NCBI GenBank assembly: GCA_019058015.1
Contig: JAHLWH010000107.1
Span: 1 to 36,841, forward strand
DNA: 36,841 bases
Reading direction: 5' to 3'
Origin: Promethearchaeota archaeon
GTDB lineage: Archaea; Asgardarchaeota; Lokiarchaeia; Sigyniarchaeales; SOKP01
Shown: piece by piece, positions 1-36,841 of the stretch
How positions within the stretch are numbered: the first letter of the stretch is position 1
How the letters are laid out: each line of letters starts with the position of its first letter
Notes under the pieces: generated by a model
Database searches by the model: none
Seen by the model: only the letters and a program-made list of their open reading frames with translations
What the model was told of the DNA's origin: nothing
Program-made: the position numbers and the translations under genes

Positions 1-1
1 G

Positions 2-382
2 GGAAGTACTTTATTAGCTTTAAACGAGTATGATAGATTTTACTCCATGATGACAACGTATCTACAGAAAATTGCTAGTAAACTAAATAAAAAGGTGTTC
101 TACTTTGATTTTGTATTCCTTGAAAAAACTGGAAAATTCCATAGATATAAGAGTCGAGTATACAAACTCCAATCAGGGTCTTACCTTAAATTAGATTTCA
201 CCAAAATAGGAAGTGATGAATATAGACAGAATCTTTCACGGATGTATGAGGCTTTAATGGACGTAGCACATATAAGATTGTTAGGTTCTGAAGAATTAAA
301 TGGGAATCCTTCACTAAAATTCCTTAGAATAGATACATACGCTCTAAATTTCTCTTTCATTTGTTTTAACAATTATTTTTAA
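2..382 (+). CDS. Hypothetical protein, 5'-truncated by the window edge
   Basis: The frame of the 47..382 ORF stays open back to position 2 (GSTLLALNEYDRFYSMM...). No motif recognised. Confidence 0.5.
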   Translation, partial: GSTLLALNEYDRFYSMMTTYLQKIASKLNKKVFYFDFVFLEKTGKFHRYKSRVYKLQSGSYLKLDFTKIGSDEYRQNLSRMYEALMDVAHIRLLGSEELNGNPSLKFLRIDTYALNFSFICFNNYF

Positions 383-538
383 GCAATAAATCTATTACTT
401 GTTAATATTATGATCATTTTCCTTTATAAATAAAATCCTTATTAACCTAGCCCCGATTTATTGTGGTTTTCTTAGAGATTTTTTATCTTTAGTTATATAG
501 AATGATGTCCATTAAGATTTGATCATTTTTTTTGGAAA

Positions 539-1180
539 TTATTTCAATCTTCTGAAATATATGTTATAATATGATTTTCTAATAAAATAGAGCGGATTTA
601 CGCCATTACTAATTTCTTCTAAATCTTTTTTCTCTAATGTTAAAATAACCTTACCCCCACTAATTGTATCTCTTATTTTTCTCCTTGCGGCCTCATCTTG
701 GTTTCTTCCAGTGATACCTTCCCTTGAAATAATAATACCTCCTCTCAAATTTTTGATTCTTAATTTCTCGATAAAAGTGCTAACTTGCGAGGAGCTAACT
801 TTCTCATATCGATTTTTACACTCAACAATAAAAATTGAGCCTAATATTTCTAAAATATTCATATAATTTGAGATTATTTCAACAATTAGATCTATTTCCT
901 CAGCTTCTGTCTCAACATCCATTCCCGCAACTCTAAAACATGGGATTAAATTAAATAGTTTTTCTGTTAAATTTTCTAATGCTCTCCCTTTTATTTGATT
1001 AGATATATTTCCTCCTTCGTAAGAGTGAACAAATTTCTTAAATGCTCGACGATAATTATTTAAAAGAATAGCATCCTCTATTTTCTCGCCAGAATTAAAA
1101 CAATAATAAAAAGGACTTAGTTGATCGAAATTCAATTTGGGATATTTAGTTAATTTATTTAATACTTTCTTTTTTACCAA
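539..1180 (-). CDS. Mrr-like PD-(D/E)xK restriction endonuclease family protein
   Basis: KGRALE...EIDL...IVECKN...V..F..K pattern and GIIIS.EG are typical of Mrr_cat nucleases. The frame stays open about 27 codons further upstream without ATG, so the start is uncertain. Confidence 0.8.
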   Translation of the reverse strand: MVKKKVLNKLTKYPKLNFDQLSPFYYCFNSGEKIEDAILLNNYRRAFKKFVHSYEGGNISNQIKGRALENLTEKLFNLIPCFRVAGMDVETEAEEIDLIVEIISNYMNILEILGSIFIVECKNRYEKVSSSQVSTFIEKLRIKNLRGGIIISREGITGRNQDEAARRKIRDTISGGKVILTLEKKDLEEISNGVNPLYFIRKSYYNIYFRRLK

Positions 1181-1351
1181 GTATGATTTAATCTCTAATC
1201 TTTTAATATTGTCTTGGCAAAATCTTTGTAATTTATAATAATTCTGTAAAATCTCTAAAAAAAATTACAGTTTTAAATATCAAAAATAACAAGAATCTAA
1301 TGGATAGAGAACTTGAGAATTATGATTTAAAAAATTAACATTACAATTCTT

Positions 1352-1582
1352 TTATAAAAAGAGATACTCTTTTAATTCAGGTTTTAACTCAGATATACTA
1401 AAAGCATCATTCCATACCGGAACATCTTTCATAACTTCTCCAAATTTATCTAAATATTGTTTAGAGAATTGTATGACAAAAAAGTGTTCCCAAACATAAG
1501 ATTGCTCGATAAAATCCGTGTTTCGTACCAAATCACGAACATTTTCTTTCTGTATTTCATTCCTATCATACCTTAATCTCAC
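1352..1582 (-). CDS. Small hypothetical protein (76 aa)
   Basis: GTG start with an AGGTGA SD-like motif upstream; co-oriented with its neighbours. Confidence 0.5.
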   Translation of the reverse strand: MRLRYDRNEIQKENVRDLVRNTDFIEQSYVWEHFFVIQFSKQYLDKFGEVMKDVPVWNDAFSISELKPELKEYLFL

Positions 1583-1625
1583 GACTTTAATTTTTCTTCA
1601 CCTTTTATATTTAATTCTTCTTTTT

Positions 1626-2051
1626 TTAATCCTTTTTAGGAGAAATATAATCCCCGTCAATCACAACATTTAACTTATCATTATTATTAATTATTAAACT
1701 CAACAGATTTGCTCGATTCACTTCTATAAGCTCCACAAGATCATCAATTTTAATTCTTGCTACCTCTTTAATAACATTTTTAATATCATTAAGCTTGGTT
1801 ATATCTTCTTTTGTTGATATGATTTCACGCCTTATTCCCGCCACATCTATCCCATATACATTTTTTATATCTTCTAAATTATCATTTATCCATGTTTTAA
1901 TGATGAAATTAATAACTCCAGACTGACTTTTTCCAAGAGTTCCAACTAAATTTTTTACAATTTTGCTATAGAATAAATCCAAATTTGCAGTAATTCTGTC
2001 GGATACTATAGTTTTTTCTATTGAATCATCAACAAATTCTTTTTCAGGCAT
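1626..2051 (-). CDS. Putative ribbon-helix-helix protein with a C-terminal winged-helix/PCI-like domain
   Basis: RITANLD...IVKNLVGTLGKSQSGVINFIIKTWI fits an RHH pattern. RIKIDDLVELIEVNRANLLSLI...VVIDGDYI fits a winged-helix/PCI pattern. Confidence 0.55.
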   Translation of the reverse strand: MPEKEFVDDSIEKTIVSDRITANLDLFYSKIVKNLVGTLGKSQSGVINFIIKTWINDNLEDIKNVYGIDVAGIRREIISTKEDITKLNDIKNVIKEVARIKIDDLVELIEVNRANLLSLIINNNDKLNVVIDGDYISPKKD

Positions 2052-2135
2052 TATTTTTCATTAATTTTTTTTTTCAATTTAATTGATTTTTTTTTACCGA
2101 CAATAATTGGAAACAAATTTTTATATATAAATCTT

Positions 2136-2153
2136 TGCATCATATATGATGCA
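2136..2153. promoter_or_regulatory. Perfect 18-bp palindrome TGCATCATATATGATGCA in a divergent intergenic region; putative operator
   Basis: Self-complementary sequence next to a TATA-like TTTATATATAAA (about 2120-2131), between divergent genes. Confidence 0.55.
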
Positions 2154-2235
2154 GATCCGATCCATTTATATATCATAAGTATAATATAAGGATCGTACAA
2201 AAATATTTATATTAGGATTAAATTTTTGTTAAAGG

Positions 2236-2862
2236 TTGTGTGGTTGGATGTTAGAATTAATTAATACAAAAGAGAGAGTAATTGTAGAGATAATTAATAA
2301 AGGGCAGTTGCATCTTGAAGATCTTGGGGTTCCGAAAAAGATTTCAGTTTATGCATCTTCAATTATGTTTCGATATTTGCAGGAGGGGAAAATTCCTCAG
2401 AATATTTTGAATTATTTCGTCGCTGCTTTATATATTGCTAAGCGTCATCCTTTATCTTTCCCAATGCACAAAAAGAAATCGAGGTTTTGCGGTTTATATA
2501 TGATTGAGGAGGGTTCTCTTGATTATTGTGTTAATGAAATAATCAGGACGTTGGGTTTCAGAAAGATTTTAGATGATAAGAATTACCCATATTTTTTGGA
2601 TCCGCTTGATTTGGGTTTGAAGATTATTAAAAATATGGTTGAGAAGGAATGTCAGGAGGAGTTAATGCAATTTTTTAGTAGTAGTATTCCCGTAGATGCA
2701 CAATTTTTGAGTGAGAAATTAACTACGATGGTAATTTTTGAGATGCGAGTTTTTCACGATGAGTTATTTCGGCAGATTTATGAGATTATTTATGAACTTG
2801 TATCAAGTGAGTTAAAGGAGTATAATAATTACGTAAAAATACAAAAGGAAGTTTTTATTTAG
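2236..2862 (+). CDS. Cyclin/TFIIB-fold-like helical protein
   Basis: LGVPKKISVYASSIMFRY...YFVAALYIAKR...FCGLYMIEEGSLDYCVNEIIRTLG resembles a TFIIB/cyclin box. No zinc ribbon. The start may be ATG 2248. Confidence 0.5.
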   Translation: MCGWMLELINTKERVIVEIINKGQLHLEDLGVPKKISVYASSIMFRYLQEGKIPQNILNYFVAALYIAKRHPLSFPMHKKKSRFCGLYMIEEGSLDYCVNEIIRTLGFRKILDDKNYPYFLDPLDLGLKIIKNMVEKECQEELMQFFSSSIPVDAQFLSEKLTTMVIFEMRVFHDELFRQIYEIIYELVSSELKEYNNYVKIQKEVFI

Positions 2863-2897
2863 CCCTTCTTTTTTTTAAGAATGAAAAAAATCCTAAG

Positions 2898-3209
2898 TTA
2901 AAAAAGATAAGAAAGTGAGATTAAAATACCTAGAAAAGCATAGGATAAAATTATTTCAACAATCAAAAGCCAAATCGTAAATGAAAGAGATTCTATAAAT
3001 TCCAGTTTATAGAGTTTTGAAACAATAAAACCACCTAGAATACAATCGATAATAAAACCGATCCAACTCCCTATTAAAAAACTTGCAAACAAAAACGATA
3101 TGATTAATATTATAATAAACAACAGAAAGTTAACAGCTAATGCGATGAAAAATGAGTCATTCCAATTCTTCCTACCTGCCCACCATTTTGTAATTAAAGT
3201 TCCAATCAC
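2898..3209 (-). CDS. Small multi-pass membrane protein
   Basis: Three to four hydrophobic segments. The frame stays open upstream (…LLALIIGFV), so the true start may be earlier. Confidence 0.7.
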   Translation of the reverse strand: MIGTLITKWWAGRKNWNDSFFIALAVNFLLFIIILIISFLFASFLIGSWIGFIIDCILGGFIVSKLYKLEFIESLSFTIWLLIVEIILSYAFLGILISLSYLF

Positions 3210-3506
3210 AAACCCTATTATTAAGGCTAATAATATACGTGTCGTATCATCAAGAGTTAATTGTAATAAGATTTTATTCCCCTTGAATTTTTAATTATTT
3301 TTTATGTCTTATCTGAAATATCAATATTTTTGAATGCTCTTATAAATAAAAAGATTTTTTTTGTAGTTAAGCAAATACAAATTGATGATATATCTATTGA
3401 TATGTATCGTAAGGATTTCTTTTTTTAGGATAGGTTGTTTAATCTTTTATCATAAAAACATTTATATATCTTAGTTTAAGTATGTTTTACAACCAATAAT
3501 AATGAA

Positions 3507-4532
3507 TTGGTGTATTTTATGAGCAAATCTAAAAAAGAATATTATGTTCGGGATTTAATTATCGATGATGAATATGGTATAATTGATTCTAATGTTTCAA
3601 TTCAAGATGCTGCGAAAAAAATGAAGGAGCTAGGAGTGCCGGATTTAGTGGTAGTTGAAAAGGAGTCAAACAAGGTCCTTGGGGTTGTAGCTGATTTTGA
3701 TATTGTTCAGAATGTAGTTGCAGAAGGTATTGATCCAAAATCTGCAAAGGTTATTTCAGCAATGTATACAATTACTTCTGTATCTTTAGGCACTCCGGTT
3801 TCCGAAGCATTTACAAGGATGCGTGATTTACAAGTTAATGTGGTTCCCGTGGTTGAAAAAGAAAAACTTATTGGAGTATGTACAATTCAAGACTGTTGGG
3901 ATTACCTTCCAGATGTAAGTGAAGATGAAATAGGTCTTATTCCAGTTGCCGATCCAAAAAACGCAGAATTCTGGTTTACAAGTGTATGTTCAATTTTAGC
4001 GTTTGTTTTGGGTATACTTTTACCTCTTGTTGGAGTTTTTGGATACTTTTCTGCAAATCAAACAGATCTCATGAATTTTTTTGGTATGGCTGAAATTAGA
4101 GGAGGAGAAATTACTTTTTATTTATTTGAAGCGCGTGGTACGGATTTCTTTGTTCCTTTAAGTAATTTAATAGCTAGAAATGGTGCTTTATGGGCAATAT
4201 TAATAATTTGTAGTTTCTCAATACTAATTATTGGTATTATCGGCTTATTCTCTTTAATTTATACAAGTTTTTCTGATGCTAGGAATATTAAAACGGGGCG
4301 AATTGTGCGAACAGTGATTCCATGGTTAATTATTGTTATTATGATTCTTGAATGGGTATTTTTCATTGTTGGATTTATGACTGCAGCACCTCCTGTTAAT
4401 GTATTGGTTGATGGTATAGGATTATTTATGTCAATTATTTCTATGATACTATTTCTTCTGGCTATCAATCGTGACTATTTGTTCCGTCAAAAAGGAACAT
4501 CGAAGTCCATTACAGATGAGGTGTCGGTGTAA
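3507..4532 (+). CDS. CBS-pair (Bateman) domain protein fused to a 4-TM membrane domain
   Basis: SIQDAAKKMKELGVPDLVVVE...LGVVADFDI and VSEAFTRMRDLQVNVVPVVEKEKLIGVCTIQD are two CBS repeats, followed by four hydrophobic helices. Likely start is ATG 3519. Confidence 0.85.
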   Translation: MVYFMSKSKKEYYVRDLIIDDEYGIIDSNVSIQDAAKKMKELGVPDLVVVEKESNKVLGVVADFDIVQNVVAEGIDPKSAKVISAMYTITSVSLGTPVSEAFTRMRDLQVNVVPVVEKEKLIGVCTIQDCWDYLPDVSEDEIGLIPVADPKNAEFWFTSVCSILAFVLGILLPLVGVFGYFSANQTDLMNFFGMAEIRGGEITFYLFEARGTDFFVPLSNLIARNGALWAILIICSFSILIIGIIGLFSLIYTSFSDARNIKTGRIVRTVIPWLIIVIMILEWVFFIVGFMTAAPPVNVLVDGIGLFMSIISMILFLLAINRDYLFRQKGTSKSITDEVSV

Positions 4533-4533
4533 A

Positions 4534-6000
4534 ATGCCTCGTGGTGGCGGTGGTCGAGGTGGTGGTGGCAGCCGAGGCGGAGGTGGTTTTAGAGGTGGCG
4601 GATTTCGTGGAGGTGGTGCCAGTTTTCGAAGTAGTCGTGGACGTACGAGTGGAAGACCTTTTGGTCGAACCGGTGCTAGACGAACAGTAACTAGAAGCAC
4701 ACGAGGACCTTATAGACATAGACCTTATAGACGTTATGGTAGATATTACAGACGTTGGTATTACCCTTATTATCGACCTTGGTACCGAAGATGGTGGTAT
4801 CATCCCTGGTGGTCAGGGTATTATTATCGCCCTTGGTATTATTCTCCTGTATATGTTGGTGGAGGTATAATTTTTATTATTATATTTGCATTAATGGCAC
4901 TTCCATTACTCGGTATCGCGATAGCATTTCCTTTTGGTAATGCAGATACATCTGGTGTTGTAAATTATAGCTCAACGGAGACATTATATTATAATGAATA
5001 TTGGTATGAATATGAAAATATTAATCAAGGAAATGAAATCACTTTTTCCGTCCAATCATCGCCTAGTTTAATCAGTTTTGCCATTTGGGATCAGCCATTT
5101 GAATCATTCCCTTTAACAACTAAGTATGGATTTTTTAGTGATCAATTCACTGTTCAATCTGATAACTATGAGTACTATTCACTATATTTAAAACCTGGAT
5201 CGACAATTGATTATGATTTTAATGCGAGTAATCCTATAGATTTCTTCATTGCTGATGGATATAATTTAAATGAATGGAACTCGTATAAGAGTTATTCATT
5301 CGAATTAGAAATAAATAGTACAATGGCAGATAGTGGATCGTTACCAATTACTGCATCTATGGGATCTAAGGATTATTATCTCGTGTGGTATAATGAAGAA
5401 ATTACTGCTGTTAATGTTGAATTTATTGTTAATTATACTGCTACTGACGTGATAGACCTAACAGAGGCTGAATATTATGTGGAAGCAGTCGATATGATTT
5501 CTGAAACCTCAATTACTGCTCCTAATGATGGTAATTGGTACTTTTTCGTTTATTTCGACCCAATGAATTCACCAGAAGAATCTACATCAGTTACTTTTGA
5601 TGTGAGTTACGATACAGGGGTTAATTCTATTGATAGATGGATTGACTTTCGACCAATATTGATAATAATCGGAATAATCGTCTGTATAGTCATTATTGCA
5701 GCAGTATTAGCTAGAAGAAGCCAAAAGAAATTGAAAGCTAAAGCACCTTCTAAACCATCAGCTAAATCACCATATGTAAAGGGAAAACCTACAGCATCAG
5801 TTACTTGTGTTCGTTGTGGTTCAGAACTTCAACCGAATGACCAATTTTGTCGGAATTGTGGAGGTAAAAGAGAAGGAAGAGCAATCGGTGGTACTTCAAA
5901 AACTACACCAGCAAAATCCAAGATTTGTGCTTATTGTGGTAGTAAAATTCCAACAAAAGCCAAATTTTGTGGAGTTTGTGGCACTAAAATAGGAGAATAA
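4534..6000 (+). CDS. Two-pass membrane protein: RGG/Tyr-Arg-Trp-rich N-terminus, extracellular beta-rich domains, C-terminal double zinc ribbon
   Basis: ATG 4534 follows a GAGGTG SD motif, 1 nt after the CBS gene stop. Starts MPRGGGGRGGGGSRGG, has two TM segments and CxxC...CxxC pairs (CVRC/CRNC, CAYC/CGVC). Confidence 0.85.
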   Translation: MPRGGGGRGGGGSRGGGGFRGGGFRGGGASFRSSRGRTSGRPFGRTGARRTVTRSTRGPYRHRPYRRYGRYYRRWYYPYYRPWYRRWWYHPWWSGYYYRPWYYSPVYVGGGIIFIIIFALMALPLLGIAIAFPFGNADTSGVVNYSSTETLYYNEYWYEYENINQGNEITFSVQSSPSLISFAIWDQPFESFPLTTKYGFFSDQFTVQSDNYEYYSLYLKPGSTIDYDFNASNPIDFFIADGYNLNEWNSYKSYSFELEINSTMADSGSLPITASMGSKDYYLVWYNEEITAVNVEFIVNYTATDVIDLTEAEYYVEAVDMISETSITAPNDGNWYFFVYFDPMNSPEESTSVTFDVSYDTGVNSIDRWIDFRPILIIIGIIVCIVIIAAVLARRSQKKLKAKAPSKPSAKSPYVKGKPTASVTCVRCGSELQPNDQFCRNCGGKREGRAIGGTSKTTPAKSKICAYCGSKIPTKAKFCGVCGTKIGE

Positions 6001-6035
6001 CTAGTTAAATAATATTTAAACGTTAATTTATAAAA

Positions 6036-6052
6036 TTTTTTTTCTTTTTTTG
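6036..6052 (+). terminator. Oligo-T archaeal-type terminator candidate
   Basis: TTTTTTTTCTTTTTTG tract about 35 nt after the stop at 6000. Confidence 0.35.
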
Positions 6053-6173
6053 CTTATTAAATTTCATTTAAAGCATATATGTAATATTGTATATGTCTAA
6101 AAAGAAATAAAAATAGAAAAAATAAAAATCATTAGAACTATAGAAATTAATCGATTATTGAGATGCAAGTAAT

Positions 6174-7097
6174 TTGATTAGGTCTGAAATTAAAGAAATG
6201 ATACAAGATTTAAAAAAAAATAATACTTCTGGTGCAAATGAACTAATAGATGATGCTTATGAAATAATAAAAAGACAATTGGAACTGATATCGGATCCAA
6301 ATAAAGATATTAAAGAACTTATAATTGAGCTTTCAAAAAAGATTATTGAATCTCGCCCTAGTATGGCGACACTTATCAATTTTATCGGGTACTTTATTCA
6401 CGATTTAGAAACCTTTACTAAAAAAGCTCTGTTCCAAAAACTAAATAATTATTTAAAAGAAAAAAATAAGAGAAAAAAAGCCCTTGAACAAGAATTCCTT
6501 ATTTTTCTAAAAAACTTTAATAAAAAAGATATGAAAATTATGTTGATTTCTTATAGTTCAACTATCACTAATCTTCTAATCAAACTAAAGGAGTATAATT
6601 TTGAACTTTTTATCTTAGAATCAAGACCACTTCTTGAGGGACATACCGTTGCTGAAGTTTTATCATCTCATTTCAAAACAAATCTCATAATCGACGCTGC
6701 CATGGGAAAATTCATTAATCAAATTAATTTAGTCTTAGTTGGTATTGATAGTATCTTAAAAAATGGGGCAATAATAAACAAGATAGGAACGTATCCTTTA
6801 GCAAATTTAGCTAAGGGAAAAGGTATTGATGTATATGCTGTTGGTGACTCGTTTAAATATAATCTTAGAAGTCATTATGGTGAAGAGATTCTCATAGAAA
6901 GAAAACCAACACAAGAGATTTATAATAAAACGATACAAAATAAATTGTTAGAAATTCAAAATTATTATTTTGATATTACTCCTTCAAAATACATTACAGG
7001 GATAATTTCCGATTTAGGAGTATTAGAAATTCAAGAATTTTTAAATATTATAAAAGTTAATCTACCAATTGATTGGTTTAAATCTTTTTATGAATGA
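6174..7097 (+). CDS. eIF-2B alpha/beta/delta family (IF-2B) protein
   Basis: SGANEL, RPSMA, SYSST, ESRPLLEG, VLVGIDSI..NG.IINKIGT, FDITP..YITGIISDLG. Confidence 0.92.
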   Translation: MIRSEIKEMIQDLKKNNTSGANELIDDAYEIIKRQLELISDPNKDIKELIIELSKKIIESRPSMATLINFIGYFIHDLETFTKKALFQKLNNYLKEKNKRKKALEQEFLIFLKNFNKKDMKIMLISYSSTITNLLIKLKEYNFELFILESRPLLEGHTVAEVLSSHFKTNLIIDAAMGKFINQINLVLVGIDSILKNGAIINKIGTYPLANLAKGKGIDVYAVGDSFKYNLRSHYGEEILIERKPTQEIYNKTIQNKLLEIQNYYFDITPSKYITGIISDLGVLEIQEFLNIIKVNLPIDWFKSFYE

Positions 7098-7155
7098 TAT
7101 TTTTTTAATATTCCTTTAAATAAATCGTAATTAATATTTATTAATTCTTAGAATT

Positions 7156-7167
7156 AAGCTTAAATAA
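7156..7167 (+). promoter_or_regulatory. Putative TATA-box region (AAGCTTAAATAA) for the UGA-containing operon
   Basis: The same 12-mer recurs at 8049-8060 upstream of the 8109 gene. Matches the archaeal TTAAATA-type box. Confidence 0.4.
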
Positions 7168-7234
7168 TAACCATAATACTTTTTTAGGTGTAATAAAAAA
7201 TGAAATCAATAGAAATTTAAATTTTATAAAACAA

Positions 7235-7242
7235 AGGAGGTG
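7235..7242 (+). promoter_or_regulatory. Strong Shine-Dalgarno AGGAGGTG
   Basis: 4 nt upstream of ATG 7247. Confidence 0.75.
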
Positions 7243-7246
7243 TAAT

Positions 7247-7669
7247 ATGAGGCAAAGGGGTATTGTTGGTATTTTAGGTTCAGTTGTCGCAATAGTTATT
7301 ATTTTATCAGTTGTTGCTTTTATAATGTTTACTCCTTGAAACTGTGAAATTAATATAATAAGTCCTAGATATTCAGAAGTTTGGGATGAGTTAGGAGATT
7401 ATACAATAATATGGGAAGCATCTGATTCAATTGAAAATGTTAAGATCGAACTCTATAGAGGAAACGATTTTATATTAATAATTTCAAGTAAAACCATTAA
7501 TAATGGTCAATTAAATTTTACGATTAACGAAAGTAATGCGGAATTTCTTAGTGGTCTTAATTTTAGGGTAAAAATAGCCGATTTTAATAATGAAAATAAT
7601 TATGCATTTAGCGATTATTTTACGATTAACATCAAATCTGATAATGGCAATGGTGGTGGATGAGGTTAA
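7247..7669 (+). CDS. Candidate selenoprotein (140 aa, Sec31 and Sec139): N-terminal TM anchor, U-x-C, Kre9/KNH-like Ig-fold domain, C-terminal GGGUG
   Basis: Manual translation: MRQRGIVGILGSVVAIVIILSVVAFIMFTP-U-NCEINIISPRYSEVWDELGDYTIIWEASDSIENVKIELYRGNDFILIISSKTINNGQLNFTINESNAEFLSGLNFRVKIADFNNENNYAFSDYFTINIKSDNGNGGG-U-G*. TGA at 7337-7339 and 7661-7663, TAA at 7667-7669. Strong SD upstream, SECIS-like hairpin downstream. Absent from the ORF track. Confidence 0.8.
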
Positions 7670-7671
7670 AC

Positions 7672-7803
7672 ATGACAAGAAAAAAAATAATTATTATAAG
7701 TTCTGTTATTACCGTCATAGTTTTAATCTATTTAATTCTTAGATTTACAATTTTTACTGAAGGCGGTTTAATTTGATGGTTTAGAGAAATATTCAATTTG
7801 TAA
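7672..7803 (+). CDS. Candidate 43-aa single-pass membrane selenopeptide (Sec35)
   Basis: MTRKKIIIISSVITVIVLIYLILRFTIFTEGGLI-U-WFREIFNL*. GAGGT SD at 7662-7666, ATG 2 nt after the previous stop, TGA at 7774-7776, TAA at 7801-7803. Confidence 0.6.
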
Positions 7804-7807
7804 AAAA

Positions 7808-7883
7808 AACCCAAGATTTAAATGATGAATATTCAAAAATTGTAGGAATATTCGGATCGGAGTGCAACTCCCTTCTCTTGGTT
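7808..7883 (+). ncRNA. Eukaryote-type SECIS element (cis-acting 3'UTR hairpin)
   Basis: Helix I CCAAGA(7811-16)/TCTTGG(7876-81). AUGA at 7822-25. Quartet UGAU/GGAU. Helix II GAATATTC(7827-34)/GAATATTC(7846-53). Apical loop AAAAATTGTAG. GA at 7855-56. Extra hairpin GGAGT-GCA-ACTCC (7859-71) in the internal loop. Confidence 0.8.
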
Positions 7884-8108
7884 ATTAAATTTTTTAAAAA
7901 AAAAGATTTCTTTCAAATAAGCAACACAAGTACAAAAATTAAGTAATATCATAATAGAAATATTTCATTTTTAGCTTTTTAATAATATTTAGATAAAATT
8001 TTATATCGTAAACTTTTATTCTATTTTAAAATCAGTGAAATTTGTAAAAAGCTTAAATAAATTATTAAAATTTATAATAATGGATAATTTTAAATAAGTG
8101 ATTTCCAA

Positions 8109-9125
8109 ATGGAAAATTCTAAAAATCAAGATAAGGATGACCCTGAAAAAATCTATTTTGAGGACATCGTTAATCTAAAGAAGAGTGGTGGGATAACGAT
8201 ACCTAAAAATATTCGAGATGAATTATTTCCTGAATCAATAGAGAATATTTTTTTCAAATTATATGTCCCTAAAGAAAAAGATAAAATAATTTTAGAAATT
8301 TTGCCTGAAGAAGAGGCCAAAAAGCTTTCTGAAGAATTAAAATTAAAGAAAAAAACTCAGCAAATACTAAAGCCGAAATCTAAAGAAGTTGGAGGACGGA
8401 AAAAAAAAGAAAAGGTTTTAGGCCCTCAACCTGACTTTGGTCGTTATTTCGTTTATAATTTTGAAGCTCAGCAAAAACTTAGACCAATATTAGAATCTGT
8501 ATTTTATAAATTTGCTGAGACTCCTATTAATTTTGATGATGCTATGGGACGAATTAAATATGGGTTGGTTTCTTATCTTGGTTCAAATAATATTGAAAAT
8601 GCAAGATTATATTTTTCGGTTATAAACTTCTTATGTGATGTGATTGAGAAATTCAACATACCGAATTTGATAGAGTGGATTAATGATAAGATTATTGATA
8701 ATATAAAAAGTAAATTTCTTTACGAACAATCGTTATTAAGTTTGATCTCAACGTCAAATAAAATGCAAAAATATGAGAAAAGCGAAATATTTGTGAATAA
8801 AATCTTAAATAATATTGACAGTTATTCAAAAAACGAGTTATATAATATTTTAAATTCATTTGAGAATTTAGTAAAAATAGTTTATAAAGATCGTTCCTAT
8901 CCACAAATATTTGAACTAATTAAAGAAAAGTTATTGATTTATCTAAAAGAAATTGAAGATGTTGATTATAAAATACAAATAATTGAGTTGTTAGAGAATC
9001 TTAAATTTATTGAAACTGCATATAATATTGCCAAGGAAATATCAATGAATTTACCTCCAGAGTCACATAGAGTAGAACTTCTGAGAGAAATTGTAAAAAG
9101 ATTACATAAAAAACCGATTGTTTAA
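8109..9125 (+). CDS. AbrB/MazE-like swapped-hairpin N-terminal domain fused to an alpha-helical (TPR-like) domain
   Basis: IVNLKKSGGITIPKNIRDEL...FFKLYV...KIILE, then a Lys-rich linker and a helical C-terminus. Confidence 0.6.
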   Translation: MENSKNQDKDDPEKIYFEDIVNLKKSGGITIPKNIRDELFPESIENIFFKLYVPKEKDKIILEILPEEEAKKLSEELKLKKKTQQILKPKSKEVGGRKKKEKVLGPQPDFGRYFVYNFEAQQKLRPILESVFYKFAETPINFDDAMGRIKYGLVSYLGSNNIENARLYFSVINFLCDVIEKFNIPNLIEWINDKIIDNIKSKFLYEQSLLSLISTSNKMQKYEKSEIFVNKILNNIDSYSKNELYNILNSFENLVKIVYKDRSYPQIFELIKEKLLIYLKEIEDVDYKIQIIELLENLKFIETAYNIAKEISMNLPPESHRVELLREIVKRLHKKPIV

Positions 9126-9149
9126 AATTTTTTATTGATATTTGGAATA

Positions 9150-10196
9150 TTAATTATTTTTTTTGCCTTTTTTCAAAGATTTTTTAATTCTTTGCTTTTC
9201 TTTTTCTCTTACTTCATGTTCTTTCTCTTTAAGTTCTTTTTCTTTTAATTCCAACTCTGATTGGGATAATTCTCTTTCTTTTTCAACTAATTCTTTTTTC
9301 TTTTCTAATAGTTCTTCCTTTACTTCTAAACTCTTTTCTTCTAATTGTTTTTCTTTTTCTACTACTTCTAATTCTTTTTCTTTTAATTCAAGTTCTTTTT
9401 CTTTTAATTCACGTTCTTTATCTGCAAGAATTTTTTCTTTTTGTTCTAATTCTTCATCTATTACTTTGTCCTTTAAAGCCTTCTCTTTATCCTCTAATTC
9501 TTTTTCCTTAAATTCTAGTTCTTCTTTTTTAATTTCAATTTCTCGTTCTTCCAATTCTTTTTCTTTTACGGCCAATTCTCTTTTTTCTATCTCTTTTTCT
9601 TCTAAATCTTTAATAGAGGTAAGAGATTTTAAGACATTATCGCATTTTTCCTTAAAATTATCATCTGCTTGTTTACAAGATTCTAAAATTACTTCTTCTA
9701 AATTAATGGGGCTATTTTTTCCAATAGATTTTAGTGCTTGAATAGCCTTGGTATGAACAAATTCTTGCTCATCAGAAAGTTTTTCAAGAATTAATTTAAT
9801 TAAATCTTTATCTTCGATTTTATATACCTTAGCAATGAAGTTTATTAATTGAAGCATTCCTTCCTTTACATTTGGATCTTCAGATTTTAATAATTCCTTA
9901 GCGAAGGGTAAAATAATTTCATATTCCATTTCACATATTGGTTTTAAGGCTAACACAAAAGCATATCTTAGAACGTCGTCTTTTATCGCTAAGTTTTTAA
10001 GCAACTTAGGGATTATTGTTCTTATAACAACAGCTCCTTTCTTTGCAATATGGGAAAGTTTTTTAATTAAAATCTCCAGACGATTAATATAATCCTCGTG
10101 TTCAAAGTTTAGATATTCATATATCGCTTCTACAGCACTTTGGAATTTTTCTTCTTCAATTAATTGGAGTATATTTTCAAATATTTCGTTAGACAT
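9150..10196 (-). CDS. HEAT-repeat protein with a long E/K-rich coiled-coil tail
   Basis: Repeats such as LLKSEDPNVKEGMLQLI and KLSDEQEFVHTKAIQAL. C-terminal about 150 aa consist of KEKELEE-like heptads. Confidence 0.8.
   Translation of the reverse strand: MSNEIFENILQLIEEEKFQSAVEAIYEYLNFEHEDYINRLEILIKKLSHIAKKGAVVIRTIIPKLLKNLAIKDDVLRYAFVLALKPICEMEYEIILPFAKELLKSEDPNVKEGMLQLINFIAKVYKIEDKDLIKLILEKLSDEQEFVHTKAIQALKSIGKNSPINLEEVILESCKQADDNFKEKCDNVLKSLTSIKDLEEKEIEKRELAVKEKELEEREIEIKKEELEFKEKELEDKEKALKDKVIDEELEQKEKILADKERELKEKELELKEKELEVVEKEKQLEEKSLEVKEELLEKKKELVEKERELSQSELELKEKELKEKEHEVREKEKQRIKKSLKKGKKNN
9175..9605 (-). repeat. Degenerate 21-nt/7-aa coding repeat (KEKELE[E/L])
   Basis: Recurring TTCTTTTTCTTTTAAT-like units on the + strand. 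Confidence 0.6.
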
Positions 10197-10266
10197 TTAT
10201 CACTATCTCCCTTATTTTAGTTAGATGAATTAAATTTATATATATTTTTTTCATTTTTTTTGTTTT

Positions 10267-11187
10267 TTAATTCTTTTTTTTATATAAATGGTTAAAAAAT
10301 TCAAATATATTTTGAACATTCTCATAGTTTATTTGCCGTTTTCCAGAAAATTCATGATTTATGTTTGTTTTTAGTTTTATATTTAATTTTATATCAATAT
10401 TGTTTGACTCATCAAAATAGATTTTTATTTCATCAGAAATATCGCTTATTGTATCAATATCTTTTAAAAATAACGACCTATTTTCATCGATATCTTCATT
10501 AAAATATTTATGCAAATCCGTTTGTTTCTTTTTAAATACTCTTAAAGAAATTAGAATTGAATTTTCTGGCGTTCTTTCAACTATTATGTGAGAATAATTT
10601 GTGGCTAAAAATAAAATAAGATTTTCCAGTAAATTTATAATAGATATTTCATCTCTTCTTAAATTACAGCAAACATATTGTTTTTTTAAATAAGATAGAT
10701 AAATTTTTTTAAAAAATTGGATAATTAAATAATTGTCCGTCAAAAAATATCTAAAATCATCTTTCATTTTTCTCTTGAAAGATTCTAACACATTTATAAC
10801 TTCTTCATATTTTCTGAATGATAAATTTTTAAAAAGAGATCGGTAATTTTTTGGGAAAAAAATTGCTAAGAAATCTAATAAATAGATATAAGAATCAACT
10901 GGTTTATATAATAGTCTTTTCTTTTCTTTATCTCGAGCGATAAGATTCACCAATTGTCTATAACAGAATTTGGGAACATCATCTAATTTCGCTCCTGATA
11001 TTATTCGCAATTTTAATAAAAATCTTCTTGAACATAAGGGGGTTAAAGTACATTGAATTCTATCTCGTTGGCATCTAATGCATAATGCATCTATATCTTT
11101 AGCAACATTTTTTAAGAGTTCTGTATTTTGTTTTTTAAATCCATGTTTTAAAAGGAAATCAATGATTGCGCGGGGATCAGTATTCAT
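10267..11187 (-). CDS. Hypothetical protein with an N-terminal Cys cluster (CxxC-x6-C-x5-C)
   Basis: CIRCQRDRIQCTLTPLC; otherwise no recognised family. Confidence 0.7.
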   Translation of the reverse strand: MNTDPRAIIDFLLKHGFKKQNTELLKNVAKDIDALCIRCQRDRIQCTLTPLCSRRFLLKLRIISGAKLDDVPKFCYRQLVNLIARDKEKKRLLYKPVDSYIYLLDFLAIFFPKNYRSLFKNLSFRKYEEVINVLESFKRKMKDDFRYFLTDNYLIIQFFKKIYLSYLKKQYVCCNLRRDEISIINLLENLILFLATNYSHIIVERTPENSILISLRVFKKKQTDLHKYFNEDIDENRSLFLKDIDTISDISDEIKIYFDESNNIDIKLNIKLKTNINHEFSGKRQINYENVQNIFEFFNHLYKKKN

Positions 11188-11344
11188 CTTATTTTTTTAA
11201 GCCAGAATATTTCTAATCAATTTATTAAGTTATAGTAAAAATCTAATATATTTAATTTTGATTTTTCTGAAATAAGGAACACTTATAAGAGTTATTTTTT
11301 ATTATTGATAATATAAAAAAGCTGTCAATAGATGATTTTGAGAA

Positions 11345-12769
11345 TTGCTACGGCAAATTTATATTATTTATGATAAAAAAATAATTTTTAGTTATTCTTA
11401 TGCATTAGCTTTTAATAATGAGCAATTTAAAAATGTTCAAGACCTATTAAATGAATTTATTGATTTACCAATACCAAATCAGTTTTTTCATCGCCCTTTT
11501 GGAAATTATCAATTGTTTTACATTACAAGAAATAAAATTTTCTATTTAATTATTGCCGATCTTGTTGATAAAAGAGACTATATTAATGAAATTTTAAATA
11601 AAATTACTAAAAGATTTCAAAATTTATTTCCCAATTCTTTAGAGATTAAAGAAAAAAATAAAGAAAAAAATGAATTTATTGAGTTTTTGAAAGATATTCA
11701 TTATGAACTTCATTCAAAGATCGCACTAATAGGACCTTATGGTTCAGGAAAAACAACAATTGCAAATCTTTTAAAATTAAATTTGGAACCAAAAATATTT
11801 ATGAATTTTGCAAAATCTTATAAAATAAGTATTGAAAACTTATATTTTGATTTATGGGACTTCCAATTGGAAGACAATTTTTCACCATTATGGAATAAAT
11901 TTTTAAGTGGTAGTGATTTAATTTTGCTGGTTTTTGACTCTACAAATCATAAAACCAAAACATTGACACATTTTATTAATCTTCAAAAAACCGATGCAAA
12001 ATTTTCAAAACTTATAATATTTGCAAATAAACAAGATTTATCGGAAGCGATAGAAGCTAAACAAATAGAAAAGGAATTTAATTTTCCAGTATTTGGTATT
12101 TCACTTAAAGACTTTGAAATTAAGAATAAATTAATAAAAATTATCTCAAATGAATTAAAGATAAAAAAAGAATTTCCATCAGAATTTGATGATTTATTAA
12201 AAAAAGCAGAAAATGAAGTTATTAATAAAAATTATTCGGAAGCGATTAAACATTTTAATTATTTAAAAAATATTTGCAAAAAGTTTCAAGAATTTATACA
12301 TTTATCTTCTATCGAGCAAAAAATTAGTGAAATCGAAAAATTAATCGAAAAAGAAAAAAAAGAAAAAGAAGTAGAGAAATTTAAGGTTAAAGCTCCTGAA
12401 AAAATTTCATTTTCTCAAAAAGTTTCGGTAAAACCTCTTCCTCCTCAAGATAAAACAACTAAAATAATAACTTCAGAAGAAAAGCCAATTAAAGAAATTG
12501 AAAAAAAGACAAGAAAACAGTTTTTAAAACCACAAGATATTAAGGTTAATCTGGATGCGGTTAAAGAAGATTCAATTATAAAAACTTCATTTGATACGTT
12601 AGAGAGTGAACTATTTTATTTAATAAAAGAAAAACAAGGAATCATAAGTTTAAAATTATGTAAAACTTATGTTGATAGACTACAGAATAAATTGGAACGA
12701 CCATTAACTTCAGTTGATCTTCATAAAGCCGCAGAAATATATTTAAAGAAAAAAAAAATCATCCATTAA
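11345..12769 (+). CDS. Longin-like domain + Arf/Ras-like small GTPase + helical (TPR/MIT-like) fusion
   Basis: N-terminal LRQIYII...IFYLIIAD (longin/sigma-adaptin-like), G1 GPYGSGKTT, G3 WDFQ, G4 NKQD, G5 ISLK. Confidence 0.88.
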   Translation: MLRQIYIIYDKKIIFSYSYALAFNNEQFKNVQDLLNEFIDLPIPNQFFHRPFGNYQLFYITRNKIFYLIIADLVDKRDYINEILNKITKRFQNLFPNSLEIKEKNKEKNEFIEFLKDIHYELHSKIALIGPYGSGKTTIANLLKLNLEPKIFMNFAKSYKISIENLYFDLWDFQLEDNFSPLWNKFLSGSDLILLVFDSTNHKTKTLTHFINLQKTDAKFSKLIIFANKQDLSEAIEAKQIEKEFNFPVFGISLKDFEIKNKLIKIISNELKIKKEFPSEFDDLLKKAENEVINKNYSEAIKHFNYLKNICKKFQEFIHLSSIEQKISEIEKLIEKEKKEKEVEKFKVKAPEKISFSQKVSVKPLPPQDKTTKIITSEEKPIKEIEKKTRKQFLKPQDIKVNLDAVKEDSIIKTSFDTLESELFYLIKEKQGIISLKLCKTYVDRLQNKLERPLTSVDLHKAAEIYLKKKKIIH

Positions 12770-14271
12770 TGCATAAATTGTTCAGTACAAAAATTTATTA
12801 TTTCCATAAATAAAGAATTGTTGAAAAAATAGAAGGTACATAAAAAAATAGAAAGAATAAAAGTTAATATTTGAGGAAAGTAATCTAATTTAGTTATTGG
12901 TCTTATATTCTTATTTTTTAAATATTTTGGAGTTCCAATGAATATATCATTAAATGTGATGGAAACCCAAATTAATATAATTATGAAATAAATAATTAAT
13001 AGTGCCCAAATTGTATAACCAATAAATGAAATATGCGGTAAATCGATTAGTGATTCTGTAAAAATATTTGAGATTAAATTTATTAAGATATTTCCCAGAG
13101 CAAACGGAATTGTTAGTAAAATACCCCCAATTAAATAAAAGATTCCAAAAATCTTATATTTTTTCCAAAATCCACCTAAAATTTTAATATTATCATCCAA
13201 AGTCTCAAGCATTACGGGTTTTAAACTGTAAAATAATAATATTTTTACTAAAATCATACAAAAAATAAATAAAAAAACAAAACTTCCATATTCAATTTTT
13301 ATTAATTCAGTTGGTAAAAATCCGATAAAAGCTGAAATTAATAAAATCATATTGAAATCAGAATTTGAAGACAATCCTAAAATCTTTTTAATTGAAAAGG
13401 ATCTTCCATCAATTGCAGTAAAGGTCTCAGTTAATGAGTAAGTAATTGATATAATTAACCCAACAACTGCAATGATTAAAATTATAAGTGAATTTATTAC
13501 TAAATCATAAGTGAAGGTTAAAAGGAATTTAAATAGAATAAAATTAATTATTGGGAATGTTAAATTGGTAATTGTAAATAAAGTTGTATATGTTGAATCG
13601 TGATAATAAACCTTAAGATGATATATAGAAAAGGGAATAATTCCACATGGGATACCAAATCCAAATAAAAATAATAAGGAGATTATTAGATTTAAGGCAG
13701 GATTTAACTCAGAATTTCTAATTTCAGTTAATATGAAAGAATTAAATTCAAAATAAATTAACAATAGTCCGAGAATTAGAAAAATGATACTTAAAATTAT
13801 TGAAATGAAGAAAAGTCTTAATAGTTTAAATGGTTTTGAATATATTCCAAAATAGAAAATTAATCCCAGAGAGATATAAACAATTATAACAAAAATTACA
13901 GTTATTAAAATATTTGAAGTAAGCGATGCTCCAACCAGACTAAATATGATTAGAATTATTAAGAAATCATATAAATTTTCATTTATAATGCCTGTCATTT
14001 CATCTTTTGAAAAATATAATATGATGCAACTCAAAACAAATATAATTTCCCATAATAGAAATGTTCCAACATTTAAATTAAGGTTAAAATCATAATATTG
14101 TAAATCAAATAATGAAAAAATAATAATATTTAATGTATTAACAAATAAAATTATTAAATTTAAAATAATCAAAATATTCTTCCTATAAATTGATTTGGAG
14201 CAAGAAATTGACCAAAATAATCCAATTGAAAGACAATAAAGCGGAATAAAAGCAAGTAGAATGCCAATCAT
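12766..14271 (-). CDS. MrpD/NuoN-like proton-antiporter-family membrane subunit (divergent)
   Basis: About 14 TM helices; GFGIPCGIIPF, SIKKILGLSSNSDFNMILL and ILGGFWKKY match the Proton_antipo_M layout. Confidence 0.75.
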   Translation of the reverse strand: MIGILLAFIPLYCLSIGLFWSISCSKSIYRKNILIILNLIILFVNTLNIIIFSLFDLQYYDFNLNLNVGTFLLWEIIFVLSCIILYFSKDEMTGIINENLYDFLIILIIFSLVGASLTSNILITVIFVIIVYISLGLIFYFGIYSKPFKLLRLFFISIILSIIFLILGLLLIYFEFNSFILTEIRNSELNPALNLIISLLFLFGFGIPCGIIPFSIYHLKVYYHDSTYTTLFTITNLTFPIINFILFKFLLTFTYDLVINSLIILIIAVVGLIISITYSLTETFTAIDGRSFSIKKILGLSSNSDFNMILLISAFIGFLPTELIKIEYGSFVFLFIFCMILVKILLFYSLKPVMLETLDDNIKILGGFWKKYKIFGIFYLIGGILLTIPFALGNILINLISNIFTESLIDLPHISFIGYTIWALLIIYFIIILIWVSITFNDIFIGTPKYLKNKNIRPITKLDYFPQILTFILSIFLCTFYFFNNSLFMEIINFCTEQFMH

Positions 14272-14286
14272 TATTTTCTCAAAAAT

Positions 14287-14619
14287 TTAATTTTTTTCTT
14301 GTTTTTCTACAATTGTTGAATCGATTTTTAAATCTTTCCAGATTTCCGATTTTGTTTCTGAAAATAAGAACTTCCCTTTAATATAAAATAGCCTAGGAAT
14401 GAAACAAAAGAATACTATATATATAATTAGAATAATAATACATACAAAAAATAATAATTGAATTGTCGTATTTTCTATAAAGATCTCGATTCCTATGGAC
14501 CCTATTAAAATAATAAGAGAGGTAATGATACTTTTATCTTCCTTCTTTGAAATTTTATAGGATATTATAATTATAATTAATAACACAATTCCAAAAATTG
14601 ATAAAAGTATAACAAACAA
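14287..14619 (-). CDS. Small 3-TM membrane protein, probably co-transcribed with the antiporter-like subunit
   Basis: Three hydrophobic segments; 15 nt upstream of the 501-aa gene. Confidence 0.65.
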   Translation of the reverse strand: MFVILLSIFGIVLLIIIIISYKISKKEDKSIITSLIILIGSIGIEIFIENTTIQLLFFVCIIILIIYIVFFCFIPRLFYIKGKFLFSETKSEIWKDLKIDSTIVEKQEKN

Positions 14620-14775
14620 ATCCGAAAATTCTGCAATATATTTTATAGAATATCACTAATTTATGGTATTTCTATTTAATTCTATATTAACAATTGTTTA
14701 ATAAAAATTTTTTTTAAACCTTTATTTAACTTAAATTAAAACATTTAAAATTATTATATATTAAAGGGAAAAATT

Positions 14776-16101
14776 ATGCCGAAAGTAATTATAATTGGTC
14801 ATGGAGCTCGTGAACATACAATTGCTGAAGCTTTAGTAAAAGGTGGTGCTGAATTATATGCTTTTATGAGTTTCAGAAATGCAGGTTTAGATGAATTGAG
14901 TGAAGGGCGTGTTAAAATAGAGAAGGAAGATAATTTCAAGGAATTAATAGATTTCATCAAGCAAAATGGTATTAATTTTGCTGTAGTTGGACCAGAGGCT
15001 CCGTTAGTTGTAGGAATTGCAGATGCATTAGAAAAAGCTCAAATTCCATGCATAGGTCCAAAAATTGAAGCAGCGAATCTGGAAGGTTCAAAAATATTTG
15101 CAAGACAATTACTAGATAAAAATAATATTAAATCAAATATAATGTATGAAATTTTCGTTTCTATGGATGGGGTGGAAGAATTTATCAAGGAACTCGGTGT
15201 TGAGAACGTGGTTGTTAAACCAGATGGATTAACAGGTGGTAAGGGTGTAAAGGTTTATGGAGATCATCTTTTTTCAAAGCAAGAAATAATTGATTACTGT
15301 CAAAAATTAGTTAAGAATGGAATGTATTTCATTATAGAAGAAAAATTGAATGGAGAAGAATTTACATTACAAACTTTTGTTGATGGCAATAAAGTTGTTG
15401 GGTCTCCATTGGTTCAGGACCATAAAAGAGCATATAATGACGATAAAGGACCTAACACGGGTGGAATGGGTTCTTATTCTATTGAGGACCATTCATTGCC
15501 ATTTATTGATGTGTTTGATATAAATGAAGCAATTTCAGAAATGAACAAAGTCGTTATTGCTGTAAAGAAAGAGACTGGAACAGAATACAAGGGCTTTTTA
15601 TATGGTCAATTTATGAAAGTTAAAAAGGGAATAAAATTAGTAGAATTTAATGTTAGATTGGGAGATCCAGAAGCAATGAATGTGCTTCCAATTTTAACAG
15701 ATAATTTTGTTGATTTGTGTTATAAAATTTTAGATGGAAATTTACCTATGAAACTTAATTTTGAAAAAAAAGCGACTGTATGTAAATATTTAGCCCCAGA
15801 AGGTTATCCCGTGAATCCTTTGGGAGACCAGAGAATTATTATTCATAAAGAGAAAATTGAAGAGATTGGGGCAAAGTTTTATTATGCTTCTGTTTATAAA
15901 AAAGATAATTCAATTTATACCACTACTTCGAGAGCGATTGGAATGTTAGGGATTTCCGATACACTTGAAGAAGCAGAAAAAATTGCTGAAAAAGGAGTAA
16001 GTTTTATAGAAGGAAAATTATTTCATAGAAGTGACGTTGGGACTAAAAAGATTTTGCAAAAAAGAATTGATCATATGAAATTAGTTCAAAATCAGCAGTA
16101 A
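14776..16101 (+). CDS. purD: Phosphoribosylamine--glycine ligase
   Basis: IGHGAREH, VVGPEAPL, LEGSK, VVKPDGLTGGKGV, QDHKR...GPNTGGMGSY, EFNVRLGDPE. Confidence 0.98.
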   Translation: MPKVIIIGHGAREHTIAEALVKGGAELYAFMSFRNAGLDELSEGRVKIEKEDNFKELIDFIKQNGINFAVVGPEAPLVVGIADALEKAQIPCIGPKIEAANLEGSKIFARQLLDKNNIKSNIMYEIFVSMDGVEEFIKELGVENVVVKPDGLTGGKGVKVYGDHLFSKQEIIDYCQKLVKNGMYFIIEEKLNGEEFTLQTFVDGNKVVGSPLVQDHKRAYNDDKGPNTGGMGSYSIEDHSLPFIDVFDINEAISEMNKVVIAVKKETGTEYKGFLYGQFMKVKKGIKLVEFNVRLGDPEAMNVLPILTDNFVDLCYKILDGNLPMKLNFEKKATVCKYLAPEGYPVNPLGDQRIIIHKEKIEEIGAKFYYASVYKKDNSIYTTTSRAIGMLGISDTLEEAEKIAEKGVSFIEGKLFHRSDVGTKKILQKRIDHMKLVQNQQ

Positions 16102-16120
16102 TTACAAAATAGAGATTAAA

Positions 16121-16474
16121 ATGAATAAAAAAGAAGAAGAGATAATCGGAATTATTGTTAATGTTAGCGAAAGTCAATTATATAGTGATTTCAAGAGATC
16201 TCCAAAATCTGGTTATCATCATATTATGCTTCAACAGAAAAATGGAGTAAGGATTAAAGTATATTTATCCGATCTAGCAATGGGGATACAAGATTTCAAA
16301 AAATCCGTTATTTATTTTATAAATAAAAATACAGGGGAAATGGTAAAAACAGGAATCGTTAATCTTAGACGGATTATTAGCTCTAAAGTTAGTGTGAAAG
16401 GTATGATTGACAAATCTCAAGAGCCATATTATATGAATCGAGTTTCTGAATTCGTTTTACTTGATAGAGATTAA
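16121..16474 (+). CDS. Small hypothetical protein, possibly OB-fold
   Basis: Beta-rich pattern (IIGIIVNV...HIML...IKVYL...KVSVKG); follows purD by 19 nt. Confidence 0.65.
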   Translation: MNKKEEEIIGIIVNVSESQLYSDFKRSPKSGYHHIMLQQKNGVRIKVYLSDLAMGIQDFKKSVIYFINKNTGEMVKTGIVNLRRIISSKVSVKGMIDKSQEPYYMNRVSEFVLLDRD

Positions 16475-16540
16475 AAATTTTTATTGAAATATCAATTTAA
16501 TGGTTTTGAAAATATCTTACCTAATGGTTTAAAATTATGA

Positions 16541-17140
16541 TTATTTTTTGCCATTACTTTGAGAAATAAATTTTTTATAATATTTTCTCCCTTCCCTGAG
16601 ATAAAATATTTTCTTAATATCTTTAATGCTCGTAGAAAACCAGAAAATAAAAAAGATTAAACCAAATATAATAAATATTGATGATGACAAGAGAGTGATA
16701 AAAAAATAAAAAATGAGAGAGATTGATATTAAAAAACTTATCATGAACAACACCAGGCGTAACATAGTTCTCTTCATAAATGATTGATCATTCAAACTTA
16801 AGTGACAATCACAGCAAATTGGAGGCACTTTCACATTAAATTTTGCTTCATAGTAAAGGCTTTGAACAATTGTTAGGAGTCTATGAATTCTATTACCACA
16901 TAATACACATTTAATTCTTTCTTTCTGTCGATCTCTTTCAATTAAATCAATCTCTCTTTTTGGAAAATAACAATTATTATTATAATAATGTTCACAAGCC
17001 TTACAAGTTAATATCTTCTCAAGTTGCTTTTCTTCATATATAGTTTTATTTGAAATTTTAAAAAATTGATAATATGTATGATTTTTACACATTGTTCTAC
17101 CTTTATTATCAATCTCAAAGGACGGTTCTATAAACTTCAT
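16541..17140 (-). CDS. Cys-rich (zinc-binding) protein with two C-terminal TM helices
   Basis: CKNH, CKAC...C, CVLC, CCDC motifs, followed by two hydrophobic helices. Confidence 0.8.
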   Translation of the reverse strand: MKFIEPSFEIDNKGRTMCKNHTYYQFFKISNKTIYEEKQLEKILTCKACEHYYNNNCYFPKREIDLIERDRQKERIKCVLCGNRIHRLLTIVQSLYYEAKFNVKVPPICCDCHLSLNDQSFMKRTMLRLVLFMISFLISISLIFYFFITLLSSSIFIIFGLIFFIFWFSTSIKDIKKIFYLREGRKYYKKFISQSNGKK

Positions 17141-17391
17141 TAAATGTCAAACAAATTCTAAATGTTCTTCTAAAAAAGAAATATTTTATACTTATTTATT
17201 TTTTTCCTTTTAATTATATTGTGAGAATTTAAATGAATTTATGAAATGTATTTATTTCCTTTAATATTTTTTATGAAAGATGAATTTTATATCAGATTTT
17301 CTAAGATTTAAATGAGTTAAGATTATTTTTTTGAAAAAGATTTATCAAAATTTTTATATAGTCATATTTTTATCTTGTTTTTGTCTGACTT

Positions 17392-18636
17392 ATGAATATT
17401 CCAGATTTAACTGAAATTTTTTTCAATTTAAGTAAAAAAGCTATTCTCGAAAGAGCGAAAAAATTCATATTTTCTACAGGACTAAATGACGGAGCAAGTC
17501 AGCTAAGTAAAGAAAATATGGCATATGGTTTAGCTCAGTTTCATTATATACAACAGAAATTTGGGTTAAACCCAAAAGCATTATTTATTTCAACTCCAGA
17601 TGAAACGATTTCAAGAAATACTTTTCGATGGAATTCTGGGGTAAGTTATGGGGGACGATTAAGCTGGGGAAATGGTCAAGATAGATTTATTTTTCTAAAC
17701 ACAAAACCCAATGGTTGTGGTTTATTAATTGGGGGTTTAAATGAAAGACCAAACCCCTCTAAAATAATAAAAAGAATTGAAGATATTAAAAATGAAGATC
17801 TATATTTAGAAAATGTTAAACTCAAGTGGGATTACTCAGTAGGAAATCATTTTATTGATATTTACCAAACAAAAAATTTATCAGATATTGACTTTCCCCC
17901 GTTTATGTTTGTTATTCATGGTTCTGTATCTGAATTTCGTGATGATCACTACGGTTTAGGGTTATATATTGATAAATCTAAGACGTTAAAACAACATGCA
18001 ACTCTTGTTGAAACACCATTTGGGAATCAGTATATAATACAAGATAATTTAGCAAAGGAATATCTAGATTTTCATAATTACGCAAATCGTTTTGCTGAAA
18101 AGAAAAGAGAATATATTGGAAGTAAAATATTTAATGAATTTGATATAATATCTAATAAGTCCCATCAATTCTTAGCTGATTATAATAATATTTATTTAGG
18201 TTGTCATTGTACAGATCTTTCAAAGAATACAAATACCCAATCAAATTTATTTCCAATCTGCATTAGGGCAGATATGCCTGCATATATCTTCGAAGGAAAA
18301 CCAAATTTATCTTATACAGTTATGAAAAATCTTAATTTTCTAGAACTAGCACAGAAATTTGATTTAATAGATATTTTATTAAATGCTAATATTTTGCCTC
18401 ATGGTGCAGGATATGCATTCCCTGATATCGAAAATGTGGAAAAAGTAATAGAAATTGGAACCCATAGATATTTTCTGTGCAGTCTAAAATCTAAAGTTGG
18501 AGCCAAAAAGATTTTCAGAAATCCTCGCGAAATGCAATTCATTTATCGGGATCGAAGTGTGATACTTAAAACTATACAACTGGATTTGGGACACATTGTT
18601 GCAAGATTGGATCCTGATTTTATATTAAAAATTTAG
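17392..18636 (+). CDS. RtcB-like RNA ligase family protein (divergent)
   Basis: TPD, NGCG, GNHFID, IHGS, SHQ and PHGAG occur in the order of the RtcB metal and guanylylation motifs. Confidence 0.75.
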   Translation: MNIPDLTEIFFNLSKKAILERAKKFIFSTGLNDGASQLSKENMAYGLAQFHYIQQKFGLNPKALFISTPDETISRNTFRWNSGVSYGGRLSWGNGQDRFIFLNTKPNGCGLLIGGLNERPNPSKIIKRIEDIKNEDLYLENVKLKWDYSVGNHFIDIYQTKNLSDIDFPPFMFVIHGSVSEFRDDHYGLGLYIDKSKTLKQHATLVETPFGNQYIIQDNLAKEYLDFHNYANRFAEKKREYIGSKIFNEFDIISNKSHQFLADYNNIYLGCHCTDLSKNTNTQSNLFPICIRADMPAYIFEGKPNLSYTVMKNLNFLELAQKFDLIDILLNANILPHGAGYAFPDIENVEKVIEIGTHRYFLCSLKSKVGAKKIFRNPREMQFIYRDRSVILKTIQLDLGHIVARLDPDFILKI

Positions 18637-18649
18637 ATTAAAATAGAAG

Positions 18650-20758
18650 TCATTCAATTTTTGATCCCAATTTTATATCTTTTTTTTCGTCAATAGTTAA
18701 AAGAGACACATTATCATCTTCATCAACAGCGGCTAAAAGCATTCCTTGAGATAAAATTCCTTTCATTTTTTTAGCTTGTAAATTAGTTAATACAATAATT
18801 TTTTTTTCGATAAGTTCTTCTGGTTTATAAGTTTGAGCTAATCCGGCAACTAGAGTTCTTTGTTCAAATCCCAAATCTATTTTTAATTTTAGTAATTTAT
18901 CCGCATTTTTAATTGATTCTGCTTCAATTATCTTGGCAATACGTATATCTAATTTTTTAAAATCTTCATAAGTGATTGGGGAGTTTTTTTTAGATTCTTT
19001 TACCAATTCCTTTCTTCCTCCTTTTTGACCACGAATTTCTTTTAATTTATTTTGAAAATCTTTTATTTCAAGTTTTTTAAATATTGGTTCTGGTTTTTTA
19101 ATTTTATGGCCGGCATTAATAGCATTAGAGGAAATTTGAGACCATCTAGTAAGTTTTCTTTCTTCCTCAAAATTTAAGAAAACTTTAATTTTTTTAGATG
19201 ATAGAGGAATAAATGGTTCTAATAAAATAGATAAGCTATGAACAAATTGAATACATATATTTAAAACGTGTCCTGCTTTAGTTTTATCTTCTTTAATTAA
19301 ATGCCAAGGTTCTTTTTCACTTAAATAAATATTTGCTTCTCTAGAACACGATAGTATCTCTTTTAATGCCTTTTTTAACTCAAACTGATCAATTAAATTT
19401 CCAACAACTTTACCAATGTTTTTGATTTTTGAAAGAAATTCTTTATCTAAGTTATCTGTTTTTATTCGTGGAGGAACTATTCCCTCAAAATATCTGTAAA
19501 TAAATGTGAATGTTCGATGGATAAAATTACCTAAATTATCATTTAAACTATTAATATTATTTTGAAATTCTGACCATAAAAATGAAGTATCGCTCTTCTC
19601 TGGACGATTAAAAATTAAATTAAATCGCCAATAATCTACAGGTGCTAGTTCTAAAGCCTCATCAATCCAAATTCCTATGTTTCTAGATTTTGAAAATTTA
19701 TCATTCTCAAACATTAAAAATTCAGTTGATGAAACATTATAAGGAAGTTCAAATTTCTCATTTTCGGGTTTATTTTTATTATATGCTATAATTAAACCGG
19801 GAAATATCAATAAATGAAAAATAATATTATCTTTCGCGATGAAATAAACAGAACGAGTGTTTTTATCATTCCAAAAATATTCAAATTTTAATTTATCTCC
19901 AACTATTTTTTCTGCCCATTCTTTAACTGCAGAGATATATCCTAATACAGCTTCGAACCAGACATATATCGTTTTTTCTTCTGCTCCTTTAAATGGTGCG
20001 GGAATTCCCCATTCTAAATCACGAGTAATTGCTCTCTGTGGTATTCCTCTCTTAATTGAATTAAGGCATGATGTTCGGGCATTTGCAGGTATTATTTTAT
20101 TTTCAATAATAAATTTCTCCAATTCTTTCTCTAATTTTGGAAGATCCAAATACCAATGTTTTGTTTTTTTTATTATCGGTTTTTGTCCACATATATTACA
20201 TCGAGGGTCTATCAATTCTATAGGTGTTAAAAGTTTCCCACAATCCGGTGAATCGCACTGATCGCCTCGGGCAGCATCAAATCCGCAATGAGGACATGTT
20301 CCAACAATAAATCGGTCGGGTAAGAATAAATTATCATTTTCACAATAAAATTCATCTGTTTCTTTCTCAAAGATATACCCATTTTTTTGAATTTCAAGGT
20401 AAAAATCTTGAACGAATTTCATATGTATTGGGTTATGTGTGTCTGTATAATTGTCAAAAGAGATTTGCCATTTTTCAAGAAGATCTTTAATTAAATTGTG
20501 ATTTTTTATTGCTAATTTTTCAGGAGTTGTATTTATTTTTTTTGCTGCCACAATAGCAGGACTTCCATGCATATCACTACCAGATACAAATACAACTTCT
20601 GCACCCTTTGATCTTAAATATCTTGCAAAAATGTCAGCAGAGAGAATACTCCCAATCATATTTCCTAAATGCGGAATAGCATTAACGTATGGCCATGCGG
20701 CAGTACAGACCCATTTTTCTTTTTTATCAGTGTTTTTCAATTTAACGATCACCTTCAA
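18650..20758 (-). CDS. metG: Methionyl-tRNA synthetase with C-terminal tRNA-binding OB domain
   Basis: PYVNAIPHLGN (HIGH-like), Zn knuckles, YVWFEA, KFSKS, C-terminal DIRIAKI...SQGMLLAA. Confidence 0.98.
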   Translation of the reverse strand: MKVIVKLKNTDKKEKWVCTAAWPYVNAIPHLGNMIGSILSADIFARYLRSKGAEVVFVSGSDMHGSPAIVAAKKINTTPEKLAIKNHNLIKDLLEKWQISFDNYTDTHNPIHMKFVQDFYLEIQKNGYIFEKETDEFYCENDNLFLPDRFIVGTCPHCGFDAARGDQCDSPDCGKLLTPIELIDPRCNICGQKPIIKKTKHWYLDLPKLEKELEKFIIENKIIPANARTSCLNSIKRGIPQRAITRDLEWGIPAPFKGAEEKTIYVWFEAVLGYISAVKEWAEKIVGDKLKFEYFWNDKNTRSVYFIAKDNIIFHLLIFPGLIIAYNKNKPENEKFELPYNVSSTEFLMFENDKFSKSRNIGIWIDEALELAPVDYWRFNLIFNRPEKSDTSFLWSEFQNNINSLNDNLGNFIHRTFTFIYRYFEGIVPPRIKTDNLDKEFLSKIKNIGKVVGNLIDQFELKKALKEILSCSREANIYLSEKEPWHLIKEDKTKAGHVLNICIQFVHSLSILLEPFIPLSSKKIKVFLNFEEERKLTRWSQISSNAINAGHKIKKPEPIFKKLEIKDFQNKLKEIRGQKGGRKELVKESKKNSPITYEDFKKLDIRIAKIIEAESIKNADKLLKLKIDLGFEQRTLVAGLAQTYKPEELIEKKIIVLTNLQAKKMKGILSQGMLLAAVDEDDNVSLLTIDEKKDIKLGSKIE

Positions 20759-20913
20759 TTAATTAGCAGTAAGAATAACAACAAGATAAATAAAATTAAT
20801 AAAAATATGAAGTTTATGATTTATTTAATAATAGAATATTCAAAATTAAATAAATTCAGAAAGTTATTATTATTTTTTTTAAAATAAATTGATTATCGAT
20901 ATCTTTTTCTTTC

Positions 20914-22383
20914 TTAAACTTTTTCGTTGGGAGCAACTTTTGTATTTTTAAGATTTTTTAGTTCTACAGCTCTTTTTGCGAGGATGTTTTTTATATTTTC
21001 AATATCCCCATTTATTTTTCGTTTCGCATAAGCCCATAATATAGCTCCAGGCACACCAATAAAAGTAATAACTAAGGATGCTAAAATATAATTCTGTCCG
21101 CTTGCTGAAAGCACAGCTCCTGCAATTAAAGGTCCAGTTCCTTGTCCTAATGTTTCTAAAAATTGATTCCAAGAGGAAACTCTCCCTTGAGCCTCTGGTA
21201 GATTAATTGCTTGTAGAATTGGTGGTTGATTAATTTGATATATTGCTCGAACTGAGCTGATGGAAAACCAGAGAACCCCAGTAATCCAAAATTGAGGGAA
21301 CTGTAATAAAAAAATGAAATTATTGCCTTGTTCTTCAGTAAATCCTGAGTCCCCAAAAGGTACTAAAAAAATAAATAATTGAGCAATAGCAAGCCATATA
21401 ATTGAAAAAACGATTAGATCAAGGCGGATTTGGATATTTTTTTTACCCCATTCATCTGATTTTTTTGCAAAACCTAAAGAACCGAGAAACGCGCCAGGCA
21501 TACCAAATAAAACTACAATAAATGCAGTAGAAACTGAACTAATATTTAATGGAGGTGTTTGCAGATATGGTAATATTAAAAAATTAAGTGTACCTAATAA
21601 GACACAAGTGAATATACCTTCAATAAAGGCAACAACATTAGTTGTCCTTAAAATCGTAGATTTAACTGTTTTTTTTGTTAAACGATAATTATATGTAACG
21701 CTCTTATCTTCAAGTACTTCTGTTAATACATCTAAAGATCGAAATGCTCTCTTGGGTTCATTAATTTTTAAACCAATTATGAATGTGCTTAAAATGACCA
21801 TTATGCCTACACTCCAATAGTAAATTTTCCAGTATCCCGCGTAAATTAAGGATGATGAAATAATCATACCAATAACTAATGCAATTTGGGCTATTGAATG
21901 AAAAATTCCAAAAAATTGAGAACGATTTTCTTTTTCAAGATTATCATTAGTGTAGCTCAATAATATCGGACGGATACCTCCAAGTCCAAACCCCGCTATC
22001 ATATTACATATGAGAAACCACGCCCAAGAAATTATTCCTTCAGCTTCTGGTGCAAAACCATTCAAGAGATAAGCGAATCCAATCAAACTTAAGATAAAAA
22101 GAAATAAATTTTTTCTCGAAAAAAGGTCAGTGAGATGTCCAATAATCATTCCTGAAAAAGCCATTGATAAAAATTTTACTGATATGATTAAACCCATTTC
22201 AAATGCATGGAATTCATCATTAGGCCACATAATTTTGGAGAAATTTATCATATTTAATACAAAAGCAGCCATTGTAAGGGCAATAATACTATATGATAAA
22301 AAAATTGGCCACAATCCTCTTACTGTCGGTGTAATTTCAATTTTCCTTTCTTTTCGGCCGAAAAATTTCTCAATCATTATCAA
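20914..22383 (-). CDS. MFS transporter
   Basis: About 12 TMs; motif A GHLTDLFSRK; RSQFFGIF and QGRVSSWNQFLETLGQGTGPLIAG. Confidence 0.93.
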   Translation of the reverse strand: MIMIEKFFGRKERKIEITPTVRGLWPIFLSYSIIALTMAAFVLNMINFSKIMWPNDEFHAFEMGLIISVKFLSMAFSGMIIGHLTDLFSRKNLFLFILSLIGFAYLLNGFAPEAEGIISWAWFLICNMIAGFGLGGIRPILLSYTNDNLEKENRSQFFGIFHSIAQIALVIGMIISSSLIYAGYWKIYYWSVGIMVILSTFIIGLKINEPKRAFRSLDVLTEVLEDKSVTYNYRLTKKTVKSTILRTTNVVAFIEGIFTCVLLGTLNFLILPYLQTPPLNISSVSTAFIVVLFGMPGAFLGSLGFAKKSDEWGKKNIQIRLDLIVFSIIWLAIAQLFIFLVPFGDSGFTEEQGNNFIFLLQFPQFWITGVLWFSISSVRAIYQINQPPILQAINLPEAQGRVSSWNQFLETLGQGTGPLIAGAVLSASGQNYILASLVITFIGVPGAILWAYAKRKINGDIENIKNILAKRAVELKNLKNTKVAPNEKV

Positions 22384-22466
22384 TCTAAATATTTAATATA
22401 ATTTAATTTTACTGATATTTATTAAATAAAATAAAAAAGGAAAAATATGATTAAATTCATTCGAAT

Positions 22467-23639
22467 TTACATGATTATTGAACCACAGTTTCTACAGGAT
22501 TTTGTTTCATTATACATTTTCTTCAAGCATGGTTCATGGAAAAACGCATCACAATTCTCGCAACGATAAACATCATACTCTCCCAGAAATATTGATCTAC
22601 ATTGCGAACAAGATTCATCTATTTCAGCAACTTTATTTGGAGGTATTTTAACCATTCGTGTTGATTTTTTATCTTGTTGATCAATAATTTTAATACCAAT
22701 TTTTTCTGTTGAAATAGAACTAATCATTTTCATTATTGATTGAGGTACTCTCAATAAAAAATAACAGAAGGGGCAGCGAAAAATAGAAGTCTCGTATTCT
22801 GACTTCTTTGCCCAGAGTGCAGCGCAGTGTAAATGATACGGTCGGCCACAAGAAGGGCAATAGCGACCACTTGCAAAAAAGTCAGCACCATTAAGAGGAT
22901 TTTTAATTGAGTGGCAAATTTGACATTTTTCCTGACCTTTTCCTCCCATCATTGCTTTAATTTCAGATACTGTTGGACGTCGTAATTCTACTGCAATATC
23001 ATTTACTAACGGAGGAGGATGATCTTCAGATTTATTGGAAGGGAAATAATCTGATGTTTCCTTCAAAGTTTTCTTTGATGCAAATGCTTTACCTGCACTA
23101 ATTAATGCCTTTGAATTATTAAAATAACCAAATTCACCATTTGTCTTTTGAACTATTGTTTTAAGATAGTTTTCTGGATAATGCAAACTCTTACCAATTT
23201 GACATATATCAATAAAAATTCCTAAACCTTGTGCAATGTCAACCATTTTCTCAAGATCTGCTTTAGTATCTTCGATACTTCCATCAGTTATTATATATAT
23301 TCTTTGTACCTTGCCCCCGATTTTCCTCATTTCTTGAACAAGGATTTGTACTGCAAATTTGATCCCTTCAACTAAATTTCCCTGACCCGAAATTTCTATA
23401 TTGTTTAATAATTTAATTAACTTAGTGTCATCACTCAAAAAAGAACTTATTCTTTTTGTACCTTTTCCATATGTAATTAGCATAATTCGGTCTTTAGGAT
23501 CAATTAGAATTTTGGAAGAAATGAAATTTTTTACTGAGTTTAAAGCTACTGACAATCTTCTTGGTTTAAAATCACTTCTAATCATTGAGCGAGAGCAATC
23601 AATGAGAATTATTGTATCTTCAAGTTTAATTTCTTCCAA
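22467..23639 (-). CDS. vWA (Ssl1/p44-Rpn10-like) domain + two RING-like zinc fingers
   Basis: IILIDCSRSMIRSDFKPRRL (MIDAS-like); CQIC...CPSC...HLHC...CPFC; CSQC...CENC...HEPC...CRNC. Confidence 0.88.
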   Translation of the reverse strand: MEEIKLEDTIILIDCSRSMIRSDFKPRRLSVALNSVKNFISSKILIDPKDRIMLITYGKGTKRISSFLSDDTKLIKLLNNIEISGQGNLVEGIKFAVQILVQEMRKIGGKVQRIYIITDGSIEDTKADLEKMVDIAQGLGIFIDICQIGKSLHYPENYLKTIVQKTNGEFGYFNNSKALISAGKAFASKKTLKETSDYFPSNKSEDHPPPLVNDIAVELRRPTVSEIKAMMGGKGQEKCQICHSIKNPLNGADFFASGRYCPSCGRPYHLHCAALWAKKSEYETSIFRCPFCYFLLRVPQSIMKMISSISTEKIGIKIIDQQDKKSTRMVKIPPNKVAEIDESCSQCRSIFLGEYDVYRCENCDAFFHEPCLKKMYNETKSCRNCGSIIM

Positions 23640-23741
23640 GATAATTCACTAATTTACAAATTAACCCATATTACTTATTTTTATTCTTACTTATACTAGT
23701 TGTTTCATTAAAATAATTAATTATACTAAGAAAATATAAAT

Positions 23742-25109
23742 CTAACGTAGTAAATTTTGAATCTTTTTTATTTGTTGATTTAATTTTATTAATTTCTTTT
23801 CACTTTTTTCTTTATCAAATTCAGAAGTTAATATATCCTTAATTTCAAATAAATATTTTAAAGTTTTTATATAATTTTTTTTCTTTTCTGCTTTAATTGA
23901 TTGCTCTCTTGCAAATTCTAATTCAATTTCTTTATTAAATTTTAAGATTTCTAAAATCTGAAAAGATATTTTTCCGATTTCAGCATGTGCATTATATTTT
24001 TTAGCATAAACAAGTGCCTTTTCATATTCATTTAAAGCATCTTGATACGCAGAATTTTTATTAGCAACTTCAGCTTTGTTAAGATAGAATATCATTTTTT
24101 GATGAGATTCTTCAATACTTATTGATGTGCTTTCATTTAGAACCTCTGATAATTCTTCTATCTCCAAAATTTTCCGAATTTCGTATTCTCTTTCTTGTTT
24201 TTTTTGTCTTCTTATATCAAGTTCATATCTCTGAAATTGTAAATCTTTACTAAGAATTATATTATTTCTAAGCATTTGATAAATATTCCAAAGTATTTCT
24301 TCTCTTGGTATAATTCCTAATATTCGAGCAGTTGTATCTAATATGTTTGGAATGAAAAAATATGGCTTTTCCTTTAGCAAATCATTACTATATTCAAACA
24401 CAGCTTTTTGAATGAGAGAGAAGTTGTCGATGATATTGGGAGGAATTTGAGCAGATAAAGTCTGTGGATAAATTAAATTTACTTCAAACATTTTTTCAAT
24501 CCATTTTTTAACAGATTTAAACAATTCTAGGTTACCTGTTTTTTCAAATTCTTTCAATTTATCTCCATAGATCTTTTCAAAATTTTCTATAAAATGTGAT
24601 AATAATTCTCTTAAATTAGATGAAGCACTATTATCTAGTATTAGACAGATTCTACAAAACTTACCATTCCGTAAGAGAATATTAAAATCTTTATATTGGA
24701 ATTCATAAAATTTTCTATCATGGATATCCTCAGAAGTTCGTTTTTTATCAGCTATTGTTAATTTTTCAGATGAAAATAGAACATTTGCTTGAATAAATCC
24801 TGATAATAAAGTTGCATCAATCGGGTGATCACCAACGGCCATATTATATAAAGGTATTCCATTATTTGAAAGAATTATAATATGCCTTATATTTAAAATA
24901 TCTTTATATTTTTTCCAAATATATCTATAATTCATTTCTTGTCTTTTTATATCAGAATCCTGTTCTATTGTCTCTATTTTGTCAATTATAAATTCTGCAT
25001 TTTTAAATTTTTTAAATATACATCTTGGGCAATAATCTGGATAATCTAGAGGACAAACTGATTTATCTACTCCACATTCATAACCTAAAACCAATTTAAA
25101 GTAAGTCAA
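23742..25109 (-). CDS. Longin-like domain + TPR-like C-terminus, with an N-terminal Cys cluster
   Basis: IRHIIILSNNGIPLY...LLSGFIQA...EFQYKDFNILLRNGKFCRICLIL is longin-like; YQDALNEYEKAL is TPR-like; N-terminal C-x6-C-x7-CPRC. Confidence 0.75.
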   Translation of the reverse strand: MTYFKLVLGYECGVDKSVCPLDYPDYCPRCIFKKFKNAEFIIDKIETIEQDSDIKRQEMNYRYIWKKYKDILNIRHIIILSNNGIPLYNMAVGDHPIDATLLSGFIQANVLFSSEKLTIADKKRTSEDIHDRKFYEFQYKDFNILLRNGKFCRICLILDNSASSNLRELLSHFIENFEKIYGDKLKEFEKTGNLELFKSVKKWIEKMFEVNLIYPQTLSAQIPPNIIDNFSLIQKAVFEYSNDLLKEKPYFFIPNILDTTARILGIIPREEILWNIYQMLRNNIILSKDLQFQRYELDIRRQKKQEREYEIRKILEIEELSEVLNESTSISIEESHQKMIFYLNKAEVANKNSAYQDALNEYEKALVYAKKYNAHAEIGKISFQILEILKFNKEIELEFAREQSIKAEKKKNYIKTLKYLFEIKDILTSEFDKEKSEKKLIKLNQQIKKIQNLLR

Positions 25110-25363
25110 TTAATCAACCCTTAATTAATTGTTCAGTTATTTTATATTAACAGTTTAAATCTTACAATATTATTAACATTTATTTTTTCTTTTATATTTA
25201 AAGGAATCTCTGAGATTTTAATATATAAATTGAAAATTTAATAATTTGTTGCAATACGTAATATATTTTCTATTGAATTAGAAATAACAACGAATTTAAT
25301 ATGAATTTTCATTTAATAAATTTTAAAATCTAAGGATATTTTAATTTTTTATAAATTAAATAA

Positions 25364-28300
25364 ATGGTAATACAAGTGAATATCAAAAAATCAAAATTGG
25401 AATGTATCTTTTTGGTCATAATTTTAACATTTTTAATTTTGAATTCTTTGATAATAACTCCTAACAATTTAACTTTTCAAAATAATGAGAATTCTCTTGA
25501 TTCTCCAATTAAATATAAAAAGGATAATCCGACAATGTCTCAAACCGATTTGGACAATCCAATTTATGGAGATGGATTAAATCAAACGGTAAGAGCATAT
25601 ATGAAAAATATCTCGACCTCAATAATGACTAATGGTTCTTTTAATATCACTGCACCTAATTTAAACTCGAAATTGACAGCTGGTGAATTTAATTTCACAT
25701 TTGATCGAAATTATAATACTACATATGAAATCGAAGATGATTCTGTATATGATTATCCAATTATTAAATTTCCGTTTGATAATGCAACAGAGAATTTAAT
25801 TAGTGGTAACAACATTTCGGGTGGGATAGCGGAGATTACAGATGATAATCCTTCATCATATTGGAAAATAAATTCTACATCTTCTCCTGGTGTTATTAAT
25901 TTTACAATTACTGCCAATTTTTCCAGTTCAAAAGATTTATTCTCTTTTAATTATTATAATATTAGTAGAATTGATGTAGATTTTACAATTAACTTAACAA
26001 AAGATGTTTATCTAACTGTTAAAATTTGGGATAGACTTGAGGATATATGGAATAATATCTCGTCAGATATCTTTATAAATAGTTCAGATTTAAATGAAAA
26101 GACAATAAATCTGGACATAATTAATAAAAATTTGAGATATATAAACTCTACAGGATATAGTATTTTTCAATTTTACTTTAGAAATACTATGGATAGTTTC
26201 AATTTGAGTTTTTATGAATTCGACGCTTTTGCTTCTTCAGTTTATGAATTACCAATCACCAACATGACTTATGTTGCATTAGAATTTGATTTAAGAGGAA
26301 ATGCAACCATAAATGGTTTTCAAACATGGATAAGATCTTTAAATTTATCAGCAGCCAATAATTCAAAATTAGTTATTTCACTTTATCGAGCAAATGCTAC
26401 AGTCCTAAGAAGCCAAATAAACGATGATTCTTCCCCAGCGGAAAATATTTTAATTAAACCAGAAATTTTTATTGATTCTATTGAAATATTGAATTATACT
26501 AATGATTCAATAGTAAATTTTAGTTTTACTACACCGATAACAAATCTTAATGTAAGTAATTATTTTTTTGTAATAAAATCAAACATTAGCACGGACGCCT
26601 TTCATTTAATGATTTTACCACAGACGGCTCCACCACCTCAAGGTTTTGATCCTGATCAGAAAAATAATCATTTATTACTTAAAACCGAAACCGATGGCTC
26701 TTCTTGGGTAAAATGTCAAGAGTTAACTTATGGACAGTTTGATGCAAGTCCTTTTATTATTAATGTAACCCGTGGATGGATACCTAATGATATTTTAAAT
26801 ATAACTATAGAAAATAAAACATTATCAAACATGGAAATTAGCATCTATCCATATAATCAATCTTCAACATACATTTGGGGTTTAGGACAATGGATAGGAG
26901 AATTTGAAGAACCAATAAATACATCAAAAGGTGCAAAATTTGAAGTTGTTTTGAATTGGAATAAAAATATTACATCTCACCTATTTTTTAGTGTTTCGTA
27001 CTCTGTAACAGCTTATTCATTAGAAACTGCTACTGCACATTATAACTGCACGTATGACGATCTTCCAAAATGGGAGTTGAACTATACATTTAATAATGAA
27101 AGGAGCTATTTCATCACTAATTGGTCGTTTTTGGAATTTTGGTATATATATCCTTCATATTGGACACCATATGATTTAATCTGTGCAGATTATAAATCAA
27201 AATATGATGTAAATTCTTCAGGCACATTAATTGAAAATGGTTCCTTCGGTAAATATGTTGTTCAAAATAATACAATTATCAATACCACAAATCCAAATCA
27301 TAGTGGGAATTATTCTCTAAAATTAACCAGTTTTAATTGTATTTACAATATGACATCTTATTTAAATTTTAATGATTCATATTATTGGCCAACTAATGGT
27401 TTTATGTTGGGTGATAATGTCTCAATAAGTCTAAATGTTCAAGATCATGATGTGAAACCAGTTTCTGATGGAATTGCCAATGCAAGTTTATTTTTACCGA
27501 ATGGTACAAAATTAATTAATTGGAACCTTTCGGATTCTAAAGGAGTAATTGATAATACTTTTGATGTTACAACTTATAATTTCGATAATTCGAATATTTT
27601 TAATTCGACCTTTTCAAACAAAAAAGGTTCTTACACAATTGGTTTCTTTTGGGAAAATGGAACTGCAATAGGCTACAAGAAAAAAACTTTCTATTTATCA
27701 GATTATGACTTTAATATAATTGATTGCACATATGATAAAGAGGAAGGAGGAAATATTTTTGAGGGAAATCTAATTAGGGCTGACACTGACTTAACTAATT
27801 ACTCTCTATTAATTGCAACTGTTAATGAATCAAAGAACATTAATACATTTACAATTAATAATACAATCTCTGAACATTTTTCAAATGATGATAATTTGAT
27901 TGTAGAAATTACTAATTTCCTTCAAAATGAAACGATCATAAGCCCAGGTGAAGATATTTCTTTTAAGATTAATGTAAAAAATAAAGATTTATATTTTCCT
28001 TTTAATGTAAGATTGTCTATTCAATTAGTTTCACCCATTAATCTAAATTGGATTATGACTGAAGTAAATACTCCTAATCAATTATTAAATTTTACAGGAA
28101 CACCTAATGATTCATTTGAATTTAATTATAACATAACTTTTATTAATAAAAATCCAGATGGGACATGGTACGGAATAAATTCACCTATTAGACTTGGTGG
28201 TTGTCAAACAAAAGTTAAAGTATTTATTGAAAATGAATTTTGTGGTTCTTGGATAAATAATGATTATTCAATTATAATAAATGATAATGAAACTGTTTTT

Positions 28301-29386
28301 GAAGGGGAGATTCTTTCTTTTAAATACTTAGAAGATTTAACATCAAGAGGGTTAGCCCTCAATTTTAATAGAGATGAATTTAATATGCCAGGAATTACGT
28401 CTTTTTTCATGAATATAATAGATGAATACTACATGAGTACATTTAATCAAATTAATGAATCATTCTCGTTTAAACTTGATAGCAGTTTTAAAAACTTATC
28501 AGTTAATCCTAGTGAAATTACTTGGAGTAATAAATTTAATTTAACAGCATATTTACAAACGGAGAATGCACAACCTCTAGAGGATAAGGAAATTAACTAT
28601 TACTTCTTAAACTCTAACAATGAATGGCAAGAACTTTTAGGACCCGATGGAGATAATTATGATAGTACAGATATAAATGGAAGGACAATTGTTGAGGTAG
28701 ATTCAAATCAATTCTTGAAAAATTCATCTGGAAAAATTAAATTGAATTGGACAGGAAATCCATATATATTATCTTCTGAAATTAATTATTCTTTTAATTT
28801 TATTATTTTTTCAAACGAAATTGTTGTAGAATTTTCGACAAATAATACAATATTTTTGCGAAATAAAGAAAATCAGATAAATATTAAAATAAAAAATGTT
28901 GGTACGTCTATACTTACAGATATTAACATTACATTAATATCAAAATTTTCCTATTCAATATCCAAATACAATAATTATGAATTAAATTATCTCGAACCAC
29001 AAGAAACTACTGAAATATCCTATAAAATTTTTATTCCTAATATAGAAGATAATAATATTACTATTTTAAGCAATATTTCTTTTAATACTTTACAAACTAA
29101 TGAAAAAGATGAATTACAATTTTTTCTTACATATGATTTAGATAGTGAATCTCCCTTTACTCAGATTATACAATTATCAATATTATTTCTTTTTATTGGT
29201 ATTAGCTTGTTTTATGTATTAGCTCTCTTATATAGAATAAGAATAAACAAAAAGATAGAAGAAATTTTTGAAAAACCTCCTGAAAGAAAAAGGAAGGGTA
29301 AATATGTGAAAGTTTCTGAATTACGAGCAAAAGAAATAGAGAAAAAAGATTTAGATGAGCTTCTTAAAGAAGAAAAGATAAAATGA
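25364..29386 (+). CDS. Large secreted, membrane-anchored surface glycoprotein (1340 aa)
   Basis: N-terminal hydrophobic signal, dozens of N-x-S/T sequons, Ig/CARDB-like C-terminal segment (IKIKNVG...L.PQE), C-terminal TM and a charged tail. Confidence 0.85.
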   Translation: MVIQVNIKKSKLECIFLVIILTFLILNSLIITPNNLTFQNNENSLDSPIKYKKDNPTMSQTDLDNPIYGDGLNQTVRAYMKNISTSIMTNGSFNITAPNLNSKLTAGEFNFTFDRNYNTTYEIEDDSVYDYPIIKFPFDNATENLISGNNISGGIAEITDDNPSSYWKINSTSSPGVINFTITANFSSSKDLFSFNYYNISRIDVDFTINLTKDVYLTVKIWDRLEDIWNNISSDIFINSSDLNEKTINLDIINKNLRYINSTGYSIFQFYFRNTMDSFNLSFYEFDAFASSVYELPITNMTYVALEFDLRGNATINGFQTWIRSLNLSAANNSKLVISLYRANATVLRSQINDDSSPAENILIKPEIFIDSIEILNYTNDSIVNFSFTTPITNLNVSNYFFVIKSNISTDAFHLMILPQTAPPPQGFDPDQKNNHLLLKTETDGSSWVKCQELTYGQFDASPFIINVTRGWIPNDILNITIENKTLSNMEISIYPYNQSSTYIWGLGQWIGEFEEPINTSKGAKFEVVLNWNKNITSHLFFSVSYSVTAYSLETATAHYNCTYDDLPKWELNYTFNNERSYFITNWSFLEFWYIYPSYWTPYDLICADYKSKYDVNSSGTLIENGSFGKYVVQNNTIINTTNPNHSGNYSLKLTSFNCIYNMTSYLNFNDSYYWPTNGFMLGDNVSISLNVQDHDVKPVSDGIANASLFLPNGTKLINWNLSDSKGVIDNTFDVTTYNFDNSNIFNSTFSNKKGSYTIGFFWENGTAIGYKKKTFYLSDYDFNIIDCTYDKEEGGNIFEGNLIRADTDLTNYSLLIATVNESKNINTFTINNTISEHFSNDDNLIVEITNFLQNETIISPGEDISFKINVKNKDLYFPFNVRLSIQLVSPINLNWIMTEVNTPNQLLNFTGTPNDSFEFNYNITFINKNPDGTWYGINSPIRLGGCQTKVKVFIENEFCGSWINNDYSIIINDNETVFEGEILSFKYLEDLTSRGLALNFNRDEFNMPGITSFFMNIIDEYYMSTFNQINESFSFKLDSSFKNLSVNPSEITWSNKFNLTAYLQTENAQPLEDKEINYYFLNSNNEWQELLGPDGDNYDSTDINGRTIVEVDSNQFLKNSSGKIKLNWTGNPYILSSEINYSFNFIIFSNEIVVEFSTNNTIFLRNKENQINIKIKNVGTSILTDINITLISKFSYSISKYNNYELNYLEPQETTEISYKIFIPNIEDNNITILSNISFNTLQTNEKDELQFFLTYDLDSESPFTQIIQLSILFLFIGISLFYVLALLYRIRINKKIEEIFEKPPERKRKGKYVKVSELRAKEIEKKDLDELLKEEKIK

Positions 29387-29419
29387 GCATATAAATACGA
29401 TAAAAAATATAAGAAAAAA

Positions 29420-29776
29420 TTATTGATTACTTAAAACATTAATCAGGTTACGCCTTATTAGTGCCAATGAAGATAATGCATCATTTCCAGCTAAAGCAAT
29501 TAAAATTAATTGTTCTGATCCAACCAATATTAAAAATCCATCTTCTAAAGTAAGAGTAATATTTTGTAATTTACCTTTTGAAATATCTGTTCCGACCTCA
29601 TCACAATTCTTAATAATATTAACACAGTCTAATGCAATTTTCTTGTGGTCCATTTCTGTTAACGTTTGACCAATAATTATATTACCTTGATTATCCGCTG
29701 CGATCAATCCTTCACATACCTCAACAGCATCCATCAAACTTGCAAGAGATTGTTCGAGTTTTTCTTTATCAACCAT
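29420..29776 (-). CDS. Roadblock/LC7 domain protein
   Basis: LEQSLASL...EGLIAADNQGNIII...LQNITLTLEDGFLILV. Confidence 0.85.
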   Translation of the reverse strand: MVDKEKLEQSLASLMDAVEVCEGLIAADNQGNIIIGQTLTEMDHKKIALDCVNIIKNCDEVGTDISKGKLQNITLTLEDGFLILVGSEQLILIALAGNDALSSLALIRRNLINVLSNQ

Positions 29777-30017
29777 TTATTTGACACTTCAATTTTTATT
29801 TTCTATAAAACCCTTAATACATTTTAAAGGAATATAATAATATATTAATACCTTTATTTTAATTTAAAATTTTATCTAAGAAGGCATTTTAGTTCAAAAT
29901 TTCAAATTCAAAATAATTGAAAATTTTCACAAAAACTCATCTTTATTATATAGAATCAGTTTTTATATAAAAAACATAATTGTGAAATGGAATTTTTTAA
30001 AAAGTTTAAATATACTT

Positions 30018-30302
30018 TTATTTTAAAACTATTAGAATAAACATATCTTCTTTTGCGACCATTACCTCGCCTTTACTAGTTTCCAGTCTGATAAATTTTA
30101 GATCTCCTTCTTGAAGGGACTTAACACATTGTTCTCCTTTTCCAATAAGAGAAGTTATATAAGCACTCACATTTTCAGCAATTTCTATATCAAGATTACT
30201 TTTAATTGGAAGACCATTAGAATCTGCGATGATAACGCCACGAACTCCTTCCTTTTCTTCAAATCGTCTTATTATGGCTTTTATTGCTTTTGAATCAATC
30301 AT
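30018..30302 (-). CDS. Roadblock/LC7 domain protein (dynein light chain roadblock-like)
   Basis: EGVRGVIIADSNGLPIKSNL...LKFIRLETSKGEVMVA...LIVL. Confidence 0.92.
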   Translation of the reverse strand: MIDSKAIKAIIRRFEEKEGVRGVIIADSNGLPIKSNLDIEIAENVSAYITSLIGKGEQCVKSLQEGDLKFIRLETSKGEVMVAKEDMFILIVLK

Positions 30303-30469
30303 TGTTAAAAAGACCTAATCTATTTTAAAAAATATCTTTGTTAAATTTAATATTACGCAGATATTATTTATTTATTTTATTTTTTTTATATATCTTTTTA
30401 ATAAGAGAATTTAAATTTAAATCTTCACTTAAAAACAATTTTGTATGAACTGATCTTGGTTTTCTAATA

Positions 30470-31369
30470 ATGGAAAAGGTTCCAAATCGCATAATAAATC
30501 AGTCTTTATTAAATAAAGAAAATATTGACTTAATGAATGAATTTTCTGCAAATCAAAATTATAATCTTCTTTTAAATGAAATGAGTTTAAAAAAAATTAT
30601 TAGAAGAAATATTTGGAATTGCCATTTAGATTCTATGCTAATAAACTATATTAACGATATCAAGCAAGAAAAAGAAGAAATTAATTTCCGTAAAAGTGGT
30701 AAAATACTATTTTCATCATCTTATTTACTCAAAGCAAAAACCAAACGTATCATAAATGATTCACTTGATACACAATATAGTATCGAAGAAATGGAGGAAA
30801 TAAATGAAAATAATTTTGAAGATGAAATTTTTGATGGTTATGTTGAAAAAACTGATGTTAATAGGCATTTAGACTTAAGAACAATAAATCAAAAAATAAA
30901 TAATAATGAAATCTGCCTGAAATCACCAAAAAATATGGTTTATAAAGCGATTAATTTAAATGATTTAGCTCTAGCATTAACAGAAGTAATGAAAATCAAA
31001 GGTAAAGAAAAAATATCAAGAAAACCAAAAGGTAATATTAAGGAACAAATTAGCTTTCTTCCTAAAAGTCTTATTGAAAATAATAATAAAAAACGAGAAA
31101 ATCTAAATATAAGAATTCAAAAGTTTTATAATAAACTCTTAAAAGTATATGATAATGAACCAATATCTTTCCTAGATTTACTTAATAAGCCAAATAGGCA
31201 GAGCTTAGTCGATTTATTGATATATATCTTATATCTGTGTAATAGAAAAAAGATAAAAATTTGGCAAAGAGTTTCTCAAGAAAACATTAATGATGAACAA
31301 GAATCTAAAAGTGAAAATTATGAAAATTTAGATAATGATACCAACATCTATATCTCTCCAGTCTTATAA
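30470..31369 (+). CDS. scpA: ScpA-like kleisin (segregation and condensation protein A)
   Basis: NIWNCHLDSMLINY...INFRKSGKILFSSSYLLKAKTKRI (ScpA N-terminus); C-terminal winged helix ISFLDLL...ILYL...KIKIWQ. Confidence 0.75.
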   Translation: MEKVPNRIINQSLLNKENIDLMNEFSANQNYNLLLNEMSLKKIIRRNIWNCHLDSMLINYINDIKQEKEEINFRKSGKILFSSSYLLKAKTKRIINDSLDTQYSIEEMEEINENNFEDEIFDGYVEKTDVNRHLDLRTINQKINNNEICLKSPKNMVYKAINLNDLALALTEVMKIKGKEKISRKPKGNIKEQISFLPKSLIENNNKKRENLNIRIQKFYNKLLKVYDNEPISFLDLLNKPNRQSLVDLLIYILYLCNRKKIKIWQRVSQENINDEQESKSENYENLDNDTNIYISPVL

Positions 31370-31468
31370 TTAACTTTATTTATAAAATTGTTTATAGAAA
31401 AGATATATTTATCTACTTTCTAATATATTCATATAATTTAATTTAATAAAATGGATTTATAGTTTAAC

Positions 31469-33061
31469 GTGACTCTTGGCTATTTTGGACTCGTTTTACA
31501 TGCTCATATTCCTTATTGTAAAAAGTCTGGAGTGTGGCCAGCCGGAGAAATTTGGTTAAATGAAGCTCTGATGGAGAGCTATATTCCCTTCTTGAATATA
31601 TTACGAGAATTAAAAGAAGGTGGAATAAAGACTGCTATTACCGTTAATATTACACCGATTTTAGCCGAACAACTGGTTGACGAATATATGAAACAACGTT
31701 TCTCTGAGTACTTGGAAGACTGGATAAATCGAGCGAAATCAGATGTAAAACGATTCGACAACCACCAAGAAAGGAAAAAAATTGCAGAATTCTACTTAAA
31801 AAACTATGAGAAAGTTCGACACACCTATTATCATAATTATTATAGTGATATTTTAGGCACATTTAAATGGCTACAAAAAGAAGGGATGATCGAAGTAATA
31901 ACTAGTGGAGCTACTCACGGATTTTTACCGCTGATGGAAAGCGATTCGGGAGTTTTTTCACAAATTCAAATTGGTGTGGATACATACAAAAAATATTTCA
32001 ACAAGGACCCCATAGGATTTTGGCTTCCAGAATGTGCTTACAGACCTAAAGAATTAAAAGATGGGACAGTTAGAGAAAGCTTAGATTATTGGTTAAATAA
32101 CTCTGGTCTGAAGTATTTTTTCGTGGATACTCACGGAATACTAAACGCTGAAATTCTCGAGAAAAAAAACGATATTGGACTACATACTAATTTCGGTTAC
32201 AAATTAGAGAGCGGAGTTTCAGTTTTCGGGCGAAATGAAAACACTGGAAGACAAGTGTGGGACGCAAAAATTGGATATCCTGGGGATCCTGCCTATAGAG
32301 AGTTTCACAGAAAAGACCACGAATCTGGCTTAAATTATTGGAGAATTACGGGAAAAGATATTAATTACCAAAATAAATTCCTTTATAACCCTTTTGATGC
32401 TAATAAAACAGTTCAAAACCAAGCAAATCATTTTATTGCACTCTTAAATCAAGAAATCCCTCTCTTCTATGAAAATTTTAATAAAAAGGGACTAATATTG
32501 TCCCCCTACGATTTTGAGCTCTACGGGCACTGGTGGATAGAGGGGATTGCTTGGCTGAAAAAAGTGTTCGAATTAGTCTCTGAAAGTGAAAATATAGGCA
32601 TGACAACAATTTTTGATTATGTTTCGAAATTTGAAGATGAGTTTTCAATCATTAAAATGGGACAGAGCAGTTGGGGAGAGGGCGGTCATTATCAAGTGTG
32701 GAAAAATAAGGAGCATATCTGGATTTGGACATATATAAACTCAAGCATTATAGAATTCGAAAAAATATTGGAAGCAAATCCCAATCCTGACGAATGGGGT
32801 AGAAGAATTTTTAAGCAAATGGCGAGAGAAATACTTTTAATGCAAGGGAGTGATTGGCCCTTTCTACTTTATACTAAACAAGCTAAAGACTATGCAAATC
32901 AGAGATTTCATAATCATCATCAAAGATTTAACAAATTGTTATGGGTTGCAAAAGATTTGAAAGATAAAACTAGAATTAGTATTCAAGAATTAGAAGCAAT
33001 AGAAACTATTGATACTTGTTTTCAGGATATCAATATTAATTACTTTAAGAAAATCCAGTAA
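31469..33061 (+). CDS. GH57 1,4-alpha-glucan branching enzyme (DUF1957)
   Basis: LVLHAHIPY, ESYIP, THGFLP, GFWLPECAY, PYDFELYGHWWIEG, QGSDWPF. Confidence 0.95.
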   Translation: MTLGYFGLVLHAHIPYCKKSGVWPAGEIWLNEALMESYIPFLNILRELKEGGIKTAITVNITPILAEQLVDEYMKQRFSEYLEDWINRAKSDVKRFDNHQERKKIAEFYLKNYEKVRHTYYHNYYSDILGTFKWLQKEGMIEVITSGATHGFLPLMESDSGVFSQIQIGVDTYKKYFNKDPIGFWLPECAYRPKELKDGTVRESLDYWLNNSGLKYFFVDTHGILNAEILEKKNDIGLHTNFGYKLESGVSVFGRNENTGRQVWDAKIGYPGDPAYREFHRKDHESGLNYWRITGKDINYQNKFLYNPFDANKTVQNQANHFIALLNQEIPLFYENFNKKGLILSPYDFELYGHWWIEGIAWLKKVFELVSESENIGMTTIFDYVSKFEDEFSIIKMGQSSWGEGGHYQVWKNKEHIWIWTYINSSIIEFEKILEANPNPDEWGRRIFKQMAREILLMQGSDWPFLLYTKQAKDYANQRFHNHHQRFNKLLWVAKDLKDKTRISIQELEAIETIDTCFQDININYFKKIQ

Positions 33062-33064
33062 AAA

Positions 33065-33697
33065 TTATAAAAAATAATTTTTAAATAAATTCATTGTACG
33101 TTCCTCTCCAATTGTAGTATTCCCCATATGCCCAGGAAATATAATAAAATTATCGGAAAGGTCAATATTATACATAATTTTATTTCTAATACTTTCAAAT
33201 AAGAGTTTTTGATTACCACCTTCAAAATCGGATCTGCCAATACTCCTTCTAAAAATCAAATCTCCAGAAAATAAGATTCCATCAACTGGAAAATTTTTAT
33301 AAAATTTAACACCCTTAGTATAAAAACATAAACTTCCTGGACTATGCCCTGGAGTTTCTAATATATGAAGATCAAATTCGCCCACTTTGATTATATCACC
33401 TTCATTAAGCCATCTACTTGCTTCTTTTTTCACTATTCTTTTATCTTTTTCATTATATATTAATGGAATATGATAAGTTCTAATGAGAGCTCGCATTGCC
33501 CTTGTATGATCAAAATGCCCATGAGTGAGTAAAATTGCGATTGGAATTAAAGAATTATTATCAACAATAGTTTTTATTCGATCGGGTTCTCCTCCTGGAT
33601 CTATAATTACTACTTCTTTGGATTTTTCTGAACCAAATATATAACAGTTTGTAGCCAACATTCCCACGATTAGCTTTTCAAGAATCATAAATCTCAA
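33065..33697 (-). CDS. MBL-fold metallo-hydrolase (glyoxalase II/YcbL-like)
   Basis: THGHFDH, TPGHSPGS, FSGD, PGH. Likely start is ATG 33688. Confidence 0.93.
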   Translation of the reverse strand: MRFMILEKLIVGMLATNCYIFGSEKSKEVVIIDPGGEPDRIKTIVDNNSLIPIAILLTHGHFDHTRAMRALIRTYHIPLIYNEKDKRIVKKEASRWLNEGDIIKVGEFDLHILETPGHSPGSLCFYTKGVKFYKNFPVDGILFSGDLIFRRSIGRSDFEGGNQKLLFESIRNKIMYNIDLSDNFIIFPGHMGNTTIGEERTMNLFKNYFL

Positions 33698-33801
33698 AAT
33701 TAACTGAAGGTTATTAATTTTTTTATAATTTTCTAGAAATCATCAAATTTCTAAGAACGTTGTTAAATAAACGAAAAAAAATAAGGAAATAAAAGAAAAA
33801 T

Positions 33802-34077
33802 CTAAATTATGCCATTCCCTTTAGTAAATAGCTCATTTAATTCTTCTATTTTTTCTAATATAACTATACCTTTCGGCGTTAAGGATATTTCCAACCTTTT
33901 ATTTTTATTCTTTTTTATATTAATAATTTCTCTATCAAGTAAGATTTCTTTAACTCTTAAAAAGGAATTGTAGTAAGAAAATTTGTTTAATTCCTTATAG
34001 AATGTATGCTTATTCATCTTATATTCTTTTCTTTTTGAAAGAATTTGTAAGGTATCCTTGAAACCCTTCTTTTTCAT
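33802..34077 (-). CDS. Small winged-helix DNA-binding protein
   Basis: Basic 91 aa with a MarR-like C-terminal ISLTPKGIVILEKI. Confidence 0.7.
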   Translation of the reverse strand: MKKKGFKDTLQILSKRKEYKMNKHTFYKELNKFSYYNSFLRVKEILLDREIINIKKNKNKRLEISLTPKGIVILEKIEELNELFTKGNGII

Positions 34078-34435
34078 AAGTTCTAAAATTTCTAACGACA
34101 GAATGCTACACCAAACCCTAATCTAAGTTCGAATTTATAAGTAATAAAATTTTTACTCTTTTATAAGTTTTATTTTTTTTAACAATAAAGTTATTTTAGG
34201 AGAATTAATACTCAAAACTAAGTTAAATTTCTTAAAATAATTGGTTTTTTCTTAATTTTTAATGATATAAATTTATGAGTTATGAATATTAAAATCAGAT
34301 ATGGATAAATTTTACATCCAATTAAGAAATTCTTGAAAGATTTATAGAAGTAACTTCATTTTTAAAAGTGTAGTATGAAGATTTTTATTAAAAAATAAAA
34401 AAAATAATAGATTTTGGTTTACATATAAGAAATTT

Positions 34436-34939
34436 CTAATCTAATCCCCGTATTTGAACTTTTGGTTCTATTTTTGAAGCTCCAGCAAATTTTGTTAATA
34501 CTGGGCAGTGACTAAATACTTTTTCCATTCGTTCTTCTACTTTCTCTTTTGGAGCAGATGATTTGATTCTTATAACAGGTTCTAGTTTATCATAACCAGA
34601 TAGCATATTATCATCGAGCCCAAAAAGTGCACCAAGATTAATATGACCACGAGAAAAGACTTTCATCTCTTCTATAGGAATATCAAGAATCATACTCCAG
34701 AATTTAGTAACTGCAATAATACAGGCCCCAATAGAACCTAAAATTGCCAATAAAGGAGAAGGTCCTTGATTTGTTCCTCCTAAGCCTTCAGGAGCATCAA
34801 TTAATACTACATGAGGTTTAGCCCCCATAGAAACTTTTGTCTGCATACCTTCAGAGAGCATCTCACATTCTACATTAAAATTTTTTTCTCCAGCATTGAT
34901 ATCTTTTTTTATGGCTTCATAGGTTTCTTTAAATCCCAT
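34436..34939 (-). CDS. OsmC/Ohr family protein
   Basis: IDAPEGLGGTNQGPSP...GSIGAC...HCPV (two catalytic Cys). Confidence 0.92.
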   Translation of the reverse strand: MGFKETYEAIKKDINAGEKNFNVECEMLSEGMQTKVSMGAKPHVVLIDAPEGLGGTNQGPSPLLAILGSIGACIIAVTKFWSMILDIPIEEMKVFSRGHINLGALFGLDDNMLSGYDKLEPVIRIKSSAPKEKVEERMEKVFSHCPVLTKFAGASKIEPKVQIRGLD

Positions 34940-35169
34940 AAATAATCATTTTTTTAATATTTTTTATTATTTCTAATTAATAATAAAATAATATGAATAC
35001 TTATTAAAAACTTTTTAAAATTTTTGATTTTGAGTTTAAGTAAAATATAATTAATCTATATGTAAAAATCGACAAAATAATTGACTGAATAAGATATTAA
35101 ATAATTGAATTAATTAATATCTCAAGTTTAAAATTTGTTGAATGTTTTCAATCGTTTCTTTTAAATAAT

Positions 35170-36405
35170 TTAATGATATAATAACTCTGTAATGCTTTTA
35201 GTTGATGATGGGAGGTGCCTACTTTCTTTGCGCAAATAATTCATTGCTTTTTCTAATCCTTCTAATGTTAAATTGAACATAGGGAAAATTTTGGATAATA
35301 TTTTCCGGGTATAACATGACCATTCGGGGTTTATAATCTCTGGATTTAACCATACAGAGAAAGGAAAATGATCTTTTAATTTTTGCATATAAATTACCCC
35401 CGGAATTTCATTGCGATGATAGTAGTAAATCGAACCATATCGGTCTGATAATTCATATGGTGCCATCGCTGCGTCTCCAACAATTATTACTCTATACTTT
35501 GAATCATATTTACGAATAAAATCTTCAAATAAAATACTACGATTATCTTCTCGAGCTGCGGTCTCATATAATCGTTCATAGATACAATTATGAAAATAAT
35601 AATATTTAAAATCACGAAAATGAGATAAATGATGAGCAGCAGAAAATAATTTGTTAACAAGCGTAGCATAAGGGGTCATACTACCACCTACATCAAGAAG
35701 TAATAGTACTTTTAGGTTGTTTTTTCTTCTTTTATGAAAAACTAATTCAATATCTCCGCAATTTTTGCAAGTCTCATCAATTGTTTTATCTAGATCTAAC
35801 TCATCTTGCTTTCCAATTTCTTCTAATTTTTTCAAACGTTTCAAAGCGACTTTAATTTGCCTTGTATCTAAAACTATATCTTTTCGATAATCTTTGAAAA
35901 TTCTTTTTTCTGCAATTTGAACCGCCATTCTTGCACCACTAGTGGCACCAACTCTGATGCCAAATGGGTTTTTTCCAGAGTGCCCCCAAGGAGATGTTCC
36001 CTTTTGCCCTATAAAACGATTGCCAAAATTATGAGGTTCATCTTGTTCATTCATGATTTTTTCAAAATATTCCCTTAATTCTTCTAAATCTTTAGGAATC
36101 ATACCCGGCGGCATTTGAAGCTGAAAAGGGAGATTATCAAAATCTAATGGTTGATTTAACCAGTCCCATATCTCGTCTTTTATGGATTGGGGGAATTCTA
36201 CATCCATATCCTTATAAAAAGAAGCAAAACATCTATCAAATATATCAAAATCATGTTCTGATTTCACAAGAATACTCCGACAAGTATAATAATATGAAAC
36301 CATATCGGAAATAAGTCCTTTATCAAATGCTTCTAATAATGTTAAAAATTCCGTTATGCTAACTGGTAATTTTCCCTTTAAAAAATAAAAGAAATCAACA
36401 AACAT
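35170..36405 (-). CDS. vWA domain protein, CoxE-like partner of MoxR
   Basis: LDLDKTIDET, LLLLDVGGSM, YYYFHNCIY, IIVGDAAMAPYEL, WLNP. Confidence 0.92.
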   Translation of the reverse strand: MFVDFFYFLKGKLPVSITEFLTLLEAFDKGLISDMVSYYYTCRSILVKSEHDFDIFDRCFASFYKDMDVEFPQSIKDEIWDWLNQPLDFDNLPFQLQMPPGMIPKDLEELREYFEKIMNEQDEPHNFGNRFIGQKGTSPWGHSGKNPFGIRVGATSGARMAVQIAEKRIFKDYRKDIVLDTRQIKVALKRLKKLEEIGKQDELDLDKTIDETCKNCGDIELVFHKRRKNNLKVLLLLDVGGSMTPYATLVNKLFSAAHHLSHFRDFKYYYFHNCIYERLYETAAREDNRSILFEDFIRKYDSKYRVIIVGDAAMAPYELSDRYGSIYYYHRNEIPGVIYMQKLKDHFPFSVWLNPEIINPEWSCYTRKILSKIFPMFNLTLEGLEKAMNYLRKESRHLPSSTKSITELLYH

Positions 36406-36453
36406 ATTGTTTGAACATTTGATTTTGATTTTTAATTTTGATTATTATTTTAT

Positions 36454-36841
36454 TTATGGCTTTACAGAAAACCCAGCTTGTTTTGAGAGATACCCCATAT
36501 CTTGTTCTTTCTTAATGAGAACTCCCAAAAACGGAATGTCCTTTTCCAAATCAGCAGCAGTTATTCCACTTTTCAATAAAACTCCAATCCAATCTAATAA
36601 TTCTGAAGTTGAGGGCTTTTTTCGGAGATTTTTATATGAACGGAGTGCATAAAATTGCTTTAAACATTGTATTAAAATGTTACTTTTTAGATTTGGATAA
36701 TGTAATTGGCAAATCTGTCCCATAAAATCTTTCTCAGGAAATTCATTCCAATGAAAAACACAACGTCTCAAAAATGCGTCTGGTAGCTCTTTTTCATTAT
36801 TTGAAGTGATTATGACAATTGGACGATAATTTGCTTTAATA
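36454..36841 (-). CDS. MoxR-family AAA+ ATPase, C-terminal part (truncated by the window edge)
   Basis: RPIVIITSNNEKELPDAFLRRCVFH...FP...LRKKPSTSELLDW. Confidence 0.92.
   Translation of the reverse strand, partial: IKANYRPIVIITSNNEKELPDAFLRRCVFHWNEFPEKDFMGQICQLHYPNLKSNILIQCLKQFYALRSYKNLRKKPSTSELLDWIGVLLKSGITAADLEKDIPFLGVLIKKEQDMGYLSKQAGFSVKP

Follow-up and report, generated by a model that had tools for sequence, protein, structure and literature searches.

A probable two-gene operon for small membrane selenoproteins with one lokiSECIS in an Asgard archaeon

In Lokiarchaeia, the use of one SECIS element for two cistrons has a described precedent in the HdrA-VhuD (FrhD) gene pairs, as reported in the main texts of two studies (Mariotti et al. 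2016, PMC4989117; Huang et al. 2024, PMC11227280). The lokiSECIS element is defined in the main text of the earlier study by AUGA on the 5′ side of a 9-bp stem, GA (AA in VhuU) on its 3′ side, and an 11-nt apical loop in which the first five nucleotides are A and the last is G, usually after A (Mariotti 2016, PMC4989117). According to the same text, the element is sited close 3′ of the coding sequence, and the published archaeal, eukaryotic and bacterial SECIS models miss it. For Asgard archaea, published surveys count 7 selenoprotein families, and for the archaea as a whole 11. The Asgard survey was homology-based, most of the families are redox enzymes, and a 2024 survey reported that it had found no eukaryote-type selenoprotein family in Asgard archaea.

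Eukaryotic SELENOK and SELENOS form a family that is defined by architecture rather than by sequence (PMC10650576, section 2.6). As set out in that section, its members carry a single N-terminal transmembrane (TM) helix, a segment rich in Gly, Pro and positive charges, and Sec at the second or third position from the C-terminus, and they have type III topology.

The locus described here lies in a stretch of 36,841 nt (contig JAHLWH010000107.1), which is called the window below. The genome is an Asgard (Promethearchaeota) MAG, the type of host assumed in a preliminary description of this DNA, and every coordinate which that description had given for the start codons, the three TGA codons and the TAA stops was confirmed on the sequence. 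All features are on the forward strand. Gene 1 (P0001, 140 residues; 7247-7669) runs from an ATG at 7247 to a TAA at 7667-7669, and a Shine-Dalgarno-like AGGAGGTG (7235-7242), presumably functional, ends 4 nt 5′ of its start. The frame is interrupted by UGA-1 at codon 31 (7337-7339) and by UGA-2 at codon 139 (7661-7663). Gene 2 (P0002, 43 residues; 7672-7803) begins with an ATG at 7672, leaving a spacing of 2 nt from the gene 1 stop, contains UGA-3 at codon 35 (7774-7776), and ends with a TAA at 7801-7803. The Shine-Dalgarno-like GAGGT 5′ of this second start (7662-7666) overlaps UGA-2, and we propose that gene 2 is translationally coupled to gene 1.

Read through its UGA codons, P0001 comprises a TM helix (residues 7-27), a Sec31-Asn-Cys33 (U-N-C) motif whose predicted Sec stands at the outer end of the helix, an Ig-like domain (residues 35-128), and a Gly-rich tail, GGG-Sec139-Gly, with a predicted penultimate Sec before the TAA. 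P0002 has a basic N-terminus and one TM helix, followed by EGGLI-Sec35-WFREIFNL, again with a predicted Sec, and the TAA.

Residues 39-127 of P0001 match the Pfam family PF10342 (Kre9_KNH) with 28.5 bits against a gathering cut-off of 24.6, and the Ig-like domain can be aligned with 24 homologous domains. The AlphaFold2 model (mean pLDDT 82.7) has a helix at residues 7-27 and a β-sandwich at residues 35-128 (pLDDT 87-97), and its tail is at pLDDT <50. A PDB fold search with this model gave generic Ig/FnIII folds only and no functional lead. No in-frame start codon was found in gene 1 on the 3′ side of UGA-1; because the domain has no start codon of its own, it requires read-through of UGA31. 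Coding thus continues past an in-frame UGA into a Pfam-significant domain, as expected of a selenoprotein gene.

The domain resembles Kre9/KNH Ig-like surface proteins (PF10342) of the same order, with which residues 35-128 of P0001 align. Such domains occur singly or in tandem in many relatives, and matches were present in 24 of the 41 genomes sampled. The homologues have no in-frame TGA, except for one weak match in genome G021 (E=3.3e-5) with one TGA and two TAG codons. Two of them, on inspection, combine a signal peptide with a C-terminal anchor; unlike these proteins, P0001 is anchored at its N-terminus and has a predicted Sec on both sides of the domain. Like the domains of these homologues, the Ig-like domain of P0001 is predicted to be extracellular.

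The preliminary description had placed a SECIS hairpin about 20 nt after the last stop codon. The AUGA begins 18 nt past the gene 2 TAA, and the fold, a covariance model termed R1 and the published criteria together identify the element (7810-7882) as a canonical lokiSECIS. AUGA (7822-7825) and GA (7855-7856) directly flank the main stem on its 5′ and 3′ sides. This stem comprises 9 bp (7826-7834 with 7846-7854), of which eight are Watson-Crick pairs and one is U-G. The apical loop of 11 nt (7835-7845), AAAAAUUGUAG, has five leading A residues and a terminal AG. Below the core there is a lower helix (7811-7816/7876-7881), accompanied by a side hairpin (7859-7871). The hairpin at 7822-7856 thus agrees with all the sequence, structure and position criteria in the main text of Mariotti 2016 (PMC4989117). 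Its folding z-score is only -2.04, a value that we counted against this reading. Just 3′ of the SECIS lies a run of T residues, TTTTTT (7889-7894), which may be an archaeal transcription terminator, to judge by the sequence.

Model R1 was trained on five sequences, the element of this locus among them, and was restricted to a 39-nt hairpin core because a full-length MAFFT alignment of the five SECIS regions misaligned their 3′ halves. A scan of the 3.84-Mb genome returned seven sites with at least 41 bits, the next best site reaching 28 bits, a gap of 13 bits. The top match is the SECIS of this locus (52.2 bits), itself a training sequence of R1; the seven sites also include the SECIS elements of three HdrA-VhuD pairs in the same genome (46-51 bits), with which the element shares its lower helix and side hairpin. 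R1 found matches in 24 of 24 genomes of the same family, as against 1 of 16 genomes from three other families. All nine pairs of the SECIS stem covary across 30 distinct elements, and 90.4% are paired compared with 37-61% when the partner is slid. Rfam SECIS families gave no match, either at gathering scores over the whole window or at E up to 10 over 7100-8100. Such a miss is expected, since published SECIS models likewise fail on lokiSECIS according to the main text of Mariotti 2016 (PMC4989117). The combination of hairpin and ORFs goes beyond chance, given the R1 score gap and an Ig-like domain that lies 3′ of UGA-1 without a start codon. Elsewhere in the genome (C134:6018-6056) there is an orphan copy of the SECIS, with no clear ORF.

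The three HdrA-VhuD pairs of this genome, each with a lokiSECIS, allow a direct comparison. As in those pairs, the SECIS is of the class with AUGA, a 9-bp stem, an 11-nt A-rich loop and GA, it stands just past the second of two adjacent same-strand genes, and several UGA codons are present per operon. Unlike HdrA and VhuD, which are cytosolic Fe-S/hydrogenase subunits, P0001 and P0002 are single-pass membrane proteins with Sec predicted outside, and the pair forms an accessory cassette. Neither protein matched a Pfam selenoprotein family. By analogy with HdrA-VhuD, the one SECIS would be common to both cistrons, presumably carried on a single transcript.

The locus is very probably a real bicistronic selenoprotein operon, and most of the checks suggested in the preliminary description and carried out here favoured this reading. 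We further consider it likely that this is an accessory operon encoding two small N-in single-pass membrane selenoproteins, that these share one lokiSECIS, and that they are part of a wider undescribed class. The lokiSECIS would recruit EFSec and Sec-tRNA(Sec) to the bicistronic mRNA, and all three UGAs would be decoded as selenocysteine, as has been proposed for HdrA-VhuD pairs. Gene 1 would then yield a signal-anchored protein in which Sec31-Asn-Cys33 lies at the outer face of the membrane, the Ig-like domain is extracellular and the Gly-rich tail, which ends in Gly-Gly-Gly-Sec139-Gly, is floppy; gene 2 would yield a 43-residue peptide with Sec35 in a short external tail. A role for these proteins can be suggested only tentatively, and our guess, itself somewhat doubtful, is that the outward selenol and U-x-C groups are redox-active. 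Selenenylsulfides might form on the cell surface, perhaps supplied by the CcdA/DsbD and redoxin system of the organism, and the GGG-U-G tail could serve as a mobile arm comparable to the GCUG tail of thioredoxin reductase. The mammalian enzyme carries a C-terminal Gly-Cys-Sec-Gly redox tail. Both tails have a penultimate, Gly-flanked Sec in a flexible C-terminal arm; unlike thioredoxin reductase, P0001 lacks a flavoprotein domain, its tail has no adjacent Cys, and the protein would be extracytoplasmic. The likeness is proposed as a functional analogy only.

The preliminary description had called for a check of the Sec machinery, and most of it is present. The genome contains tRNA-Sec, SepSecS (388.5 bits), SelB/EFSec (266.9 bits, above the cut-off) and a PSTK-like gene of the KTI12/PSTK family (110 bits), but SelD was not found in the assembly, which is 94.4% complete. 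A Sec-containing SelD occurs in 4 of 4 congeners. Because TGA terminates 201 of 1473 long ORFs in the genome, a genome-wide reassignment of this codon was rejected; the ORFs of the window are intact under table 11.

Judged by its sequence features, the gene pair appears to be part of a widespread class of small selenoproteins anchored in the membrane. In the preliminary description the two products had been taken as a pair of no described family. The absence of matches to described selenoprotein families bears this out, but the pair does not stand isolated, and we relate it to a broad class designated TM-GGGU(xC). In an unbiased scan, 13 of 93 SECIS elements sit 3′ of small ORFs that encode a TM segment and U. 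Members begin with a basic N-terminus that leads into a TM helix; a polar N/D/P/G linker precedes GGG-U-(x-C), after which the protein either stops or continues as a short hydrophobic tail, and a lokiSECIS lies behind each. The linkers contain Gly, Asn, Pro and Asp (for example NGNGGG and QPPPNGGG). In other genera GGG-U is followed by 15-30 in-frame codons toward the SECIS, often with a conserved Cys at +2. A profile of the family matched 92 of 151 genomes of the order and 88 of 131 genomes of the same family. An in-frame TGA is present in 85 of 103 of these matches and in all 62 of the best ones; strong matches without a TGA were not found. Wherever family loci were fetched (30 of 30), a lokiSECIS lies just downstream.

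The two proteins of the operon and a third, SECIS-linked paralogue (P0003) relate to this profile in different ways. P0002 is the best non-training match to it among 46,310 genome ORFs, although the match is weak (E=0.0076), and the N-terminus of P0001 does not match the profile. P0003, which ends in GGGUG or GGGUC, is kept in four congeners; its C-terminal TGA is its sole TGA, and the lokiSECIS is kept in 4 of 4 genomes of the genus that carry P0003. Used as a query for related loci, P0003 retrieved one congener contig. Hydrophobic stretches indicative of TM segments were found in P0002, P0003 and the relatives, and at Pfam E up to 10, P0002, P0003 and nine relatives gave only sub-threshold matches to TM segments. 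A search of the ESM Atlas with P0007 gave no usable feature match, its structural rows being unrelated TM helices for a low-confidence model. Among the neighbours of 30 family loci, no family-wide partner was found, only synteny blocks at the level of genera. Lys and Arg are more abundant before the helix than after it in 31 of 31 members (mean 3.6 versus 0.13), and by the positive-inside rule this predicts an N-in, C-out topology with Sec outside in all of them.

Human SELENOK and SELENOS proteins end in GGUG and GGUGR. When the archaeal proteins are set against the architecture given in section 2.6 of PMC10650576, both shared and divergent features emerge. Shared is the single N-terminal TM helix (residues 7-27 in the P0001 model, and the hydrophobic stretches of P0002, P0003 and the relatives). 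The unstructured Gly-rich segment corresponds in part, with Gly and Pro beside Asn and Asp. The position of Sec agrees for P0001 (U139 of 140) and P0003, but not for P0002 (U35 of 43). Unlike SELENOK/SELENOS as described there, most archaeal members have 15-30 residues after U, with U-x-C and a hydrophobic tail; their linker is without positive charges (mean K/R after the helix 0.13); P0001 has an inserted Ig-like domain; and the archaeal proteins are predicted to be N-in with Sec outside, whereas the C-terminus of SELENOK/SELENOS is cytosolic. The Pfam models SelK_SelG and Selenoprotein_S matched none of 11 proteins (P0002, P0003 and nine relatives) at thresholds up to E=10, nor P0001 at thresholds up to E=0.01. 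That the TM-GGGU(xC) proteins, this pair and P0003 among them, are archaeal counterparts, possibly ancestors, of SELENOK/SELENOS seems to us very unlikely; if they were, a eukaryote-type selenoprotein family would for the first time have been traced to Asgard archaea.

The TM-GGGU(xC) class is apparently undescribed: in the titles, abstract openings and main texts covered, small membrane selenoproteins of Asgard archaea were not found described. Among homologues from the protein library, 18 of 22 end exactly at the TGA, and some public protein records have W at the Sec position of the family. Trp homologues had been named in the preliminary description as evidence against selenocysteine, and the one W form whose DNA was checked has TGA there, followed by a lokiSECIS; in this case, the public Trp version is TGA read with table 4. 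These records suggest that gene callers systematically cut small surface-exposed selenoproteins, either by stopping at TGA or by reading Trp under table 4, and that a layer of selenoproteins has been overlooked in roughly two of every three genomes sampled from one Promethearchaeota family. If our reading holds, the archaeal selenoproteome is enlarged, Sec chemistry takes place on the cell surface in the archaea most closely related to eukaryotes, and there is a concrete testable candidate for the origin of eukaryotic SelK/SelS. With one SECIS, three UGAs and two cistrons, the locus also offers a compact natural test case.

Comparison within the genus reveals that the gene pair lies in a cassette of 920 bp (7089-8008) that is present or absent as an insertion/deletion polymorphism. 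In congener G004, which is without the cassette, about 30 bp separate the IF-2B-family gene of the flank (90% identity) from the gene on the downstream side (92%), and neither gene product was found in congener G001; the cassette is therefore dispensable. Its ends show only short AT-rich matches at about chance level in place of terminal repeats, and no mechanism of mobility can be named. Congener G002 has the cassette at 98.3% identity, compared with 95% for a 3.1-kb stretch of cassette plus flanks, and has the three TGAs and the SECIS core intact. In four other runs (X5-X8), the contigs are unchanged at each TGA that they cover, so that assembly error was rejected; the TGG or CGA codons which the preliminary description had allowed for were not seen in them. 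UGA-1 is unchanged in G002 and four runs (X5, X6, X7, X8), UGA-2 in G002 and three (X5, X6, X7), and UGA-3 in G002 and two (X5, X6); the SECIS core shows no variation in G002, X5 or X6. The expectation of TGA or Cys at these positions is borne out for TGA by G002 and the independent contigs, but a homologue with Cys at one of the three positions was found neither among the domain homologues, nor in the P0002 search, nor among the strong family matches. At U31, the linker is not conserved among the Ig-like domain homologues and does not align. Because Cys-containing homologues are lacking at the three positions, the classic Sec/Cys pairing is not seen here. P0002 as a query found no sequence homologue outside G000 and G002.

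These data bear on whether the cassette is decaying, with gene 1 the pseudogene of what was once a surface protein, TGA31 its nonsense mutation, and the SECIS either a duplicated relic or in use for gene 2 only. The variants in gene 1 (3 synonymous versus 10 non-synonymous; small numbers) are consistent with such decay, and as sequence changes they would fit relaxed or diversifying evolution as well as function; the replacements are, against decay, mostly conservative. An extra AGA-to-TGA change at codon 3 of gene 2 in G002 could signal decay, and the orphan SECIS, the want of Cys homologues, the absence of the cassette from G004 and the unseen products in G001 point the same way. We nevertheless regard decay as quite unlikely. 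No frameshift, TAA or TAG occurs within 423+132 nt in G000, G002 and the covering contigs of the four runs, the SECIS core does not vary, and the cassette is better preserved than the stretch that includes its flanks. Four of the five variable sites in gene 2 are synonymous third-position changes, found on both sides of UGA35, against one that is non-synonymous (again small numbers), and U-N-C and GGG-U-G echo motifs of the conserved family. An artefact or another code (errors of assembly at the three codons, a Trp or Gly meaning of TGA in this organism, or a chance hairpin beside chance ORFs) is almost certainly not the explanation. Open frames and hairpins do arise easily in an AT-rich genome (29% GC), and W does appear in public records of the family; but the W checked in DNA is TGA followed by a lokiSECIS, TGA is a normal stop for long ORFs here, the independent contigs agree, and 13 bits separate true-class R1 matches from background.

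A bicistronic selenoprotein operon in which only some UGAs are decoded seems to us rather unlikely. UGA139 might terminate gene 1 (…GGG), or UGA31 might be read inefficiently, in which case gene 2 and a TM peptide of 30 residues would be the main products. Past UGA139 only one Gly codon remains before the TAA, so that termination there would give an almost identical protein; UGA139 overlaps the Shine-Dalgarno-like GAGGT of gene 2, and public gene callers end family members at the GGG-U TGA. Decoding of all three UGAs is favoured by the Ig-like domain of gene 1, which is unreachable without read-through of UGA31, by P0003, in which a C-terminal TGA alone is accompanied by a lokiSECIS in every carrier genome of the genus, and by the in-frame codons that continue past GGG-U in other genera, often with Cys at +2.

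Direct reading and translation bore out exactly the sequence features of the preliminary description, namely a Shine-Dalgarno element, two ATGs, three in-frame TGAs, TAA stops and a hairpin. On the forward strand, a Shine-Dalgarno-like AGGAGGTG (7235-7242) is followed by the gene 1 ATG at 7247, which opens a frame of 140 codons that ends with TAA at 7667-7669 and is interrupted only by TGA at codons 31 (7337-7339) and 139 (7661-7663). Gene 2, on the same strand, starts 2 nt past this stop with an ATG at 7672 preceded by GAGGT; its 43 codons carry TGA at codon 35 (7774-7776) and end with TAA at 7801-7803. This anatomy, together with a lokiSECIS, conservation of the UGAs and a wider protein family, supports the earlier reading of a bicistronic selenoprotein operon in which one SECIS would serve three UGAs. 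Judged from sequence, 7247-7803 is probably a functional operon of this kind with a lokiSECIS downstream.

The hairpin begins with AUGA at 7822-7825 (forward strand), 18 nt past the gene 2 stop, and continues with a 9-bp stem, an 11-nt loop AAAAAUUGUAG and GA. In the predicted fold of the region (-18.3 kcal/mol, z = -2.04), a lower helix joins 7811-7816 to 7876-7881, and 7859-7871 forms a small side hairpin. No Rfam family matches the hairpin; existing SECIS models all likewise miss the lokiSECIS reported by Mariotti et al. (2016; PMC4989117). According to that report, a lokiSECIS consists of AUGA, a 9-bp stem, an 11-nt loop and then GA, and the loop has A at bases 1-5, G at its last base and mostly A before this G. 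The window hairpin agrees on all of these points and, on this evidence, is assigned as a lokiSECIS.

A loose pattern scan of the source assembly (G000) gave 99 raw hits, five of which have the 9-bp, 11-nt, AAAAA...G form; two of these immediately follow an HdrA-VhuD pair that contains several in-frame TGAs. A 39-nt covariance model trained on those five G000 hits, the window element included, realized the SECIS search suggested earlier and scored the window element at 52.2 bits. Seven G000 sites reached at least 41 bits and all else fell at or below 28.3 bits; the seven are the window element, three HdrA-VhuD pairs, a ~160-residue ORF with ...GCUU..., an orphan element and a 51-codon ORF (P0003). 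Among 40 relatives, the model found elements in 24/24 genomes of the same family and in 1 of 16 from three other families, which served as a rough negative control. All nine stem pairs covary across 30 distinct elements, in an alignment that had been fitted to the model.

The anticipated conservation of the UGAs is seen in the congener G002, where each of the three TGAs is retained, as is the SECIS core, in a cassette with 98.3% identity over 1011 nt. Logan contigs from four further runs (at least three other studies) carry the cassette at 95-99% identity, and no TGA differs in the contigs that cover it (four runs for the first TGA, three for the second, two for the third). When variants from G002 and the Logan contigs are pooled, gene 2 has four synonymous third-position changes and one replacement (codon 3 reads TGA for AGA, a change confined to G002), which indicates purifying selection, although the numbers are small. 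Gene 1 has three synonymous and ten mostly conservative replacement changes, with neither a stop nor a frameshift, and purifying selection is not clearly shown. The codon-3 TGA of G002 (L027/L051; homologous to window 7678) gives M-T-U-K-K, reflecting either the start of decay or tolerance of extra UGAs on a SECIS-bearing mRNA. In another congener (G004), ~30 bp separate the flanking genes (identity 90% and 92%), versus 920 bp in G000 (window 7089-8008), and the P0001 and P0002 queries detected neither product in G001. The cassette is thus dispensable.

Residues 39-127 of the gene 1 product (P0001) match Pfam Kre9_KNH (28.5 bits; cut-off 24.6) and can be aligned with 24 homologous domains of relatives. 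An AlphaFold2 model (mean pLDDT 82.7) places residues 7-27 in a helix and 35-128 in a beta-sandwich and leaves the tail disordered; the PDB matches of the model are generic Ig/FnIII folds. No ATG, GTG or TTG that could give the domain a separate start was found downstream of UGA31. Because its homologues in the lineage follow a signal peptide and precede a C-terminal membrane anchor, the domain is predicted to be extracellular. The predicted Sec31-Asn-Cys33 lies in a short linker where the helix ends on the outer side, and the predicted Sec139 within the floppy tail NGNGGG-U-G. The gene 2 product (P0002) starts with a basic N-terminus, which leads into one hydrophobic helix and the stretch EGGLI-U-WFREIFNL.

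The paralogue P0003 (MVMDQ...PPPNGGG-U-G-stop), whose near-identical SECIS lies 39 nt downstream of the ORF, ends in the same motif as gene 1. Four genomes of the genus (G000, G001, G002, G004) retain P0003 together with its TGA and SECIS, with a C-terminus of UG or UC. We classified 97 SECIS-upstream ORFs (92 from the genome scan, one linked to an additional element of a fetched locus, four from P0003-search loci) as FrhD/VhuD (37), UU-containing ORFs (21), SelD (4), small TM+U ORFs (17) and other (18, among them a few further FrhD/VhuD). The small TM+U ORFs, 13/93 in the unbiased part, have in common a basic N-terminal segment, a single helix, a polar linker of N/D/P/G and GGG-U, often with x-C, after which the protein ends or continues for 15-30 hydrophobic residues.

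A profile of 14 of these proteins, with U entered as C, matched 92 of 151 genomes of the order (88/131 in the same family). By hand count, 85 of the 103 matches have an in-frame TGA, including all 62 best, and a lokiSECIS lies just downstream on the same strand at 30/30 fetched loci, about 10 of which were training-set members. With a profile free of P0002, the P0002 ORF ranked top among non-training ORFs in a pool of 46,310 TAA/TAG-delimited G000 ORFs, albeit weakly (E=0.0076); the P0001 N-terminus was not detected.

A search of 1.84 billion representative proteins with the family profile recovered 22 proteins with E of 0.001 or lower; 18 end exactly at the G-rich motif, where TGA would stop a gene caller, and four run on with W-x-C. 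Public library entries P0005, P0007, P0008 and P0025 carry Trp at the Sec position. Trp homologues lacking a SECIS were held in the preliminary description to speak against its reading. In the entry that we checked, P0007, the DNA reads GGA ACT GGA TGA GGA TGT with a lokiSECIS behind, so its 'Trp' comes from TGA translated under table 4 and the objection does not arise. Some pipelines evidently called AT-rich contigs with a TGA=Trp table. In G000 (3.84 Mb, 283 contigs, 29% GC, completeness 94.4%), TGA closes 201/1473 frames of at least 300 codons, the remaining ORFs of the window are intact under table 11, and TGA is an ordinary stop.

Within the Sec machinery named earlier, tRNA-Sec, SepSecS (388.5 bits) and SelB/EFSec (266.9 bits, above the cut-off) were found in G000, and PSTK is represented at the level of a KTI12/PSTK-family gene (110 bits). 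SelD was not found in the assembly, either with the NCBIfam model (best 59 bits, under the cut-off) or by tblastn with a relative's SelD. Because 4/4 congeners and one other family member have SelD, in each case with one in-frame TGA, an assembly gap is the likeliest explanation. The main uncertainties are this missing gene, the relaxed constraint on gene 1 and the Cys homologues of the gene pair, which were sought and not found.

Sec recoding and the sharing of a SECIS are known, and Mariotti et al. (PMC4989117) describe HdrA-VhuD pairs backed by one single element; the two proteins are not known within the literature covered, in line with the earlier impression of no described family. The SECIS-first scan of Mariotti et al. 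lists HdrA, VhuD, VhuU and PrxL only, and Huang et al. (2024; PMC11227280) report seven families by homology in >400 Asgard genomes and no eukaryote-specific family. A 2026 review counts eleven archaeal selenoprotein families, and its main text does not contain the terms 'transmembrane', 'membrane selenoprotein' or 'SelK'. By architecture, the nearest known proteins are eukaryotic SELENOK and SELENOS, a family for which a review (PMC10650576) gives three defining features: a TM helix near the N-terminus, a disordered region that is G-rich, and Sec as the second or third residue counted from the C-terminus. We did not accept the pair as members because the archaeal proteins, in contrast, match neither of the two in Pfam, their linker lacks positive charges and their predicted topology is reversed.

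Since a K/R cluster precedes the helix in 31/31 family members (mean 3.6 versus 0.13 after), the Sec-bearing parts are predicted to face outward. A single transcript would run from a promoter upstream of 7235 to a T-run at 7889-7894. As has been proposed for HdrA-VhuD, in which some of the Sec codons are ~2 kb away from the SECIS, the lokiSECIS would enable decoding of all three UGAs by EFSec and Sec-tRNA(Sec), and both products would then show selenols on the cell surface. The recurrence of U-x-C points to selenenylsulfide redox chemistry. Genes for a membrane-anchored AhpC/TSA-type redoxin and a DsbD/CcdA-type membrane protein adjoin the orphan SECIS elsewhere in G000, and such proteins could bring reducing power outside. 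A surface redox function is a guess, and a rather doubtful one.

The window also encodes Arf/Roc/Longin-type GTPase and HEAT-repeat proteins. These eukaryote-signature-like genes are a 474-residue protein with Longin and Arf/Roc/Ras GTPase matches (11345-12769, forward) and a HEAT-repeat protein identified by domain search (9150-10196, reverse); listed with them is a 1340-residue ORF with no significant domain (25364-29386, forward).

The orphan lokiSECIS (C134:6018-6056, reverse; L006:6018-6056; 48.2 bits) has no convincing upstream ORF, is conserved in G002 (L081) and has an FrhB-like Fe-S gene on the side opposite the redoxin pair. It is near-identical to the element at C134:8538-8576 (reverse), whose upstream ORF (L041:1551-2006:-) has two adjacent in-frame TGAs. 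UU ORFs of ~150-175 residues (...GC-U-U-EKVK..., also D-U-U and U-G-U-U; L054, L057-L059, L061, L066, L090, L093, L103, L126 and others) have no Pfam match and are absent from the families named in the literature covered. Zinc-ribbon-like ORFs of ~37 residues (CxxC...CxxC; L072, L088, L094 and L122 in G013, G017, G018 and G006) have TGA as the last codon before TAA/TAG (...FKU-stop) and a lokiSECIS ~30 nt downstream; this TGA is either a C-terminal Sec codon or a stop beside a SECIS of other purpose. Further SECIS-linked frames are one for an AhpD/CMD-like protein with CKPU (L055, G020; 23.1 bits, cut-off 23), a 110-codon frame with RG-U-CG (L071, G032), an unclassified 176-residue frame with one U (L117, G024), an acidic TM protein with DDGG-U (L108, G008) and a 116-residue ORF with one U (L132, G012).

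Follow-up and report, generated by a model that had tools for sequence, protein, structure and literature searches.

The window, meaning the whole 36,841-nt stretch analysed here, is AT-rich (G+C about 23–38% in 1-kb steps) and coding-dense under the standard genetic code, with 32 long intact open reading frames. Two adjacent genes and an RNA element lie together on its forward strand. The first gene, ORF1 (7247–7669), opens with an ATG (7247–7249), closes with a TAA (7667–7669) and comprises 140 codons when both of its in-frame TGAs are read as selenocysteine (Sec). A Shine-Dalgarno-like GGAGGTG, read from the sequence (7236–7242), stands 4 nt 5' of the start; a comparable motif precedes 1 of the 31 other long ORFs of the window, their starts being taken as longest-ORF starts. 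The first TGA, codon 31 (7337–7339), is a proposed Sec codon. It is the same in genome G002, in metagenome contig L072 and in contigs of sequencing runs X5, X7 and X8, and is therefore not an assembly error. A sequence-only reading of this DNA had described 107 codons behind this TGA without an ATG, GTG or TTG; this proved correct (7337–7660), and the 107 codons (7340–7660) are free of in-frame stops as well. The second TGA, codon 139 (7661–7663), is followed by GGT TAA and is proposed to specify a penultimate Sec rather than a stop. The second gene, ORF2 (7672–7803, TAA at 7801–7803), encodes a predicted single-pass membrane protein of 43 codons with an in-frame TGA at codon 35 (7774–7776), the third proposed Sec of the locus.

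The predicted ORF1 product begins with a basic stretch and a hydrophobic anchor; U31-N-C33 comes next, then an Ig-like domain, and the Gly-rich tail ends in G-G-G-U-G. As claimed in the sequence-only reading, U31-N32-C33 (Cys33 codon at 7343–7345) lies close to the membrane, immediately C-terminal to the hydrophobic stretch I6-F28 (helix 11–26 in the AlphaFold2 model), and both sequons, N90-F-T and N94-E-S, are present. The product contains only three chalcogen residues, U31, C33 and U139, and neither Sec position falls within the Ig-like domain: one is in the juxtamembrane linker, the other in the C-terminal tail. That placement, the SECIS, TGA 7661 as a probable Sec codon, and ORF2 with the third TGA all go beyond what had been noted before.

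Other genes of the window encode an Arf/Roc-type GTPase with a longin-like N-terminus, a Roadblock/LC7 protein, an eIF-2B family protein and VWA/RING proteins, and from these together with the lokiSECIS described below we infer an Asgard archaeon of Lokiarchaeia type. Rfam searches at gathering thresholds gave no match anywhere in the window, and ARAGORN found no tRNA in it.

SECIS element and Sec machinery

The core of the RNA element (7822–7856) begins with AUGA (7822–7825), continues into a 9-bp stem (7826–7834 paired with 7846–7854) that encloses the 11-nt loop AAAAAUUGUAG (7835–7845, five leading A and AG at the end), and closes with GA (7855–7856). It begins 21 nt past the ORF2 stop and 485 nt 3' of TGA31 of ORF1, on the same strand. 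The published lokiSECIS is described as AUGA, a 9-bp stem, an 11-nt loop with five leading A and a final G that mostly follows an A, and GA, and the window element shows every feature of that description (Mariotti et al., 2016; PMC4989117). The whole structure spans 7811–7881 (MFE fold −18.3 kcal/mol, z −2.19); its lower stem pairs CCAAGA (7811–7816) with UCUUGG (7876–7881), and a small second hairpin, GGAGU-GCA-ACUCC (7859–7871), lies 3' of the GA. The same layout of lower stem and second hairpin is seen in five other aligned SECIS elements of the genome (alignment read by eye). Downstream, a run of six T (7890–7895), read from the sequence, possibly marks the transcript end, oligo-T being an archaeal terminator.

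A descriptor derived solely from the genome's three HdrA/VhuD/VhuU SECIS elements, and requiring 8 or more of the 9 base pairs, found six sites in the 3.84-Mb genome: the three training sites, the window element and one each on contigs C213 and C134. The same descriptor found no site in the reversed genome and none in 10 Markov genomes. A looser SECIS pattern was too noisy, with 180 matches versus 104 in the reversed genome. Model R1, whose training includes the window element, returned eight sites in the genome at 45–54 bits, followed by a next match at 27.6 bits; it matched in all 22 genomes of the same family (f1) and in 2 of the 14 genomes from the order's other families. Two further models were built from 39 VhuD/VhuU-linked elements, R2 with flanks and R3 with core columns only. 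In an exhaustive search of the window, R3 scored the element at 31.4 bits (E 6.6e-5) and the runner-up at 18 bits; the best non-training R3 match listed in the genome reached 25.4 bits, below the window element. The window element was not among the matches listed by the R3 genome search, which scored 150 candidates out of about 16,000 from the first look. R2 gave the window element just 18.5 bits, its genome-wide search did not list the C213 and C134 elements, and it was judged too gene-specific. Over 70 distinct elements the stem positions pair in 95.6% of cells versus 51.4% when shuffled, with none of 500 shuffles as high; the stem covaries, in an alignment that was itself fitted to the model and is therefore biased towards the structure. 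The window and C213 elements are identical at 48 of 62 nt, and their stems differ by two compensatory pairs. In L072 the loop opens with UUAAA, not AAAAA.

The Sec machinery is present in the genome: a tRNA-Sec (anticodon TCA, 60.1 bits), SepSecS (388.5 bits) and SelB/EFSec (266.9 bits, sharing a contig with the tRNA-Sec) were all found above their cut-offs. A PSTK-like gene scored 152.9 bits, under the strict cut-off, and no TIGR00476 match for selD was found above cut-off in this 94%-complete genome. In-frame TGAs occur in the genome's three HdrA-VhuD pairs and in VhuU, with one SECIS after the second gene of each pair, and the first hdrA Sec codon is over 2 kb upstream of the SECIS that follows vhuD, across one gene boundary. 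The sharing of one SECIS by HdrA and VhuD is also described in the literature (Mariotti et al., 2016, PMC4989117; Huang et al., 2024, PMC11227280). Because the genome's own hdrA-vhuD pairs share one element, a single SECIS for ORF1 and ORF2 has a direct precedent.

The Ig-like domain and the small Sec-tail family

An open frame of 107 codons is not significant by itself, since 50 Markov-1 copies of the window contained 48 stop-free frames of at least that length, about one per window by chance; the reality of the domain rests on its HMM match, not on the length of the frame. Searched against Pfam, the 107 codons score 29.6 bits (E 1.2e-6) with PF10342 (Kre9_KNH), above the gathering score of 24.6 bits and over the complete model (positions 1–94 of 94), so that the Kre9/KNH-like beta-sandwich proposed in the sequence-only reading was recovered by profile search. 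The domain occupies residues 39–127 (7361–7627), where AlphaFold2 pLDDT exceeds 88. The AlphaFold2 model, computed with an alignment of related domains, has a mean pLDDT of 85 with blocks of 88–97 across residues 31–130, and consists of helix 11–26 and an all-beta sandwich whose top Foldseek PDB matches are FnIII/Ig-like modules, which bears out the predicted fold. Compared with 28 domains of related genomes, the ORF1 domain shares 23–40% identity and keeps all 8 invariant or near-invariant columns of the alignment. The ORF1 domain is thus a member of PF10342 with an Ig-like fold.

'Kre9/KNH' is used here as a Pfam domain label only, and nothing links the archaeal proteins carrying this domain to the role of fungal Kre9 in glucan synthesis. 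The domain is a common surface-protein module in related archaea. ORF1 resembles the Kre9_KNH surface proteins of Lokiarchaeia in scoring above the Pfam cut-off and retaining all conserved positions; unlike ORF1, those proteins carry a signal peptide, are anchored at the C-terminus and often contain several domains. No in-frame TGA was found in the Kre9_KNH-domain proteins of relatives.

The tail of ORF1 points to a different set of relatives. Across 22 nt spanning TGA 7661, 20 are identical to the tail of the small selenoprotein gene at C213 in the same genome, G000 (blastn, E 1e-4 on 1.1 kb). This match of the ORF1 tail to the conserved C213 Sec tail at the DNA level makes TGA 7661 a probable second Sec codon rather than a stop. 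The C213 gene has 51 codons; its product starts with a basic N-terminus and a single hydrophobic helix, continues through a Pro/Gly-rich linker and ends G-G-G-U-G, and a lokiSECIS follows the gene. Of the five genomes of the genus, four (G000, G001, G002 and G004) keep the penultimate TGA in genes of this type, whose products end G-G-G-U-G or G-G-G-U-C. As judged from these sequences, ORF1 looks like the C213 design into which an Ig-like domain has been fitted, after the helix and before the Gly-rich Sec tail.

The regions upstream of 128 further R1 matches in 22 related genomes were also inspected. In addition to VhuD, VhuU and other candidates, these encode small proteins with a basic stretch, a helix, a Gly/Asn/Pro-rich linker of 10–14 residues and a Sec, 5' of a lokiSECIS, in G006, G011, G014, G015 (a fragment), G017, G018 and G022; such small Sec-tail proteins span at least seven further genera. 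The lokiSECIS lies 40–75 nt after the UGA. Most of the proteins have similar hydrophobic residues past the Sec codon, and several have U-x-C or C-x-x-U. By its predicted features ORF2 has the full architecture of this family, and translation through its UGA is argued for because the residues after the UGA are alike across genera. Like the small Sec-tail family, C213 included, ORF1 has one helix after a basic N-terminus, a linker rich in Gly, Pro and Asn, and a Sec near the C-terminus. It alone, among the members seen, has an Ig-like domain of about 90 residues after the helix and a second Sec directly past the helix. As far as our searches show, the small Sec-tail family is apparently not in print.

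Distribution and variation of the cassette

We conclude that the locus is probably a two-gene selenoprotein operon, with one SECIS and three UGAs read as Sec, and that ORF1 and ORF2, far from being broken genes, most likely encode new selenoproteins. Recoding is better supported than decay because a canonical lokiSECIS lies downstream of TGA31 and the genome contains Sec machinery. The sequence-only reading had likewise favoured recoding, arguing from the intact domain behind a signal anchor; the element and the machinery strengthen that view, and neutral evolution past the TGA is not rejected by the data below. The alternative is that ORF1 is a young pseudogene or is decaying, with the SECIS serving ORF2 alone, TGA31 a nonsense codon, TGA 7661 an ordinary stop and the Ig-like domain unmade. 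We consider this unlikely, and much of what can be said for and against it comes from the distribution and variation of the cassette.

Among 61 genomes searched, two (G000 and G002) contain ORF1; it was also found in one metagenome contig recovered by a metagenome scan, and in contigs of four runs. All copies are near-identical (at least 96% protein identity), and such restriction to close relatives is compatible with a decaying gene. The same can be said of the finding that the cassette of about 1 kb carrying ORF1, ORF2 and the SECIS (7057–8051) is an insertion/deletion polymorphism: X6 and X8 contigs join 7056 to 8052 through 12 other letters, and in G004 the cassette is absent at the same site, with the flanking genes 30 nt apart. 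A protein search with ORF1 returned solely the window's own product with TGA as Trp and no Cys-containing orthologue, which also favours the pseudogene, as does the location of Sec31 only 2 residues past the helix (count by eye), away from the spacing of 10–14 residues usual in the small Sec-tail family.

Variable sites were counted across G002, L072, X5, X7 and X8. ORF1 has 15 such sites, 13 nonsynonymous and 2 synonymous (ratio 1.63, not distinguishable from neutral, p 0.75), whereas the neighbouring ORF2 has 4 synonymous and 3 nonsynonymous, with nonsynonymous changes rarer than under neutrality (binomial p 0.037), as expected if ORF2 is under purifying selection and ORF1 is not. For the genes flanking the cassette, pN/pS is 0.30 and 0.21. 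Codon 3 of ORF2 is a TGA in G002. The 107 codons past TGA31, for which the sequence-only reading had proposed a dN/dS check, hold 9 nonsynonymous sites and 1 synonymous site among what are very close relatives only; neither a frameshift nor a new stop was seen in ORF1 in any of the assemblies examined, which speaks against decay. With so few changes the ratio neither establishes nor rejects neutral evolution of ORF1, as dN/dS is unreliable at about 1% synonymous divergence (pS of the ORF1 comparison is 0.012) and high values are usual at very low divergence. All three TGAs are invariant wherever the cassette was seen, in G002, L072, X5 (entire cassette), X7 and X8 (partial), and this conservation carries little weight, given the identity of at least 96% among the cassette copies.

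Several further points stand against decay. Homology links the ORF1 tail to a conserved Sec tail, the domain residues conserved in the family are all intact, and a strong ribosome-binding motif precedes the gene. A SECIS lies 485 nt 3' of the UGA on its strand, and from the way SECIS elements of 3' untranslated regions work, the UGA would be decoded rather than null; an element shared by HdrA and VhuD is described in PMC4989117.

Proposed decoding and function, and relation to known selenoproteins

If the locus is a two-gene selenoprotein operon, one transcript would run from before 7247 to the T-run at 7890, giving a transcribed cassette of about 7230–7895. EFSec bound at the SECIS in the 3' untranslated region, together with Sec-tRNA(Sec), would then decode UGAs 31 and 139 of ORF1 and UGA 35 of ORF2. 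The ORF1 product would have 140 residues: its short basic N-terminus would stay inside the cell, a single helix would cross the membrane, and Sec31-Asn-Cys33 would emerge at the outer face, followed by a glycosylatable Ig-like domain and a flexible Gly-rich tail ending Gly-Gly-Gly-Sec-Gly. The ORF2 product would be a single-pass protein of 43 residues with its Sec within the outer tail. This N-in/C-out topology, with the Ig-like domain and the Sec tails facing outward, is predicted from the positive-inside rule, and the two N-x-S/T sequons fit an outward Ig-like domain. As to function, our guess is a putative extracytoplasmic site for selenol/thiol redox or for chalcogen or metal(loid) handling on a structural scaffold, in which Sec31 and Cys33 might form a selenenylsulfide and the tail Sec might act as a mobile partner.

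Termination and Sec insertion compete during Sec decoding. UGA31 might thus be decoded partly or in a selenium-dependent manner, with a 30-residue membrane peptide as the main product, the full-length protein as the minor one, and codon 31 as a selenium-sensing switch. This would suit the location of UGA31 exactly at the end of a complete membrane helix, and the demand that one SECIS carry ribosomes past three UGAs. We nevertheless hold it to be quite improbable: the sequence contains no pointer to regulation, and HdrA of the same genome has at least two UGAs far from its SECIS yet must be made whole.

Another reading concerns function and is compatible with Sec decoding. The ORF1 product starts M-R-Q-R-G and continues with 23 hydrophobic residues (a start noted by eye), and it carries a beta-sandwich of pilin size; its N-terminus, instead of a permanent anchor, might be a class III (type IV pilin-like) signal cleaved after Arg-Gly, which we take to be the cleavage motif. 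ORF1 would then be a pilin-like subunit, and Sec/Cys would staple the ends of its Ig-like head. Since no N-terminal family of pilins or archaellins in Pfam or NCBIfam was matched at E up to 10, the window has no pilus assembly genes, and relatives have the related domains in ordinary surface proteins anchored at the C-terminus, a pilin-like ORF1 has very little probability. That TGA is simply a sense codon here (Trp or Gly) without special recoding, as in one public gene call (P0001) that reads both ORF1 TGAs as Trp, was rejected and is almost certainly wrong, as all 32 long ORFs of the window stay intact under the standard code, contain 119 TGG codons and include three that terminate with TGA; the standard code is in force.

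Read as a two-gene selenoprotein operon, the locus agrees with the lokiSECIS genes HdrA-VhuD, VhuU and PrxL, as these are presented by Mariotti et al. (2016; PMC4989117) and Huang et al. (2024; PMC11227280), in the dimensions of the signal, the position of the element just past the coding region, the use of a single element by two adjacent genes with several UGAs, and the presence of Sec machinery. ORF1 and ORF2 differ from the known lokiSECIS selenoproteins in being membrane-anchored and probably extracytoplasmic, and in having their Sec residues in linkers or tails, with no thioredoxin-like or metal-cluster fold. The surveys of Asgard and archaeal selenoproteins give seven families for Asgard archaea and eleven across Archaea, none of which their accounts describe as a membrane or surface protein, and they searched through homology to known families (PMC11227280; PMC13188914). 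ORF1- and ORF2-like proteins are absent from the main-text lists of Asgard and archaeal selenoproteins (PMC11227280; PMC13188914; PMC11291895; PMC4989117), to which supplementary lists may add. Literature searches on transmembrane Asgard selenoproteins with SECIS, or on Kre9 with selenocysteine, returned nothing relevant. The decoding mechanism is thus known, and ORF1 and ORF2 are most likely new as lokiSECIS selenoproteins.

Read backwards from its SECIS, the locus points to membrane-anchored, probably extracytoplasmic selenoproteins, and beyond these to a broader group of small Sec-tail proteins among the archaea most closely related to eukaryotes. Were this confirmed, the archaeal selenoproteome would be larger than described, Sec would be used outside the classical redox folds, and SECIS-first searches would find what homology searches miss. 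ORF1 would also exemplify how genes can acquire a domain and an extra Sec codon where the SECIS acts from a distance.

ORF1, ORF2 and the C213 protein share with eukaryotic SelS and SelK the design of a single-pass membrane protein whose Sec lies near the end of a Gly-rich tail. In SelS and SelK this tail is C-terminal and disordered, and the Sec is its penultimate residue or a neighbour of that residue. The tails of SelS and SelK face the cytosol, whereas the archaeal Sec tails would face outward by the positive-inside rule. The likeness is one of design only, with no sequence similarity shown, and none of ORF1, ORF2 and the C213 protein matched Pfam SelK_SelG at E up to 10. In SelS the penultimate Sec188 is reported to pair with Cys174 (PMC3628699). 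We think it decidedly improbable that ORF1, ORF2 and the C213-type proteins are a lineage-wide Lokiarchaeia family that was the forerunner of the eukaryotic tail-Sec membrane proteins SelK and SelS; were it so, part of the eukaryotic selenoproteome, besides the SECIS, would already have been in the Asgard ancestor. A terminal Sec in a Gly-rich tail is also the design of eukaryotic thioredoxin reductase.

Divergence of the cassette and unassigned ORFs in the window

The entire cassette at 7057-8051 of the window, comprising ORF1, ORF2 and a lokiSECIS, is an insertion/deletion polymorphism. Between the genome to which the window belongs (G000) and its congener G002, synonymous divergence (pS) is 0.012 for ORF1, far lower than the 0.15 for ORF2 or the 0.145 for the neighboring eIF-2B gene, which hints at a recent exchange of the ORF1 segment. 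Elsewhere in the window, a 509-residue protein (4471-6000) has an N-terminal region rich in Arg/Gly and Tyr/Trp/Pro and is predicted to contain membrane segments; the two zinc ribbons at its C-terminus are its only parts to match a family. A Pfam search with the 1340-residue ORF at 25364-29386 returned zero families over the cut-off.

A candidate adjacent-Sec protein on contig C134

Contig C134 of G000 carries, on the minus strand at ~8590-9070, TGA codons within a candidate gene for a ~155-residue protein with two or three neighboring Sec codons, followed 3' by a lokiSECIS (8533-8579, minus strand). Proteins of this type, likewise with a lokiSECIS after the gene, were found in several genera (L045, L051, L054, L063, L079, L085, L090, L092, L094, L109, L115, L128, L133, L134, L137, L146, L148 and L153), with Cys-Sec-Sec, Asp-Sec-Sec or Sec-Gly-Sec-Sec motifs and good conservation continuing past the Sec codons. 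The protein is absent from the published selenoprotein lists consulted. In G000 an ACR3-like transporter gene adjoins it.

This SECIS recurs on contig C134 of G000 at 6013-6059 (minus strand), the second copy scoring 52 bits with R1, our SECIS model. No convincing ORF with a TGA lies upstream, and this copy may be a duplication remnant. The same arrangement occurs in G002 (L045).

Other SECIS-linked genes

The VhuU-like gene on contig C28 of G000 terminates within its own SECIS core (2483-2517, minus strand), the UGA of the AUGA serving as stop codon, as also in congeners G001, G002, G003 and G004. Five loci (L087, L104, L108, L136, L143) encode small zinc-ribbon proteins, each with two Cys-x-x-Cys pairs, a TGA as the final residue ahead of the stop, and a lokiSECIS 30-40 nt past it; these are candidate C-terminal-Sec proteins. 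Additional SECIS-linked selenoprotein candidates are an AhpD-like protein with Cys-x-x-Sec (L077), and others in which Ser-Sec is followed a few residues on by Cys (L095, L141, L147, L149, L150).

Follow-up and report, generated by a model that had tools for sequence, protein, structure and literature searches.

A conserved vWA protein with two zinc fingers

The window, by which we mean the whole 36,841-nucleotide stretch of DNA that was analysed, carries an open reading frame (Table 1) that is a real, conserved gene with features far beyond chance. A homologue search with its product, the window protein, returned 329 sequences at E <= 0.001, and the 120 homologues listed of these covered 95-100% of the query at 53-99% identity. 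The orthologues support the TTG start, since their first residue (M or L) falls at this position. Two alignments were used, A1 with 44 full-length sequences and A2 with 77 sequences of the C-terminal part, and all 16 zinc ligands were invariant in both (44/44 and 77/77). In a sample of 81 genomes from the phylum, a single GTDB family had the protein family in 11/11 of its genomes, against 0/70 genomes of 19 other families. A paralogue of the same architecture was found in all 16 carrier genomes examined, the copy of this genome lying on contig C39. The protein family is a member of a vWA-plus-RING-like superfamily expanded in one lokiarchaeal (Promethearchaeota) family.

An earlier note on this DNA had described a layout in three parts, with a vWA domain first, a RING-like C4HC3 unit in the middle and another RING-like unit at the C-terminus, and this layout was borne out. 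The strings that it quoted were all present in the translation: IILIDCSRSMIRSDFKPRRL at residues 10-29, CQICHS...GRYCPSC...HLHC...CPFC at residues 239-292 and CSQC...YRCENCDAFFHEPC...CRNC at residues 344-385.

Table 1 Features of the window gene and its product
Feature	Residues	Window positions	Strand	Description
Whole gene		22467..23639	(-)	390 aa; TTG start; stop codon 22467-22469
vWA domain	7-190	23070..23621	(-)	Alternating beta-alpha fold of Rpn10/p44/BatA type (Pfam and structure model)
DxSxS motif	D14-C-S16-R-S18	23586..23600	(-)	MIDAS-type loop (by sequence) at the end of the first strand
Linker	191-234	22938..23069	(-)	First part disordered in the model; helix 224-231 before finger 1
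Finger 1	235-301	22737..22937	(-)	C4HC3 cross-brace RING (alignments and VIA-align)
Finger 2 with leading strand	318-390	22470..22688	(-)	C4HC3 cross-brace RING-like domain

The conserved neighbours of the window gene encode an M20 peptidase, methionyl-tRNA synthetase (MetRS) and a large surface-like protein; genes for ubiquitin, E1 and E2 were not among them. The 455-aa upstream gene was rejected as a conserved partner, being present in 5 of 82 sources. The M20 peptidase, which is unrelated to it (hhalign probability 0.1%), occupied the upstream position in 72 of 82. MetRS synteny held in 74/82 sources and was confined to the family's own loci, so we read it as inherited gene order and rejected a functional link.

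The vWA domain fits Rpn10 as well as p44

Pfam assigned the N-terminal domain to VWA_2 (62.8 bits), VWA (53.5 bits) and Ssl1 (PF04056; 33.0 bits, cut-off 27), and in the structure model its blocks were mostly at pLDDT 80-92. Three residues of the DxSxS motif (D14, S16, S18) were invariant in 44/44 sequences, as was D119, and the equally invariant G87 appears, when set against the canonical motif, to occupy the classical MIDAS Thr position. Judged by its residues, the loop is of MIDAS type, and metal binding is putative. In the linker that follows, residues 191-207 fell below pLDDT 50 and an LRRP segment before finger 1 (L219, R220, R221, P222) was invariant in A1.

The start of this domain had been likened to both Ssl1/p44 and Rpn10. 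The vWA assignment was confirmed and the Rpn10-like start aligned, with D-x-S ... D-[FY]-x-P-x-R-L common to Rpn10 and the window vWA, but p44 was not singled out, because Rpn10 ties with it. A single-sequence PDB search placed Rpn10 first (E 4e-9) versus E 0.06 for p44, and the family profile gave 47.5 bits for Rpn10 versus 45.5 bits for p44. VIA-align returned Z 23.3 for Rpn10 (rmsd 2.4, 184 aligned, 22% identity) and Z 23.2 for the Ssl1 vWA domain 4wfq (rmsd 2.6, 182 aligned, 15% identity), and identities were 15-17% to p44 versus 20-24% to Rpn10. Prokaryotic vWA proteins, BatA-like ones included, reached 60-90 bits with the family profile, above both. The Ssl1 model was matched at E <= 1 by 44/44 members, more weakly than VWA_2 and VWA, and its cut-off was also passed by bacterial or other archaeal vWA proteins (bacterial P0261, 27.8 bits; P0158, 30.7 bits).

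In the family-profile search the best 150 of 2718 representative matches looked prokaryotic, and none of the 46 of these 150 that were scanned with Pfam carried C1_4 or another p44- or Rpn10-specific family. The sole NCBIfam matches of the window protein were BatA-type vWA models, far below their cut-offs, and no MoxR-type ATPase adjoins the gene, a difference from BatA-type systems.

Both fingers have a predicted cross-brace RING fold

The ligands of finger 1 are C239-x2-C242-x18-C261-x2-C264-x4-H269-x2-C272-x16-C289-x2-C292 and those of finger 2 are C344-x2-C347-x12-C360-x2-C363-x4-H368-x2-C371-x10-C382-x2-C385. Eight ligands in a cross-brace fold, the arrangement that defines RING-type E3s, were thus found as two invariant C4HC3 sets with the predicted fold. 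The spacing common to both fingers (C-x2-C ... C-x2-C-x4-H-x2-C ... C-x2-C) is also the PHD-finger pattern. Both fingers fell below every Pfam RING and PHD cut-off (PHD, PF00628, 17.9 bits versus 24), and sub-cut-off PHD and C1 matches occurred in 44/44 members; the relatives P0132 (32.4 bits) and P0141 (33.2 bits) did pass the zf-RING_2 cut-off of 27.3.

An unbiased structural search of 48,161 PDB chains with the finger model ranked p44 C-terminal RINGs in the first three places (Z 7.2, 7.2 and 7.0), and the 50 chains listed all had a cross-brace domain of zinc or U-box type, with E3 RINGs in the majority. RINGs scored Z 6-7, versus 4.7 for PHF7 and 4.8-4.9 for protein kinase C C1 domains. 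All Z-scores of the fingers were below 8, and Foldseek found nothing at E <= 0.001 when given only the fingers. In the ESM Atlas the top named cluster for the fingers alone scored 0.75, with C1_4 on 32% of its members, which is within the chance range.

VIA-align superimposed finger 1 on the RING of E2-bound FANCL (4ccg_Y; Z 6.6, rmsd 1.8, 62 aligned, 23% identity) and on listerin (Z 5.9-6.1, rmsd 1.6-2.3, 29-30% identity; the closest superposition had rmsd 1.6 over 57 residues at 30% identity). The chain 4ccg_Y comes from FANCL-Ube2T, and the best structural matches of finger 1 were catalytic E3 RINGs solved with an E2 or on a substrate. HMMER brought C-x-I-C, H-x2-C-x3-W and C-P-x-C of finger 1 and FANCL into register, aligning I241, W276 and P290, all three invariant in A1 and A2, with the corresponding I, W and P in FANCL; the sequence likeness to FANCL and listerin was not significant (E 0.08-0.2). 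These are the classical E2-contact positions, as in c-Cbl and FANCL, and their register suggests a predicted E2-binding surface. The residue after the last ligand, the 'linchpin' position, was Tyr or Phe in A1, not Arg or Lys.

Finger 1 had been seen by the earlier note as the p44 central finger expanded to C4HC3. The C4HC3 RING-like character stands, but the matches are to the FANCL and listerin RINGs, not to the p44 central zinc finger. That extended zinc finger is absent from the window protein, whose central module is an eight-ligand C4HC3 RING. The likeness to FANCL and listerin covers the superposition, the ligand pattern and the Ile/Trp/Pro positions, whereas the rest of the window protein is unrelated to them.

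For finger 2 all Pfam matches were sub-cut-off: Prok-RING_1 (PF14446) at 24.2 bits versus a cut-off of 29.1, C1_1 at 22.7 bits and zf-RING_2 at 21.6 bits. Prok-RING_1 was matched at E <= 1 in 42/44 members, with a best E of 3.6e-6. In the PDB profile search the C1 domains of protein kinase C (E 0.001) came out on top, together with PHD fingers. By VIA-align, finger 2 matched p44 C-terminal RINGs at Z 7.0-7.8 (61-67 aligned, rmsd 2.7-3.8; residues 318-386 on p44 residues 319-386), and E3 RINGs followed at Z 6.0-6.5, within about 1 Z unit of p44. The Pfam family of the p44 C-terminal domain, C1_4 (PF07975), had no match at E <= 1 in the protein, nor at the locus in the genome search. As to the proposed parallel with the p44 C-terminal RING, p44 RINGs are nominally the best structural match but tie with ordinary E3 RINGs, and C1_4 is not matched. 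The p44 domain is C4C4, unlike the C4HC3 finger 2.

A tentative assignment to the Asgard ubiquitin system

We tentatively favour the reading, to which we give somewhat less than an even chance, that the window protein is a vWA-RING E3 ligase or an E3-like adaptor of the Asgard ubiquitin system. The product would be a cytoplasmic zinc-dependent adaptor with a vWA protein-binding domain followed by two C4HC3 cross-brace RING-type fingers. Finger 1 would recruit a ubiquitin-charged E2 and may support ligase activity through the classical surface, in which an Ile lies between the first two ligands, a Trp four residues past the sixth and a Pro past the seventh. A substrate or partner would be held by the vWA domain, whose DxSxS loop is conserved, and finger 2, which is most like the protein-binding p44 RING, may mediate self-association or pairing with the paralogue.

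According to the available part of a preprint (bioRxiv 10.1101/2023.07.25.550441), a cascade of E1, E2 and RING E3 from Asgard archaea was reconstituted in vitro. In the genome studied here, genes for an E1-like protein and for an E2 (UQ_con, 89.2 bits) lie on a different contig from the window gene; this E2 was present in 25/25 genomes of the same family (its own included), with a second match in 19/25. We favour the E3 or adaptor reading, which the earlier note had offered as its alternative, because both fingers are RING folds with 16 invariant ligands, because finger 1 best matches catalytic E3 RINGs and keeps the E2-contact Ile, Trp and Pro, because the E1 and E2 genes and a reconstituted Asgard cascade exist, and because relatives pass a RING cut-off and fusions of vWA with Prok-RING_1 also occur in bacteria. 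It is weakened by the lack of genomic linkage to ubiquitin, E1 or E2, by the sub-cut-off Pfam scores and the linchpin Tyr/Phe, by the low Z-scores and the lack of a Foldseek match for the fingers, and by the fact that many RING folds are non-catalytic, such as that of p44, the nominal best match of finger 2.

Several of these observations would suit a non-catalytic scaffold, in which the fingers bind protein, lipid or nucleic acid, the vWA domain offers a second surface and no ubiquitin is transferred. We consider this unlikely, while ranking it first among the alternatives. Both fingers have a PHD-like spacing, the sub-cut-off PHD and C1 matches extend through the whole of A1, finger 2 finds C1 and PHD domains first by PDB profile, and the locus is not linked to ubiquitin genes. 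The best structural match of finger 2, the p44 RING, contributes to the p44-p34 interaction in the available part of PMC6422496. However, RING E3 domains ranked well above PHD and C1 domains in the structure searches, and a pure scaffold would give less reason for the conservation of the Ile, Trp and Pro of finger 1.

Resemblance to the TFIIH subunit p44

The possibility that the protein is a relative of a core TFIIH subunit had been raised from the sequence, and it gains from domain order, fold and Foldseek. In the Foldseek comparison that the earlier note had proposed, full-length p44/Ssl1 chains ranked first, at E 5e-18 to 1e-14 and over 387-415 alignment columns. VIA-align covered 241-247 p44 residues versus about 184 in vWA-only chains, and the p44 part aligned beyond the vWA domain, about 63 residues, corresponds to finger 2. 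The vWA domain, the zinc modules and the C-terminal cross-brace RING-like domain are shared with p44/Ssl1 (GTF2H2) in the same order and at nearly equal positions. In contrast, the central module of p44 is an extended zinc finger where the window protein has a C4HC3 RING of FANCL/listerin type, and the window protein is without the N-terminal extension. Superposition of the fingers on p44 succeeded for finger 2 on the C-terminal RING, but not for finger 1 on the central finger, which interlocks with p34 in the available part of PMC6422496.

A true p44/Ssl1 relative would share ancestry with p44, pair with the paralogue as p44 does with p34, and act as a scaffold or regulator of XPD/XPB helicases. 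Besides the full-length structural matches and the first places of p44 RINGs in the finger search, this would fit the Ssl1 scores, the paralogue in every carrier genome examined and, as a lead only, the ESM Atlas, where eukaryotic TF2H2 clusters (score 0.91) were the nearest named clusters after the family's own. Tfb4 (p34) matched weakly, at 22.4 bits on the paralogue (cut-off 27) and at E <= 1 in 10/44 members; the paralogue also scored 27.3 bits with Prok-RING_1, versus its cut-off of 29.1. An XPD homologue is encoded in the genome (DEAD_2, 99.8 bits, contig C272). Tfb2 (p52) had no match in this genome, nor in the control genomes, so that the search had no positive control. Against shared ancestry stand the vWA comparison, in which Rpn10 equals or beats p44, prokaryotic proteins outscore both and a bacterial protein passes the Ssl1 cut-off; the full RING in place of the central zinc finger; the lack of a C1_4 match and of the N-terminal extension; a lead of p44 over E3 RINGs of at most 1 Z unit; and the restriction of the family to one GTDB family. 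We regard a true p44 relative as improbable. More improbable still is the fuller proposal that the window gene and its paralogue on C39 correspond in archaea to the TFIIH pair p44/p34 or survive as its sister lineage; the C-terminal RING of one partner would then dock on the vWA domain of the second, and together they would scaffold the archaeal XPD/XPB. The p44 resemblance holds for domain order and fold, and the layout is more probably that of a ubiquitin-ligase-like adaptor.

Rpn10 (PSMD4) docks on proteasome lid subunits and carries ubiquitin-interacting motifs after its vWA domain. An Rpn10-like receptor for ubiquitin, bound to the archaeal proteasome or to its ATPase, is very improbable, although Rpn10 gave the best single-sequence vWA match, since no ubiquitin-interacting motif appeared among the Pfam matches at E <= 1, the C-terminal half consists of two RING-type zinc fingers where Rpn10 has those motifs, and p44 ties with Rpn10 under the family profile.

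Significance and prokaryotic relatives

We know of no described prokaryotic relatives of p44 and p34, and none were met in the literature searched; the TFIIH parts known in archaea are, to our knowledge, the XPB and XPD helicases only. The 2011 survey of prokaryotic RING fingers by Burroughs, Iyer and Aravind may already cover fusions of vWA with RING. No description of an Asgard p44/Ssl1-like or vWA-RING protein was found in the literature searched. The 'TFIIH-like' genes in the available part of PMC9258230 are XPB homologues, and the terms TFIIH, GTF2H, Ssl1 and Rpn10 do not occur in PMC13734099.

We keep our claim modest because of the restriction to a single family and the ties in every comparison. 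If the protein is an E3 ligase, it would bring a substrate-binding architecture, a vWA domain with tandem RINGs, to the archaeal ubiquitin ligases, of which few are known so far, and would show that RING-like proteins have undergone a lineage-specific expansion within one lokiarchaeal family. The shared domain order, the vWA subclass and the p44-matching C-terminal RING make the origin of the p44/p34 part of TFIIH testable; were the counterpart proposal true, TFIIH would owe its vWA-plus-RING core to a ubiquitin-ligase-like protein, and that core would be older than eukaryotes.

Bacterial proteins that combine a vWA domain with Prok-RING_1 have the same order of vWA and RING-like finger. P0224 and P0269 scored 75.2 and 62.4 bits with the family profile and exceeded the Prok-RING_1 cut-off (30.3 and 33.7 bits); they differ in having a single finger and in being shorter (322-361 aa). 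The P0269 cluster has 63 members, one of them named from a Dehalococcoidia bacterium. In a quick tree of 63 prokaryotic relatives only, with SH-aLRT support, the window clade (17 rows, support 98) stood apart from the clade formed by the paralogues and from another whose vWA domains are degenerate.

A constrained vWA-RING gene seen in one GTDB family of those sampled

All strings quoted in the earlier note were found in the translation of the open reading frame, confirming that observation, and the gene is real and strongly constrained. A word-indexed search of 5.8 billion proteins returned 329 homologues at E <= 0.001; among the matches listed (120 of 329), identity was 53-99%, query coverage 95-100% and length 373-423 aa. 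Where the source gives a name, homologues are called 'VWA domain-containing protein' and come from Promethearchaeota or Lokiarchaeota MAGs, with a few submitters using the labels Thor-, Hod- or Hermodarchaeota. D14, S16, S18 and D119 in the vWA metal-site region were invariant in the 44-sequence full-length family alignment, as were the zinc ligands of finger 1 (C239, C242, C261, C264, H269, C272, C289, C292) and finger 2 (C344, C347, C360, C363, H368, C371, C382, C385). A 77-sequence alignment covering the C-terminal half, assembled from genomic loci, likewise showed no variation at any of the 16 ligands.

Features of the window and of the vWA-RING protein, with VIA-align matches of the fingers (Z differences below 1 are ties; every finger Z is below 8)
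Feature	Position	Strand	Remarks
474-aa protein	11345-12769	+	Longin-like N-terminus (23.8 bits, below cut-off); Arf/Roc/Ras-type GTPase domain (Arf 51.9 bits)
MFS transporter	20914-22383	-	MFS_1 103.5 bits; between vWA-RING gene and MetRS
vWA-RING gene	22467..23639	-	ORF, 390 aa, TTG start
Finger 1	residues 235-301		Best match FANCL RING in Ube2T complex (4ccg_Y): Z 6.6, rmsd 1.8, 62 aligned, 23% identity; listerin: Z 5.9-6.1, 29-30% identity
Finger 2 with leading strand	residues 318-386		p44 C-terminal RINGs: C. thermophilum 5nus_B Z 7.2, human 8ebs_E Z 7.2, other human p44 entries up to Z 7.8
Finger 2, next best	residues 318-390		Ordinary E3 RINGs, Z 6.0-6.5
455-aa protein	23742-25109	-	Directly upstream of vWA-RING gene, same strand
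1340-aa protein	25364-29386	+	Conserved divergent neighbour
Second vWA protein, unrelated to vWA-RING gene	35170-36405	-	CoxE-like VWA domain 36.2 bits

Searched with the family profile, the genome that holds the window (3.84 Mb in 283 contigs, 94% complete) gave the window gene at 661 bits, a 400-aa paralogue of the same architecture on contig C39 at 235 bits and, at 23 bits, a relative of 455 aa on contig C200 whose vWA domain is degenerate. Across 81 genomes of the phylum, searched at E <= 1e-10, every one of the 11 genomes from the window's GTDB family, its own included, had matches, and none of 70 genomes from 19 other families did. Orthologue (661-719 bits) and paralogue (235-270 bits) were both present in all 11 carriers, and in five more carrier genomes reached via loci. 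The finger profile alone gave the same distribution, plus many weaker matches in 340-690-aa ORFs; other families yielded four weak matches only (E 4e-6 to 8e-4). The submitter labels Thor-, Odin-, Hod- and Hermodarchaeota, and for L031 even Nanopelagicaceae bacterium, sit on genomes with near-identical gene order, and because the gene occurs in one family only in this GTDB-based sample, the wording 'widespread in Asgard' is not justified. Several carrier MAGs have labels that look inconsistent, among them L031 (Nanopelagicaceae bacterium) and L047 (Odinarchaeota MAG, despite a genome of ~3.3 Mb). Locus L006 holds a second family copy (7288-8460, -), which lies a few kb farther downstream in the opposite orientation.

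Motif counting in 75 relatives outlined a superfamily in which a C4HC3 finger, near residue 230-300, comes after a vWA or vWA-like domain; the DxSxS motif was missing from about half of these relatives. The contig C200 relative (L085 1063-2430, -) and proteins in other genomes of the same family form a lineage-specific expansion of 340-690 aa, with a degenerate vWA-like domain, one C4HC3 finger and often a zinc ribbon at the end. The paralogue (L002 805-2007, -) has an extra CxxC in finger 1 and matches Tfb4 weakly, at a sub-cut-off 21-22 bits; its divergent neighbour (L002 2388-3470, +) appears by eye to be Arf-type small GTPase-like with a roadblock-like C-terminal part.

No Asgard p44-like or vWA-RING protein is described in the literature found; Burroughs et al. 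2011, reportedly a survey of prokaryotic RING fingers, lay outside this comparison and may cover vWA-RING fusions. We regard the protein as a tandem-RING, lineage-restricted Asgard version of the vWA-RING architecture. The Asgard 'TFIIH-like' genes of PMC9258230 are XPB homologues, and TFIIH, GTF2H, Ssl1 and Rpn10 do not occur in PMC13734099.

Two predicted RING fingers

Both fingers follow the pattern C-x2-C ... C-x2-C-x4-H-x2-C ... C-x2-C, and all of their Pfam scores lay below cut-off (Prok-RING_1 24.2, C1_1 22.7, PHD_NSD 22.5, zf-RING_2 21.6, PHD 17.9 bits). A full-length AlphaFold2 model built from the 44-sequence alignment (mean pLDDT 79) showed the alternating beta-alpha fold classical for vWA domains at residues 7-185, disorder at 191-207, and two small beta/alpha zinc modules separated by a low-confidence stretch at 312-323. 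When a finger-only model (residues 208-390, from the 77-sequence alignment; mean pLDDT 82, pTM 0.69) was submitted to Foldseek, no match reached E <= 0.001; the list consisted almost entirely of E3 RINGs (RNF165, Nse1, FANCL, RNF38, HRD1, listerin). VIA-align, which is independent of Foldseek, compared the fingers with 48,161 PDB representatives, and the 50 chains listed were all cross-brace zinc or U-box domains. From these models we conclude that both fingers are predicted RING folds and that finger 1 is of the C4HC3 type of FANCL and listerin, whose RINGs are the closest known to it; for modelled finger 2 the p44 RING is the nominal best match. The 77-sequence profile retrieved PKC C1 domains (E 0.001), PHD fingers and Arkadia from the PDB, with no p44 chain among 31 matches at E <= 10. 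C1_4, the Pfam model of the p44 C-terminal domain, had no match in the window protein at E <= 1 and matched nothing at the gene's locus in a whole-genome search. Judged by sequence, finger 2 does not reach p44.

A candidate E3 ligase or adaptor

The alternative put forward from sequence, a vWA-RING E3 ligase, holds as a reading, given the RING fold of finger 1, its invariant Ile, Trp and Pro, and E1 and E2 genes in the genome. Contig C195 encodes an E1-like protein and an E2 (UQ_con 89.2 bits); all 25 genomes searched in the GTDB family, own included, had this E2, 19 of them with a second match, and 16 aligned E2 sequences were 79-97% identical. The invariant finger 1 residues are I241, which separates ligands 1 and 2, W276, four positions past ligand 6, and P290, after ligand 7, which we take to be the E2-contact positions of c-Cbl and FANCL. 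A HMMER alignment with the FANCL RING placed all three in register, although at E 0.08 that alignment is no more than suggestive. In finger 2 the corresponding residues are Tyr or Gln, Met and Arg, and it resembles an E2 binder less than finger 1 does.

Because E1 and E2 genes are present, finger 1 carries the three residues, relatives of the window protein pass the Pfam RING cut-off, and an Asgard E1/E2/RING-E3 cascade was reconstituted in vitro (bioRxiv 10.1101/2023.07.25.550441), we tentatively favour, at slightly under even confidence, a vWA-RING E3 ligase or adaptor. Finger 1 would recruit the E2, the vWA domain would bind a substrate or partner, and finger 2 would be a protein-binding RING. 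Against this stand the lack of linkage to ubiquitin genes, the sub-cut-off finger scores in Pfam, and Tyr or Phe at the linchpin position after finger 1's last ligand. RING folds are also often non-catalytic, and the protein could instead be a non-catalytic scaffold; with the three finger 1 residues invariant, we consider this rather unlikely.

The E2 gene (L102 6214-6723, -) lies 750 bases from the E1-like gene, which is on the opposite strand. No ATG, GTG or TTG occurs at its conserved N-terminus, where aligned orthologues begin with M or I, which suggests that some genomes may use an ATT/ATA/ATC-type start.

Likeness to p44 and Rpn10

In Pfam the vWA domain (residues 9-174) scored 62.8 bits with VWA_2, 53.5 with VWA and 33.0 with Ssl1 (cut-off 27). 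The single sequence matched Rpn10 in the PDB at E 4e-9 to 8e-6 and p44/Ssl1 at E ~0.06, whereas the family profile scored 47.5 (S. pombe) and 40.6 bits (human) for Rpn10 against 45.5 bits for human p44 and 25-28 bits for yeast Ssl1. VIA-align of the vWA model gave Z 23.3 for Rpn10 (rmsd 2.4, 184 aligned, 22% identity) and 23.2 for the Ssl1 vWA domain 4wfq (rmsd 2.6, 182 aligned, 15% identity), followed by p34, INTS14, BatB and archaeal ArnB at Z 20-22. On these comparisons Rpn10 and p44 tie as matches of the vWA domain. When 1.84 billion representatives were searched exhaustively with the profile, 2718 matches came back at E <= 0.001; Pfam was run on 46 of the best 150, and C1_4 was absent from all of these, as was every other family specific to p44 or Rpn10. 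Bacterial-type vWA proteins (BatA, DUF1194 or DUF58 associated) reached 60-90 bits with the family profile, above Rpn10 or p44 in the PDB search. Two such matches combined vWA with Prok-RING_1 above cut-off, P0224 (30.3 bits) and P0269 (33.7 bits; a cluster of 63 members, one named from a Dehalococcoidia bacterium). BatA-type and vWA-Prok-RING_1 proteins, also among the closest known systems, score higher for the vWA domain but have a single finger. Given the Rpn10 tie, the prokaryotic scores and the absence of C1_4 among the scanned matches, the domain belongs to a BatA/Rpn10/p44 subclass in which nothing singles out p44.

As described in PMC6422496, p44 has an XPD-binding vWFA domain, an extended zinc finger interlocking with its p34 counterpart, and a C-terminal RING that adds to the p44-p34 interaction; the model in that paper includes an N-terminal extension towards XPB. 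When our full model was searched with Foldseek, the top ranks went to p44/Ssl1 chains of full length (E 5e-18 to 1e-14, 387-415 alignment columns). Rpn10 chains limited to the vWA domain came lower (E 7e-13), since the p44 alignment runs on through the fingers. VIA-align aligned 241-247 p44 residues versus ~184 for vWA-only chains, the ~63 extra residues being finger 2. An ESM Atlas feature search, a lead only, placed eukaryotic TF2H2 clusters next after the family's own Asgard clusters (score 0.91); for the fingers alone the best named cluster scored 0.75, within chance range.

The same order and folds occur in p44/Ssl1, but its central module is an extended zinc finger where the window protein has a full RING, the C-terminal domain is without sequence-level support, and the N-terminal extension is absent, since the window protein's vWA domain starts at residue 7. 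The interpretation in the earlier note is partly supported: the three-part architecture and the E3 alternative stand, and p44 orthology is not supported. Foldseek placed p44/Ssl1 first for the whole protein and gave no match at E <= 0.001 for the fingers alone; finger 2 superimposes nominally best on the p44 RING, and finger 1 does not superimpose on the central zinc finger of p44. A true p44 relative is improbable on this balance, and an Rpn10-like receptor, which draws on the best sequence match but through the vWA domain alone, is very improbable.

Genomic context

Synteny was compared across 82 sources, made up of the window itself, 80 orthologue loci and the locus of the paralogue. The typical order is a divergent large protein (~1340-1370 aa), then an M20 peptidase, the vWA-RING gene and MetRS on the same strand, then a 414-aa protein; contig ends cut many loci, and the counts were 74 sources for the MetRS family, 72 for M20, 69 for the large protein and 66 for the 414-aa protein. 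We read this order as inherited, not as an operon of related function, because it is seen only among the family's own loci. Pfam found no ubiquitin, E1, E2, JAB, XPD, XPB or MoxR gene in the window.

In the window and four close relatives (L003-L006; 5 of 82 sources) the M20 gene is replaced by the 455-aa protein, which is unrelated to M20 peptidase (hhalign probability 0.1%) and matched nothing in Pfam or NCBIfam. By eye, a Cys cluster is visible at its N-terminus, together with a roadblock/longin-reminiscent segment and a C-terminal half rich in Lys and Glu. The MFS insertion was restricted to the window and three of these relatives (L003-L005), MetRS following directly at most loci. The 1340-aa protein had no meaningful Pfam match; inspection by eye showed hydrophobic segments close to each end and a very large number of N-x-S/T sequons, and it is therefore probably a glycosylated surface protein. 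The longin-like and Arf/Roc/Ras-type GTPase combination seen in the 474-aa protein is a typical eukaryote-like Asgard signature.
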